This document shows, one piece after another, positions 1 through 64,000 of a stretch of DNA of 64,000 nt. A program made the position numbers and the translations under genes. How positions within the stretch are numbered: the first letter of the stretch is position 1; each line of letters begins with the position of its first letter. The notes below the pieces were generated by a model, which saw only the letters and a list, made by a program, of their open reading frames with translations, did not search any database and was not told the DNA's origin. The stretch spans positions 224,001 through 288,000 of the forward strand of contig CAWGMK010000010.1 of the NCBI GenBank assembly GCA_963823655.1, read 5' to 3'. The stretch comes from an uncultured Bacillota bacterium (GTDB lineage: Bacteria; Bacillota; DTU025; MWDF01).

Positions 1-308
1 AGGAGAGGTGGCCAGCCATGAGGCAGGCTCACTCGGCAGGGGCTTTCCCGGTAACGGGCGGACTTTACAGGGCGATATCACACAGGTGCCCCGAATTGCT
101 GAAGGAGCAGACCTCAAGGGTCGAGACGCTGGACGCGAAGACATTGAGGCTATTGAAGGCGCTGCCGAGGATGAAGACGCCCCCGTGCAACCTGATAGAG
201 GTGATGTCGTGCAAGCACGGCTGCGTGGGAGGGCCTGCCGTAATCGCCGAGGAGGCGGTGGCGGGCAACAGGGTCGGCAAGCTGGTGAACAGGAGCAAAG
301 TCAAATAG
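1..308 (+). CDS. C-terminal part of an [FeFe]-hydrogenase large-subunit-type protein (runs off window start)
   Basis: NLIEVMSCKHGCVGGP resembles the H-cluster P3 motif (ExMxCxxGCxxG); only the 3' end is visible. Confidence 0.65.
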   Translation, partial: ERWPAMRQAHSAGAFPVTGGLYRAISHRCPELLKEQTSRVETLDAKTLRLLKALPRMKTPPCNLIEVMSCKHGCVGGPAVIAEEAVAGNRVGKLVNRSKVK

Positions 309-594
309 GGACGGCGACGCCAACAGGCTGATTAATCGGCTTTTATAGGGCGCGATGGCGACTTCATCCGGCGGGCTCGTGAAGGCGGGTTGTATCGCAA
401 AATATGCATAGGGATGCTTCGCATGTTAAAGTATAATTAGCATTGGCCGATCGGAGATTTGGTGCTGCAGGTGGTCCACCAGATTTCCCATATCGGTACG
501 GCTGCCGGACGGCAATGGAAGTCAGGTAGAGCGGGAGGAAGGAAGACCACTAGTGTCGCAAAGGCCAAAGCCTTAGCAGAAAATCAGAAGGAGA

Positions 595-2244
595 GTGACA
601 ACAAGGATGAAATTTAAAAGGAATGCTCTGATTCTATCAGTAGCTATGGCACTCCTGCTTGCATTGAGCACAGTCAGCTATGCTTGCACGATAGTCGCCG
701 TAGGTCCGAAGGCTTCGACGGACGGCTCTACGATGGTCACCCACAACGACGACTCAACAGTCGCCGACTTCAGGCTATGGATACTGAAGGGCGGGGAACA
801 GAAAGAGGGGGCAACAAGGCCTCTGGTAATCGACGGGCATGACTACATCGACTATACAAACTGGCCAAACGTCGATTACACCAAGAACAGAAACGGCGCA
901 GCCATGGTTGTTGCCGAGCTCCCGCAGCCCAAGAAGACCTACACTTATCTGCATTCGCGCTACTCCTTCATGAACGAAATGGGCGTCTCCATGGGAGAGG
1001 CCACATTCAGCTATGACCGCATAAACGATCGTGAGAAGGCAATCTATTCCACGATGGTCTCCAACAGCCCCGGCGTCATCGACTGCTGGTTGGCCCAGGA
1101 CATAGCACTCGAGCGCGCGGCGACAGCACGCGAAGCAGTGAGAATCATGGGTGACCTGGTCGAGAAGTACGGCTGGCTCGGCCCCGGCGAGACGATCAAC
1201 ATCGCCGACGGCAAGGAAGTCTGGATCGCCGAGTTCTACGGACATGGCGTATGGGCCGCCGTTAGGATTCCCGACGATCATTTCTTCGCGGCAGCCAACA
1301 GGGCCAGGATCGGCGAGATCAACCTCAACGATCCCGCCAACTACATGGCATCCCCGGACATCTACCAGTTCGCGATAGACAAGGGCTGGTATGACCCGAA
1401 GTCCGGCAAGCCCTTCCTCGTGTACGAGAATTACGCCCCTTACAACGGAGTGTATTCTACACGCCGCGAGTGGCGCGCGCTTTCATTGGTAGCACCCTCC
1501 CTCAAGCTCGTTGCGACGGACAAGAGGTTCCCCTTCTCGGTCAAAGCCGAAAAGCAGCTGTCGGTACAGGATGTATGGAACATAAAGGCCGACTACTACC
1601 AGGGCACCGATTATGACATGAGCAAGGGCGCGGCAGCCGGCCCGTGGGGCAACCCCCTCAGGTACCCCAACTCCGACTCACGCGGCGGCAGCTGGGAGCG
1701 CACAATCAATATGCACAGGACCTGCTACCTCATGATCGGCCAGACCAAGGCATGGTTGCCCGATCCAATCAAGGGCGTAGTATGGTACGGCTACGGCGCA
1801 CCCGACACCACATACCTCACACCGCTATGGGCGGCTATGAGCAGCCTACCCAAGTTCTACACCGTCGGCAGCCGCTATGAAGAGTTCAGGCGCGATTCCG
1901 GCTGGTGGACGAACACCTATGTACAGGAGATCGCAACCCTCAAGTACCAGGCCGCTTCGAAGGACATCAAGGACTTCAGGCAGCCCCGTATGAACATGCT
2001 CTACACGATGGTACCGCTTCTCCAGGCCCAGGCTGCAGAGCTTTACAAGACCGACCCGAAGGCAGCATTGAGCCTCATCAGCGAGTTTGCGTACTCGACA
2101 TCAGTGTCTTGGCATGAGGATTGGTTGCTCTTGGGCGACAGGCTCCTCGGCAAGTACGTATTCGGCTCGACCAACCTTAAGACCACGGCGTTCCCGCAGT
2201 GGTGGAACGATCTAATCGGCTTCACCAAGATGCCCGGCATCTGA
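595..2244 (+). CDS. Secreted peptidase family C69 (dipeptidase A-like Ntn hydrolase)
   Basis: Signal peptide ending SYA, then N-terminal nucleophile CTIVAVG; STDGSTMVTHNDD, MNEMGV, ERAATAREAV, ANRARIGEI motifs. Confidence 0.9.
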   Translation: MTTRMKFKRNALILSVAMALLLALSTVSYACTIVAVGPKASTDGSTMVTHNDDSTVADFRLWILKGGEQKEGATRPLVIDGHDYIDYTNWPNVDYTKNRNGAAMVVAELPQPKKTYTYLHSRYSFMNEMGVSMGEATFSYDRINDREKAIYSTMVSNSPGVIDCWLAQDIALERAATAREAVRIMGDLVEKYGWLGPGETINIADGKEVWIAEFYGHGVWAAVRIPDDHFFAAANRARIGEINLNDPANYMASPDIYQFAIDKGWYDPKSGKPFLVYENYAPYNGVYSTRREWRALSLVAPSLKLVATDKRFPFSVKAEKQLSVQDVWNIKADYYQGTDYDMSKGAAAGPWGNPLRYPNSDSRGGSWERTINMHRTCYLMIGQTKAWLPDPIKGVVWYGYGAPDTTYLTPLWAAMSSLPKFYTVGSRYEEFRRDSGWWTNTYVQEIATLKYQAASKDIKDFRQPRMNMLYTMVPLLQAQAAELYKTDPKAALSLISEFAYSTSVSWHEDWLLLGDRLLGKYVFGSTNLKTTAFPQWWNDLIGFTKMPGI

Positions 2245-2266
2245 TAAGCTGATTTAATAGCAAATA

Positions 2267-2299
2267 GAAATCCCGCGGCGCAGGCCGCGGGATTTCTTC
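2267..2299. terminator. Intrinsic terminator hairpin between convergent genes
   Basis: gaaatcccgcggc-gcag-gccgcgggatttc inverted repeat. Confidence 0.8.
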
Positions 2300-2323
2300 A
2301 TGTATAGGCCGGGCGTCGCGCCC

Positions 2324-2557
2324 TTAACCGGGGAAAGCCTCGTACCCGACCTTCTCGATAGCCTCGATAAGCTTGCCCAGCTCCGCTTTAGACGGATCGA
2401 ATGAGACATTGACCTTCTTTGCCTCCAGGTCGATCTCCGCGCCTTTTACTCCGGGCACCATTGAAAGGGCCCTTTTAATGGTCATAACGCAGTGCTGGCA
2501 GGTCATGCCGGGCACTAAGATGACGTCTTTGATTACCAGACCGTCTGACATGCTCAA
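2324..2557 (-). CDS. copZ: Heavy-metal-associated (HMA) copper chaperone
   Basis: 77 aa with GMTCQHC motif and HMA fold pattern. Confidence 0.85.
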   Translation of the reverse strand: MSMSDGLVIKDVILVPGMTCQHCVMTIKRALSMVPGVKGAEIDLEAKKVNVSFDPSKAELGKLIEAIEKVGYEAFPG

Positions 2558-3315
2558 GACCTCCTGACGCTTACTTCGCCGGATAAAAGCCGCCTTCTGG
2601 CACCCGAGCCGTCCTCTACTACCAGGGCTCCGAACTCGTCCATGCCTATGGCCTTCGCCTCATAGGAGTTGCCACCGGCCAGGACGGTTATCTTCTTTCC
2701 CTCAAGAACGCTCGAAGAGCTTGCCCCTTTTAACAAGGACGCGCCCCCGTCCGACATATAGGAATTGTATAGGCTACGAAGCTCTTTTAGCAGCCGCTCA
2801 AGCATGACCGACCTTTGTATGCTTATCCCGGAAAGGCGCTCCACGCTTGCGGCTTTCCCTGACAGCTCCTCCGGCATCGGGATGGGCGGCTCGCTGAGGT
2901 TTATGCCGATACCAAGCACAACCCACTCAAGCCCTGAGGGTCCGAAACCCGCCTCGGGCAGCACGCCGCAAAGCTTGAAGCCGTCCAATTCGACGTCGTT
3001 GGGCCACTTAATGCCGGCATTCAGCCCTGCCAGGGCCTTAAGGCTGCGTACGACAGCAAGGGCCCCCATTATTCCGAGCAGCGGGGCTTTTTCGGGGACA
3101 ATGGCGGGGCGCAGCAAGATCGATGCCCAAAGTCCCCAGGGCCCGTCGGAGTGCCATGAGCGCCCGAGCCTGCCCCGGCCCTCAGACTGGGAGTCGGACA
3201 CAACTGTGGTCCATTCGGGGGCGCCCGATGCTGCCAGCGACTTAAGCTCGGCGTTGGTGGAGACTGTGCTCTTCAGCCAGATCACTTCTCCGGGATGCTG
3301 CTGCTGCCTCATCAT
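2554..3315 (-). CDS. birA: Biotin--protein ligase lacking the N-terminal HTH
   Basis: STN, QSEGRGRLGRSW, KWPND, KLCGVL, GIGIN motifs. Confidence 0.95.
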   Translation of the reverse strand: MMRQQQHPGEVIWLKSTVSTNAELKSLAASGAPEWTTVVSDSQSEGRGRLGRSWHSDGPWGLWASILLRPAIVPEKAPLLGIMGALAVVRSLKALAGLNAGIKWPNDVELDGFKLCGVLPEAGFGPSGLEWVVLGIGINLSEPPIPMPEELSGKAASVERLSGISIQRSVMLERLLKELRSLYNSYMSDGGASLLKGASSSSVLEGKKITVLAGGNSYEAKAIGMDEFGALVVEDGSGARRRLLSGEVSVRRS

Positions 3316-4160
3316 GGCCTCACCGTAACATTGTCGATGAGCCTGGTGCCGCCTATCCTTACCGCAAGGGCGATGAGGGAGGGGCCGTTCACCTGGGCCA
3401 AAGGCTGGACGGTGTCGTCATCTACGACTTCTATGTAATCAATGACTGCGGCCGGCACTTCGGAGAGTATCAGGCTTCTCATCGCGGATTTGATCTTCTC
3501 TGTGTTGTAGATTCCATCCGCCACCATCTCCTGGGCTAGCTTGAGAGACCGGGACAGGACAACGGCCTTCTCGCGGTCCATGCCGGACAGGTATGCATTG
3601 CGGCTGCTCATAGCAAGCCCGTCCTGCTCCCTAACTGTGGGCACCGGGACGATCTCTATTCCGAAATTCAGGTCATCGTTCATGCGTTTTAGGACCCTCA
3701 GCTGCTGGGCATCCTTCATGCCGAAGTATGCGCGGTCGGGCTTTGTGATGTTGAACAGCTTGGTGACGACGGTGGCGACGCCCCTGAAATGCCCGGGCCT
3801 GGACGCTCCGCACAAGTGGACTGTCAGCTTTTCGACATCCACGTATGCTAGAGGTTCCCTCGGATACATCTCCTGGGCCGATGGGGCGAATATATAGTCG
3901 ACGCCGACAGCCTCGGCCTTCGCGGCATCCGCATCGAGAGTCCTAGGATATGCCTGGTAGTCCTCGTTCGGTCCGAACTGTATGGGGTTTACGAATACGC
4001 TCATTACCACAAGCCCGCACTCCGATTTCGCCTTGCGCGCCAGCTCAATGTGTCCGGCGTGCAGGGCTCCCATGGTAGGCACAAGACCGATGCTTAAACC
4101 TCCGGCCCTTGCTGCTGCCGTAATCGCCCTCATTTCCGCAATCGTCCTGATTATCTTCAT
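3312..4160 (-). CDS. panC: Pantoate--beta-alanine ligase
   Basis: VPTMGALHAGH, FVNPIQF, SRPGHFRGV, GLAMSSRN, RLIDN. Confidence 0.97.
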   Translation of the reverse strand: MKIIRTIAEMRAITAAARAGGLSIGLVPTMGALHAGHIELARKAKSECGLVVMSVFVNPIQFGPNEDYQAYPRTLDADAAKAEAVGVDYIFAPSAQEMYPREPLAYVDVEKLTVHLCGASRPGHFRGVATVVTKLFNITKPDRAYFGMKDAQQLRVLKRMNDDLNFGIEIVPVPTVREQDGLAMSSRNAYLSGMDREKAVVLSRSLKLAQEMVADGIYNTEKIKSAMRSLILSEVPAAVIDYIEVVDDDTVQPLAQVNGPSLIALAVRIGGTRLIDNVTVRP

Positions 4161-4217
4161 ACCGCACCTCCGATTTCAAGTCCACCAGCCTGCAGACAAG
4201 CCTTGCAGGCCTGATTG

Positions 4218-5095
4218 TTACTTCTCGCCCAATATGGCTTTAAGCTCCGCCTCTTCTGCGGGGCCCATCCTGAAGCTGTTCTCAGCGGCAGGGAACGAGC
4301 CCGCCTTCACATCGGCCGAGTACTGGGAGATCGCGGCAAGCGCCTGGTTTCCCAGATCGGCGTATATCTTCACGAACCTCGGCTTCTGCATGTCCAGGGA
4401 GCACAAGTTGAGCATATCATAGGTGACAAGGACCTGGCCGTCGCAAGAGGCACCGGCCCCAATTCCTATCGTAATGGCGTTTACGCTTCTGGTAACTTCG
4501 GCTGCGAGCTGCTCCGGCACCTTCTCCAGCACTATGGAGAATACGCCCGCTTCGTCTAGCGCAATAGCATCATCCAGGAGCTTTTTAGCGGCGCCTGCGG
4601 TCTTGCCCTGGAGGCCATAACCTCCCAATGTGTTCACCGACTGCGGCGTGAGCCCGATATGGCCCTGCACGGGTATGCCCACCGAGACGAGCCTTTTAAC
4701 TAGCTTCGCCACTTCGGCCCCGCCCTCAAGCTTGACAGCGTGCGCGCCGGCCTCCTTCAGGAAGCGGCCCGCGTTTCTTACCGCCTCATCCTCGGAAACC
4801 TGGTATGACATGAAGGGCATGTCCGCGACCAGCATAGCCCTTTTTACGCCCCTGGCGGCCGCCGAGACGTGGTGGAGCATCGCCTCCATGGTGACAGGCA
4901 CCGTAGTGTCGTAGCCGAGCATCACATTCCCACAGAGTCCCCGACCAGGATCACATCAATTCCTGCCCTGTCCAGCAGAACTGCCATAGAGTGGTCGTAT
5001 GCCGTAAGGGATGTGACTTTCTCGCCTTTGGCCTTCATCTCCCTTAGGGTATTCACGGTTACTTTCTTTACGGGCTTATCGCTTATATAAGCCAT
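4218..5095 (-). CDS. panB: 3-methyl-2-oxobutanoate hydroxymethyltransferase (one apparent frameshift near 4925)
   Basis: N-terminus LTAYD..ILVGDS is in a different frame from [30 protein letters not shown]; GGAGG RBS before ATG at 5095. Confidence 0.93.
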
Positions 5096-6018
5096 CGATA
5101 TACACCTCCATAGCTTCGCTTATCTCGTCCAGCCCGGCCTTGTGCGGTGCCGGCCCGTCTAGCGATCTCCAGATCCTTCTTGGCAAGCTCCAGATAGATG
5201 GGCATCATGCCCGGACAGTGCTCGGCGATGAAATCCAGGTTGTGCTTAACGGTTATGGCGTCTCCTCTTACAAAGGGGCCGGTAAGCCCCATCTCGGGTC
5301 CAAGCTTTACGAACGCCTCAACGGTTGCCGCCGAGAGCTTAGCTAGGCCTTCGCGCGCTGATTCCAAGTCCAGGCCGCAGGCTTGCATTCCCTCTGCCGC
5401 CTGCGCGACCAGCGCCATAAGAAGGGGGGAGGCGAGCACCGCGCTTGCATGGTATAAGCCTTTCATCCTGCTTTCTATGCGCCTGAACTTGCCGCCCATC
5501 GCGGCGACAATCCTTTCGGCTTCAATTACGGCCTCATCATCGCCCTCGGCACAGAAGAGAGAACCCGGCAGAGTGCGTATCGCCATCTCGACATCCGGGA
5601 AGGTCTGCAGAGGGTGGAGCGACGCAATGCTGCCGCCAAGATCCTGCAGGGGCTTAAGGGCTGAGGACGGCAAGGCTCCGCTCATATGGTAGAAGCACTT
5701 GCCGGCCAGAGGCGCCGCGCCCAGCATAGCGCCTTCAAGCTCAGCCGCCATGTCGGCGGCGACTTTGGAGATCACCGAATCAATTACGCTAAGGAATACG
5801 ATATCCGCACCTTTTGCGGCCTCGGCGAGGCTTGATGCGCCCTTAGCGCCGCAGTCCAATGCGATCCTTGCGGCTTTGCAGCTGTCGCGAGACCATAGAA
5901 TGCTTACTTCATAGCCTGCCCGGCACAAGCTCACGGCAAGGGCCGTGCCCACCCTTCCGCAGCCAACAATTGCAGCCCTTCTCTTTGAGCCGGGGCTCAA
6001 GCCGTTCTTCTTTGCCAT
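5083..6018 (-). CDS. panG: Rossmann-like + DUF2520 protein (PanG-type ketopantoate reductase)
   Basis: [36 protein letters not shown]; first gene of the pan operon; ATG at 6018 has a GGAGG RBS. Confidence 0.85.
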
Positions 6019-6028
6019 CGAGTCCTCC

Positions 6029-6115
6029 AAAATAAAGTCCGGGCACCATGCCCGGACGAAGCTGTCGATCCGCAAAAGGCATGGAGTACGGTTCGTCATA
6101 GTCTGATACCGTCTC
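6029..6115 (-). promoter_or_regulatory. pan RNA motif-like leader with attenuating terminator
   Basis: Minus strand: bulged hairpin GAGACGGT...ACCGTACTC (6115-6084), then GTCCGGGCA-tgg-TGCCCGGAC plus TTTATTTT directly before the panG RBS; TAGAAT -10 at 6144-6139. Confidence 0.65.
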
Positions 6116-6191
6116 ATATTGAAGCCTTACTATCTGATATTCTATGCCCTGCCGCATATACCTGCCGGGCTTGGAAGGTTGCTCCCGATCG

Positions 6192-6578
6192 TCAGGTGAG
6201 CACTATCTCCGCCTCGGCATATTCCGCAAAACCGCCCACCGGCGGCACGGGCTTTCTTACCCTTACCGCGACTTTTTGCGGATGGTACTCATCCATCAGC
6301 CGCGCTGCGATGTCGTATGCGAGCGTCTCGATCAGGTTCCTCTTCTCTCCCCCGATAACCTCGCCTGCGATGATGTAGACATGTCCGTAGTCAATGGTAA
6401 GCGCCAGGTCGTCCGACAGCGCCGCGGGCTCAAGGTCGATGAAGAAGTCAGCGTCTACGAAATAGGCCTGGCCGTTCTCCCTCTCTTCCGGAAGGCATCC
6501 GTGGTAGCCGTAGAATTCCATCGATTTGATGCTTATCCTGCCCGTTTCAATCTTGCGCAAATGTCCCACCGCCTTCAA
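6192..6578 (-). CDS. folB: Dihydroneopterin aldolase
   Basis: FYGYHGCLPEERENGQ, SDDLALTIDY, NLIETLA, VRVRKP. Confidence 0.93.
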   Translation of the reverse strand: MKAVGHLRKIETGRISIKSMEFYGYHGCLPEERENGQAYFVDADFFIDLEPAALSDDLALTIDYGHVYIIAGEVIGGEKRNLIETLAYDIAARLMDEYHPQKVAVRVRKPVPPVGGFAEYAEAEIVLT

Positions 6579-6590
6579 AAGCCAAATGGG

Positions 6591-7827
6591 CTAAGCTCTT
6601 AGGGCATCGGCCACCTTCGCGGCCTGGGCTGATTCTGCAACATCGTGTACTCTCACAATGTCGGCGCCGGCGAGTATTGCAGCAGTAAGGGCCGCCAGGC
6701 TGCCCGGCATCCTGAGAGAGGCGTCCTTGATGCCGGTGAGCTTCCCTATGGTGCTCTTGCGGGACAGGCCGGCAAGTACAGGATAACCCAGGTTGGCAAA
6801 CTCCCGCAATCTCATGAGAAGCTCGATGTTCTGTTCAGGAGTTTTCGAGAAACCGAAGCCCGGGTCAAGGATTATGGAGCTTTCATTCCACGCCGGCCTC
6901 AATTGCCTGCGCAGCCCTTTCGAGGATCTCTGAGGAAACATCCTTCACCACATCGGCATATTCGGTATGCTGCATCATGTCCGCGGGCGTCCCCCTCATA
7001 TGCATGAGCACAAGCCCTGCTTTGAAGGAGGCGGTAAGCTCTGCGATGCGTGTGCCTTGGGCCAGAGCGCTGACATCGTTTATTATGTGCGCCCCTTCAT
7101 CGAGGCTTGCTTTCGCGACTTCCGGTTTCATCGTATCCACCGATATGATGGCGTCCGTCTTTTCGGCCAGGTACCGGACTACGCCGATTACCCTCTGGAG
7201 CTCCTCTTCGGCGCTAACCGCGGCTGAGCCCGGCCTTGTGGATTCCCCGCCGATGTCGATTATATCGGCGCCTTCTTCCAGCATGCGGATGCGAATGCGC
7301 GATCGCGTCCTCAGCTTTATAATGCTTGCCGCCGTCCGAAAACGAATCCGGCGTGACGTTCAATATGCCCATTATGTAGGTGCGTACGCCCATTGGTAGG
7401 AGCCGATCCCGAAGAAGGAGAGGCTTTCTCGTAAGGCGCGGATCATCCATGGACTCAAGTACCGAAGCCAGCTTCTTCAGCCCGAATGGCTGCATGCGGA
7501 GCTTATCGATAAATCTGCCGATGTGGGAGTGCGAGAGAAGCAACACCAAGTCGGTATGATCGGCCCTCAGGCCCGCCACATCTATCGAATAGGCGGCGTC
7601 CCCGCCAACCGAGAGTGCCTCCTGCTTGATAATAATCGCCGCCTTCAAGGCACGCCGTCCACCCTTATGGCGATAGGAAGCGCCTTCCTCAGCATGATCT
7701 TAAGGCCTGCAGGGCTGCAGCCGGTTTCGGCCATGTTCGCCTCCGCGGCCTTCGAATCCCTATAGGCGACGAGCCTGGCCGAGGAGGACCAGTGTTCAGC
7801 CTGCGATAAGTTCACACCAGCCGGCAT
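6591..7827 (-). CDS. folP: Dihydropteroate synthase with N-terminal extension (split over four ORFs by apparent frameshifts)
   Basis: IMGILNVTPDSFSDGG, IDIGGESTRPG, ISVDT, INDVS, LMHMRG, DPGFGFSK, SRKS, VRVHDV in consecutive frames. Confidence 0.92.
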
Positions 7828-7828
7828 A

Positions 7829-8383
7829 TCAGCTGTGCTTCGAAACCGGCAGCCTTCTTGCCGCCTTGGCGACTATCCATGCGATGACGCTGTCGACTGC
7901 ATGGTGCGCCATGGTCCCGAAAAGGACGATGAGCACGGCGGTAACCAGGGTTATGTCGGAGGCTGTGACGCCCGTGCCGCCTGTGAGGGGAAGGCCGAAT
8001 ACGGTGACCATGAGCATGATGGCCACTACCTCAAGAAAACCGTGCAGCGGGGCGGTGGCAATCAGAGCAGAGGTGTAGCTTGCGCCCTTCTTGATCATCA
8101 AAGCGCCGGCAAATGCCCATATCGAATGGGTCAGGGCCCTTGCGGTTATCATTAAGCCCACGGACGACGCGCCATAGGAGATGAGAAATCCTATCGCCGT
8201 GCCTATGCCCACCATGATCGCCACAACCGGCGAGATCAGCATGGAAAGCAGCACCGGCACGTGGGAGGCGAGCGTTGCCGAGAAGGGGGGGATGAAGACC
8301 CTCAAATAGGCGCCGAACATGACCGGTATCATAATGCCCAGGGCGGTGAGAACCGCTCCGTATGCGATATCCCTTGGTTTCAT
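7829..8383 (-). CDS. ECF transporter S component (NiaX-like)
   Basis: 184 aa hydrophobic protein; PPFSATLASHVP and GTMAHHAVD motifs. Confidence 0.8.
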   Translation of the reverse strand: MKPRDIAYGAVLTALGIMIPVMFGAYLRVFIPPFSATLASHVPVLLSMLISPVVAIMVGIGTAIGFLISYGASSVGLMITARALTHSIWAFAGALMIKKGASYTSALIATAPLHGFLEVVAIMLMVTVFGLPLTGGTGVTASDITLVTAVLIVLFGTMAHHAVDSVIAWIVAKAARRLPVSKHS

Positions 8384-8418
8384 TGGACCACCTTCCTTGT
8401 AGGAGGCAGGGCTTTTTG

Positions 8419-9019
8419 CTATTGCCTCCTGATGAGTTTATCTGCGATGTCGAGGACTTGTTTCTTCAAGCCTATCCTATCATGGGTGATAGCCCATATG
8501 AGCTCCTCCGACTTGCGGACCGTATCGGCGTCCTTGATCTCGGCCAGGTAGAAGGATGCGCTCATAAGCGCGCTTCCCGCCGCCGCGTCGAGTAGCATCG
8601 AAGCTGTCGCCAGGTCCAGGGCATGCATGCGGTCAACGCTTTCTGCCGCCAGCTTTGCCAGGGACTGACCGAAATAGGAGGCCTCCAGCAGGGCGATCGA
8701 TGCGTCGATGCCCGCAGAAAGGGCATGTGCCGGCGCTGCCGTCCGTAAATGAGCAGATGAGCTCATCCGCCGCATCTAGCCTTCCTGCCATATCCTCAAG
8801 CTCCCGGGCCAGCGCGATCGCCTTCAAGCAGACACCGTCCTGCCCTTACTGGTCCTTCGAGCAGGCAGCCCTCGAAAGAAGCGCCGCAGCGGCAGCGGCC
8901 GAGACGCAAGCCACCGAGGCGCCGCCAAGGCGGATGTCCTCATCGGCCGCCGCCTCGCAAAGATCCCTGATGCTCATCCCCGGAATGCCGGACTCATCTT
9001 TTGCGATCAGGTCTTCCAT
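8419..9019 (-). CDS. Formimidoyl-THF cyclodeaminase-like protein (apparent frameshift)
   Basis: GGASVACVSAAAAAAL motif; follows the formimidoyltransferase; two ORF pieces, divergent sequence. Confidence 0.7.
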
Positions 9020-9020
9020 C

Positions 9021-9977
9021 TTAGGACTTCCTCCAGACCAGCGCCTCCAGCACCTGCTCCTCATCTAGGGAGGGGAGCATCAGGGCCGCCGCCGCGGTTT
9101 TCATTAGATATTTCAAAGGTATGAGGCCGATTAGCTCGCCTTCGGACGCCTCCACCCCGTATTTGGCTGCCTCCTTGCGTATGGCAGCGAGCGCCTCCAA
9201 AGGCGGGGTTACGTCGCAGTCCACCAGGTTCATGGAGACCTGGGCGCATCCTTTATCCTCTATCATGAAACCGAGCGCCTTGACCTTGGGCAGGCCGCCG
9301 TCCCGCTCGCGAATGGCTTTCGCAATCTTCTTGGCGATGCCGACATCGGACGTGTTCAGGTTCACATTGTATGCGACGAGGAATTGCCTTGCGCCAACGA
9401 CGCTTGCCCCGGCGCTCTCGTGAAGGCCCGGGCCCCCGACATCAGGCTTGCGGTCGGGGTTGGACAGCGCCTCGACAGAAAGCCCCTCGAATTCGCCCTT
9501 CCTTATGTCTGCGAGATTTGTCCTGTCAGGCCTTCTCGCCGCGGCCTCGTAAAAGTAGACCGGGATGCCCAGCTCGCTCCATGCCAGATCCCCGACTATC
9601 CACGACAGCTCGGCGCACTGCTGCATGCTGATGCCGCCGATTGGCACAAAGGGCACGACATCGGTGGCGCCGATTCTAGGGTGCTCCCCCTGATGCTTTC
9701 TCAGGTCTATTAGCTCCTTGGCCTTTTTCATACCGAGAAGAGCGGCGTGTGCCACCGAGGCAGGGGAGCCTGCAATGGTCATGACGGTCCTGTTGTGGTC
9801 AAGATCGGAGGTAGTATGCAGAAGGCTTGCGCCGTCGACTGACGACACCGCAGAGGCGATGGCGTCGATTACCTCTTTGCGCCTGCCTTCGCTGAAATTG
9901 GGCACGCATTCTACCAGCGCACGCCCCAGCCCGTTATTGGCCTCGAATTCCTTCAGACGTTGGGAGATATCCTTCAT
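9021..9977 (-). CDS. ftcd: Glutamate formimidoyltransferase
   Basis: ECVPNFSEGRR, DHNRTV, HQGEHPRIGATDVVPFVP, AQVSMNL. Confidence 0.95.
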   Translation of the reverse strand: MKDISQRLKEFEANNGLGRALVECVPNFSEGRRKEVIDAIASAVSSVDGASLLHTTSDLDHNRTVMTIAGSPASVAHAALLGMKKAKELIDLRKHQGEHPRIGATDVVPFVPIGGISMQQCAELSWIVGDLAWSELGIPVYFYEAAARRPDRTNLADIRKGEFEGLSVEALSNPDRKPDVGGPGLHESAGASVVGARQFLVAYNVNLNTSDVGIAKKIAKAIRERDGGLPKVKALGFMIEDKGCAQVSMNLVDCDVTPPLEALAAIRKEAAKYGVEASEGELIGLIPLKYLMKTAAAALMLPSLDEEQVLEALVWRKS

Positions 9978-10232
9978 GAAGCACCTCCAATGACCATGAT
10001 ATCAATTTCTACGCGCCCGGGCACATACCTTCACGCCCACACCGGCATTATTTGAGCATCTTAGTAAGCGACGGTTTTTGCCTACCGCTTTGTACGGAAT
10101 TGGTAAGCAGCAACATCGAGTCTGCTTTAGGGGCCTGCTTGCAGGCAGCATTTAGAAACAAAAGGGCATAGCATGGACGATCCCAGCTATGCCCGAAAGG
10201 CTGCTCGTATTCGGTTATTTCGCTAAAATAGC

Positions 10233-10355
10233 CTATTTGAAAGCCTTCAGCATGATGACGATGGAAATCCATATGACAATTATGACGCCGAATACCCCTG
10301 CCATGCCTTTTGCGATGATCGGAAGCGTCGGTACAATCGCTTGAAAATTAAACAT
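10233..10355 (-). CDS. OadG-related 40-aa single-TM subunit (not in the ORF track)
   Basis: Hand translation MFNFQAIVPTLPIIAKGMAGVFGVIIVIWISIVIMLKAFK; GGAGGT RBS; directly after the beta-subunit gene; GMxGVF pattern. Confidence 0.75.
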   Translation of the reverse strand: MFNFQAIVPTLPIIAKGMAGVFGVIIVIWISIVIMLKAFK

Positions 10356-10367
10356 ATCCCATACCTC

Positions 10368-11489
10368 CTAGCGAGCGATCAGGCTCAGGATCATACCGCC
10401 CGCGATAACGGACGCGATCTGGCCTGATACATTCGAACCCACTGCGTGCATCAGAAGGAAGTTCTGCTTGTCCTCTGCTTGGCCCATCTTATGGATTACG
10501 CGCGCCGACATGGGGAATGCGCTTATTCCCGCGGCGCCGACCATCGGGTTTATCTTGTTCTTCGAGAACAGGTTCAGGAACTTGGCGAAGAAGACCCCGC
10601 CTATTGTGTCGAAGGCGAAAGCGACCAAGCCTAGCCCCAGGATCATAAGAGTCTCGCCCGTTACGAACAAGTCGGCCCGCATCTTTGCAGCCACCGAAAT
10701 CCCTAGAAGCAGCGTGATCAGGTTAACAAGCGAATTTTGTGCGGTCTTGGACAGCGCCTGGAGTACTCCGCTTTCTCGAACCAGGTTGCCGAACATCAGA
10801 AAGCCGATGAGCGCCACCGAGCGGGGCGCCGCAATGCCTGCGATAACCGTAACTACTATGGGGAAGAGTATCCTTACGGTCTTGCTGACTGAGGCCGGTT
10901 TGTAATTCATGCGGATCATGCGCTCTTTCTTCGTCGTGATGAGCTTGATTATCGGAGGCTGGACTATGGGGACCAGCGCCATGTATGAGTAGGCGGCGAC
11001 TATTATCGGCCCGATATAGGCGCTCTTGTAGTAGTTCGCCACGAAGATCGAGGTCGGCCCGTCGGCCGCTCCTATGATGGCGATAGATGCCGCGTTCCTG
11101 ATATCGAACCCCAGCATGACGGCCATGCCCAAAGTGAAGAAGATGCCAAACTGGGCGGCAGCGCCGAACAGCAGCATCTTAGGGTTTGAAAGCAGGGGGC
11201 CGAAGTCTATCATTGCGCCTATGCCTATGAAAAGCAGCAGCGGGAATAGCTCGTTGGCTATGCCTATCTTATAGAGCAGGTCGATTACGCCCTCTTCCAT
11301 GGTGCCGGCGTATGTCTGCAGCAGCGCCCCGGAAAAAGGCAGGTTGACGATTATTGCGCCAAAGCCCATGGGAAGCAGGAGGGCAGGCTCCATTTCTTTC
11401 TTGATTGCAAGATAGATCAGGGTCCCGCCGATCGTCCACATGACAAGCATTTGCCAAGTTATAGAAGTGAAGTTGTCCAGGATGCTCAT
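10368..11489 (-). CDS. Na+-translocating decarboxylase beta subunit (OadB/MmdB family), copy 2
   Basis: [40 protein letters not shown]. Confidence 0.95.
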   Translation of the reverse strand: MSILDNFTSITWQMLVMWTIGGTLIYLAIKKEMEPALLLPMGFGAIIVNLPFSGALLQTYAGTMEEGVIDLLYKIGIANELFPLLLFIGIGAMIDFGPLLSNPKMLLFGAAAQFGIFFTLGMAVMLGFDIRNAASIAIIGAADGPTSIFVANYYKSAYIGPIIVAAYSYMALVPIVQPPIIKLITTKKERMIRMNYKPASVSKTVRILFPIVVTVIAGIAAPRSVALIGFLMFGNLVRESGVLQALSKTAQNSLVNLITLLLGISVAAKMRADLFVTGETLMILGLGLVAFAFDTIGGVFFAKFLNLFSKNKINPMVGAAGISAFPMSARVIHKMGQAEDKQNFLLMHAVGSNVSGQIASVIAGGMILSLIAR

Positions 11490-11660
11490 TGGTTCTCATT
11501 CCTTTCGCGAAGAAGAGGTACGGACTTCCCATTGCTGCAAGTCAGGAAACCATAAGGCGGCGTGTTTGCCAAAATTCTCGTTCGGCCCCGTTGCTCCATT
11601 CTTAATGCAATGTAAGCGAAGTTCCGTCTTCTGGTTCGCCGTTCAGCTTGTCTTGCGCAT

Positions 11661-11688
11661 AAAAAGTCCGGGACAAAGCCCGGACTTT
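11661..11688 (-). terminator. Intrinsic terminator after the first beta-subunit gene
   Basis: aaagtccggg-cttt-gtcccggacttttt on the minus strand. Confidence 0.75.
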
Positions 11689-11698
11689 AGGATTTACC

Positions 11699-12873
11699 CT
11701 ATTTCGGTCCGTAAAGGGAAAGCAATATGCCTGCGGCTATGGCTGAGCCTATGACTCCTGCCACATTAGGTCCCATCGCATGCATCAGAAGGAAGTTCCT
11801 GGGATTGTCCTTCTGGCCAACTACCTGCGAGACGCGCGCTGCCATCGGTACTGCGGACACCCCGGCGGAGCCGATCAGAGGATTCACCTTGCCCCCTGTC
11901 ATCCAGTACATGAGCTTTCCGAGCAGAACGCCTCCTGCAGTTCCTCCGGCGAATGCGGCTAGGCCCATGAAGATGATTTTGAGCGTCTCGGCTGTAAGGA
12001 ACCTCTCCGCGGATGCTGTAGCCCCTACGGTTACGCCCAGGAAGATCACTATTATGTTGTTGAGGTCATTTTGCGCCGTCTTGGACAGCCGCTCTACCAC
12101 GCCCGATTCTGCGGAACAGGTTGCCCATCATCAGCGAGCCGACCAGAGCCGCGGCAGAAGGGACAAGCATCCCGACCGCAATGGTCGTCACGATGGGGAA
12201 GATTATCCTTTCGAATTTGGAGACGGGCCTCAGCTGCTCCATCACTACCATGCGCTCCTTCTTGGTGGTAAGCGCCCTCATGATGGGAGGCTGGATTATC
12301 GGCACAAGGGCCATATAGGAGTACGCGGCGATGGCTATGGGCCCGAGCAGATGGGGTGCCAGCTTGGTAGTCAGGTATATCGCGGTGGGGCCGTCAGCGC
12401 CCCCGATTATGCCGATCGATGCCGCCTCCTGGGGATTGAAGCCCAGAAGCAGCGCTCCGATGAACGTCGTGAATATGCCCAGCTGCGCGGCGGCGCCAAG
12501 CAAAATTGTCTTGGGGTTGGCGATAAGAGGGCCGAAGTCCGTCATGGCGCCTACGCCCAAGAAGATGAGGGGAGGATAAACGCCCAGCTTTACGCCCTGG
12601 TACAGGTAGTAGAGAAGGCCGCCCGGGCTGCACTCTTTCCAAGGTGCTTCCGTCCGCCAGCAAATCCTTAACCATCGTCGGCCCATCCATGAGGCCCGCG
12701 AGGGGAAGGTTAGCAAGCAGCATGCCGAAAGCTATCGGCACCAGCAGGAGCGGTTCGAACTTCCTTACTATGGCAAGGTACAGAAGGACGCAGGAGACCA
12801 GTATCATCAGGCCCTGCTGCCAGGTAATCGCGTAATATCCCGTCGTCTTGACGAAATCAAGTAAGGCCTGCAT
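11699..12873 (-). CDS. mmdB: Na+-translocating decarboxylase beta subunit, copy 1 (two apparent frameshifts)
   Basis: [39 protein letters not shown] across three frames. Confidence 0.9.
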
Positions 12874-12894
12874 GGGATCGCCCCTTTCAGGTAT

Positions 12895-13278
12895 TTATCC
12901 TATTGTGACTAGGGCTTCGTCAGTGTTGACGGTTGTGTCCCTGGATACGTGCACTGCCGTTATCGAGCCGGACACGCCAGCGAAGATCTCGTTTTCCATC
13001 TTCATGGCTTCTAGGATTACGACAACTGTGTCGGGAGTCACTTTATCGCCTACTTTAACCCTAATGTCTTTGATGACGCCAGGCATGGGCGATACTACGG
13101 AACCAGCTCCAGCAGAGGCCGGGGCCGGCTTGGGAGCTGCCACGGGTGCGGGAGCAGGGGCCGCGGCCCTTACAACAGGCGCCGGCGCGGGGGCGTAGGA
13201 TGCCGTTGCTCCCAACTCCTCGACTTCTACTTCATATGCATTGCCGTTTACGTTTACTCTAAACTTCCTCAAGGTCAA
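12895..13278 (-). CDS. mmdC: Biotin carboxyl carrier subunit
   Basis: Ala/Pro linker and EAMKMENE biotinylation motif. Confidence 0.92.
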   Translation of the reverse strand: MTLRKFRVNVNGNAYEVEVEELGATASYAPAPAPVVRAAAPAPAPVAAPKPAPASAGAGSVVSPMPGVIKDIRVKVGDKVTPDTVVVILEAMKMENEIFAGVSGSITAVHVSRDTTVNTDEALVTIG

Positions 13279-13306
13279 TACCTCCTAAAGAATAGTTGAA
13301 AAGCTT

Positions 13307-13705
13307 CTAGAGCCTGCTTGCCATTATGTCCCTTCGGCCAGCTAAGGCCCACAAATTAAGCTTCGGTCCGAGAGGCCTGACTGCGGTTACCGCGCCCTGC
13401 ACTCCCTCGGAAGTAAGAATTGCCATTACGGCGGCTATTGCAGCGATTTCCTCATCGGCCGTTGAAGTCTTCGAGGCCACCGGGGTTACATTATCGACAA
13501 CCGGGGCATCGGCTTTTTCTACTTTCTCAATCGTTACTGCGGTCGGTTCGCTGCCGGGCTTTTCGGCTTTCGCTGCGGGCCTCTTTGCGCCCGTTTTGCT
13601 AATTCCCGCAAGCCCCAACATTATATACATAAGGAATATCAGGCCGAGAAACACCACCAGCATTCCCAGGCCCGTAGTTGATAATCCCTTTACCAGGTTC
13701 TCCAT
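13307..13705 (-). CDS. mmdD: OadG/MmdD family membrane-anchored subunit
   Basis: N-terminal TM (GMLVVFLGL), EEIAAIAA and C-terminal WALAGR. Confidence 0.85.
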   Translation of the reverse strand: MENLVKGLSTTGLGMLVVFLGLIFLMYIMLGLAGISKTGAKRPAAKAEKPGSEPTAVTIEKVEKADAPVVDNVTPVASKTSTADEEIAAIAAVMAILTSEGVQGAVTAVRPLGPKLNLWALAGRRDIMASRL

Positions 13706-13730
13706 TAATCAAACACCTCCGGCTGTCCGA

Positions 13731-15272
13731 CTATACGGGCAGGTTGCCATGCTTCTTGGCGGGGCGGCTGTCGCGTTTGGAGGAGAGCATCTCAAGCGCC
13801 CTTGCAATCTTGATGCGCGTCTCGGCGGGGTCGATGACATCATCGATATAGCCCCTGGAAGCTGCGACATAAGGATTGGCGAAGGTGTTGCGGTACTCGT
13901 CGATCTTCTCCTTGCGCTTGGCGTTCTTGTCCTCGGCGCCTTCGATCTCCTTGCGGAAGATGATGTTCGCCGCGCCGTCCGGCCCCATGACCGCGATTTC
14001 GGCGTTGGGCCATGCCGCAACGTAGTCGGCCCCCAGGTCGCGGCTGCACATGGCGAGGTATGCCCCGCCGTAGCTCTTCCTGACTATGAGGCTGATCTTC
14101 GGCACAGTGGCCTCGGAGTATGCGTAAAGCAACTTGGCGCCGTGCCTGATTATGCCGCCGAGCTCCTGGTTGGTGCCGGGCAGGAAGCCAGGCACGTCCA
14201 CAACGTTAACTACAGGCACATTGAATGCGTCGCAGAAACGTATGAAGCGCGCGGCCTTGTCCGACGCGTTTATATCGAGGCAGCCCGCCAGCACTTTGGG
14301 CTGGTTGGCGATTATCCCTATGCTCTGTCCCGCGACCCTTGCGAAGCCGACCACTATGTTCATCGCATAGAGGGCCTGTACCTCGAAGAAGTCGCCCGCG
14401 TCGACGAAACCGGCGATAATGTCGCGCACATCGTACGACTTGTTGGGCTCAGAGGGCACTATGCTGTTCAAAGCCTGAACCAGGCCAACCTGTGCAGCGT
14501 CGCCCATTGGCGCCTCCTCCAGGTTGTTGGAGGGCAGGTATGACAGAAGCTTCCTTATCATATAGAAGGTCTGGTCCTCGTCCTCGCACATGAAGTGCGC
14601 AACGCCGCTGGTCTGGTTGTGGGTGAGGGCACCGCCGAGCTTCTCAGCCGTTACATCCTCGCCAGTGACCGATTTGATGACCTGCGGGCCTGTTATGAAC
14701 ATGTTGGAACCCTTCACCATGAAAACGAAGTCGGTGAGGGCGGGGGAGTATACCGCGCCGCCGGCGCAGGGGCCCATTATAACGGAGATCTGCGGGATGA
14801 CGCCCGATGAGATCACGTTCCTGTAGAAGATCTGGCCATATCCCGAGAGCGCGTCAACGCCCTCCTGTATCCTTGCTCCGCCTGAATCGTTGATGCCGAT
14901 GCAAGGTGCGCCAGTCTTAAGCGCCAGGTCCATCACTTTGCATATCTTCTTTGCGTGCATCTCGCCAAGCGAGCCGCCCATGGTAGTGAAATCCTGGGCA
15001 TAGACGAACACTTGCCTGCCTTCGACCGTACCGTGGCCGGTAACCACGCCTTCTCCCGGCAGCTCCTGCTTGTCCATGCCGAGATCAGAGCAGCGGTGCC
15101 TAACGAACATATCGAGCTCTTCGAAGCTGCCGGGATCGAGGAATTTGGCAATCCTCTCACGCGCAGTTAGCTTTCCGCTCTCATGCTGCTTGGCAATCCT
15201 GTCGGGGCCGCCTCCGAGTTTGACCTTGTCGCGCATTGCCGTAAGGTCATTGATGAGCTTGTTCTCCGACAC
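13731..15272 (-). CDS. mmdA: Methylmalonyl-CoA decarboxylase alpha / acyl-CoA carboxyltransferase
   Basis: GKLTARER, GGSLGE, DSGGARIQEG, GPCAGGAVYSPA, DVPGFLPG, KKHGNLP. Confidence 0.93.
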   Translation of the reverse strand: MSENKLINDLTAMRDKVKLGGGPDRIAKQHESGKLTARERIAKFLDPGSFEELDMFVRHRCSDLGMDKQELPGEGVVTGHGTVEGRQVFVYAQDFTTMGGSLGEMHAKKICKVMDLALKTGAPCIGINDSGGARIQEGVDALSGYGQIFYRNVISSGVIPQISVIMGPCAGGAVYSPALTDFVFMVKGSNMFITGPQVIKSVTGEDVTAEKLGGALTHNQTSGVAHFMCEDEDQTFYMIRKLLSYLPSNNLEEAPMGDAAQVGLVQALNSIVPSEPNKSYDVRDIIAGFVDAGDFFEVQALYAMNIVVGFARVAGQSIGIIANQPKVLAGCLDINASDKAARFIRFCDAFNVPVVNVVDVPGFLPGTNQELGGIIRHGAKLLYAYSEATVPKISLIVRKSYGGAYLAMCSRDLGADYVAAWPNAEIAVMGPDGAANIIFRKEIEGAEDKNAKRKEKIDEYRNTFANPYVAASRGYIDDVIDPAETRIKIARALEMLSSKRDSRPAKKHGNLPV

Positions 15273-15619
15273 GCGAAATCACCCCTGTATCATTTATCGT
15301 AGTATTGCTAAAAAGGCAACTATTTTCACAATTAACAATTATATCAGAGGGTAGTCAAGTGGAATATAGCAATATGTCGGGGATATTCTTCATACATCGC
15401 ATGGAATAATGGCATATTAACCAAATTATACAGTATACAGAGAGGATCCCGCAGACTGATAGTGCATTAATTCACATACAGTTGCGCCACATTCCCATTA
15501 AACATTATCTGTCAAGCGATCGGCCTGCTGCCGGTCATGGCGCCAAGGGCTGATAATAATGCATACAGGTGTTATAATTCTATAAAGAAGCAATCTTTAT
15601 GCTATTTGAGGAGAAACTG

Positions 15620-16561
15620 ATGGAAAGAAGGACTCTTGGCAGATCAGGCATCGAAGTCACAAGGATGTGTTTCGGAACTCTTACCTTCAGGCAACTTAAC
15701 ACGAACCCGAAGGTTGCGGCAGACGTCATAATCCACGCGATAGACAACGGTGTAAACTTTGTGGACACGGCCCAGGGATATGCCACTTATGAGCATGTCA
15801 AGCTGGCGCTTAAGGCGAGGCCGGGCTTCGTTGTGGACACGAAGTCGCCGGCAAAGACATATGAGGAGATGGCAGCTTCCATAGAGGCTGCAAGACGCGG
15901 GATGGAGCTCGATACTATAGACAGCTTCCTTCTGCACGGCTGCGGAGGCCCCGGCGACGGCATTAAAGAAAGGGCGGGCGCCCTAGATTGCCTGCTGGAG
16001 GCCAAATCCAAGGGGATAGTCAAAGCCGTCGGCCTATCAAGCCATTACGTATCGGGCATTGAACAAGCTGCCGCGTGCGATGAAATGGACGTATGCCACC
16101 CGCTGTTCAACATGCTTGGCAAGGGCGTGCCGGACGGCACAGTGCACGATATGGAAGCGGCCTGCAAAAGGGCATATGAGGCGGGCAAGGGCCTGTTCAG
16201 CATGAAGTCTCTGGCCGGCGGCCTGCTAATCCCGAGGCGCAAGGAAGCCTTCGAATACGTACTCGGCAGCGAGTACATATCGTCGATAGCGGTCGGGATG
16301 ACGACTACTGCTGAGGTGGACCACAATATCGCTTTCTTCGAGGGAAGAGAAGAGAAGGAAGCATCCACGGCCGAGCTCAAACCACAGGGAATGAGGCTTC
16401 ATATACTTGGCAGCTGCGTCGGGTGCGGTGACTGCGTGAAGGTGTGCCCCTCCGGCGCGATGAGCATAGTGGACGGCAAAGCCAAGGCCGATCCGAATCT
16501 TTGCCTTACCTGCGGATACTGCGGCTTCGAATGCAAAAGGTTCTGCATAAGGCTGGTATAG
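15620..16561 (+). CDS. Aldo/keto reductase with C-terminal 2x[4Fe-4S] domain
   Basis: GVNFVDTAQGY, VGLSSH, MKSLAGG; CVGCGDCVKVCP and CLTCGYCGFEC. Confidence 0.9.
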   Translation: MERRTLGRSGIEVTRMCFGTLTFRQLNTNPKVAADVIIHAIDNGVNFVDTAQGYATYEHVKLALKARPGFVVDTKSPAKTYEEMAASIEAARRGMELDTIDSFLLHGCGGPGDGIKERAGALDCLLEAKSKGIVKAVGLSSHYVSGIEQAAACDEMDVCHPLFNMLGKGVPDGTVHDMEAACKRAYEAGKGLFSMKSLAGGLLIPRRKEAFEYVLGSEYISSIAVGMTTTAEVDHNIAFFEGREEKEASTAELKPQGMRLHILGSCVGCGDCVKVCPSGAMSIVDGKAKADPNLCLTCGYCGFECKRFCIRLV

Positions 16562-16599
16562 CGCCTGCATCAGTGCTGAACTAAAAGGGGGAAGGCGCG

Positions 16600-17731
16600 A
16601 TGGCGATGCTCAAAAAGCTTACAACTTTCGAAGCGGCCTGCATAATTGCGGGAAACGGTATCGGAGGCGGCGTCATGGCGGTGCCGTACTTGGCATCCAA
16701 AGCGGGCGTCTGGCCACTTTTGTTGACCGCGGCCATCGGTTTTGCCGCGGCCCTTATACTTCACCTTATGATACTGGAGGCGTCTTTGAAGGCGCCCGGC
16801 ATGCAGATACTCTCAATCCTGGACAAGTTCCTTTTCAAGGGCAGGAAGCCTTTCATCTACCTGTTCTTCGCATTGATCGCGCTCGGTGCCGTCTCCAACC
16901 TGGCTGCCTATATGTCCGGAGGGGCCGCGGTAATGGAGGGCTGGGGCGTTAACATGTGGGTCTCGGCCGGAATATTCTACCTGTTGTGCGCAGCCATTGT
17001 CCTGTTCGGCATAAAGTCCATGGGCGTGGGTGAGAAGGCGGCTGTCATCGGAATGATAGGCATCGCTGTTTACATCGCGGGCTCATCGCTTTCCGGCACA
17101 GCGTCACCGGCTCCCGCAATGGCCGATTCTAAGGCCTGGCTTGCGCTTTACGGCATGCTGATGTTCTGCCTGGGCTCATATTTCGCCATACCTCAGGTCG
17201 TAAAGGGCCTGGAAGGCGAGGGAAGGCCTGCGGCGAAGGCCGTAGTTACAGGGCTCATTTTGAACATCGCGATAACGCGTGATCATAGCGCTTTCGGTGA
17301 TGAAGGTATCTGACCCAGTCACTAAAGTAGCCATTGTAGGATGGTCTGAAGTGATAGGCGGCGCATCCGGAGCCCTGGGTTCAGCCTTCGTATGGCTTGC
17401 GTTAGCCACCAGCTTCTGGTCGCTCTCCTATGCCCTCAAGGACATAATAATGGAGCAGTTCGGGGTGAAGAGGCACACATTGGCGTGGCTCTTTGCGACG
17501 GCCCCCGCAGTCATCATGCTCACCGCAGGTACCGGCTTCATAGAGCTTCTCAAGCTTGCTGGCGGCGCCACCGCCCTTGTGCTCATGTTCACGCTGCTTC
17601 CCGCATTCGTCAACTCGAGGAAACAGAAGGGGAGCTGGTCGATAGGCGCGCTTGGCGGCCCGATAGTGCTTGTCTTGATAGTCATTGCATATGCCGCGAT
17701 GGCGGCAGGCTCACTTATACCGGTGGATTAG
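16600..17731 (+). CDS. Aromatic amino acid/HAAAP-type permease (apparent frameshift near 17279)
   Basis: IAGNGIGGGVMAVPY TM1 motif, ALATSFW, many TM segments. Confidence 0.8.
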
Positions 17732-17781
17732 AGGCTAATTTGCCCGCCTCGTAAAGCCCGGCGGGTCCGGAGGTAATACGG

Positions 17782-18825
17782 ATGAATGATTACATCGAGC
17801 TGAGATCGGACACTACAACGCACCCGACCGACGAGATGAGGGAGGCCATGAGGATGGCTCCCGTCGGAGACGATGTCTTCGGCGAAGATCCGACAGTCAA
17901 TAAGCTTGAGGAGATCGCCGCGGCGAAAATGGGCAAGGAGGCCGCGCTTTTCGTGGCCTCCGGAACCATGGGCAACATCACGGCGCTTCTTACGCACTGC
18001 AAGAGGGGCGATGAGGTGGTGCTCGAATCCGAGTGCCATATCTACTACTACGAAGTAGGCGGCATGTCCGCTCTAGGAGGCATGGTGCCGCGCCTTGTTA
18101 CAGGCAAGGACGGGATGATGAAGGCCGAGGATGTAAGGTCCGCCATCAGGGAATACAACGTACATTACGCGATGCCCTCTCTCATATGCGTGGAGAATAC
18201 GCACAACAGGGGCGGCGGGACGATATATGACCTGGAGAGGCTCTCCCAGATAAGGGCGGTCGCCGATGAGAAGGGCCTGCCGATGCACTTGGACGGCGCC
18301 AGGATATTCAACGCCTCCGTCAAGCTGGGTGTTGAGGCCTCACAGATTGCCAAGTACTTCGACAGCATACAGTTCTGCCTTTCGAAAGGGCTCTCTGCTC
18401 CGGTAGGATCCATCCTGGCAGGTGACAAAGCCTTCATAGCGAAGGCGAGGAAGTACAGGAAGATGCTCGGAGGCGGCATGAGGCAGGCTGGTATTATCGC
18501 TGCGGCCGGCATTGTAGCGCTGGAAAAGATGATACCCCGCCTGGCAGAGGACCACGAGAACGCAAGGCTTCTCGCCGAGGGCCTGTCGAAGATACCCGGC
18601 ATATCGGTGGACCTTAGCACCGTAGTGACCAACATGGTCGTATTCGACGTATCGGCGCTGGGCATAGGCTCGGATGCCTTCGCAAAGGAGTTCTGGGCGG
18701 AGGGCGTAAGGGTCACCGTAAGGCCGCCGCATAAGCTCAGGGCGGTCACCAGCCGCATGTTCTCAAGGCAGGAAGTACAGCTTACGCTGGAAAAAGCTGC
18801 GAAAGTTTGCTCAAGGCACATTTAG
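17782..18825 (+). CDS. ltaE: Low-specificity L-threonine aldolase
   Basis: ELRSDT, GDDVFGEDPT, ENTHN, HLDGARIFNA, CLSKGL (PLP Lys), GGGMRQAG. Confidence 0.95.
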   Translation: MNDYIELRSDTTTHPTDEMREAMRMAPVGDDVFGEDPTVNKLEEIAAAKMGKEAALFVASGTMGNITALLTHCKRGDEVVLESECHIYYYEVGGMSALGGMVPRLVTGKDGMMKAEDVRSAIREYNVHYAMPSLICVENTHNRGGGTIYDLERLSQIRAVADEKGLPMHLDGARIFNASVKLGVEASQIAKYFDSIQFCLSKGLSAPVGSILAGDKAFIAKARKYRKMLGGGMRQAGIIAAAGIVALEKMIPRLAEDHENARLLAEGLSKIPGISVDLSTVVTNMVVFDVSALGIGSDAFAKEFWAEGVRVTVRPPHKLRAVTSRMFSRQEVQLTLEKAAKVCSRHI

Positions 18826-18888
18826 CTGAAGGACATTAGCATGTGAATGTTTAATCCTACTAACGCAATATATTAAGGAGGCGGAACA

Positions 18889-19476
18889 ATGCGCAGATTC
18901 ACAATTATCATGCTCACTATCCTGATGATAGGGGCGATGGCAGGCGCGGTGGCATCTATAGAGGCACCGGAGCCCGCGTACCCGATGTACATGACCACCA
19001 CAGGCCAGGGTCCGGACGCGATGATGCTGGACATCCTGCTCAATAAGGTACAGGGCATTCCCGTCAAGTTCGACACAGTGCTCAAGGCAGAAAACTGCGC
19101 GGATATGAAGACCATCATATTCGTGGCGGGCTACAGCGGCAAGGGAATGACCGCCGCAGGAATCAACGACGCCGCCGAGGAAGCCAGGGTCAAGGGCCTG
19201 ATGGAGCTCGCGGCCAAAAACAGCGCCTACGTGATAATAGTTCATATGGGCGGCACGACCCGCCGCGGCGCAAGCTCCGACAAATTCACGGATTTTGTAG
19301 CAACCGGCGTAAGCAAGATCGTAGTAATCCCCGACAGCAACAAGGACGGCTATTTCACCAAGATGGCAGAGCTTAAGGGCGTCGGCCTTGTGACGGTTGA
19401 TGTTCCGGAGGGCGGATCGGTCAGGACCCTCGTCGCCCAGGCTCTGAAGGCGATATTGCCGGCACCTGTAAAGTAA
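18889..19476 (+). CDS. Secreted DUF6305-like protein, copy 1
   Basis: Signal peptide; TTTGQGPD, GYSGKGMTAAGI, HMGGTTRRGASSD, NKDGYFT motifs. Confidence 0.75.
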   Translation: MRRFTIIMLTILMIGAMAGAVASIEAPEPAYPMYMTTTGQGPDAMMLDILLNKVQGIPVKFDTVLKAENCADMKTIIFVAGYSGKGMTAAGINDAAEEARVKGLMELAAKNSAYVIIVHMGGTTRRGASSDKFTDFVATGVSKIVVIPDSNKDGYFTKMAELKGVGLVTVDVPEGGSVRTLVAQALKAILPAPVK

Positions 19477-19509
19477 AGAGCGCGCGACTTGCGAATGGAG
19501 GATTGAGCG

Positions 19510-20563
19510 ATGCAGAAGCTTAGAAGGATATTAGCAATCCTTGCCATAATCGCGGTGAGCGTGATGTTCACTGCCGGCGCCGCCTCGGCGCTGCCGGGTC
19601 CGCTTATCCATGACGAAAGGCCGGGAACCGGAGTCACCCAGATGAGGTGGCTGTCCGATTATTTCAAGCCTATTGCCGGCACTCCGGTGGATACGAAAGT
19701 ATACATCATGGACAGCGGAAAGCCGGGGCCGACCGCGATTGTGCTCGGAGGCACCCACGGCAATGAGATCTCGGGCATCATGGCCACGACGCTGATAATC
19801 GAGAAGGCGACCGTAACGAAGGGGCGCCTCATTGTACTTACGCATGCCAACAACGCGGCGAACGCCAACAAGGACACAAGGACCAACATCGAATGGGTTA
19901 AGCTTGCGACTCCTAGCGGCGAGCGTACGTTCAGGTACGGCGCAAGGGATACCGTGGCAGATTTCCAGGAGCCGGACCCCGAGAAATACAAGCACTTCCC
20001 GACGGGCCAGGAGCTTGCGGGCAATGAGGCCAGGAACCTGAACCGCAACTATCCGGGCAAAGCCGATGGAACACTTACCCAGCAGCTTGCATACGCGATC
20101 ATGAGGCTAATAGAAGCCGAAGGCGCGACTATCGGCATGGACTTCCACGAGGCGGACCCGGGCGGAAGGTTGGAATGGATGCTTGTCACCAACCCCAAGA
20201 GCTTACAAATAGGCGCTATGGCGATGGTCTATATGGAGATGAACACGGGCTTTACGCTGAAGACTCTTAGAGCCTTCGTCCGATGTCAGGGGCCTTACCC
20301 ACAGGGAGTGGGGCGACTACTTCAAGGACATGCACCCTTACCTGATAGAGACGGGCAATCCCGGAATGGGGGCCAATTCGATGACCGCTGACGTCGTCAA
20401 TGACGCCTCAAGGCCGCTTGGCTTAAGGGTAGCGGTGGCGCTCAATACGCTGCTGGCAGTATTCGAAGCTGAGAAGGACACGCGCGGGGACGCGCCGGTC
20501 CTTACAGGGCTTCCAAGCTTCGCCGAGCTTTCCAAGCAAGGCGTAGGCAAATTCCTCAGATAG
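19510..20563 (+). CDS. Secreted succinylglutamate desuccinylase/aspartoacylase (M14-like) hydrolase, copy 1 (apparent frameshift near 20270)
   Basis: Signal peptide; GGTHGNE, RNLNRNYPG, DFHEA, ETGNP. Confidence 0.85.
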
Positions 20564-20619
20564 GTTTTATGGAATATTCGCGATTCCTAGAAAACATATT
20601 CGAAGGGAGGACTCGGTAG

Positions 20620-22347
20620 ATGAACAGGCAAATCAGAAGGGCCGCGATGGTATTCATGGTCGTGGCGGTCCTGGCGCTCTCGTTCATATCGGTCAACGCA
20701 GCCACCAAGAACCAGGAAGTAAGAGGCTCCAACGGAATGGTGGCGGCTGCCAGCCCATACGCTGCGGCGGCGGGCGTCGAGATCCTTAAGAAGGGCGGCA
20801 ATGCCGTGGACGCGGCAGTCGCAACGGCATTCGCAATCAGCGTCGTGGAACCTAATGCATCAGGCCTCGGCGGCGAGGGTTACGTAGTCGTATACCTTGC
20901 CAAGGAGAAGAAGGCGGTGGCGATAGACTACAGATCAGCCGCCCCCAAGCTTACAGCAGAGAAATACACGGGCAAGAGCTTCTCCGGCGTCAAGGGTTGG
21001 GACCTCGTCGCGACCCCCGGATACGTGCTCGGCCTTTGCACCCTGCAGGAGAAGTACGGAACCCTCTCCTTGCCCGAAGTCATGTGGCCCGCGATAAGGC
21101 TGGCCGAGAAGGGCTTCGCGATCACTGCGTACCTCGCACAGTCAATAACCGACAGCCTTGCGGTCATCTCGGCGAATGCCGACTTGTCCAAGGTTTACCT
21201 CGATCCCATGGGCCTTCCCAAAGAACAGGGCCAGATCCTGACCAACCCCGACCTCGCCAAGTCCTTGAGGCTTATCGCGGTTAAGGGTCCGGACGTGTTC
21301 TACCACGGAGAGCTGTCATATGCAATAGAGCAGGCATCCATCGCCCAGGGTGGACTTCTCAGAAGGTCCGACCTGGAGGCATACAAGGTATATGAGAGGG
21401 AGCCCATGAGCGGAAGCTACAGGGGCAACCACTTCTATACCGCACCTCCGCCGGTCGGTGGCATCATATTGAGCGAAGCCCTCTCGATAATGGAGAACTT
21501 CGACCTTTCGGCGAAGCCTCTGCTGGATCCCTACAACATCCACATAATGGCTGAGGCCCTCAAGAGGTCGTTCGCCGACCATTACCAGTACTGCGGCGAC
21601 CCCGCTTTCGTAAACGTGCCGCTTAAAGAGCTGGTAAACAAGGACTACGCCAAGTTCCGTTCATGGACGATCAACCCCGCCATGATGACACCGCTTAAGG
21701 AGATCGTCTACGGCGATCCGATGCAGTTCTCCAACATCACCGAGTACGCCCTGACCGATCCCGGCTACGAGTCGGCCAGCACCACCCACATCTCGGTCAT
21801 GGACAAGGACCGCAACGCGGTGGCCCTGACCCAGACGCTAAGCAGCTTCTTCGGCGCCGGCGTCACGGTTCCCGGAACGGGCATCATCCTCAACAATGAG
21901 AACGCGAACTTCGCCATAGCTCCGAACATCAACTCCATAGCCCCGAACAAGCGCATGAGGACAACCATTGTTCCGACTATCATGGTCGACGCGAACGACA
22001 TGCCCATCCTATCGGTAGGCACCCCCGGAGCCGGGCGCATAGCCCCGTCGCTCACGCAGATCATACACGCGATAGTCGACCAGAAGATGGGCCTGCAGGA
22101 GGCCATCGAGGCTCCGCGCTTCTATGTTGTCAACTCCAACGTGAGATTCGAGTACGAGTCGCGCATGCCCGCAGCCACCATTGATGGCCTGAAGGCCAAG
22201 GGCTATACGATCGACCCAACCAAGGATATGCATCCCGAGTACGACCTCTACTTCGGAGGCGCCCAGGGCGTATACTTCGATGCCAAAGCTAACCAGTTCG
22301 TCGGCGCAGCCGACCCCAGGCGCGATGGAGCTGCAATAGGCTTCTAG
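20620..22347 (+). CDS. ggt: Secreted gamma-glutamyltransferase family protein (CapD-like small subunit)
   Basis: GGNAVDAAVA, EPNASGLGG, S/TTHISVMD autocleavage Thr, GAADPRRDG. Confidence 0.93.
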   Translation: MNRQIRRAAMVFMVVAVLALSFISVNAATKNQEVRGSNGMVAAASPYAAAAGVEILKKGGNAVDAAVATAFAISVVEPNASGLGGEGYVVVYLAKEKKAVAIDYRSAAPKLTAEKYTGKSFSGVKGWDLVATPGYVLGLCTLQEKYGTLSLPEVMWPAIRLAEKGFAITAYLAQSITDSLAVISANADLSKVYLDPMGLPKEQGQILTNPDLAKSLRLIAVKGPDVFYHGELSYAIEQASIAQGGLLRRSDLEAYKVYEREPMSGSYRGNHFYTAPPPVGGIILSEALSIMENFDLSAKPLLDPYNIHIMAEALKRSFADHYQYCGDPAFVNVPLKELVNKDYAKFRSWTINPAMMTPLKEIVYGDPMQFSNITEYALTDPGYESASTTHISVMDKDRNAVALTQTLSSFFGAGVTVPGTGIILNNENANFAIAPNINSIAPNKRMRTTIVPTIMVDANDMPILSVGTPGAGRIAPSLTQIIHAIVDQKMGLQEAIEAPRFYVVNSNVRFEYESRMPAATIDGLKAKGYTIDPTKDMHPEYDLYFGGAQGVYFDAKANQFVGAADPRRDGAAIGF

Positions 22348-22369
22348 CCCTGTAAGAAAAGAACAAGCT

Positions 22370-22414
22370 AAAGCGGCCGGGGAGCATCAATTAGGAATGC
22401 TCACCGGCCGCTTT
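22370..22414. terminator. Bidirectional terminator hairpin
   Basis: aaagcggccgg..gagcat / atgctc..ccggccgcttt between convergent genes. Confidence 0.75.
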
Positions 22415-22438
22415 CAATTCTCTCTTCGGCAAAAACAA

Positions 22439-23575
22439 TCAGGCCAGGTCCTTGGTGTACCATCTGTAGACTTTGGATAGCTTGCCGCCGATTCTCTCTA
22501 TCGCCCTCCTTGAATGAATATTGGTTTCGAGTATCACAGATGCCTCCGCCCTGAATATGCCCTTGGCCGAAGCGTTCTCGACGATTTTGGCATATAGCGC
22601 GGGTATCACGCTCGATCCCCTGTACTCCTTCAGGCAATACTGCATCATAAGCCTTACCCGGGTTATCTTGCGTTTCGCCCTGATCATGTTCAGCCATCCG
22701 AAAGGGAAAAGCCTTCCTCGCATCCTTATCAGGACCTGGTTCCAGTCTGGAAGCGTGACGATGAACGCCGCAAGCTTTCCTGAAGCTTTATCGCGGGCAA
22801 GCCAAACGAGGTCGGGGTCGGCAAGGCGGGCAAGAGGGCCCGCAAGCTTTCTGAACTCGTCCCATGTGGGCGGCTCATTGTACCATTCGCCCGGGAAGGC
22901 CTCAACCATGACTGAGTGGATGTCTTTAAGCTCTTCCTCGAGCCTGCCCATATCAATCTTCGCAGCCGTCACATTCGCCCTTGCAAACGCGGTCTCAGAG
23001 CCTCTTGCCAGGCTCTGCATGGGTATCCTGTCCGTGCTTAGGTCATAGCCTACGAAATCGGCGAGCTTCGTATAGCCCATTCTTTCCAGGCTATCCTTAT
23101 ACCATGCCTTGTTATAGGAGTTTAGCAGCACAGGAGGGTCGTCGAAGCCTTCGGCCAGAAGGCCTATGCCCTCCTCCCCATTGGAGGGGGACCAGGGTCC
23201 TATCAGCCTTTTAAGTCCCAGGCCCTTTGCCCAGTCCTCGGCCGCTGCCATTATTGCGCAAAAAGCCTCATCGTCCTCGGCTTCGGGCAGGCTGAAGGTG
23301 GCGACGGGAACGCCCTGCTTGATTGAAAGGGAATCATTCTTCGCTACCATTACGCGCGAGACCATCCTGGCTCCTCTGAAGCCGGCAAGGTACGCATGGG
23401 TAGATTCCGCGATGAACTTGTTGCCGATTCCCCTAAGGGATTTGGCCTGGTCCGATACCAATGGCGCCACCCAATTGCCATCTCCCCGATACAGCCTGAA
23501 GGGGAGGTTTATGAATCCCTTAAGGGAATCTGCAGGCAGCTGCCTTACCGCGATGTCTGTTGTCCGCTGCAACAT
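22439..23575 (-). CDS. YghO/bacterial ceramide synthase-like double GNAT, paralog 1
   Basis: FINLPFRLY..WVAPL, GPWSP..E.GLLAEGFDDPP..YN..WY, LPDWN, GRLFPFGW, ILETN, KVYRWY. Confidence 0.8.
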   Translation of the reverse strand: MLQRTTDIAVRQLPADSLKGFINLPFRLYRGDGNWVAPLVSDQAKSLRGIGNKFIAESTHAYLAGFRGARMVSRVMVAKNDSLSIKQGVPVATFSLPEAEDDEAFCAIMAAAEDWAKGLGLKRLIGPWSPSNGEEGIGLLAEGFDDPPVLLNSYNKAWYKDSLERMGYTKLADFVGYDLSTDRIPMQSLARGSETAFARANVTAAKIDMGRLEEELKDIHSVMVEAFPGEWYNEPPTWDEFRKLAGPLARLADPDLVWLARDKASGKLAAFIVTLPDWNQVLIRMRGRLFPFGWLNMIRAKRKITRVRLMMQYCLKEYRGSSVIPALYAKIVENASAKGIFRAEASVILETNIHSRRAIERIGGKLSKVYRWYTKDLA

Positions 23576-23590
23576 AAAAGCCTCACATTC

Positions 23591-24709
23591 TTAATCCAGT
23601 TCCTTCTGATACCATCTGTATGTGCGAAACAGCTTGCCGCCGACGTCTTCGACAGGCTTCCTGGACGGCATGTTGTCATCTCTGATCGTGCCCGCCTCCC
23701 AGTACTCGTAACCGCCTTCGACCACCTTGTCGCGAAGCTTTGCGTAAAGGACAGGAAGGATACCGGATCCTCGGTACTCAGGAATGCAGAATTGCATGAA
23801 CACCCGCACTCCCTTAATCCGTTTCTTGGCCCCTATTGCGTGTACCCAGCCGAAGGGGAAGACTCTTCCGCGTATCTTCTTTAGAACTTCGCTCCAGTTC
23901 GGCATGGCCGCGACGAAGGCCACAGGGCTATTGTCTGACTGTTTCCTGGCAATCAGGATGAGGTTGTCGTCGGCCATCTTGGCGAGCCTTTCGGCCTCCG
24001 GCAGGAACTGCTCCCAGGTCGGGGAAGGGAGGTCGGGATTGTCGCCCACTGCCGCCAGCATCACGGTATGAAGGTCCTTGATGTCCTTCATCAGGTCTTT
24101 CCTGTTGAAAGTGGAGATTACCGTCCTCGTCCTTTTGAACGCTATTTCCAGCAGCCGCTGTACCCTTTCGTCCCCTGTGGGGTATTTGACCAGCCTGTAT
24201 GAGATGAAGTCGACAAGCTTCGAATACCCGTTTGCCTCGAAGACGTCCTTGTACCATTGCTTGTTGTATGGCCCCATAAGAGACGGGGGGCCCTCGAACC
24301 CCTCGATTAGAAGGCCCTTATCGTCGTCGGTGTCGGTAGGGGACCACGGCCCTATCATGCCTGAAAGCCCCATCTTCCGCGCCCAGCCTTCAGCAGCCTT
24401 TATAAGCTGCTCCAACACCTCGGGCGAATCCGCCTCAGGAAGCGAAAAGTAGGCCTTTCCTGCCGCATCCTTTCGCATGCCCTCATACTTGCCGACCAGT
24501 ATCCTTCCGCAGGCCGCGCCGTCCCTGTATGCCATGAGGAAGGAGTGCTCCGTGGCTCGCATGAAGTGGCTTCCGCCCCCAAGGAGCTTGACCTGGTCTT
24601 TAATGAGCGGCGCCACCCAGTAGGCGTCCCCTTTATAAAGCCTGAACGGGAGCATCACGAACTCTCTGAGCTGTCCAGCGCCTACTTCCTTGATTTCAAC
24701 GCTGCTCAT
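23591..24709 (-). CDS. YghO/bCerS-like double GNAT, paralog 2
   Basis: Same motif series; overlaps the MFS stop codon (ATGA coupling). Confidence 0.8.
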   Translation of the reverse strand: MSSVEIKEVGAGQLREFVMLPFRLYKGDAYWVAPLIKDQVKLLGGGSHFMRATEHSFLMAYRDGAACGRILVGKYEGMRKDAAGKAYFSLPEADSPEVLEQLIKAAEGWARKMGLSGMIGPWSPTDTDDDKGLLIEGFEGPPSLMGPYNKQWYKDVFEANGYSKLVDFISYRLVKYPTGDERVQRLLEIAFKRTRTVISTFNRKDLMKDIKDLHTVMLAAVGDNPDLPSPTWEQFLPEAERLAKMADDNLILIARKQSDNSPVAFVAAMPNWSEVLKKIRGRVFPFGWVHAIGAKKRIKGVRVFMQFCIPEYRGSGILPVLYAKLRDKVVEGGYEYWEAGTIRDDNMPSRKPVEDVGGKLFRTYRWYQKELD

Positions 24710-26041
24710 TTCCTCGCCTCCGGGGCGCCTTCGAGCCCTGCTCTGCCTATCCTGAAGCCCCTGGCCACCATTATGCCAAGTATGGTCAGTATTGCGGGCA
24801 CAACGGCTACTAGCATCTTCAGCGCCGTTATAGTGCCCGGCGTCTGTACGGCGGCGTTCGCATCATAGCCCACTATGTCGAGGACAACTCCGAGCCCGAA
24901 TATGGCAAGGGCAGAGGCCGTCTTCTGCACGAAAGTCACGACCCCGTTCCATATGCCCTCGGATGCGGCGACCCCGGAGGATATGCCTGCGTCTATGGCC
25001 TCCGGCACGATTGCCGCCGGCATCAGCTGCAGCGCCGAGACCCCGATGCCTATCAGCACCGCCACCGGCAGAAGGATCGTGCTGACTACGGACTTGGGCA
25101 GAAGCAGGCTCAGGATGACTATGCTGAATATGCCAAGGCCGAGTATGTAGGCGCGCCGCTTGTCCAGCCTCTTGGAGACGTAGTTCCAAAGCGGAAGCGA
25201 GAGCGTCGCCACTACCATCATCACGCCCATGGTCAGCTCGAAAGCCGAGGGGTTCTCAAGGTAGTACTTGAAATAGTAGAGCATCGCCGCCATGAGGAAT
25301 TTTATCGGCAGCCAGGCGAAGATATACATCAGTACAGCCTGACGGAAGGGCTTGAACTTTAGCGATTCCAGGAGGCTGTTGAGGAAAGGTTTATCGTCCG
25401 TGACCTTCTGCCTCTCCTTGCCCGCGAAGATGACGAATATGGGGAATATCATGATGGAAAGGCCTATTATCCAGCCCATGGCGGAGTAGCCCGACCTTAT
25501 GTCAGGAAGGGCGTCTACAAGCATCTTGGGCAGGATTGTGGCCGGAAGAGACAGGCCGATGTTGAATATCATGCGCCACATGGCAAGCGAGGTCCGCTCG
25601 TCGTAATCGTTGGTAAGCTCCATCCCCAGCGTAGTGTAGGGGACCATGAAGGATGTAATCATGAATATGTATAGCATATAGAAGATCGACGAATACGCGA
25701 AAGTGGCGGCCTGCCCCAGGCCCTGAGGAACGCTCCATATGAGCGCAAAAGAGATGCCAAGGGGAATCGCCGAGCCCAGGACCCAAATCCTGCGCCTGCC
25801 GAACCTGTTGTTGCTCCTGTCGGACAGCCAGCCCACGAACGGGTCGGTTATAGCGTCCCAGAAGTTGCCCATAAGCACGACTGCGCCCGCAAGCGATGGC
25901 CTTATGCCCACTACGTCCGTCAAGAAAGAACATGAAGAAGAAACCGATTGTCGTATTGGCCAGCGTATTCGAGCTTTCGCCCGCGCCGTAGAATATCCTC
26001 TGAAGGGTAGTAAGCTGCGCCTTGCCTTTCAATTGGGACAT
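24706..26041 (-). CDS. GPH-family (MelB/MFSD2-like) MFS transporter, copy 1 (frameshift near 25925)
   Basis: YGAGE, WDAITDPFVGWLSDR, RFGRRR, VPYTTLGMELTNDYDERT. Confidence 0.9.
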
Positions 26042-26214
26042 TTGTCCACCTCCCGAGGGGCAATTCACCCCTCTGCCAAATTTAATTATACCTTGAAGGG
26101 GGGATGTGAGCATAAAATCAAAGCTGAAGGACCTGAAGGCGTTTTAACGAAGCGCTGCAAGAGGGCTATTGAGCCGATTGCCTAGATTCGACCATCTGCA
26201 GGAGGTGTCCAACT

Positions 26215-26650
26215 GTGGTAAGGCTGATGGAGGTTACGAGCGAAAACCATGGCAAGATCGTAAAGCTGGTGGTAGGTGAGCAACAGGCCGCATTTGTGGC
26301 CACAAACGCCTTCTACCTTGCACAGGCAAGCAATGATGGGAATTGCCGGCCCTTTGGCATATATGATGCGAGATGTCCTCGTCGGCTTTTGCATGTACCG
26401 CCTGGATGAGCAGGATGGTCAATACTGGATAGACCAGCTGATGATAGATAAGCAGCATCAATCGCGCGGCTTCGGCAGGGCGGCGCTTGAGCTCTTGCTG
26501 GGCCTGATAAAAGCGGACAGGGCGCATGACAGGGTATTTCTCAGTTTCGAACCTGAGAACGAGTGGGCGAAATCGCTGTACGAGAGCATAGGTTTCGTAT
26601 GGGATGGGAGGATGGCCGAAGAGGACCTTGTCTACAGGCTCGACTATTAG
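26215..26650 (+). CDS. Small GNAT acetyltransferase (spermidine/BltD-like; apparent frameshift)
   Basis: QQAAFVATN, LMIDKQHQSRGFGR, PENEWAKSLYESIGF. Confidence 0.8.
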
Positions 26651-26784
26651 ATTACTGTGCCAAATAGGTTTGCTAATACTAGCGGACAGATTTTTGCTTC
26701 TAGTGTAGAATCAAATCAGTCAGGGACGCCGGCAGGGCAAAGTGAACAGTTTATTTACGGGAAAGCCCGGCATGAGGTGTACCG

Positions 26785-27426
26785 ATGAGAGTATCCGCCA
26801 TAGTAGCGGCTTTTAATGAAGGACCCAGGGTTGCCGATGTCGTCCGCGTTCTTAAAAGGTGCAGCGGAGTGGACGATGTCGTTGTTGTCGACGACGGATC
26901 CGAAGACTACACGACGGCAGCGGCGCTGGCAGCAGGCGCCAGGGTGATTACCCTTCCTCATAACCTGGGCAAAGGCGGGGCCGTGGCCAAAGGGCTGGAG
27001 GCCACCGACGGTGAGATAATCCTCCTTATAGATGCAGACCTGATAGGCCTTTCAAGTAAACACATTGGCGACCTTCTCAAGCCTGTTCGCGAAGGCAGCG
27101 CGGATATGACAATAGGCCTTTTCCGCGGGGGCAGGCTGTCCACATACTTCTCGAACTGGATCGCCAAGCCCTTCACCGGCCAGCGCGCCTTCAAAAGGAG
27201 CCTTGTGGACCCCAAGGAGCTGGAAAAGACCAGGTATGGCCTCGAAACCATACTGACGCAGATATCAAAGGAAAAGGGCATTATCGTAACGCGGATCTGC
27301 CTTGATGACATTACCCAGGTGACCAAAGAGGAGAAGATGGGCTTCTCCAAGGGAAGCCGCCTGAGGATGACGATGTACTCCGAAGTGATAAGGCAGTTCT
27401 TCAGAAGGTTCTTCATGGCAAGGTAA
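26785..27426 (+). CDS. Glycosyltransferase family 2
   Basis: AFNE, VVDDGSED, NLGKGGA, IDADL, TGQRA. Confidence 0.9.
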   Translation: MRVSAIVAAFNEGPRVADVVRVLKRCSGVDDVVVVDDGSEDYTTAAALAAGARVITLPHNLGKGGAVAKGLEATDGEIILLIDADLIGLSSKHIGDLLKPVREGSADMTIGLFRGGRLSTYFSNWIAKPFTGQRAFKRSLVDPKELEKTRYGLETILTQISKEKGIIVTRICLDDITQVTKEEKMGFSKGSRLRMTMYSEVIRQFFRRFFMAR

Positions 27427-27454
27427 TCATCAGCCAGTGGGGGCATTAGAGTTT

Positions 27455-27491
27455 GAAGGCCGGGGCAATCTGATTGATTGCCCCGGCTTTC
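27455..27491. terminator. Bidirectional terminator hairpin
   Basis: gccggggcaatc-tgatt-gattgccccggc. Confidence 0.75.
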
Positions 27492-27519
27492 GCAAATTTC
27501 GGCACCTTCTAACGATGCT

Positions 27520-28638
27520 CTACTGAAGCGGCTTCCTGTACCACCTGTAGGTCCTGTAATGCTTGCCGCCAATGGCCTCGATCGGCCTTCTGGATTGGTA
27601 GTTGTCATCCTTGATGATGCCGGCTTCACCGTATTCGTATCCGGCCGCAAGGGCCACTTCAAAGATCTTTGCGTAGAGCACCGACATGATGCCTGATCCT
27701 CTGTACTCAGGTACGCAAAACTGCATCAAAGCCCTCATGCCCTTGATGCGCCTCTTGGCCCCGATCGCGTGGATCCAGCCTATAGGGAAGAGCCTGCCGC
27801 GCATCTTAATGAGCACTTCGCTCCAGTTGGGCATGCAGACGACGAAGGCGGCCGGTTTGCCGTCCTCCTGTTTGCGTGCAATCCAGATTAGCCTTTCATC
27901 TGCCAGCTTTGAAAGCCGCCTCGCCTCTGCAAGGAACTGCTCCCAGGTGGGGTTGGGAAATTCGGGGTCCGCCGCGGCGCATATCCTGACGATCTCGTGC
28001 ATGTCGCGGAAATCTTCCATCGGTTCCTTGGAATTAAGGTGTGAAACCCGCATCCGGCTTCTCTTTAGGGCAAATTCAAGGGCCCGGCTTATCCTTTCAT
28101 CTACTTTTCGCTCCTCGGTCAGCAGGAAAGTGTAAAGGTCCATACCCTTCACATAGCCAAGCTTTTCGATCTCGTCTGCGTACCACTTGAAGTTGTACGT
28201 CCCCATAAGGGTAGGGGGCCCCTCGAAGCCTTCAATGAGGAAGCATCGGTCATCCTCGCCGTCCGTGGGCGACCAGGGGCCGGTTACCTCCAATAGGCCT
28301 CTTTCGCGGGCCCAGCCCTCCACCGCGTCCATGATGGCCTTGAAGGCTTCAGGGTCCGATGCCTCCGGAAGCGAGAAGTAGCAGGAACCCTCCATGTACT
28401 CCTTCATTCCCTTGTACTTGCCCACGATGGCCCTTGCGCATGGCCTTCCATCCCTGTAGGCCATGAGGAAGGCATGCTCGGTGCTTTTTAAAAATCCGCT
28501 GCCGCCTCTTAGCATTTTAAGCTGGTCTTTTATCAGAGGCGCCACCCAATTCGGATCATTTCTATAAAGGCCGAAAGGCAGCATGACAAAGGGCTTGAGG
28601 CCGCTTTCATCCAGGCGCCTTATAGTCACCTCGCTCAT
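27520..28638 (-). CDS. YghO/bCerS-like double GNAT, paralog 3
   Basis: Close paralog of 23591..24709; coupled to the upstream MFS gene. Confidence 0.8.
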   Translation of the reverse strand: MSEVTIRRLDESGLKPFVMLPFGLYRNDPNWVAPLIKDQLKMLRGGSGFLKSTEHAFLMAYRDGRPCARAIVGKYKGMKEYMEGSCYFSLPEASDPEAFKAIMDAVEGWARERGLLEVTGPWSPTDGEDDRCFLIEGFEGPPTLMGTYNFKWYADEIEKLGYVKGMDLYTFLLTEERKVDERISRALEFALKRSRMRVSHLNSKEPMEDFRDMHEIVRICAAADPEFPNPTWEQFLAEARRLSKLADERLIWIARKQEDGKPAAFVVCMPNWSEVLIKMRGRLFPIGWIHAIGAKRRIKGMRALMQFCVPEYRGSGIMSVLYAKIFEVALAAGYEYGEAGIIKDDNYQSRRPIEAIGGKHYRTYRWYRKPLQ

Positions 28639-29981
28639 TCCAGCGCCTCCTTGAGCTTTTTCGCCTCGTCCCGCCCGATTCTAAACGTAAAGGCTACGAT
28701 AACGCCAATGAGCATGAATACCGCGGGCGCGATGCTGACCAGGAACACTATCGCGAATATTGCGCTTGGAGACTGCTTTTCAAGCCCTGGCACATAACCC
28801 GACAGGTCCAATATCGCGCCCATCGCAAGAGCCGCAAGCGCCGCCGACATCTTGTGCACGAATGTGATTATACCGTTCCAGACTCCGTCGGACGCCGTAT
28901 GTCCGGCTGCCCTGCCAGCGTCGATGACTTCGGGCACTATCGCCACAGGCATGATATGCAAGGCCGATATCCCAAGGCCCATGACGAAGGAGAACGGCAG
29001 CAGCAGCTTCGATACGATGCCGGCCGGAAGCAGCAGCACAAGGATCAGGACGGCGGAGGTAGTGATGCCGATGATGTACGCCTTGCGCTTGTCGAGCCTC
29101 CTTGCCACCGCGTCCCAGAAGAACAGGGCCGCAACGCTTGTAACCATCATGATGCCCATCGAAATCTCGAAGGCTTCGGCCTTGAGCAGGTAGTAGGTGA
29201 AGTAGTAGAGGATGGTTGCCATCAGGAGCCTTAACGGGAGCATCGCGCATACATACATGTAGATGGCCTGCCTGAAAGGCGCGAATTTGAAGGCGCTTTT
29301 CAGGCTTTGGAAAAACGGTATGGCTTCTGCCTTGCCCCTCTTCTCCTTGCCTGCGAACACCACAAGGGCCGCAAGCGGGATCATACAAAGCCCCAGTATC
29401 CACCCCATGGCGAAATAGCCGCTCCTGGCGTCGGGCATGGCGTCTATCAGAAGCTTGGGAAGCACTGTAGCGGGCAGAGCCAAGCCGATGCTGAAGACCA
29501 TTCGCCACATGGCAAGCTGGTTTCTTTCGTCGTAATCGTTGCTAAGCTCCATTGCCAGCGTCGTGTAGGGAACCATGTAAGAGGTAATCATGAATATGAA
29601 GAACATGAAGAAGAAGGTGGCATAGGCGAAAGTGGCCCATTGGCCAAGGCCCGCCGGCACCTTCCAGATAAGCGCAAAGGAGAGGGCGAAGGGCAGCGTC
29701 GATCCCAGTATCCATATCCTTCTGCGCCCGAACCTATTGTCGCTCCTGTCGGAAAGCCAGCCGACAAACGGATCGGTCACGGCGTCCCATATGTTTCCCA
29801 GGAACACTACTGCGCCTGCAAGAGAGGGCCTGAGGCCAACTACATCGGTCAGGAAGAAGAGGTAGAACATGCCCACGGCAGTGGTTGCAAAAGTGGAGGC
29901 GCCCTCCCCGCAGCCGTAGAAGAATTTCTGGAAGCCCGTCATCTTTGTTTTCTTGGCGGCAAATTCGTCCATGATTACCAT
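28635..29981 (-). CDS. GPH-family MFS transporter, copy 2
   Basis: WDAVTDPFVGWLSDR, FGRRR, ELSNDYDER; about 12 TMs. Confidence 0.9.
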   Translation of the reverse strand: MVIMDEFAAKKTKMTGFQKFFYGCGEGASTFATTAVGMFYLFFLTDVVGLRPSLAGAVVFLGNIWDAVTDPFVGWLSDRSDNRFGRRRIWILGSTLPFALSFALIWKVPAGLGQWATFAYATFFFMFFIFMITSYMVPYTTLAMELSNDYDERNQLAMWRMVFSIGLALPATVLPKLLIDAMPDARSGYFAMGWILGLCMIPLAALVVFAGKEKRGKAEAIPFFQSLKSAFKFAPFRQAIYMYVCAMLPLRLLMATILYYFTYYLLKAEAFEISMGIMMVTSVAALFFWDAVARRLDKRKAYIIGITTSAVLILVLLLPAGIVSKLLLPFSFVMGLGISALHIMPVAIVPEVIDAGRAAGHTASDGVWNGIITFVHKMSAALAALAMGAILDLSGYVPGLEKQSPSAIFAIVFLVSIAPAVFMLIGVIVAFTFRIGRDEAKKLKEALE

Positions 29982-30052
29982 CCTTAATACATAATGAATG
30001 CCTGCCCCCCACGGCGCAGCTGTAGGTCACATTTCGGTATTGTCCTTGGTGA

Positions 30053-30674
30053 TTAGCCCTTCCACTCGGGCAGCCTGTCCTCTATCAACCTGCAGATATC
30101 GTGGTAGATGCGCTGGTGCTCGGACTGCACGCGTGCCACAGGGCCTTCGCCTGCAGCAATGAGAAGGTTACAGTATCCGGCCAGGCGGCAGTCCTTGCTT
30201 CCGACAAGGCCGATTACTTTCATGCCCTGAGCTTTTGCGGCCAAGGCGGCATAGATGATGTTCTGCGACTCTCCGGAGGTAGAAATGCAAAGCAGGGCAT
30301 CCCTGTCATTGCCGAGGGCGAACACCTGCTGCGCGAAGATCGCATCGGCTCCGATGTCGTTGGCTATTGCGCTGATGACGGCTCCGTCGGCAGCAAGCGA
30401 GATAGCAGGAAGGCCTATATGAAGAAGCTTGGATAGAATAGACGCCTGCTTCACCGCCGACGCTTTCGAGGTTCTCTGTAAGCCGCCTCGTTAACGCCCT
30501 TCTCTTCTCGAAGGATTTAACAAGCTCTCCGGCCATGTGGGATGCGTCGGCGGCGCTGCCGCCGTTGCCGCAAATGAGCAGTTTACCGCCCCTTTTAAAG
30601 CTGCGCTCGATCAGCTCTACTGCTTTGAGCAGGGTCTCTGGTGTCTGCTCGCTGTCCTTTCGGGATTCTTCCAT
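30053..30674 (-). CDS. gmhA: SIS-domain phosphoheptose isomerase-like protein (apparent frameshift)
   Basis: GGKLLICGNGGSAADASH, AIAND, FAQQV, ISTSGES, VQSEH. Confidence 0.8.
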
Positions 30675-30720
30675 CTTGTCCTCCGGTTTGATTAATCGAT
30701 CCAACTGAAGCCAGCTCAAG

Positions 30721-31818
30721 CTATCCTAGCGCTAAAGGATGAGCCACATCTATCGGAAAGCCCGCGAAGACCTGCTCACCGACAGAGAATACCCCGTGCT
30801 CTGCCGGGCTTTCTATGACTGCAAGCACCAGGTAGCCGCCCGCCTCGATGTCATATTCCGCCACTGCGCCCATATAGGCCGCCCTTTTCACAGTCCCTTT
30901 GAAACTTGCGAACTTGCTTTCCGCAGGCTGCGACCTCCAAAGCTTTACGGTCTCAGGCCTCACAACCAGGTCATACTCAGTGCCGGATATTGCCGCCAGC
31001 TTTGAGCTGGGCATAAGGCATCTTTCGCCCATGAGCTCAACCTGGGCTTCGGTTCCAATTCGGCTAGTGAGCTTTGCCCTTACGAAGTTGGCCCTTCCTA
31101 CGAACTCTGCCACGAATCTGTCCACCGGCGTGTCATATATCTGCCTTGGGGTGCCTATCTGCGCTATCCGCCCCTGGTTCATGATCACTATCCTGTCTGA
31201 AAGGGCCATCGCCTCGGACTGGTCATGCGTAACGTATATGCTTGTTATGCCCAGGCTCTGCTGTATGCGCCTTATTTCGAAGCGCATCTGCTCCCTGAGC
31301 TTGGCATCCAGGTTGGAAAGAGGCTCGTCGAAGAGGAGAACATCCGGTTCGTTGACGATGGCCCTGGCAAGCGCCACCCTCTGCTGCTGGCCGCCCGAAA
31401 GCTGGTCCGGAGACCTTCTTGCCATCTCCGACAGGCCGACAAGCTCCAGCATCTTGCCCACCTTGGACTCGATGTCGGCCTGGGGCATCCTCTTTATCCT
31501 GAGGCCGAAGGCGACGTTTTCGAATACGCTCAGGTGGGGGAATATCGCGTAGCTTTGGAACACCATGGCGGTGCTTCTTTTATTCGGTGGCCTGTCTGTG
31601 ACGTCATGCCCGTTGATTACTATATTGCCCTCGTCGGGCATCTCGAAGCCCGCTATTATCCTGAGGGTAGTCGTCTTGCCACAGCCGGACGGGCCCAGCA
31701 GCGTGACCATCTCCCCGTCATTAATAACCAGGCTGACATCATTGACCGCAATCACCGAGCTGATCTCGCCCTCCGGGCTTCTGAACCTCTTCGTTACCCT
31801 TTTCAGCTCAACGCTCAT
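30721..31818 (-). CDS. ABC transporter ATP-binding protein (FbpC/AfuC/PotA type)
   Basis: GPSGCGKT, LSGGQQQ, LLFDEP, TOBE-like tail. Confidence 0.95.
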   Translation of the reverse strand: MSVELKRVTKRFRSPEGEISSVIAVNDVSLVINDGEMVTLLGPSGCGKTTTLRIIAGFEMPDEGNIVINGHDVTDRPPNKRSTAMVFQSYAIFPHLSVFENVAFGLRIKRMPQADIESKVGKMLELVGLSEMARRSPDQLSGGQQQRVALARAIVNEPDVLLFDEPLSNLDAKLREQMRFEIRRIQQSLGITSIYVTHDQSEAMALSDRIVIMNQGRIAQIGTPRQIYDTPVDRFVAEFVGRANFVRAKLTSRIGTEAQVELMGERCLMPSSKLAAISGTEYDLVVRPETVKLWRSQPAESKFASFKGTVKRAAYMGAVAEYDIEAGGYLVLAVIESPAEHGVFSVGEQVFAGFPIDVAHPLALG

Positions 31819-33543
31819 TTAAAATCACCGCCTTGGAACCTGGCCTGATACTTAATGCCAAGCAATTTGTCCACCACTAGCCTGATTACGATCATAGCGG
31901 CCACGATTATGCCGATCAGCACGACGCTGAACGCGGCCGCGGCCCCGAGCCTGCCGGAGTTGACCTGGTTTAGTATCTGCACTGTCATCAGGTTCCAGTC
32001 CGCTGACACAAGGAATATCGCGGCGCTGATTGCGGTCATCGCCCTTACGAACGCGAATACGAGCGAAGAGAAGAAAGCGGGGGCGATAAGCGGCAGCGTG
32101 ACCTTTGTGAAGGTCTTCTGCGTGCCGGCGCCCAGGTTGTAGGCCGCCTCTTCGATGGACGAGTCCACCTGCCTTAGTGTCGCGACGCCCGCTTGTATGC
32201 CGACCGGGAAGTACCTGAAGACGAAGTTAAGCACGAGGATGGCAAGAGTACCTGTCAGAAGGAAAGGCCTGGTATTGAACGCGAGAATATAGCCTATGCC
32301 TACGACGGTCCCCGGAAGGGCGAAGCTGAGCATGGATATGAAGTCCATGGCCTTCTTGCCGGGGAAGTTCTTCCTTACGACCAGGAAGGCTATTGCCATG
32401 CCGAGTATGCCGGAGATGGGTGTCGAGATGCCCGCAATCAGCAGCGTATCCATGATGGCCTCTTTGCCCACGCCCCAGACGTATTCGAAATTCCTAAGCG
32501 TAAATGAAGGGTCTATGCCCCAAAGCTTGGCGAACGCGCCCGCGACGATGACCCCATAGAAGAGGATCACCACGCCCGCGACGAATGTGCACAGCCCGAA
32601 CAGAGTCCACTTCATACCCTTGCCTACACTTTTTATGGCTGTGTTGGTGGGCTTTCCCGTCACCGTTACATATTTGCGCTTCTCCACCCAGTACTTCTGG
32701 ATGACGAAGGCTGAGATCGACGGGATGAGCAGTATCACCGAAAGGGCTGCGCCGCCCGGAAGGTCATACATGCCGGTGATCTGCAAGTATGCCTGCACCG
32801 AAAGCGTCGGGAAGTCGCTTCCTGCCAGCACCAGCGGATTGCCGAAGTCGGCAAGGGATTCTATGAAGATGACCAGAAGCGCGCTTGCGATGCCGGGAAG
32901 CGCAAGTGGCAGCGTAACCTTCCTGAATACCTGCGTCCTGGAGGAGCCCAGGTCCAGCGCCGCGTCCTCAAGGGTCGGGTTGATGGATTCGAGCACTCCC
33001 TTCAAGGTCAGGTAGGCGACCGGGAAGAAGGTCACTACCTGTGCAAACAGCAGCCCCTTGAAGCCGTAGATCGGGTAGTTGTAGATTCCCAGAAGCTTTG
33101 AAGTTATCAGCCCGTTCGAGCCGAACAGCAGCAGCACAGAGACCGCCCCCAGGAAAGGAGGCGATACTATCGGCACTATCGCCATGAAGTTGAAGAAACC
33201 TTTGAACGGGATGTCCGTTCGGGTTACGGCATACGCGAAAAGGAAGCCTACAAGCGAGCTTACCAAGCGCGGCCGCGGCCCCCATCGAAAGGCTGTTGTA
33301 CAAGGACTGTCGGACATAGGAGCTGGACAGCAGGTTCACATAAACCGCAAGCCCCGGATGCTCCTCCGACGCGAAGCTTTTCAGAAGCACCATGGCTATC
33401 GGGTAGATTATGAAAACCGCCAGCAGAGCGAATATGCCAAGTATGGAGGCGAAAAGGAAGGGGTCTTTCGAAAGGCGTACGATGCGCCTTATAAAGCGAC
33501 CGAAAGGCGAGGCTTTCCGGCCTGCATCAAGGGTTGTACTCAT
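31815..33543 (-). CDS. ABC transporter permease with two fused TM domains (FbpB/AfuB type; frameshift near 33275)
   Basis: LEDAALDLG and IEEAAYNLGA EAA loops; SLADFGNP. Confidence 0.9.
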
Positions 33544-33618
33544 GGTTCCTCCTAAAGCGAAAGGGAAGGCCCAAGTAGCAATTGCCGCCGCTCGGGCCCT
33601 CCTTGGCATAAGGCCGGA

Positions 33619-34630
33619 TTACTTGCTCTGCAGAACGTCAGCGATCCACTTATTGACTACGCGGGTCTTCTCGCCTGCGGCCCATACGGTGTCGACTTCG
33701 ATGGTGTTGATCTCATCGAAGGCGGGCATTCCTGCGGCAAGCTTCGCTTTGGGATGTATCGGGTAGAAGTAGGTCTTGGAGGATGCGATGACATTCTGTC
33801 CTTCCAGGGACACAAGCCAATCTACAAGGGCCTTCGAGCCTTCAAGGTTCTGGGCGCCCTTTAATATCGACACGGCCGGGGCCTCGTAGGTAACGCCCTC
33901 TGACGGGAATACCAGGGTCACAGGATAGCCGTCATCCATTGCCTTGAGCAGGGCGGGCGTGAACTGGATACCTATAGCCGCCTGGCCAAGGGCAAGGTTC
34001 TGGGAGGGCGCGGTGCCGGACTGGGTGTAGAGCTGGACGTTCGCATGGAGCTTCTTGAGGTATGCGAAAGCGGCGTCCTCGCCCCACATCTTGACGAAGC
34101 CGATCACCATGTTGTATCCGGTGCCGGATGTCTGCGGGCTGGGGTACTGTATCTGGCCCTTGAACTCGGGCTTCAACAGGTCAGCCCAGGTCTTGGGGGC
34201 GGTGAGGTTCATCCTCTTAAGGAAGTCGGTGCGCACGCCTACGCCCATCGGGTTCATGTAGAAGCATGTCCAATAGCCGTCGGCGTCCTTGAACTGGGGC
34301 TTAAGATAGGAAGCGTTGGGCGATACATATAGCTTGTGTCAGCCCGCGGGTCTTAACAGTGACGTGGTTTTCGCTCGGTGCGCCCATCCATACATCGGCC
34401 TGCGGATTGGCCTTCTCGGCCTCAATTCTCGCAATCGCCGGGCCCGACGACAGGAACACCATCTTATAGGGTATGCCGGTGGACTTCGTGAAGGCATCCA
34501 GGATCTTCTTCGCGTTCTCCTCGTCCACGCTGGAGTATACGGTAATGGATGCGGGTGCGCTGACGGCCGCCATTACCAGTGTGGAGAGCATCAGTGTCAA
34601 CAGGATGATGATAGTCAGGAATCTCTTCAA
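33619..34630 (-). CDS. ABC substrate-binding protein (AfuA/FbpA type; frameshifted)
   Basis: Signal peptide; ARIEAEKANPQADVW, PKTWADLLKPEFKG, PQTSGT. Confidence 0.88.
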
Positions 34631-34686
34631 GCTTATCCCTCCTCAGTTCATTATTGGCTTTAAAGCTATTATACTATGCGCTTGGC

Positions 34687-35983
34687 CTAGTTTCCTCCAG
34701 AAGGAAGGGAAGCGTTTCCGCCCTGCTGCCTGATAATCTCCCTCAGCGCAAGGCTTATCCGGTAGGCAGGGTGGGTCGCATCCTTGAACAAGAACTTGTA
34801 ATAGCCCTCTTCAGTGCATACAAGCAGCCAATTGGGCTTGTATATGTGCATGGGCAGGACCCTTACCGACTTCATTTCCGAGATGGGGATTTCCAGGGCA
34901 GTCGATGAGTCCGCATTGATCGCCTTAAGCCCGCTGGCTCCGACTTCAAGCCTGTTTGCGAAAAATTTCTCAGGCCTTCCCAAACGGCGGCTGTTGAAGC
35001 CGCTCCCGGATGCTATACCATTGATGCTTCCCTTCGCTCGGACCAGCTCAGCCTTGCTTAAGGCATATACCCTGTGAAAAGCTGCCTGTCTCTGAGCTCG
35101 CGATTAACCGCTTCGAGCCAGTTGATGCCCTGTTTGCGATGCCATTGCCAGATGTCCGTAATCCCCGAACTCCCCCCGTCTGAAACCCTAAGTGAGGGGT
35201 CAATATTCGCTTTGTATCCGCATGACGGGCATTCGATGCTAGTCTCAGAATCCAACAGGCCTTCCGTCTGTTTGCATGCAGGGCACATGAAAAGCATCTT
35301 GGAAAGGCCGGAGGCGCACTTGCTGCCGTCGTATCTATGGAAGCCCCCTCGCCGGAGAGCACCCATTCCCTTTCCGAATGTGAGAACGCCCTCTAAGCTT
35401 TAACAAGCATGGCTTCGTCGTCGAGCTCCTTAAGCTCCTCCTCATCGAGTGCCAGCTTGAATGAAAGGTCCACCCTGCCGCGCCGCACGGATGCCGCCCA
35501 TCTGGGGTAAGTCATGTAAGCGCCCTTCTCCTGGAAGATGAGCACCGGCAGGCCGATATAGCGTACGAGCTTAACTATCTCAGACGGCAGCTCTGCCGCA
35601 TCACCGTCCCAGGTAAGGTCTCCTTCCGGGTAGAGGAGTATCGAGCGGCCCGAAAGAGCCGCCCTTTTCATCTGCCTGATGGACTTCGCCTCATGCAGGT
35701 CCGCCTGCTTCCAGATGAGGCCTAGATGGCTAAGCAGCCTTGCTACGAACGGATTGCGCTGGAAGATCTCGTGGATTACGATCACCGGCATCTCCTTTAG
35801 CTGAAGGAGCACAAATGCCAGGTCGTATATGCTTACGTGGTTGGATATGATCAGGTAGGGTTTTCCCGCGTTCGATGGCGCAGGCGATGTCAGCTTGTAG
35901 TTTGTGATCCTTTTCATCCATGCTGCGATGAAGGGCCTAAGAAGTGTGATCGCCTTGCGCCTTGATGTAAGCGGATTTGACAT
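34687..35983 (-). CDS. Lysophospholipid acyltransferase (PlsC-like) with C-terminal Zn-ribbon, copy 1 (frameshifted)
   Basis: SNHVSIYD, YPEGD, PRWA..RRG, FMCPAC..CPSC. Confidence 0.82.
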
Positions 35984-36211
35984 GCCTATCCTCCAGGTGT
36001 AAAGCTTTGGGCGCTGAATATTTTGCTTTGTGCCCTATTATAAACATATAGAACCGAGGATAATACCAGTCAGAGCTCGAAAACATATGTAAAAATGCAC
36101 ATGCAAGGCGCAACCCGGCAATTTGGCGGATGACAATGCAGCCTGCCGCTTCATAATGGCGAGTTTCGCGCTGTGGTAATATATTCTTGATTTCGCTTCT
36201 TCGGAGGAGAT

Positions 36212-37132
36212 ATGGACGCACTTGTTGGCTATACGGGCTTTGTAGGATCCAACCTTATGGCACGGCATGCCTTCGGCGCCGCCTTCAACTCTGCGAATAT
36301 CGCCGATGCCTTCGGCCTTGAGCCGGATTTGCTCGTCTTTGCAGGCCTTAGGGCCGAGAAGTTCATAGCCAACAAAGAGCCGGAGAAGGACCTTGAGTCC
36401 ATACGCACGGCCATGAAGAACATCGAGGCCATAAAGCCAAAGAGGCTGGCCCTAATATCCACAATAGACGTATATCCCGACCCGTCAGGGAAAGACGAGT
36501 ACGATGCCATAGACGAATCCCTCCTGGAGCCATACGGTAAGCACAGGCTCCTGCTTGAACACTGGACCAGGGAGCGCTTCGAGCACAGCCACATCTTCAG
36601 GCTCCCCGGACTTTACGGAGCGAATCTAAAGAAGAACTTCATATACGACATGATGAACAGGGCGCCCTCGATGTTAACGCAAAAGAAGCTGTCTGAGCTG
36701 GCCATTAAGGAGCCCGGGATTGCTGACTTCTATGAACCGGGCGAAAGCGGCTTCTTAAAGCGGCGCGCCCTGGATGCCGCGTCCCTTGCAGTGCTTCTAG
36801 AGCTTCTAGGCCGTACGGGCTTCAGCGCTCTAGATTTCACCGACTCAAGAGCCCGCTTCCAGTTCTACAACCTGTCCCTGCTTTGGGACCATTTAGCGGG
36901 CGCGATCGACAGGGGAATCGGGTTGTTGAACCTTGCGACCGAGCCGGTTGGCGCCGGCGAGCTTTTCCGCCATGTCTATGGGCAGGATTTCGAAAACTTG
37001 CTGGAGCGCAAAGTACCCTCATACGATTTCAGGAGCCTGCATGCGGAGGATTTCGGGGGCAGGGGCGGATACATCTTCGACAGGCAGTTCATACTTGATG
37101 ACGTCAAAGCTTTCGTAAAGGAGCGGCAATGA
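36212..37132 (+). CDS. NAD-dependent epimerase/dehydratase-like protein
   Basis: ALVGYTGFVGSNL, ISTIDVY, YGKHR, RLPGLYG. Confidence 0.8.
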   Translation: MDALVGYTGFVGSNLMARHAFGAAFNSANIADAFGLEPDLLVFAGLRAEKFIANKEPEKDLESIRTAMKNIEAIKPKRLALISTIDVYPDPSGKDEYDAIDESLLEPYGKHRLLLEHWTRERFEHSHIFRLPGLYGANLKKNFIYDMMNRAPSMLTQKKLSELAIKEPGIADFYEPGESGFLKRRALDAASLAVLLELLGRTGFSALDFTDSRARFQFYNLSLLWDHLAGAIDRGIGLLNLATEPVGAGELFRHVYGQDFENLLERKVPSYDFRSLHAEDFGGRGGYIFDRQFILDDVKAFVKERQ

Positions 37133-37917
37133 GACTATCGGTTTCCAACATAGCCTGGGGGGCTGAGGATGACGAGAGGATGTACAAACACCTCTCGGAC
37201 ATGGGCTATGAGGGCCTTGAAGTGGCCCCTACAAGGCTTTTCGGCAAAGAGCCATACGTATATCATGGTCAGGTAAAGGAATTTGCTGCGCGGCTGCGGC
37301 AGGAATATGGCCTTGCCGTATGCTCCATGCAGTCCATCTGGTACGGACGTGAGGAGAAGATATTCGATGTCCCCCAACAAAGGCTGGCGCTTCTCGAATA
37401 CAGCAGGCTGGCGGCGGGTTTCGCAAGGGATATCGGGTGCGGCAATCTGGTGTTCGGCAACCCGAAGAACAGGATGATCGGCGGGCCTTCTGACATGGGC
37501 ATAGCTGTGGAGTTCTTCTCCAAGCTGGGGGAAATCGGGGAGAGCTTGGGCGTGGTCTTCGCAATTGAGCCCAACCCGATCATATACGGGACCAACTTCC
37601 TTAACACAACGACGCAGGCGGCAGAGTTCATAAGGCTTGTGGGCAGCGACAATATAAGGCTTAACGTCGATTTCGGCACCATTATCGAAAACCGCGAGGG
37701 AATCGACGTGGTGAGGGCGAACGTCGATATAGTGAACCACGTTCACATCAGCGAGCCTAACCTTGTGCCGATCAGGCGCTCGGATGCTCATGCAGAGCTT
37801 GCCGCCCTTCTTAAGGAAGAGCACTACGAAGGTTTCGTGTCCATTGAGATGAGAAGGCCGGAGCGGCCCGACCAACTGCTCGATGCCATGGAGTATGTTA
37901 AGGCCACATTTGCCTGA
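37129..37917 (+). CDS. Sugar-phosphate isomerase/epimerase (xylose-isomerase-like TIM barrel)
   Basis: SNIAW, LEVAP, VFGNPKNR, IEPNP, HVHISEP, SIEM. Confidence 0.85.
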   Translation: MRLSVSNIAWGAEDDERMYKHLSDMGYEGLEVAPTRLFGKEPYVYHGQVKEFAARLRQEYGLAVCSMQSIWYGREEKIFDVPQQRLALLEYSRLAAGFARDIGCGNLVFGNPKNRMIGGPSDMGIAVEFFSKLGEIGESLGVVFAIEPNPIIYGTNFLNTTTQAAEFIRLVGSDNIRLNVDFGTIIENREGIDVVRANVDIVNHVHISEPNLVPIRRSDAHAELAALLKEEHYEGFVSIEMRRPERPDQLLDAMEYVKATFA

Positions 37918-37934
37918 GTTGCCCGAAGGGGGGA

Positions 37935-39086
37935 ATGGGAAAATCAGCAGCGACATAAAAACCGGCAGATATGACAGGATAATCATAGGCGCCGGCTTGT
38001 ACGGCATCTATTCGGCCCTTTCCTGCGGCAGGCGCGGGGAGGAAGTGCTCGTCCTTGAGTACGACGATTCCTCCTTCGCCAGGGCCACCCACATAAACCA
38101 GGCCCGCATACATATGGGCTACCACTATCCGCGCTCGTATGCGACCGCGATAAAATCCATCGGGTATTTCGACAGGTTCTGTAAGGAGTTCGATTTCTGC
38201 ATACATTCGGACTTCAAGCAGATTTACGCAACATCCGCGGCGTTCTCATGGACGAATGCGGAGCAGTTCAGGAAGTTCTGCTCCGCGACCAAAATAATGT
38301 GCGAGGACCTGGATCCGAAGAAGTACTTCAACGACGGCATGTGCGACGGGGTGTTCCTCACTCAGGAGTACACTTATGATGCGCAGGTTCTAAAAAGGCA
38401 CCTTCTCGCTCAGCTGGAGGGCCTGCCGAATGTGAAGGTGAAGTATGGCGCAAGGATCGCCGACGTAGAAAAGACCGAGGACAGCTTCGTTCTGAGCATG
38501 GCTTCAGGGGAGAAGTACGAGACAGGCTTCCTTCTCAACGCGACCTACGCGTCCTCAAACCAGCTAATAAGCAAGCTGGGCTTCGAACCTTTCAAGATTA
38601 AGTACGAGCTGTGCGAGATGATAATCTGCAAGACGGGGCCCGCGCTCAAAGACATAGGCATTACTGTCATGGACGGGCCGTTCTTCTCTATCATGCCCTT
38701 TGGCAAAACAGGGATGCATTCGCTGACATCTGTGACTTTCACCCCGCATAAGACCAGCTATGAGTGCCTTCCCACATTCGACTGCCAGCTTGAATAGCGG
38801 GGGCACCTGCTGCCCGCAGCAGCTTGGCAACTGCAACTCCTGCCCCGCGAAGCCGAATACGGCCTGGGTCTACATGTCCTCCATGGCCAGGAAATATCTT
38901 AAGAAGGAATATGATTTCGAGTACGTAGGTTCAATGTATTCGATGAAGCCGATATTGAAGGCCTCGGAGATAGACAATTCCAGGCCGACAGTAATAAGGC
39001 AGCATTGCGCAGGACCTACATTCATAAGCGTGCTGTCGGGTAAGATCAACACTGTATATGATTTGGACGAGGTGCTGACGACATGA
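37935..39086 (+). CDS. FAD-dependent oxidoreductase (DAO-like; apparent frameshifts near the start and near 38790)
   Basis: IIIGAGLYG, NQARIHMGYHYPRS, TVMDGPF, SGKI. Confidence 0.82.
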
Positions 39087-40031
39087 TTATTAACAAGGAG
39101 AAGAACTTCGTCTCCGCAGTGGTCTATGTCCATAACAACGAGGCCCAGATAAAGGGCTTCCTTGAGCAGATACTCTCGGTGCTGGGGGAAAACTTCGAAA
39201 AGTACGAGATAATCTGCGTAAACGATGCCTCCGAAGACGACAGCGGCGCTGCTATCAGGCAGATGGCCGACCGGTTCGGGGATACGGTGGTAAGCATCAT
39301 AAACATGGGCTATTTCCAGGGCAGGGAGATGGCCATGAATGCCGGCGTGGACCTGTCCATCGGGGATTTCGTCTTCGAATTCGACAGCCTTGAGGCAGGA
39401 TTACGAGCTCGATCTCATCATGCAAGTCTACAGGCATTCGCTAAAAGGCGGCTTCGACATAGTAAGCGCCGCTCCGAAGCGGATCAATAAAAGGTCCGTC
39501 CGCTGGTACTACGGCTTTTTCAACCTTTTCTCCAAGTATCACCTGAAGCTGAGGCCCGAGTCCTTCCGCATACTGTCCAGGCGCTCGATCAACCGCGTAA
39601 GGGCGCTTACGGTGACCGTCCCTTACCGAAAGGCCGTCTACGCCAACTGCGGCCTGAAGATGGACTGCATCGTCTATAAACCCAAGGCCGTGGACAGGAA
39701 AGTGAAGGACAAGGCCATATCCAAGTACAGAAGCGCGCTTGCGCTGGATACGCTGATACTTTTCACCGACATCGCCGGCTGGTTCGTAAACGTCATGATA
39801 TTCGCGACGCTGCTATCGACCTTCGCGATAGCAGGCTACATGCTCTTCGTCTCCTTCGGCAGGAAGGAGCCTGTCGTATGGTGGATGGTGATGTCATTCC
39901 TGCTGTCTTTGGGCTTCTGCGCCCTTTTCACCTGCATGGCGACCATCATAAAGTACCTGTCCATCATAGAGGGCCTCGTGTTCAAAAGGCAGAGGTACGT
40001 AATCGAATCGATAGAGAAGATCGCCAAGTAG
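39083..40031 (+). CDS. GT2 glycosyltransferase with two C-terminal TMs (GtrB/ArnC-like architecture; frameshift near 39390)
   Basis: YEIICVNDASEDDS, AGVDLSIGD, FRILSRR, two hydrophobic C-terminal helices. Confidence 0.8.
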
Positions 40032-40098
40032 CCAAGGATTGCCGCCTGGCTCTATCTAACGCTGTAGGACAGGGAAAGGAAATGTCTTCAAAAAGAAA

Positions 40099-40124
40099 GA
40101 GAGCAGCCCGTGTGGGCTGCTCTC
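40099..40124. terminator. Terminator hairpin between convergent genes
   Basis: gagagcagccc-gtgt-gggctgctctc preceded by an A-run. Confidence 0.7.
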
Positions 40125-40149
40125 GCTACGTATACTAAGGGCTTTTCTG

Positions 40150-41431
40150 TCAGGCGCTTCTTTGCGCGATCGCCTTCTTGATGGCCAGAAGCCACGGGTA
40201 GCACGGATTGCCGGAGCCCACAAGCTGGATGTTTATATAAGCCTCGTCCGTCATCATAATCAGCCAGTTCGGCTTGTATATGCCGATAATGAACACCTGG
40301 ACGGACTTTATGTCATCCATCGGCACGAATAGGCTGACCCTGCCGTCTTTGGCAATGACCGTCACGCCGTCCGCCCCTAAAAACGCCAGCGCCGAGTCGA
40401 ACTTCTCCGGCATCTTTAGTATCCTGTGCGGGAAGCCCTGTTCGCCGGGCGCTCCCTTGTCCAATTCGGGGACGGGATAGATGCGCACTATCTCGGCATC
40501 GCACGGTGATTGATTCCAGGTGCAGCGACTTGTCCAAAAGCGCCGCGCCAACTTGCTTATCCCACTCATCTGTCTGCCAGTCGTGCCACTCCCAGATGTC
40601 CTTGAACTTTAAGTTAGAGGTCGACTTCACAGCCAGGTTGGCATCAACATCGGCCCTGAAGCCGCATTCACCGCACATGATGCCGGTATTATCCGATTTC
40701 ATGCAGGAATCCTTGCCGCAGGATGGGCACATGAAAAGCAGCCTCTCAAGGCCCAGCGCAGGCTTTGAGCTTGTAAACTGCTGGCCTTTGCCCTCACCTT
40801 CATAATGCCATCGCCTTTCCGAGTGATTGAAGGCGGCGTTGAGCTTCTCGAGCACCTGCTCGTCGGAAAGCTTTGCGAAGTCCTCGGCCTTCACGGCAAG
40901 TTCGTACTCCATATCAACCCTGCCGCGCCTTGCCCTGTGTGCCCAGCGCGGGAAAGCCATGTATGAGCCCTTTGTCCTGTAGACGAGCACCGGGGCGCCT
41001 ATGAACCTTGCGACCCTTGCCATGCCCAGATCTAGCGGCTGCGAATCCCCGTTCCAGTTAAGGTCGCCCTCAGGGTAGATGAGCACAGAACGCCCCGCCC
41101 TGACGGCCCTCTTCATCTGCCTTACGGTCCTGGCATCGGGAAGCCCCTGCATCCGCCACACCGGCCCCACCATGCTCAGCAGCATCATGAACAGCTTGTC
41201 CACAAGGTGCAGCTCGTGCAGCACTATGACAGGGTTGGGCTTTATCGTCATAAGCAGGTATGGCATTTCGAAGACGGAAACATGGGTCGAAAGTATGAGG
41301 TAAGGGGGTTTGAGCCCTGCCGGCGGAGGCTTAACCACCTTGCAGTTAGTGAGGTATCTGAGCCAGACGCTCATGAACGGCCTCAATATAGAGATGAAGA
41401 TCTGGCCCAGCACTTTCATATAACCTGACAT
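40150..41431 (-). CDS. Lysophospholipid acyltransferase-like protein with Zn-ribbon, copy 2 (frameshifted)
   Basis: STHVSVFE, YPEGD, PRWAHRARRG, FMCPSC..CGEC; paralog of 34687..35983. Confidence 0.82.
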
Positions 41432-41712
41432 GCTATCTCCTTCTTGCGGGCGTGCCGCCGCATCAGCGCAATTCGTAGCAGGATAAGGGAGCCGTTGTTT
41501 CAGCTGATGGTTTAGATAATTCTATACGGCCCCGTCAATACCTTCCAGACCATAGAAGTGCTTTAAAAAGGGCATTTGGACTCTTGGATAGATAGTACTC
41601 GATTTCACATACTCAGAGCGCCAAAAGACTGCCTTGAATAGGTTGTGCTGCCCTTATTGTGGTATCATATTTTGATAGAATCACATCATTTACCAAGACG
41701 GAGTTGATCGGC

Positions 41713-42172
41713 ATGCCAGTGAAATCGGAGCAAAGGCCCAAAACTCGCCGAGGAACTTTTCTTAGCCAATTACAACTGTGCCCAATCAACATTAGCAGGC
41801 ATTTTAAGTGCCAAGCGGCAGGGCTTACGCTGACAGGATTAGATTGCAGGCGCCTTCGGCGCAGGCATAGCGCAGACCGGCGGCCTGTGCGGCGCCCTGA
41901 CCGGGGCTTTCATGGCCTTCGGCGTGCTTATCCCGATGAAGGATGACATCGGGGCCTGGAAGGCGGAAGTGGCCTTGGTGAGCAAGGAATTCATGGCGAG
42001 ATTCGCAGCGCAGTTCGGGGATACCGCGTGCAGCCGGCTGGCGGGATGCGACATGACTTTGGAGATCGAAAGGAAGGTTTTCCATGACGAGGGAGGGCGC
42101 GACAGAATCTGCACTCCCATGGTCAAAAGAAGCGTAGAGATGGCGCTTTTGCTGCTCAAGGAGCGCAAATGA
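41713..42172 (+). CDS. C-GCAxxG-C-C family putative redox protein (frameshifted)
   Basis: Hand translation gives NYNCAQS, AFGAGIA, LCGALTG, FGDTACSRLAGC, IC. Confidence 0.75.
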
Positions 42173-43276
42173 AATCCGCAAGGGGCAGAAGGGAAGAGCT
42201 CCTATCCGAGATCATTGCGGACGGGCTCGACAAGCTGGCGACTTTGGACTTGCATGGAAGGGGCATCGTAGCTCCGATCTATGCGCATGCAAGAAGTGCC
42301 AGGGCGGCCTGCCGCTGTCCTTTATTTTCGCAAAAGCCTTAATCGAGCGCTCAGTAAAGGGCAGATCCTGCATAGTAGCTACCGGGTTCATGATAAGAAG
42401 GGCAATGCAGCCGGAGACGGACGGCATGACCGGCTCTGCGTACCTCTCCTATGTGCTTTCGAAGGGCCTGGGATTGACCCCGGTTCTTATTTGCGAGGAG
42501 GCGGCAATGGCCGCAGTCAGGGCAGCGGTAGGCGCGACTGGCCTTATACGAACTGCCGGGACTACCGGGAGAGGCAACAGTGCCCGCAGGCAACGGCGAA
42601 GGCTTTTTTGCGATAGGTTATCCCGCAGCGGGGCAGAATTGTGAAACAGAGCGGGAGAAAGCTGTCCGCGAAGCTTTATATGGGCTTAACCCTTGCCTTT
42701 TCATAACCATCGAACGGCCGGGGATGAACGCGAAGGGCATGCCTCATACTACATTCGGAGTTTCGACAGCTGACATAAGCGCACGGATAGAAAATGTGCT
42801 AAAAGACATGAGCGAGCGCGGCGTACCTACGTTCGCAGTCGGGAGATATGGGCAATGAGCTGGGAATGGGAGCGGTATCCGAGCTTGTGGGCGAGATAAC
42901 GCCATTCGGCAGGCAGTGCATATGTGGTTGTGGCGGCGGCGTCGCAGCGGATGCGAAGGCCGATTATCTTATGATGGGGTCGATCTCGGACGATGCCTGC
43001 TATGCGATAGGCGCGTCCATCGCCCAGCAGCTTGGACGCGACGAACTGCTGCCGGATGAAGAAATGATTCATCTCGCCCTTTCGGCCGCGGTCAAGGCGG
43101 GGGCCGTAGACGGGCTGACAGCCGAGAACGAGCTGTCTATAGATATGATAGCCTGGAAGGATCACGCCGGGATCATCAACCTAATGAGGGCCGCCGTAAC
43201 CGAAGCAAGGGGACATGACAAGGCCAGTCCTCAGTTCATAGACCATCTTTTAGGGCTTGAGAAACACGCGCTTTAA
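42169..43276 (+). CDS. DUF4392 / D-glutamate cyclase-like protein (frameshifted)
   Basis: TGF..PETDG.TG, ITIERPG.N.KG, GD.GNELGMG, GAVDG motifs across frames. Confidence 0.75.
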
Positions 43277-43377
43277 GTAGTTGGAAAATGCAGGAAATCG
43301 GCAGTCGTCCGGAGAAATATTAATATTGGATTGCACGTAGTTCGTATCCAAATATATGACCGAAGGAGGACAGCAGT

Positions 43378-45069
43378 ATGAAGAGAATCGCAGTTTCCTT
43401 TGTACTCGTGGCCATACTCGCAATGGGCATTATCGCCTCTGCCGCAGCAGCCGGTGGATACCCATTTGCCCAAGGACGTTACTGGGAAAGAACGGTATGG
43501 TAGCGGCGGCGCACCCGCTGGCATCGGCTGCCGGCGTGGAAATGCTGAAAGCGGGAGGAAACGCAATCGATGCGGCAGTTGCGACAGGGTTGCCTTAAAT
43601 ATGGTGGAACCCAACGCATCAGGCATCGGCGGCGGCGGCTTCATGGTAATCCGCTTCGCCAAGACTGGCGAAATCGCTGTCATAGACTATCGCGAAATGG
43701 CCCCGGGCGCCTCTACTAAAGACATGTACTCCGACCCAAAAGCCGCGACCGAGCACTGGACCTATGAGGGCGGCAAGTCCGTAGGCATACCAGGAACAGT
43801 CGCCGGATATTTCATGGCACTTGAGAAGTTCGGCACAAAGTCGTTCAAAGAGTTGGCTGCGCCGGCCATAAAGCTTGGCAACGAAGGCTTCGTGGTCTCA
43901 GAGATGCTAGCTGGCATAATCAAGGATAACTATGCCAAGATGGCGAAGTTCAGCGAGCCAGTGGACGTACCTTACTTCGACGAATACGGTCTGCCGCTGG
44001 AAACTGGCACATCCTGAAGAACCCCAAGCTTGCCAAGGTATTCACGGAGCTGGGCGACAAGGGCCCCAGGACGCGTTCTACAGCGGCTGGGTCGCTGATG
44101 ACGATAGCTAAATCCGTCCAGAAGGCCGGAGGCATCATGACAGTGGAGGACCTCTCCAAGTACGTGGCCAAGATGAGGACTCCCGTAACGGGCACTTACA
44201 GGGGTTATGAGATAATCTCGATGCCGCCTCCGAGCTCTGGCGGAACCCATATAATCCAGATGCTCAACTGCCTTGAGAACTACGACGTCAAGGCGATGGG
44301 CCACAACAGCGTCATGTTCATGCACACTTTCGCAGAGATCATGAAGCTGACATTCGCCGACAGGTCGCGTATCATGCGCGACTCCGACTTCGGCTATGTG
44401 CCTGTGAATGGACTCACTATCCAAGGATATGCAAAAACCATGGTAAACCAGATAGCCCCCAACAAGATAATAGACAAGCCGCTAGCAGGCGACCCCAAGA
44501 AGTATGAAAGCGGGAACACAACCTCGTTCGTCGTCGTCGACCAAGAGGGGAACATCTGCGCCGTGACGCAGACTATCAACTACTTCTTCGGTTCCGGCGT
44601 CATGGCGTCGGGCGCAGGCTTCATGCTCAATGATGAGATGGACGATTTCTCGACCAGCCCGGCTTCTGTATCGGCCCCTGAGCCGTACAAGAGGCCGCTG
44701 TCATCTATGTCGCCTACCATAGTGCTCAAGGACGGCAAACCGTTCGTAGCGCTAGGAACTCCGGGCGCAACAAGGATATTCCCCAGCATCGTCCAGACTC
44801 TTGTGAACATAATCGACCACGGCATGACGATGGACCAGGCGATAGAAGCGCCCCGCTTCTGGAGCAACGGGCCGGCCACGTTCGCATATGAGGACAGGAT
44901 AGATGCGAACCTGATAGCCGCCGTTGAGAAGCTGGGCCACAAGCCCAAGAAGTACACATCATACGACGCATATTTCGGAGCAGTGCAAGGCATTCTGTTC
45001 GATCAGGCAACAGGCATAATGTACGGCGGAGCCGACTCCAGAAGACTCGGTGAGGCCATAGGCTTCTAG
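43378..45069 (+). CDS. ggt: Secreted gamma-glutamyltransferase, canonical type (several apparent frameshifts)
   Basis: [55 protein letters not shown]. Confidence 0.9.
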
Positions 45070-45090
45070 GTGCGTCACAGGAGGAAAGAA

Positions 45091-45688
45091 ATGCGCAGAT
45101 CAATAATCCTGGCGGCTTTGGTAATCCTAGCGATGCTTTGGGTGCCGCAGGCGGCGCGATGGCTGCAAACCCGCTTCTAATCACAAACGCCGGCCAGGGC
45201 GCCGAAAGCGCGATGGTAAATACTATGTGCAAGATGGCAGAAGATACCGGCAACGCTCAACGACACCATAAGGCGGAAGCCTTGGCAGGAAAAGACGGAA
45301 AGCCTTTGTTCTCGTACATGGCCATTGTGGTGGGTTATAGCGGCAAGGGTATGGGTGCTGCGGGCATAAACCTTCAGACGAGGTAGCCCGCAAGGGCTGA
45401 CTGCCTTACTTAAAAAGGCCCAGGCATTCAAAATACCTATAATCATGATGCATATAGGAGGATTCGAGAGAAGAGGGCGAGAACTCGGACAAGTTGATCA
45501 AGGAAGTATTCAAGTACGGTGAGATTCGCCATTTTCCTGAACTCTGGCAATTACCCCGATTCTGTGGCCTTCAACAACAAGAAGCCGGACAATCTCCTCA
45601 ACAACGCCTCCCCAAGGGGGTAACTCCGAAGATAGTGGAAAAGATGAATAACATCATAGCCCCCCTTAAGGAGATCATGGGCCTGTAA
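45091..45688 (+). CDS. Secreted DUF6305-like protein, copy 2 (frameshifted)
   Basis: ITNAGQGAE, GYSGKGMGAAGI, HIGGFERRG; paralog of 18889..19476. Confidence 0.7.
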
Positions 45689-45775
45689 GCTCCAGAACCA
45701 ATCTAAGAGGATTATCCGGGGCAGGGATAATTGTCCTGCCCCGGCCTCATAGAATGAGAGGGGGCCGTTAATTAC

Positions 45776-47042
45776 ATGGCAGAAGGATCATATTCATTAT
45801 CATGCTGGAGTCTTCGTATTAACTGCATTCGCATTCAAACTTCCCGGTGGGAGTTTGCATGATGCTGGCATCGATTGCGGGCCTGCTGGCCGACGGCCAG
45901 GGCATCCCGCTCAGGCACATGTCGAGGGCTACTTTCGGCTACTTAATACGATATTGGTCATAGCTGCGGCGATGCTCCTTATGAAGTCCATACAGAAATC
46001 CGGCCTTCTGGAGACCGTCGCAAGGTTCATAATAGACCGTTTCGCCAATATGAAAGCTCTGATCCTTGCCGGCATCACACTTCTTATCATGTTTCCCGGG
46101 ATGATAACTGGATCTTCATCAGCTTGCGTTTTAACGACGGGTACACTTGTTGTGCCGGTCCTAACGTACTTCGGCGTGCCGAGGGCGAAAACAGGGGCGA
46201 TAATTGCGATGTCTGCCATCTTCGGCATGCTGGCGCCGCCAGTCAATCTCCCGGCGATGATAATCGGAGCAGGCATCGACATGCCCTACGTGGGTTTCTT
46301 CTGGCCGCTTCTGTAGCTACGGTACCAATTGCAATAATTACCACCCTTATTATCGGCCTTCCCACGTATATGAAACATAAGGAAGTCGGCAGGATGAGGA
46401 TAAGAGCTCTTCCTCTAAGCTACTACAAGCAGTACGGCTTAAAGCTCCTCCTGCCGCTTATAGTCCTGGTGGTCCTCATGGTGCTGCCAAATGTATTCCT
46501 GGGCAAGTTCCGCGGACCTCGGGATGCCCCTTGTGATGCTAATCGCCGCGCAGTCGCTATCTCACAGGAGAAAGTTCAACGCGATAGGCGCCGCAAGGGA
46601 GGCCATCAGAGAATCCGTCCCTGTCTGAGCAACTAGTCGGAGTTGGCATGTTCATACAGGTTATGACTTTACCGGGGTGAGGGGCTTCATCGTTGTAAGC
46701 TCTCTTTCGATACCACAGGGCGTGGCTTTATGTTGCGATGGCGTAACTATTCCGGCTATTCGGCTCGGTCTCGGCATTCGGCTCGGCATCTGTACTGGGC
46801 GTGCCGTTCGTGCTGGCATTGAGCGGCTCCGGCAATGTCGTGATGCTGACTGTCGGTCGTCACGCTGCTCGTATGCCTTGGAGACCTGGTTCCGCCAACA
46901 GCGCTGGCTAGCGTCCTCGCGGCCCAGGTGGTTAAGGAGCCAGTTACTTCAGGTGCTGAAACATTGTCTTATGCCGGCAATGCTTACCATCGCCTGGGGG
47001 CTTTTGATAATTGCCAACTCGGCGCTATTGCCAAGTGGCTGA
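45776..47042 (+). CDS. TRAP DctM-like / ion-transporter superfamily permease (many apparent frameshifts)
   Basis: MFPGMITGSS, GMLAPPVNLPAMIIGAGIDMPYVGF; hydrophobic throughout. Confidence 0.75.
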
Positions 47043-47054
47043 TTTAAGGAGGCG

Positions 47055-47217
47055 ATGAAATGATTGGCTTCATGGACTATTCTGGGTATACTGGCTTTTC
47101 TGCCTGGGATACTCGCACGTGGTACTAGACGGTCTTCAGGGAGAAGAACGTCTGGAAGCAGGTCTCGGCGGCCATGATCATAATCCCGCTGGCCCTAAGG
47201 GCCCTGTTGTGAAATAG
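47055..47217 (+). CDS. Small two-TM membrane protein (frameshifted; not in the ORF track)
   Basis: AAGGAGG RBS; C-terminal half reads FREKNVWKQVSAAMIIIPLALRALL. Confidence 0.55.
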
Positions 47218-47228
47218 GGGGTTGTGAC

Positions 47229-48373
47229 ATGAAGATCGATGGCAGGATAAGTGCGGTATGATCATACTTGCCGAATCGGCATTAGTGCTTTTAACACGGG
47301 CGTGAGCTTCAGGTCGATGTACAAGCCGGACATAATAGTGAGCGGGCCTTCCGTGAGCGAAGTGAAGATGCTCTCGGACTACTTCGACGGCTTGAAGGGA
47401 ACGAGGGTGACACAGCGGTCTACGTGCTTGAGGGTAAGGAACCGGGGGCACTTTGCTGTTCCTTGGCGGAACTCACCCTAATGAGCCATCAGGCTTGATG
47501 ACGGCCGTCCTTTTCATCGAAAACGCCGTTGGTAGAGAAGGGCAGGTGATAATCATACCCGCAGGCGGATAGCAAGCGGTTTCAGCGTGAACGATCCTCA
47601 GGAAGGCGTCCCCGCAGAGGTTCACATTCCATACGGCAACCGGGATGTCAGGACTTCCGCTATCGGGGCAAGGGCGACGAACCCGCTGCACCAGTGGCCC
47701 GACCCTGACATTTACATCAATCCTTCTGGGCAGACCTTGTCCGGCAGCGAGAACAGGAATCTGAACAGGGCTATCCAGGCAAGCCCGAGGGCAACCTGAC
47801 CGAGAAGATCGCCTTCGGCATCATGGAGGTGATAAGGAAAGAAGGACGCCGAAGTGTCGGTAGACCTGCATGAGGCGAGCCCTGAATACCCAGTTATTAA
47901 CGCGATGGTGGCGCATGAGAAGTCGATGGACCTAGCCTCAGTCGCAGTGCTTGACCTGGAGATGGAGGGCATAAAAATCAGGCTTGAGAAGTCGCCGCCA
48001 ACATTCTATGGGCTTTCCCACAGGTCTTGGGGCGACTACTCCGACACAATGCCGATACTAATGGAGACTGCTAATCCGCTCACAGGGAAGGCTGAGGTCC
48101 AAGACGAATGAGAAGTTGGTCCTGACAGGCGTGGACCCCTGGTACGTGAAGGCGCAGAAGCTTGGGAAGGCTCTATGTGCCGTTCGACGAGGAGGGCCAT
48201 CCTATGGAGGAGAGGGTAGGCAGGCACTCGAGCGCTTTGCAGGCAATAATGAGGTCGATGGAGTACTTTTTCCCGGCGGAGTAGCGATTTCAACTAAGCG
48301 GCGTGCCCGGCTACGCCGAACTGATGGAGAAGGGTATTAGGCAGCTTCTTAGGGAGCTATCCCGTCAAATTGA
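47229..48373 (+). CDS. Succinylglutamate desuccinylase/aspartoacylase (M14-like) hydrolase, copy 2 (heavily frameshifted)
   Basis: GGTHPNEP (hand-read), GARATNP, RNLNR, VDLHEASPEYP, GLSHRSWGD, METANP. Confidence 0.8.
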
Positions 48374-48395
48374 ATTATGAACCGGAGGATGGAAA

Positions 48396-48755
48396 ATGAT
48401 CAGAAGGAAAGAAGATCACGTAACCACCTATAAATCGGACATGTTCGGCGGCAGGGGAACAGTAAGCTATCTTCACCTGGCAGCCAACGAGGAGCTTTGC
48501 AACAAAGGCAGGATGCTTGCCATACTGACAATACCCGAAGGCGGCATTTTGGGCTTCCATGAACATCACGGAGAGATCGACATCTACCATATCCTGAAGG
48601 GCAAGGCCGAGTTCAACGACAACGGAACAGTCTTGCAGTTCAATGAGGGAGATACGACCTGGATAAAGCCCGAACAGGGCCACTCCATCGCCAATGTCGG
48701 AAAGGGCGATTTGCAGTTCATCAGCCTCGTGCTGTTTGCAAAGCAGGGAGACTAG
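48396..48755 (+). CDS. Cupin domain protein
   Basis: GFHEHHGE..YHILKG and GHSIAN cupin motifs. Confidence 0.9.
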   Translation: MIRRKEDHVTTYKSDMFGGRGTVSYLHLAANEELCNKGRMLAILTIPEGGILGFHEHHGEIDIYHILKGKAEFNDNGTVLQFNEGDTTWIKPEQGHSIANVGKGDLQFISLVLFAKQGD

Positions 48756-48771
48756 CCTCAAGAGGAATGAG

Positions 48772-48804
48772 AGCCCGGCGCCTTCTTGGGCGCCGGGCTT
48801 TTTC
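48772..48804 (+). terminator. Intrinsic terminator
   Basis: agcccggcgcc-ttcttg-ggcgccgggct followed by T-run. Confidence 0.8.
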
Positions 48805-48859
48805 ATGCAGCCGGCTTATGAGGGTGCTTTTGAAGCATTGTCTTAGCAATATCCTTAAC

Positions 48860-51320
48860 TTATGCTTCTCCGCTCGGTTTGTGACTTCGTCCGCCGTTTA
48901 TCAAGCGGAGGACAAGCGTTAGAAGCCTGCTGCTTATTGCCCCGTTCGTAATCGACGGCAGGCTCCTAAGCGGCATCTCCTTGAAGATCGTGGTGGCGCT
49001 CATTGCCGTCGGGTTGCCAGCGTCCTTGCGGGTCGCAATCCAGGCGGCGAAAACAAGTGCTGACCTGAAAATGGAGGCGAAGAGGCCTCTGATATCGCTA
49101 AGTGGTGTGTCAGGAGTGTAGAACCCCCGGCGCATAATCGCATTATCAGGAAGGTCCCGACCCAGTATGCTTCTGAAAGCTTCCCGGCTGAAGGCATTTG
49201 CATTGAGTTTGCCGCAATACTCCGCAGGTTCAGAGCAGCTGCCGCGCACTGTACCCTCGCCTGCGGAAGTGCCAGCATCAGGTAGAATTTTAGGGATGGC
49301 GCTCAAGCGAATGTCCCTTGAAGATGAACCTATAAGGATTTCGAAGTCGCCCGGCTCAACCTTCCAGGCATTTGTCGCCTTATCCCAGAAAGAGAATGCA
49401 TCGTCTCCCAGCACGAACTCGACTTCTCTTTTCTCATTGGGCTCAAGCATCAGCTTCGCGAAACCCTTAAGCTCCTTTTCCGGCCTGAATGCGGTCAATT
49501 CGACATCCCTGACGTAAAGCTGTACTACTTCGGCACCCGGGCGAGTGCCGATGTTCTTAACTGTAAACCGGACCCGTACAGACAAAGGGCCTTCTATGGT
49601 GGGGCTGCCAGGGCTTAAGATTAGGTCCTCATACAGGAAATCGGTGTAGCTCAGCCCATGGCCGAACGGGAAAAGGACGTCCTTTCGCGCCTTGTCATAG
49701 TAGCGGTAACCGACATAAATGCTTTCGCGATATTCAACGGTTGCAGGCCCTCCGGGAAAACTTCCGAAAGTCGGATTGTCTTCCAACTTCAACGGGAAGG
49801 TCTCCGCAAGCTTGCCTGAGGGATTGCAGTCTCCGAATAGAAGCCTGCTGATCGCAGCTCCTCCTGCCTGCCCTCCAAGGTAGGCCTCAAGAATGGCGTT
49901 GACCCTGCCGGCCCACGGCATTTCAACGGGGGAGCCGTTCATCAACACGACCGCCACATTCGGATTGGCGTTGCACACGGCATCAATTAGGGAGTTTTGG
50001 CCGGCCGGCAGCCTCATGTGCTTGCGGTCCAGGCCCTCAGTCTCGAAGGACGCGGGCAGACCCGCAAAGACCACTGCGACATCGGCACGGCTGCCACCCT
50101 GCAAGCCTGCTTAATTGAGGCCTTCGTAATGCTGCCATCGGCTGCATTGTAGCCCGGTGCGTAATCAATTCTTCTGTGATGCAGCCCTTTTTGTGATTTC
50201 ATCGTATGCGTTGCTCATGCGTATCGGAGTCACCATGGAGCTGCCGGCTCCCTGGTAGCGGGGCTGTTTTGCGAAAGATCCGATTAAGGCTATCCGGGAT
50301 GTTTCGGCTAAGGGGCAGGCATCCCTTATCGTTTTTGAGCAGGACGGCGCCCTCACAAGCTGCCTTGGCGGCAAGTTCGTGGTGCATGTCTATATATGAG
50401 AAATCGGCTGGTAACTTAGGAAGCCCGGCTGACTTAGATATCAGCGTCAGTATTCGGCGTACTGACAAGTCGAGCGTTTCCACTGGAATGGTGCCATCAA
50501 GGACGGCGGCTATTATTGCTTTCTCGCCATCGCCATCGTAGCCTGGCATCTCCAGGTCCATGCCTGCCAGCAGGCCGGAAGCGTCGGTCGCTGACGGCCC
50601 CCCAATCCGACATGACAAGGCCCTCGAAATTCCATTGCTTCCTAAGGATATCCGTTAAGCAGCGTCCTGCTCTCTGTGCAGTAATCGCCGTTCAACTTGT
50701 TGTAGGCGGCCATGACAGTCTGCGGTTTGGCCTCTTTGACAGCTATTTCGAAAGGCTTGAGATATATCTCGCGAAGGGCCCTGTCGTCAATCTGGGCGTC
50801 GATGGTGAACCTTCTGGTCTCCTGGTTGTTGGCGGCGAAGTGCTTTATGGACGTTCCGACACCAGTGCTCTGTACGCCTTTTATAAAGGCTGAAGCGATG
50901 GAGCCGGACAGGAATGGGTCTTCCGAGAAGTATTCGAAGTTCCTGCCGCCAAGCGGCGACCTCTTTATATTCACTCCGGGTCCAAGAAGGATGTTGACTT
51001 GATTGTGGCGGGCTTCCATCGCCGATCGCCTTGCCGACTTCGCTTATCAGATCCCGGTTCCAGGTGCTGGCAAGGGCAGAGGCGGTAGGAAAGCAGGTGG
51101 CAGGCACATTGTCGCTGAAAGAGTGGCCTCCCGTATTTGCTTTCTGCTTGCGAAGCCCATGAGGACCGTCAGCGACGGCAATGGGAGGTATGCCAAGGCG
51201 GGGGATGCCCTTCAGCTTCCATAGGCCATCGCCCGAGCAAAGTGAAGCCTTCTCTTCAAGTGTCATTTGCGCGATCAAAGCTTCGATGTCGAGGTGGCTA
51301 CTCTTTTCTTCTGAAGGCAT
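48860..51320 (-). CDS. GH3 beta-glucosidase with Fn3-like domain (several apparent frameshifts)
   Basis: [47 protein letters not shown] (hand-read), [20 protein letters not shown]. Confidence 0.92.
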
Positions 51321-51372
51321 GCAGCACCCCCTATATAAAGCGCTGTGGGGAATATGCGTTCAGGGCCTTGGC

Positions 51373-51934
51373 CTATAGGTCTTTTATGAAGGGCAGGACC
51401 TGCCTGAACTCCGGGACATCGGCGCGGCCGATGAGCTCGAATGCAAGGCTCTGAGCCGTAGCAATCACTGCCCCTGCCTGGCGCATCCTGTCATAGGCTA
51501 TGTCTCTATGGTATGGAGAAGTGGAGGAGCTTGCGTCCGCCACTACGAAGACGTCGTAGCCTGCCTCCAGGGCATCTAGTACGGTCTGACACAAGCAGAC
51601 GTGCGCCTCTACGCCGAAGATGATAATCTGGCTGCGTTCGGCCGCTTTGAGCGCGGATACGAATTCGACATTACCGAAGCCTGAGAATGATGACTTCGAG
51701 ATTGGCTTTGATGCCCTCCATCACAGCATCAAGAGAGGGGGTCGTCCCGCCCATCTTGGAGGGCACGTGCTCAAGCTTTATTAGGGGCACATTCAGCAAT
51801 TTGGCAATCGACGTCAGGGCAACGGCCCTTGGACGGACGATGTCCTTGTCCCAAGTGATGTCGATTACCTTATCTTGCATATCAAGGCTAACAAGGACGC
51901 ATGACGCAGGGTTCAATTTAAGGCTCTTGCTCAT
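51373..51934 (-). CDS. Isochorismatase-family hydrolase (YcaC-like; frameshift)
   Basis: LDMQDK, GVEAHVCLCQTVLD, VVADASS. Confidence 0.85.
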
Positions 51935-52083
51935 AGGGAGGACCTCCTGTTTCGCAATGCTAGGTACATTATAGCCAATGGGAGCATATAGATGGGCATA
52001 AGGAAGAGCCGTTTGCTTTCTTTAGAGGTAGCTTATTGATTTTATGGTCCGGCCTGTGATAAATTTATGCGTGCACAACACTT

Positions 52084-52170
52084 GCCGAAGTGGTGGAATT
52101 GGCAGACGCGCTAAATTCAGGGTCTAGTGGGGGCAACCTCGTGCGGGTTCAAATCCCGCCTTCGGCACCA
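52084..52170 (+). tRNA. tRNA-Leu (anticodon CAG)
   Basis: GCCGAAG/CTTCGGC acceptor stem, GGAATTGGCAGAC D-loop, TT-CAG-GG anticodon loop, long variable arm, GGTTCAAATCC, encoded CCA. Confidence 0.95.
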
Positions 52171-52630
52171 ATAGGGTTTTAAACTGCCAGTAAGCTGGCG
52201 GTTTTGTTTTATCATTTCCCGAAATGTCAAACAAATGTCAAGCAGAGCACTAAACCCACTCGTGAATGTGGAGGGTATTCGTTGGTATGCTTTGTCCTTC
52301 ATGCAATGACCTGCCCCCAGTTTTTGGTACAACCCAGGCTTTAGTTTTCAAGAACCTTCTGGAAGAGGTATGGGTCGCCGACCAAAATCTTTTAGAAGTA
52401 GTGCAAATCGTTGCCTAATACCTTCTCAGTGAAGTCCCATCTAACGAATTCATACTCGTCGATGGTATACCAAATAATCCCGTCTGCATGGAAGAATATT
52501 TAAGGTTTCCCTACATCGGCGCCTTTGGCAAACAGCGCGAAGGACAGATCCGATACCGGGAACCTTGATTTTTCAGCCTTAAGTTATCCCCGACGACAGT
52601 GGAAATGATGAAGATGTTGACAGGCTGCAT

Positions 52631-52661
52631 TACGGCCCCTGCTTTAAAAGCAGGGGCCGTA
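52631..52661 (-). terminator. Terminator of the MBL-fold gene
   Basis: tacggcccctgcttt-t/a-aaagcaggggccgta inverted repeat. Confidence 0.7.
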
Positions 52662-52725
52662 ATATTTATTCGGTTGTTGCGATTAGGGATTATTCGGAGG
52701 TATCACCGGTTTGCGAACGTCATAG

Positions 52726-54237
52726 TCACGGTTTACTTGAATTCGGACATTTCCGGTAGGCGAAATTGCAGAACTCAAACCAGTATTCAATATAGCTGCT
52801 GGATTCTGCCGAAATATTCCCGCCCTTTCCGTCAGGCGTCCAGGCTACTCCCGACACCGCGAGATCCAAAATTGCCTTCGCTGCGTCTCTTAATTCCCGA
52901 ACGATTTCCTTGCCGTAAACAAGTTCATTATGAGAGCCACAGATCCACTTAATGTCCAGCGGCTCGAGGATATCCCAAAGTTTTGCAGCGCTGTTGTAAT
53001 AAGCAACAAGGCTCGTTCTGCCCGGCTGATACACATAGTTCGGCCCAGGATAATAGAAGTCGCCGGTAAAGGCCATTTTGTTGGTCGCGTCAATAAGTGT
53101 GATGCTGTCTGAGGAGTGTCCCGGGGTGTTTACGACCTGCAACTTGCGCCCGCCCAAATCGAAGACGTGGGTTTCGTCTATACGCTTAATCTGAGAAGCG
53201 CTGACGCCTGGCCTAATAAGAGGATTCTCTTTGGACACGCCAATTAATTGAGCACTAAACTCAGCGGGAAGATCACGCATTAGGTCGCCAGTAGTTATCG
53301 CGCCGCCGCCGCTGCCAACGAAGAAGTTGCGAGCGATTGCGGTCATCGTGTCGCCTGCGTCGCCCGGTAAAGAGGCGTTGTCGTCGCCATTCCATACATA
53401 AATTTCCTTTACCTCGGGGAATTGCCAGCTGTCTCCCCTATGGTCGGAATGGGTGTGGGTGTTCACCATGATGAAGTTCGTACCGATTTTGATGTGGCTG
53501 TTTTCCGGCAATTTGAGAACATCTTCAACGGCTTTTCTGAGATTTCCAATACCCATACCCGTATCAATAAGCAACGCCGTCTCTGTTCCAATGACGAGGA
53601 AGGATATAACCTCCTGATCGTGACCGGGTTCAGAGAACACATACGTGTTGCCGGCTACCTTGTAAACATTGAACCAAGGCTCGGATGTTTCAATCATTTT
53701 TAACAACCCGGCGTTTATATAATCGCTCCAGCTGTCAAAGGGCCTTATTCTGTCAGGCCTGCGGTACGGTCTACTGCTCGTTGGTGCATCAACCCACCAA
53801 TTGGCTGGCCTGAATGATGTGAAAATAAAGGTCGGAGGATATTCCTGATTGAAACCCTGCTTGGTGGTAAATGTGATTTTGTTTTCCCCGTCAGTGTAAG
53901 TGATATTATAGTTCTTCAGTGTGTCGTCGTCCGCGTTGAGCGGCGTCCCTTTCAAGACGGCACTGAGATTTTTTGTCTGTTCAGCGGGGGTCTTGCCCTC
54001 AAAGTTCGTGCCGAGTGTATAGTATGTAAGGCCCAACCGGATTGTATTACCCGCAAGCAGCGCCTTATCAATCGTCAGCGTCCACTTGCCCGATGCGGCC
54101 TTGATGAACGATACAGTTCCTGCTGTCTCACTCAGAAGAACATCGCTGAAACTTGACGCGAAGACTCCCGTCGATAACAAACTAGCCAACATAAAAACTA
54201 AAAGTATCGCCAAGATAATGCGCTTTGAACTTCTCAT
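52726..54237 (-). CDS. Secreted MBL-fold metallo-hydrolase with extra N-terminal domain
   Basis: Signal peptide; LIDTGMG, THTHSDH, TPGHSSDS, FTGD, SHNE. Confidence 0.88.
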   Translation of the reverse strand: MRSSKRIILAILLVFMLASLLSTGVFASSFSDVLLSETAGTVSFIKAASGKWTLTIDKALLAGNTIRLGLTYYTLGTNFEGKTPAEQTKNLSAVLKGTPLNADDDTLKNYNITYTDGENKITFTTKQGFNQEYPPTFIFTSFRPANWWVDAPTSSRPYRRPDRIRPFDSWSDYINAGLLKMIETSEPWFNVYKVAGNTYVFSEPGHDQEVISFLVIGTETALLIDTGMGIGNLRKAVEDVLKLPENSHIKIGTNFIMVNTHTHSDHRGDSWQFPEVKEIYVWNGDDNASLPGDAGDTMTAIARNFFVGSGGGAITTGDLMRDLPAEFSAQLIGVSKENPLIRPGVSASQIKRIDETHVFDLGGRKLQVVNTPGHSSDSITLIDATNKMAFTGDFYYPGPNYVYQPGRTSLVAYYNSAAKLWDILEPLDIKWICGSHNELVYGKEIVRELRDAAKAILDLAVSGVAWTPDGKGGNISAESSSYIEYWFEFCNFAYRKCPNSSKP

Positions 54238-55194
54238 TAAGTAATGCTCCTTTCATCTTAAAAGAGGCCATGGGAAACTATAACCTCGATTTTTACGAAC
54301 AAAGAAGATACAGAATTGGACGACAATTCAAGAGTCATAAATGATATGCATCGCCTCTGTCCTCTGAATAAAATCTGAATAAATATTACATTGTTTGTCC
54401 GTTATAGTCAATTCTTATTCATTTGTGCTGTCAACCTCTATATGGAAAATTCATACATTGATGACTTTTGAATGCTTGTTATATCAAACCCTCTTATAAT
54501 ATTTTTATTCAAAGAATATTCAATGCAAGCGCAAGAGCATCTCCCCACAAATCAAAACTGGTTTTTGTACCATAGGCATATTTCACCCGATAGTCAACAA
54601 GGGTATTGTGTTGTGTCAAACAGAATGTCAAGCAAATTGATATCTCGGTCAAGCGATGTACTAGTTGTACTGAATGGAATGTAATTTGGCTTGTAAGCTG
54701 GACATATTATCATGGCTATGGAAAGCTTGAATGTATCAGATTGAGACCTTTTGAATCCCGCCTTCGGCACCGATAGGGCTTTAAATCGTCGGTATGCTGG
54801 CGGTTTTGTTTATTTAACAGCCAAGAGAAAGGCAAAGCATGAAGAAAACGTCAGAACCCAATCCTTGATTAGCGAAAGAACTTGTTGCAGATTGGAAATT
54901 TCAATTGGATTAAACTTATCGAGGTAGGCTAGACAATTGTGAACATAAATCTCACTAAGAACTACGGATCAGCGCAAGAAGGGAATAAGCTCAACACCAT
55001 TGCATGAATAAGGCTGCTCAATAGAAAGCAGATTTAACGCACCGACAAAATCTTATTGCATGTTCCTATCTAGGGCCAATATCGATAGAAATCCGCCTCG
55101 GATCAAGAATCCGTGGCGGATTAGTTACATTCATTCGATCGCATATAAGAATAGAATTCATCAAGGCAATTTTCGATAGCCTGACGCGATCCTT

Positions 55195-55893
55195 TTAATG
55201 CGTAGCAGCTCCGTCAAAGCCACCGACTGCGCCTATGGATAGTACTGAGGAATCCAACGGAGTCAAGCCGTTATCTTCATAGGAGACTTTGACGCTCTTG
55301 TAAATTATCTGGTCGGTGGTAAGATCGCCTGAATTGAGTGTCAGGTAAAAGTCATTCGACTCATAAGATATATTATCCCACTCACCGATGAGCGTATCGT
55401 TCAATGTCACTAAGAAGTGGTCGCTGACCTTCTTTAGTACATAAGTGTTTATAGCTTCGTTGAGCATGCCCGGAATTTCGGTACTTGAAGTCTCGATCAT
55501 CAGTAGATCAGTCGATGGGCCATCGGTCCAAAGCTGGTAATAGGGAAGCTCCGCTCCTCCGCGGCGGTAGAAGAACGAAATTATGCTTCCACCGCCGGGG
55601 TAGCCAGTCGTGCTCCCAAGCCATATAGCCCCATATACCCTTTGCGTTATGTCTGTGGCGACTTTGAACTTAACGGTTATCGTAAAATCGCCGTTTAGCA
55701 CGAACGGCGCAGTCACAAAGTTGTTTGCCTCAATTACGAGTCCTTCGGGCGCAAGCTCATAGGTGGAAGACAAGACCCAGTCGTCCAGGTCAGGCACGGT
55801 TACGAAATCGACGGACCATGATTTGACGCACCCTCCGGCGACAAGCAGCATGGCGAATGCAATAGTCGCCAGGAAGACTCTTGACCTCTTCAT
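55195..55893 (-). CDS. Hypothetical lipoprotein (beta-rich)
   Basis: MKRSR-hydrophobic-VAGGC lipobox-like signal; hairpin at 55090-55122 downstream. Confidence 0.7.
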   Translation of the reverse strand: MKRSRVFLATIAFAMLLVAGGCVKSWSVDFVTVPDLDDWVLSSTYELAPEGLVIEANNFVTAPFVLNGDFTITVKFKVATDITQRVYGAIWLGSTTGYPGGGSIISFFYRRGGAELPYYQLWTDGPSTDLLMIETSSTEIPGMLNEAINTYVLKKVSDHFLVTLNDTLIGEWDNISYESNDFYLTLNSGDLTTDQIIYKSVKVSYEDNGLTPLDSSVLSIGAVGGFDGAATH

Positions 55894-56304
55894 TGCATCA
55901 TCCCCTTTCTTGAACTGGTGTGTATATTATAGAAATGCTCGCTATTTCCTGCTTTTTATTAATGAAAACAGCACGGAGAGCCTGGGGCCTTATTGATATC
56001 TATTCTCATAGATATGCCAGGCGTGTGGGCTGTACATTCGTTTATGTGACCGCCATGCATTTATATTTGAACGATTACTATGAAATCCCAGAATTGAAGC
56101 CGGCGTTTCGGATTGAAATCCTCAACAGGGCGAGCAGACGAAAGAAGGCTTAACACTAATCGCTAATAACATCTGAAAGATCAGAGGCCTGTTATTCTGT
56201 TCTTCCGTTACCCCTAAAGTGCTAGTATCCTGCCTCAAGAGCGGCAAAATTGTAGGTATAGGAATCTTATCAAGTCAGTCCTTCAACTCGATGACAGGGC
56301 GTTT

Positions 56305-56742
56305 TTATTGATGGCCATATCTTTCCAGGAGATAATCCAGAGCTTCGTTGTATCCCTCAAAGCCTTTACCCATTATAGTTTTATCAGTGTAGAGCGCGAC
56401 ATAGGAAAAACTTCTAAAGTCTTCTCTTAGAACGAGATTTGAAAGATGCACTTCAACGGCGGGGAGATTTGCTGCTTTGAGTGCATCGAGTATCGCGATA
56501 CTTGTATGGGTGTAAGCGGCGGCATTTATAATGATAGCGTCGAAAGCCCCTTTGGACTTCTGAATCGCCGTAATTAACCTGCCCTCGTAATTGGATTGCA
56601 GGATTTGCACATTAATTCCCTTCTGCTTGGCCTTCTCCTTAATATACGCAACAAGCTCTGGGTAGCTCTTATCTCCATAGATCTGCTTTTCTCTTATGCC
56701 TATCATATTCAGATTGGGGCCATTTATTATATGTATTTTCAT
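56305..56742 (-). CDS. aroQ: Type II 3-dehydroquinate dehydratase
   Basis: INGPNLNMIGIRE..YG, QSNYEG, NAAAYTHTS, EVHLSN. Confidence 0.95.
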   Translation of the reverse strand: MKIHIINGPNLNMIGIREKQIYGDKSYPELVAYIKEKAKQKGINVQILQSNYEGRLITAIQKSKGAFDAIIINAAAYTHTSIAILDALKAANLPAVEVHLSNLVLREDFRSFSYVALYTDKTIMGKGFEGYNEALDYLLERYGHQ

Positions 56743-58046
56743 AGTGTTTCCTTCCATATTTCTGCTATTTTGATCTGCTTGATTCTATCTAGAATCGATA
56801 TAGCTGCGTCTTCTATCTCGCCACAATTATTGATTTCGAAATCACAAAAACCTTCGTACATGCAATGTCTGCGCTCCCAGAGCGATCCAACATCCTGCAC
56901 TTGATATAGAGGTCTTCCAGCGACTTCGAGCATGTGCAAATCACGTTTAATATGGACTCCAATCGCATTGGCGCCTAACAGGTAACGGTTCTCTTCATCG
57001 AGCAAAGCGCCACCACCCGTTGCGATTATCGCTCCATTTTCAACAGCAACTTCGCGCACTACTGCTCTTTCGAAACCTCTGAAGGTTGACTCGCCGTAAA
57101 GTTCGAATATCTGGGGTATGCTCATGCCGGTTCTTCTCTCGATGATTTCATCAGTGTCAAAAAACGGTTTCCCATAGATCTCAGAGAGCCTTTTGCCAAT
57201 TGACGTTTTGCCTGCGCCAGCCATGCCAACAAGTACAATGTTGCCTTGCTTGCGTAAACAGGCAGAGTAAATCTGTGAGAAGAGTTCTTTTTCGGTCTTA
57301 GAGCCGGTAAATAGCTCATAGGCAAGTCGAGCCTGTTCGGCCAGCATTGCTAGCCCTCCGGAGAATTTTAGCCCAAGTGATCTGGCATCCTGCACTAATC
57401 TAGTATTAATAGGGTTGTAGATTGCATCGAAAACCGCGTGGACGTTGTTAAAGTCCTTTAGCTCCACAGGCTTTTCCCCCGCATTTGGGAACATGCCTAC
57501 AGGCGTGGTGTTGATGATTATATCGGGATCAAAGCCCTTGCAGTTAGAGTAATTCAGTGAACCACTCCTTGATACAATCGCCACCTCAGCCGCGTTGTTC
57601 GAAACAGCAAGGTGCTGCGCTGTTCTGGCTGTTCCGCCGCTTCCCAGAATCATGATTCTATTTCCCTGCATCTTAATCTCTGCTCTATGAAGTGCCTCAG
57701 CCATGCCGCAAAAGTCGGTATTGTAACCCAGTAACCTCCCTTCAACATTCAGCACAATGTTGACTGCGCCGATGTCGATTGCTGTCTTATCAATGTAATC
57801 GAGGTAGTTCATGACCGTCGCTTTATAGGGGATTGTGACATTAAGCCCTGCGAAATCCCTTCTGGCAAGGAATTCGGCAACGGCATTTTCATCTGCGAGT
57901 TCTTTCAGCGAATAATCGAGCCCAAGCCTGCCATATATGTCCGCGGACAGGCTGTGGGCAAGGGTTTGCCCAAGTAGATAGTACTTTTTTACTCCTGGTT
58001 TAGCCGCTGTTGAGTGACAGCGGATCTCTTTAGAACCATCCATCAT
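56739..58046 (-). CDS. aroE: Shikimate dehydrogenase-shikimate kinase fusion
   Basis: HSLS, NVTIPYK, GYNTD, GSGGTA, IYNP, then GMAGAGKT, FDTD, ATGGG. Confidence 0.92.
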   Translation of the reverse strand: MMDGSKEIRCHSTAAKPGVKKYYLLGQTLAHSLSADIYGRLGLDYSLKELADENAVAEFLARRDFAGLNVTIPYKATVMNYLDYIDKTAIDIGAVNIVLNVEGRLLGYNTDFCGMAEALHRAEIKMQGNRIMILGSGGTARTAQHLAVSNNAAEVAIVSRSGSLNYSNCKGFDPDIIINTTPVGMFPNAGEKPVELKDFNNVHAVFDAIYNPINTRLVQDARSLGLKFSGGLAMLAEQARLAYELFTGSKTEKELFSQIYSACLRKQGNIVLVGMAGAGKTSIGKRLSEIYGKPFFDTDEIIERRTGMSIPQIFELYGESTFRGFERAVVREVAVENGAIIATGGGALLDEENRYLLGANAIGVHIKRDLHMLEVAGRPLYQVQDVGSLWERRHCMYEGFCDFEINNCGEIEDAAISILDRIKQIKIAEIWKETL

Positions 58047-58339
58047 TTGATCTCTTCACGAGTTGAAGACCTCTCCTCAATGAGACTCCTTTGGTAAGCC
58101 TTACTCGTCTCGAATAGCGTTGAGAAAAGCTGCTTTGCGAACAATCTCAGTTCATCAGGCATGCTTTCCATTACGCGGTTGAGCACCTGTCTTTCGCGGT
58201 CTGTATTGAGTACAGGAGCGCCTACGCTGCGCTTTAGGAGCGCAATGTTTTTACTTACTTCCATACGGCTTCTGAAAAGAACCGCTATCTCATCATCGAT
58301 TTTGTCAATAATAGCCCTTTGTTTATCAAGTTGTTCCAT
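58043..58339 (-). CDS. Chorismate mutase (AroQ-class) domain
   Basis: RAIIDKID..LFRSRM..K..V.N..RE..V pattern. Confidence 0.88.
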   Translation of the reverse strand: MEQLDKQRAIIDKIDDEIAVLFRSRMEVSKNIALLKRSVGAPVLNTDRERQVLNRVMESMPDELRLFAKQLFSTLFETSKAYQRSLIEERSSTREEIK

Positions 58340-58431
58340 AACATTACCGCCCCTTCAGCAAATTTCGTGTTCATCCGCTTTTCCCGTTTACTTCGCTCTC
58401 GCGGAAAATCCCAGTTTGTTTGCTGAAATAC

Positions 58432-59529
58432 TTATAAAGAAGATTTGCACGCAACAGCATTTTCACCCAGCAGTACATCAAGGAGCGAGAGAGCTACTGC
58501 TGCTTCTATGCAGGGCACCGCACGCGGGACAATACAAGTATCATGGCGGCCTTTGATTTCGATGGTGGTATTCTCGCCCAGTTCAAGATCAACTGTGTGC
58601 TGAAGGATTGAAATCGACGGTGTCGGTTTGATAGCTACCTTAATAGTCAATGGCATGCCATTGGAAACGCCACCGTTGATTCCGCCATTATTGTTTGTCT
58701 TCGTTACAACCTTATCGTCCCTGTACTCGAACGCATCATTAGCCTGGCTACCACGCATTTGAGAAAACCCGAAACCAGCTCCGAATGCAATGGCTTTGAC
58801 TGCCGGTACCGCGAAAACTGCATAGGATATCAACCCCTCCAAGCCATCAAACATCGCGTCGCCAAGGCCTGCGGGCATTCCAAACACAACACACTCTATC
58901 TCACCGCCTATACTGTCATTAGCCTCTTTAGCATCCATTATCTCTTTTAGCATGCCGTTGTCCGAGGCTTCGTCTGCTACAGCAAGGCTTCGTGCTTGTG
59001 CTTCAAGGACAATGTCGGGAGTAATCTCTGCATCTTCATAGCTTAGTAGCCCTTTCGCTTTGCCGATGCGCGAGATGTAGGCTGCGACCGTAATACCTTT
59101 AGTTCGCAATATTTCCTTTGCAATGCCACCTGCGATGCAAAGTGGGGCGGTCATCCTGCCGGAGAACCTACCTCCGCCGCTTGTTGTCTGGCCTTTTAAA
59201 TAGGCTGCGTAATCTGCATGTGAAGGCCTGGGTTTGTTCGTTAGCCCGCTATAATCGCCAGTTCGCACGCTTTGGTTCTTTATGGTGGCACGTATAGGGC
59301 CCCCATCTGTTACGTCATTGGCTATCCCTGATTCAAAGTGAATAATGTCTGGCTCAATGCGGGGAGTCGACCAGGGATTATCCCCGCTTTTACGCCTATC
59401 CACGAATGACTGTACATTTTTCAGCGACACGGCCTCACCTTTGGGAATGCCACTTAACAGCATTCCAATTTCGCTGGAATGCGATTTTCCGAAAATCTCG
59501 AGTTGGATATTCTTAAAGTTTGCATGCAC
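58432..59529 (-). CDS. aroC: Chorismate synthase
   Basis: FGKSHS, PRPSHADY, GGGRFSGR, NNNGGINGG, KPTPSI, GRHDTCI. Confidence 0.95.
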   Translation of the reverse strand: MHANFKNIQLEIFGKSHSSEIGMLLSGIPKGEAVSLKNVQSFVDRRKSGDNPWSTPRIEPDIIHFESGIANDVTDGGPIRATIKNQSVRTGDYSGLTNKPRPSHADYAAYLKGQTTSGGGRFSGRMTAPLCIAGGIAKEILRTKGITVAAYISRIGKAKGLLSYEDAEITPDIVLEAQARSLAVADEASDNGMLKEIMDAKEANDSIGGEIECVVFGMPAGLGDAMFDGLEGLISYAVFAVPAVKAIAFGAGFGFSQMRGSQANDAFEYRDDKVVTKTNNNGGINGGVSNGMPLTIKVAIKPTPSISILQHTVDLELGENTTIEIKGRHDTCIVPRAVPCIEAAVALSLLDVLLGENAVACKSSL

Positions 59530-60781
59530 TAGTTATACCCCCAAGCTTTGCCATGTCTGCAAAGAAAGCCGGATAGGACTTCTTTACGCATTGGGCGTTA
59601 ATAATTCCCGTGTTTCCGACCCTGGATCCTCCTATGGCTGCGCTCATTGCCAGGCGGTGATCGTTTTGCGAATCGATGACATTGCCTCCGCGCATAGTCA
59701 CCTCCGAAAATCCTAAGGGTATCATCTGCGTATTCAGATCTTACGGAAAACCCTGCCAGCATCTTCATTATGCCCTCAAGCCTGTTGGACTCCTTGAAGC
59801 TGAGCCTATCTACGCCTCGCATGATGGATACGCCTTTCGCCGTTGCCATGGCTATCGAAAGTATAGGAGCGAGGTCCGGGAAGTTTTCGATGTTCAAGTC
59901 AATAGGCTCAAGCGCGCTCTCGTTGAAGGTGATGGAGCCATTTGAAAATGTGATTTCAGCTTTCATATCCCGCAAGATGTCAATAATCGCCCTATCGCTC
60001 TGACGCGAGTCCAAGTTGAGCCCCTTTAGAGTTACACAGCCATTAATCGCCCCTGCTACAGCGAAATTTGCAGCCCCGCTGAAATCTCCCTCCACAAGAA
60101 GGCTCCCGGGCGTTTTGAATTCCTGATTTCCTTCTAAGTGATAGAATATTGCCTTCCCGCACGACATTAACGGAAAATAGGCTGAGCATAGACAGCGTAA
60201 GATCTATATAGCCCTCCGACACAATGCCATTCTGGATGGAGATTGTGCTATCACCGTCAAGCAGAGGAAGCGCTAGATAGCAATCCCGTAACATACTGAG
60301 AACTGATAGAACCGTCCACTTCGTATGCCCCGCTGCGAAGCTTTCCGCTCATACAAAGTGGGAGCCTGTCACTGTCTGCCTTGACACCATGGGCCCTCAA
60401 GGCTTCAAGAAGTCCTGAAATTGGCCGCGAAGAAAGCTGGCCTTCACCAATGAACTCAACGTCCAACCCCAGTGCTGCAACTACCGGGATCAGGAAACGA
60501 AGGGTAGAGCCGCTCTCCTTAGCATTAAGCCTAAGATTGTTCTTGCGCGTAATTATCGGATTGACGATAATGCCCTCTTCACATGGTATAAACAAAGCAC
60601 CCATCTCACTAAGCGCTGACATTGTGGCTTCAACATCGCTGCCTACAATGTTCCCATGAAGGTGGGTTGGCCCTTTTGACAATGCGGATGCAATTAATGC
60701 TCGGTGAGCGACAGATTTTGAAATCGGTGCGAACAATTCGCCCGAAAGCTTCGACCTCTCAACGGATTCAATCATCAGCAT
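59513..60781 (-). CDS. aroA: EPSP synthase (three apparent frameshifts)
   Basis: SKSVAHRAL, ESGSTLRF, ISSQYVTGLL, EGDFS, PDL, KESNRL, NDHRLAM, KSYPAF. Confidence 0.92.
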
Positions 60782-60954
60782 ATTCTGCGAGCTCCCCCCA
60801 TGTCGTTTCTTGATGGTGCATTAGGCTAATCCATTGATGACAATAAAATCCCCTTTGCCCTCAGTCTTTAATGAAACTGGATGCACTTGTATCCCTGCAG
60901 ATAGGATCCCAACCGAAAACTTCGTTGAGCGGGCTTTAGGCATAGACAGTAATT

Positions 60955-61813
60955 TTAACAACCTTTCCCATCCTTCGCAGTTCTATCAGCCACTTCTTTC
61001 ATCCTCACGCCTTCTGTCAGCAATTGATTCAGCAGGACCGCATCGTTGTTCACGAGCGCCAGTTTAATATCAGCAATGTTCTTTTCGAGAGCGTCAATCT
61101 GAAGGAGCACATTATCGCGATTCTCCAAGAGCAGCTCCGTCCATGTCCTAGGATTGAGCCTCGCCACCCTGGTCATATCCTGAAAACTCCCTGCCGAGAA
61201 TCCCAAATGATCCTCAGAAAGTGGATTTCTGATATAACTCATGGAAACGACGTGAACAATTTGGGAAGTGTATGCTATCATCTCGTCATGCTTCTCAGCC
61301 GTTGCGATCCGGATGCCCTTACAACCAATCTCGCGCAGCAGTGATATTATCCTGTCCAATGCTGGATGCGAAGTTTTGACAGGTGTGACGATGGCGTAGG
61401 TGCCTTCGAATAATGATGCTGCCGAATTCGATATCCCGCATGATTTCCCTTCCAGCCATGGGGTGCACGCCAGCAAACTCAAGGTTTGGGTATCTCTCAC
61501 GCAGTGACTCCATACATCTGATTACCCTTCGTTTAGTCCCGCAGCTGTCGATGATTACTGCTCCATCCTTTAGCTTGGGTGCCGCCTTTTCCATTTCGGA
61601 TATGGCATCAGATGGACTAAGGGCGAAAATCGCCAAATCGACATCTTTCAGGTTCTCATCCGTTATCTCATCATCAATCGCCTTCAAAAGTCTCGCATCG
61701 ATCACGGTTTGCGGGTCTATGTCGCGCCCAAGAACCTTGTGCGGCGTCTTTTCCAGTATTGCCCTTCCAAATGACCCCCCAATAAGCCCCAAACCATATA
61801 TGGCGATTACCAT
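60955..61813 (-). CDS. tyrA: Prephenate dehydrogenase (apparent frameshift near 61440)
   Basis: GLGLIGGS, DSCGTK, HPMAG, HDEMIAYTSQ, GSFQDMTRVA. Confidence 0.92.
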
Positions 61814-61825
61814 GAATATCTCTCC

Positions 61826-62257
61826 TTATACGCAGTAGGTTGCATAATGCCGAGGAATCTCGCGATATCTTATGACTGCTAAGCTTAAGTGACTTTGCCA
61901 ATCGTTTAATGATTTGGTCCGGTCGTTGTTAGCCTCGGTCATGTGCCTGTCTGCACTAGCTCCTATTTATCTGAGACTGCGCCCTTAGAAATTCTGGTCG
62001 TAAACATCGATTGCCGAATTTAGCGAATGGAATTTGGCATGTGCATTAATATTGGGATCTTGGTTTTTATTTATCGACTCCACTATTTCGAATGAGTGTA
62101 AACGGTTCATGTCGATGCTTGCCGTGTCTCCGATGAGGCCAATAAGCGTGGAATTATCGCTCTCGCTCATATGGACACCTAGGCCTTGATCTTCTATCCA
62201 TCTTAAAAGGTCACTGATCTTGTTCCTGCCATGAGTCTTCCTAATGCTTATAACCAT
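61826..62257 (-). pseudogene. aroF: Internally deleted, decayed DAHP synthase (type I-beta)
   Basis: N-terminal regulatory domain (GLGVHMS..TLIGLIGDT..KFH) stops at 61985 and is followed directly by a degenerate C-terminus (ASADRHMTEANND..ND/AKSL, resembling AGADGLMIEVHND..DGAQSL); about 430 bp versus about 1 kb expected. Confidence 0.75.
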
Positions 62258-62569
62258 AGCTTGCTTCGCCTCTTTCTTTAAATAATGATTCCTCATTAAG
62301 AGCTTATTGCCCCTTGTTATCAACCGTTGATTGCGTTTCTCTATTTCAATAAGCGTGCGAACATACATCCCTTTTTGGAAGGGATGTGATGCAGCATCTC
62401 TGCCTTTATGGTTGGGCCTTTCATCGTGGGGGAAAAGGTCGATCTTGTGAACCACTTTGCAATTGTTTATGTCGACCCGAATAGGTCTACTGTCACTAAA
62501 TCTGAAATTCCATTAGTACATCATCCCCCTTAATGTAGGGTAGCGGGACGAGATTTCACTCGAAGGCAG

Positions 62570-62600
62570 AAATAAAAAAAGACCCGGATATCCCGGACCT
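62570..62600 (-). terminator. Attenuator terminator of the aro/tyr operon leader
   Basis: AGGTCCGGG-ata-TCCGGGTCT followed by TTTTTTATTT on the minus strand. Confidence 0.75.
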
Positions 62601-62655
62601 TCAGTTTTACGGCCTGCCCTCGCGCCCGCTTAAGATGATGTACCCTAAGCTTTGC

Positions 62656-62739
62656 CTATACCCAATGGTAAGCGCAAGAACAAGCCGCCGTATAGGCGTA
62701 ATATCGATATATCGCTATCATCGATATCAATTGCTTCAT
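62656..62739 (-). CDS. Tyr-rich leader peptide, 27 aa (not in the ORF track)
   Basis: GGAGG RBS; MKQLISMIAIYRYYAYTAACSCAYHWV. Confidence 0.75.
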   Translation of the reverse strand: MKQLISMIAIYRYYAYTAACSCAYHWV

Positions 62740-62775
62740 GTCTGCGCCTCCGTAGTAAGTTTGTACATTACGAGA

Positions 62776-62804
62776 AATATATAGCCCTTAAAGTGTTTTG
62801 TCAA
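62776..62804 (-). promoter_or_regulatory. Sigma-70/A promoter of the aro/tyr leader
   Basis: TTGACA-17 bp-TATATT. Confidence 0.8.
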
Positions 62805-62840
62805 GGCATCGACTTGCTTCTTGTGATCAGTCAACGATAA

Positions 62841-62966
62841 TGTCATGGTGTAAACTCATCAGGGAAAGTGTCATCCTCAAGAACGATCTGCAATGAGAGG
62901 ATGAGATACGAAATGAGCAAGCAGGACGCCCGCAAGGTCACAATCATAGAGAAGCTTTTGGCATAG
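62841..62966 (+). mobile_element. Left-end remnant of an ISNCY/IS1202-like element
   Basis: TGTCATGGTGTAAACT end with internal AAAGTGTCAT repeat, then truncated ORF MRYEMSKQDARKVTIIEKLLA* resembling these transposases' N-termini (from memory). Confidence 0.45.
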
Positions 62967-63005
62967 AGGCACTACTCTGCCGATTTGGCACACGCTAAAC
63001 CTCAA

Positions 63006-64000
63006 CTATATTGTTGGGACAATCATTGTGATGTTGCGTTCGCCTATCAAGTAGATACGCTCCTGCGATTTTCTTAACGCTATCGGCCCTTTCAACCAGC
63101 TTGCCTGGTAATTCTCTATAGTATTTAGCTCTTCGTCAAGTATTACCAAGCCACCATCTACCGGTATCAAATATGTTGGCCCATCTGCTATAGGGCGTCC
63201 AACAATTCTGAATGATGAAATAATCCTTTTTAGGATTTGGCCCTTATCTATGTCAATGAGAGAAAGCGTAATCCCGTCCTTTGCCACTGCCAGGGCTTTG
63301 TCGGCGTATCCCACAACAAGGTATTCAGGAGGCTCCATAATGAGCCGCCATTCATAGAAAGGCATATCCTGATTGCTCCATTTGATTATCCCTATGTATT
63401 TGTCTAATACTAGGATGCTTTTGGGTCCAAGCACTTCTACATCTGTGAAACCGATACCTATCTTTTCTAGCTGCCTGGTTGTGGATCCGTCATTCATATC
63501 GACAATGTTGAGGTATTCTATTCCCTCCGTTAGGCCGGTATCAGCCGAGTTGTAGGAAACCTTCCCTATGACTATGCAACTGCCGTTAACCAGGTAATCG
63601 AGGGACCATACAGGCCCCGCATATTCTACAAATCAGCAGTTGGGCGGTTTGAAGTACTCCCAGGCAAGGCTTCCGTCCAGGTTAAGTGCAAACAGGCCGT
63701 GGTCCCATCCTACGAGCAGGATGCCATCCATTACCGTCAACGCATGAACAATGTCATAGGCATCGATCTGCCATTTCAACTTCCCATCTTTTGAAAGCCC
63801 GGCAACGGTATTCCCGAAAGCCATGTAAATATCTCCGAACAAATCTGTTGCCAGAAGGTATATGGGTTCGCTGGATTTCCAAGACCACCTGACATGCCCA
63901 TACTTATCGAAAACCACAGCTTGATTTCCTGCCGAAATGACAATCCCTCCGTCTGGCATTAATTCAGACGAGGTTATGCCTTCGACTTCTACCGACCATA
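63006..64000 (-). CDS. PQQ/BamB-like beta-propeller protein with one in-frame TGA at 63633-63635 (5' end outside window)
   Basis: Repeats DKYGHVRW, SKDGKLKW, NLDGSLAW; ORFs 63633..63959 and 63006..63497 share a frame and the 45 intervening codons contain no stop. Confidence 0.7.

Follow-up and report, generated by a model that had tools for sequence, protein, structure and literature searches.

The window is the whole stretch of DNA that was analysed, 64,000 nucleotides at G000:C10:224001-288000, where G000 denotes the source genome. Its last kilobase is occupied by a gene for a predicted beta-propeller protein on the minus strand. The initial annotation took two propeller ORFs at this position for one reading frame split by TGA alone, and translation bears this out: from 63998 to 63006 there are 331 positions in one frame, and the sole internal stop is the TGA at 63635-63633, in the context ...YFKPPNC-TGA-FVEYAGPVW... 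The window edge truncates the gene, whose true ATG lies 82 nt past the window end (G000:C10:288082) and is preceded at a distance of 8 nt by the Shine-Dalgarno sequence GGAGG. The full gene therefore has 358 codons, of which the TGA is codon 150. The features of the locus are listed below.

63006-64000, minus strand: coding sequence of the candidate propeller selenoprotein, codons 28-358 and the stop codon TAG at 63006-63008, in one frame with a single TGA.
G000:C10:288001-288082, beyond the window end: start and codons 1-27 of the propeller gene.
63633-63635, minus strand: putative Sec-UGA, codon 150, with TGA in one alignment column in 27/27 family members.
63636-63638, minus strand: TGC codon of Cys149, the presumed partner of Sec, from the invariant Cys column of a 19-sequence protein alignment.
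63602-63618, minus strand: SECIS-like upper stem-loop with a 6-bp stem and a 5-nt loop N-G-U-N-N, from pairing across 27 sequences, RNAalifold and folding energies.
63603-63617, minus strand: codons of residues 156-160 (G-P-V-W-S), overlapping the hairpin; the protein alignment shows no variation at G, P or V.

The TGA is followed by 45 codons that offer no start, as had been described; not until codon 46 after it does an ATG, GTG or TTG appear, in the form of an ATG at 63497. At the other end of the protein, the first ~20 residues comprise basic residues, a hydrophobic stretch and the motif A-x-x-L-S-F, and by eye they resemble a signal peptide. A lipobox Cys at the end of the hydrophobic stretch is not conserved among 19 sequences, again as judged by eye.

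A six-frame search for homologues of the propeller protein over 61 genomes gave matches in 8, namely the source genome, all six of its congeners and one (G007) of 14 others of the order, and none in a further 40 genomes of the phylum. These genomes hold 27 copies, with 7 in the source genome, 19 in the congeners (4, 3, 3, 4, 2 and 3 in G001 to G006) and 1 in G007, which belongs to a sister family. The pattern used to extract the copies accepted either Cys or TGA at the Sec column, and TGA was found in 27/27, always in an unbroken frame whose second half has no start of its own. Homologues with a TGA in a continuous frame were thus recovered throughout, and none is split into two self-starting genes; the suggestion that either TGA or Cys might stand at this column holds for TGA in every copy, and no Cys-form homologue was found.

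The homologues are 20-37% identical to the focal protein, and the full-length ones align with it from end to end. Across 19 full-length members the invariant columns are Cys, Sec, G-P-V and a few structural G, W and P. Five residues separate Sec from the G-P-V in a constant register. The motif around Sec differs by subgroup: it is E-D-C-U-F in group A and P-N-C-U-F in the focal copy, and elsewhere C-D-T-U, C-A-T-U or C-D-(F/Y)-U. Therefore, the Cys stands 1 or 3 residues before Sec while the register from Sec to G-P-V is kept. In a maximum-likelihood tree of 21 members, groups A to D form separate clades that are mostly well supported, and the focal copy stands next to group A on a long branch (1.36). 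Each of these groups includes several species and is marked by long branches; the duplications are therefore older than the separation of the species, and the TGA was retained all along.

Wider sampling gave the same picture. From a 401-genome sample of the phylum, 17/17 rows covering the family carried the TGA (from G000, G001, G002, G004 and G007); 12 more rows, from 9 genomes, reached only profile positions up to ~150 and are ordinary, stop-free PQQ-type repeats. A class-level search of 21 genomes matched the C-terminal half within the genus only. Moreover, a 7-sequence alignment used as query against genome and metagenome collections recovered further loci with TGA in 11/11, which are near-identical to the first set and so not independent of it. 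As found here, the family spans one genus and one sister-family genome of a Bacillota lineage, and it is apparently lineage-restricted.

Before more is made of the TGA, the quality of the assembly has to be considered, because many genes in it are frameshifted. Within the window, the genes for prephenate dehydrogenase and EPSP synthase both fall into two ORFs, and elsewhere in the genome selB and 5/7 propeller paralogues are split. Given that selB, housekeeping genes and 5/7 paralogues are all affected, the indels are probably errors of assembly, and the data suggest that the frameshifts in selB and the paralogues arose in this way. The statement that most other breaks in the window are indels was checked in part: the two enzyme genes in the window, and selB outside it, are indeed split. 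The codon itself could be compared with contigs from other public runs that cover it. X1 provides one such contig, with 18 other differences, and X5 three, with 2, 7 and 3. Among the 40 listed differences of 70, none falls at 63633-63635, and the X1 and X5 contigs keep the TGA, so that this check on the codon left it unchanged. Two of the differences lie close by and are synonymous on the coding strand, one at 63630 (TTT to TTC) and one at 63609 (GTA to GTG), the latter at loop position 4 of the hairpin. No RNA runs are listed among the public runs that carry the stretch, whose labels include wastewater and sludge.

A pseudogene, a sequencing error or two adjoining genes would account for an ORF that stops at this TGA, and such a reading draws on the many frameshifts in the assembly and on the public annotation, where the focal gene is a 149-residue ORF ending at the TGA. 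It would have to explain, however, an identical stop column in 27/27 diverged homologues, the persistence of the TGA in contigs that differ by 2-18 positions, and 45 codons after it without a start. Moreover, in the predicted structure described below the TGA falls inside blade 4, and a single closed propeller would need both halves of the protein. We consider the chance that the gene is broken, misread or double to be negligible.

Downstream of the TGA is the hairpin GGGGCC-UGUAU-GGUCCC at 63618-63602. It is 17 nt long and begins 15 nt after the UGA; its loop begins 20 nt after the UGA and has G and U at positions 2 and 3, in agreement with the position and loop first reported for it. The available text of PMC13188914 gives the criteria for a bSECIS as a loop of 3-9 nt, a stem of 4-16 bp, G in the first two loop positions, a distance of 16-37 nt from the UGA and an MFE <= -7.5 kcal/mol. 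With a 5-nt loop, a 6-bp stem, an early loop G and a 20-nt spacing the propeller hairpin lies within these bounds, and its energy is -10.3 kcal/mol in the focal copy and <= -7.5 kcal/mol in 24/27 copies. The proposed fit to the bacterial SECIS consensus is thereby upheld. Taken by itself, the focal hairpin is unexceptional: folded in 50 nt it has z = -1.17, with 27/200 shuffles folding as well, and Rfam returned no SECIS or other credible match for it. The single sequence is within chance, and the significance of the hairpin therefore comes from the comparison of the 27 homologues.

For this comparison, the 27 sequences were aligned, without gaps, over a stretch that opens 15 nt upstream of the UGA and closes 63 nt downstream of it. 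In the stem formed by nt 18-23 and 29-34, counted from the U of the UGA, pairing holds in 98.1% of 162 cells and falls to 22-72% if one arm is shifted by 1-3 nt. The closing pair covaries in a compensatory manner (GC in 14, AU in 4, UA in 4, GU in 2 and unpaired in 3), and RNAalifold predicts the same 6-bp stem and nothing else. Within the N-G-U-N-N loop the G is present in 27/27 and the U in 26/27. Moreover, a strict version of the hairpin pattern, required to follow a TGA that is flanked by open frames, occurs at 3 sites in the genome, all of which are family members.

The hairpin coincides with the codons of the invariant G-P-V-(R/W)-S peptide, so that RNA and peptide are constrained jointly. 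Synonymous sites were therefore used to separate the two constraints. The counts below come from related sequences and are not independent trials; percentages refer to the long frames of the genome.

Gly codon, stem: GGG 19, GGA 8, never GGC or GGT, which together make up 64% of Gly codons.
Arg codon, stem: NGG in 21/21, against 48%.
Ser codon, stem: TCC in 22/22, against 24%.
Pro third position, loop: T 11, G 14, C 2.
Val third position, loop: A 11, C 11, T 3, G 2.

Synonymous sites are thus frozen in the stem and free in the loop, which is the signature expected of a structured RNA.

The machinery for inserting selenocysteine is present in the source genome, as a check on tRNA-Sec, selA, selB and selD made clear. 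The tRNA-Sec gene lies at C6:98054-98148 and is the sole tRNA with anticodon UCA. Searches recovered selA at 499.1 bits, selD at 372 bits and selB at 279.8 bits. The selB gene adjoins other sel genes and shifts frame once; it is uninterrupted in 6/6 congeners, with open frames of 639-670 residues. selD carries a Sec-UGA of its own (1 TGA), followed by a comparable G+C-rich hairpin slightly closer to the UGA. TGA is also the commonest terminator of long frames (431/1141), and this, together with the restriction of anticodon UCA to tRNA-Sec, rules out a genome-wide reassignment of TGA (codes 4 and 25). With the few queries used, no Sec genes came to light here beyond the propellers, selD and one for a deiodinase-like protein. 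GrdA and GrdB queries had no match in it, control genomes being equally silent, and its Fdh-alpha-like gene has no internal stop.

We also looked for the family, and for Cys forms of it, in protein databases. A profile search against 1.84 billion representatives gave 30,801 matches, the best 150 of which were examined. Multi-repeat proteins of 645-7,935 residues make up 133 of these 150 and are covered at about positions 1-156 only. A further 5 are N-terminal pieces (149-151 residues), each ending at the Cys (or at C-D-T) that precedes the Sec column, 11 are C-terminal pieces (177-210 residues), and one, P0007, is full-length. The giant PQQ-repeat proteins, which head the list, were rejected as Cys homologues, since their match is confined to residues ~25-146 and the C-U motif is absent in the one that was aligned. 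Word-index protein searches yielded two C-terminal fragments and one PQQ protein with 28% identity. A Cys-form homologue appeared neither among the 150 best of the 30,801 profile matches nor in the word-index searches or the 401 genomes of the phylum. P0007, which is 342 residues long and shows W in the Sec column, stems from a 1,839-nt metagenome contig; presumably a gene caller that used a TGA=Trp model on a short metagenome contig would account for the W.

P0007, together with the lack of Cys forms in these searches, is what speaks for a selenium-free reading, in which near-cognate tRNAs would decode the UGA as Trp, Cys or Arg and the hairpin would be a general stimulator of read-through. 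Against it, the spacing of the hairpin and its loop G-U fit a SelB-type consensus, the full Sec machinery is kept, and selD has a hairpin at a similar spacing after its own UGA. Moreover, mutation to TGG or TGC would be expected among 27 old paralogues if a standard amino acid sufficed, and 0 were seen. Insertion of a standard amino acid is therefore very improbable in our view, and decoding as selenocysteine is the reading that we adopt.

The fragments found in the databases show how the family has been stored. ORFs of the relatives either stop at the Cys (or C-D-T) that precedes the Sec column or begin afresh directly behind it. One 149-residue database ORF, which differs from the focal N-terminus at 7 residues and ends at the same Cys, falls in a cluster with ENA and Logan entries, and the publicly annotated ORF of the focal gene belongs to that cluster. 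Since the family is held publicly as N-terminal (149-151 residues) and C-terminal (177-210 residues) pieces, genomes of this lineage are mis-annotated at these loci. According to the available text of the deep-Sep paper (PMC12013277), almost all selenoproteins have Cys-containing homologues, a customary line of support, so that the failure to find any in these searches counts against the selenoprotein reading. Methods based on Sec/Cys pairs would miss the propeller family, because no Cys form of it is known.

The identification of the protein as a beta-propeller found little help in family models. Pfam gave PQQ_2 (PF13360) only, below threshold (25.9 bits against a gathering cut-off of 27.6, E = 9.1e-6), and no NCBIfam family (release 20) matched at E up to 1. 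In ESM Atlas the C-terminal piece alone led to PQQ-like and unnamed entries with scores of 0.92-0.93, recognition being just below the mark of the tool. An AlphaFold2 model built from a 19-sequence alignment is all-beta (mean pLDDT 87.1, pTM 0.82) and forms one propeller of eight four-stranded blades, with 32 strands or more. Foldseek matched this model to designed eight-blade propellers and to many BamB chains (TM about 0.63-0.72, E down to 6.9e-13), as well as to Bacillus YxaL (7eq5_B, TM 0.65). The protein is thus predicted to have an eight-bladed, BamB/YxaL-like fold, and the propeller assignment made from the sequence is supported by the predicted structure. Going by the secondary structure of the model and not by its coordinates, residues 144-152, including C149-U150, form a loop between strands 1 and 2 of blade 4, and the three strands of this blade that follow the C-U loop are unusually long.

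Taken together, the conserved TGA, the conserved and covarying hairpin, the Sec machinery and the predicted fold are what the analysis shows directly. From them it is very probable that the locus holds a single unbroken gene whose product, exported and ~358 residues long, is a predicted eight-bladed propeller in which the UGA at codon 150 is decoded as selenocysteine. By analogy with the canonical bacterial pathway, the 17-nt hairpin would act as the SECIS element. SelB with Sec-tRNA(Sec) would bind its G-U apical loop and deliver Sec to the ribosome paused at the UGA. After export, the Cys and Sec could form a selenenylsulfide/selenol-thiol redox centre outside the cytoplasm that acts on a putative substrate.

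The available text of PMC13188914 lists both C-x-x-U and C-U motifs as redox- or metal-related, and the Cys and Sec are the only chemically reactive residues that are invariant in the propeller family. We compared the flanks of 22 loci (64 ORFs), and these differ between subgroups. Recurrent neighbours are GNAT acetyltransferases, a SurA_N/TPR protein in group B, an unnamed lipoprotein-like ORF in group D and a Na/H exchanger in group C. A shared redox or thiol partner gene was not present among the 64 ORFs. Because no conserved redox partner gene adjoins the family, it is the motif that points to a redox role. On this basis, the most likely role would be that of a redox centre of the selenol/thiol (selenenylsulfide) type carried by an exported propeller, a view to which we give somewhat better than even weight.

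The main rival keeps the selenoprotein and gives the pair another task, with Cys-Sec as a metal or metalloid ligand for binding, sensing or transfer in place of a catalytic redox couple. Most of the C-U families in the available part of the catalogue are in fact named for metals (HgcA, the MerB-like SaoL, the metal-binding MbdU and a 2Fe-2S-binding protein; PMC13188914), a ferritin gene adjoins group-A members in two congeners (L020 and L021), and no thioredoxin-like partner gene is conserved nearby. However, most members of the propeller family have C-x-x-U, which the same text treats as redox-type (PMC13188914), and there is no further conserved column of a Cys, His or Met ligand, the remaining invariants being G, W, P and V. 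Metal binding is therefore a possible role, to which we assign a minority share of the probability, and a redox centre is the role that we prefer.

The catalogue of May 2026 counts 119 prokaryotic selenoprotein families or subfamilies (PMC13188914), and neither its Table 1 nor the text available from it has a propeller, PQQ or WD40 entry. The same words are absent from the available text of the deep-Sep paper (PMC12013277) and of a 2022 review, and a full-text literature search, as far as the texts it covered were accessible, found no bacterial propeller selenoprotein. With neither an NCBIfam model nor a propeller in Table 1 of the catalogue (PMC13188914, available part), the remark in the initial annotation that this family is not among the described selenoproteins stands. 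Judged from sequence comparison, the copies almost certainly represent an uncatalogued, apparently Sec-only family of presumably exported propeller selenoproteins in uncultured anaerobic bacteria, made by the canonical bacterial route. The propeller family resembles catalogued SelW-like, GrdA and AhpD-like proteins (C-x-x-U) and HgcA, SaoL and MbdU (C-U) in that Sec is paired with a nearby Cys. It differs from them in its predicted beta-propeller and in having no match to their NCBIfam models, whereas a thioredoxin-like fold is found in most selenoproteins that have been characterised (PMC13188914, available text). If true, an exported propeller with a C-U or C-x-x-U centre would add both a new scaffold and a new compartment to the selenoproteins. 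Moreover, as the SECIS stem and the G-P-V-(R/W)-S peptide share nucleotides, the frozen and free synonymous sites provide a built-in control. More speculatively, the propellers may be obligate exported selenoenzymes of non-thioredoxin fold without Cys relatives, kept at 2-7 paralogues per genome and the main reason why the lineage retains its Sec machinery, within a broad and hidden extracytoplasmic class that gene callers have cut in half; this wider proposal we put forward tentatively, as doubtful in its full extent.

Among proteins of known structure, BamB and YxaL are the closest counterparts in predicted fold, and the weak PQQ_2 match and the export-signal-like N-terminus are further points of likeness. 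Unlike them, the propeller family has a C(xx)U loop and long strands in blade 4, and by eye it has no conserved lipobox Cys; to our knowledge, neither BamB nor YxaL is a selenoprotein. As regards the recoding, the prototype of a bacterial Sec-UGA with a SECIS inside the ORF is E. coli fdhF. The propeller genes share with such systems an in-frame UGA, a small stem-loop in the coding region with an early loop G-U, and the presence of selA, selB, selC and selD. In the numbering that we take to apply to fdhF the loop bases are G23/U24, and the corresponding bases of the propeller hairpin are G25 and U26, which places them about 2 nt further from the UGA. The encoded protein is unrelated to formate dehydrogenase and, in contrast to the fdhF element and bSECIS elements in general, the propeller hairpin is tied to an invariant G-P-V-(R/W)-S peptide.

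The focal selenoprotein gene lies in a segment of low G+C. G+C falls from approximately 53-59% to 43-48% exactly at a tRNA-Leu gene and remains low beyond the window end, and the focal gene itself has 46%, against 49-56% in its paralogues. The segment also carries a row of shikimate-pathway genes and is therefore not obviously a mobile island. The product of the gene upstream of the focal gene matches nothing in Pfam at E up to 0.1; an H-E-x-x-H-like motif stands further upstream in the frame of that gene.

Window positions ~52000-64000 (G000:C10:276001 to ~303000): low-G+C segment
C10:276084-276170 (window 52084-52170): tRNA-Leu(CAG)
L001:3009-3989 (-): gene upstream of the focal gene, just past the window end, >326 residues

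Many single frameshifts occur in the assembly of the source genome, G000, within genes expected to be whole. Five of its seven propeller paralogues are interrupted, whilst the congener counterparts are intact. Indel errors of the assembly seem likelier than genuine decay as the cause.

Within window positions 59598-61813: EPSP synthase, two ORFs instead of one
Within window positions 59598-61813: prephenate dehydrogenase, two ORFs instead of one
G000:C6:102231-104116: selB, one frameshift
C12:61991-62953: frameshifted propeller paralogue
C7:232454-233436: the same
C4:90462-91409 (-): the same, with TGA twice in frame by six-frame search
C6:299977-300761: the same
C10:181538-182540: the same

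The second TGA of the C4 paralogue may be an additional Sec, a true stop behind a frameshift, or an error. The database entries P0007 and P0155, its cluster mate, are full-length members of the family; their metagenome contigs measure 1839 and 1176 nt. The Sec column of P0007 is W, and the two are either natural TGG variants or cases where the source gene caller rendered TGA as Trp.

Upstream of each subgroup-D propeller gene, and on its strand, lies an ORF of ~215 residues. This ORF lacks Pfam matches, has an N-terminus resembling that of a lipoprotein, and may be an operon partner. Subgroup-B genes are flanked by an ORF for a SurA_N and TPR protein and by a conserved ORF of 353-394 residues lacking any Pfam match.

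L033:2532-3176 (-): ORF preceding group-D gene
L034:2537-3202 (-): the same
L032:2670-3311 (-): the same
L039:2191-2832 (-): the same
L040:258-902 (+): the same
L024:412-1473 (-): conserved ORF flanking group-B gene, in a locus that also has the SurA_N/TPR ORF
L025:2423-3604 (+): the same
L026:2581-3639 (+): the same
L027:408-1505 (-): the same

Lastly, we observed another exported selenoprotein, the second, with the motif G-S-(Y/F)-T-U-P-P, matching Pfam T4_deiodinase (E = 1.7e-11). In two congeners its gene lies ~0.8-1.1 kb away from a group-A propeller gene.

L044:4756-5478 (+): T4_deiodinase-like selenoprotein gene
L045:4864-5586 (+): the same
L019:3334-4044: the same
L020:1-681: the same
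C10:146517-147281: the same, in G000, outside the window

This selenoprotein belongs to an already catalogued, deiodinase-like family.
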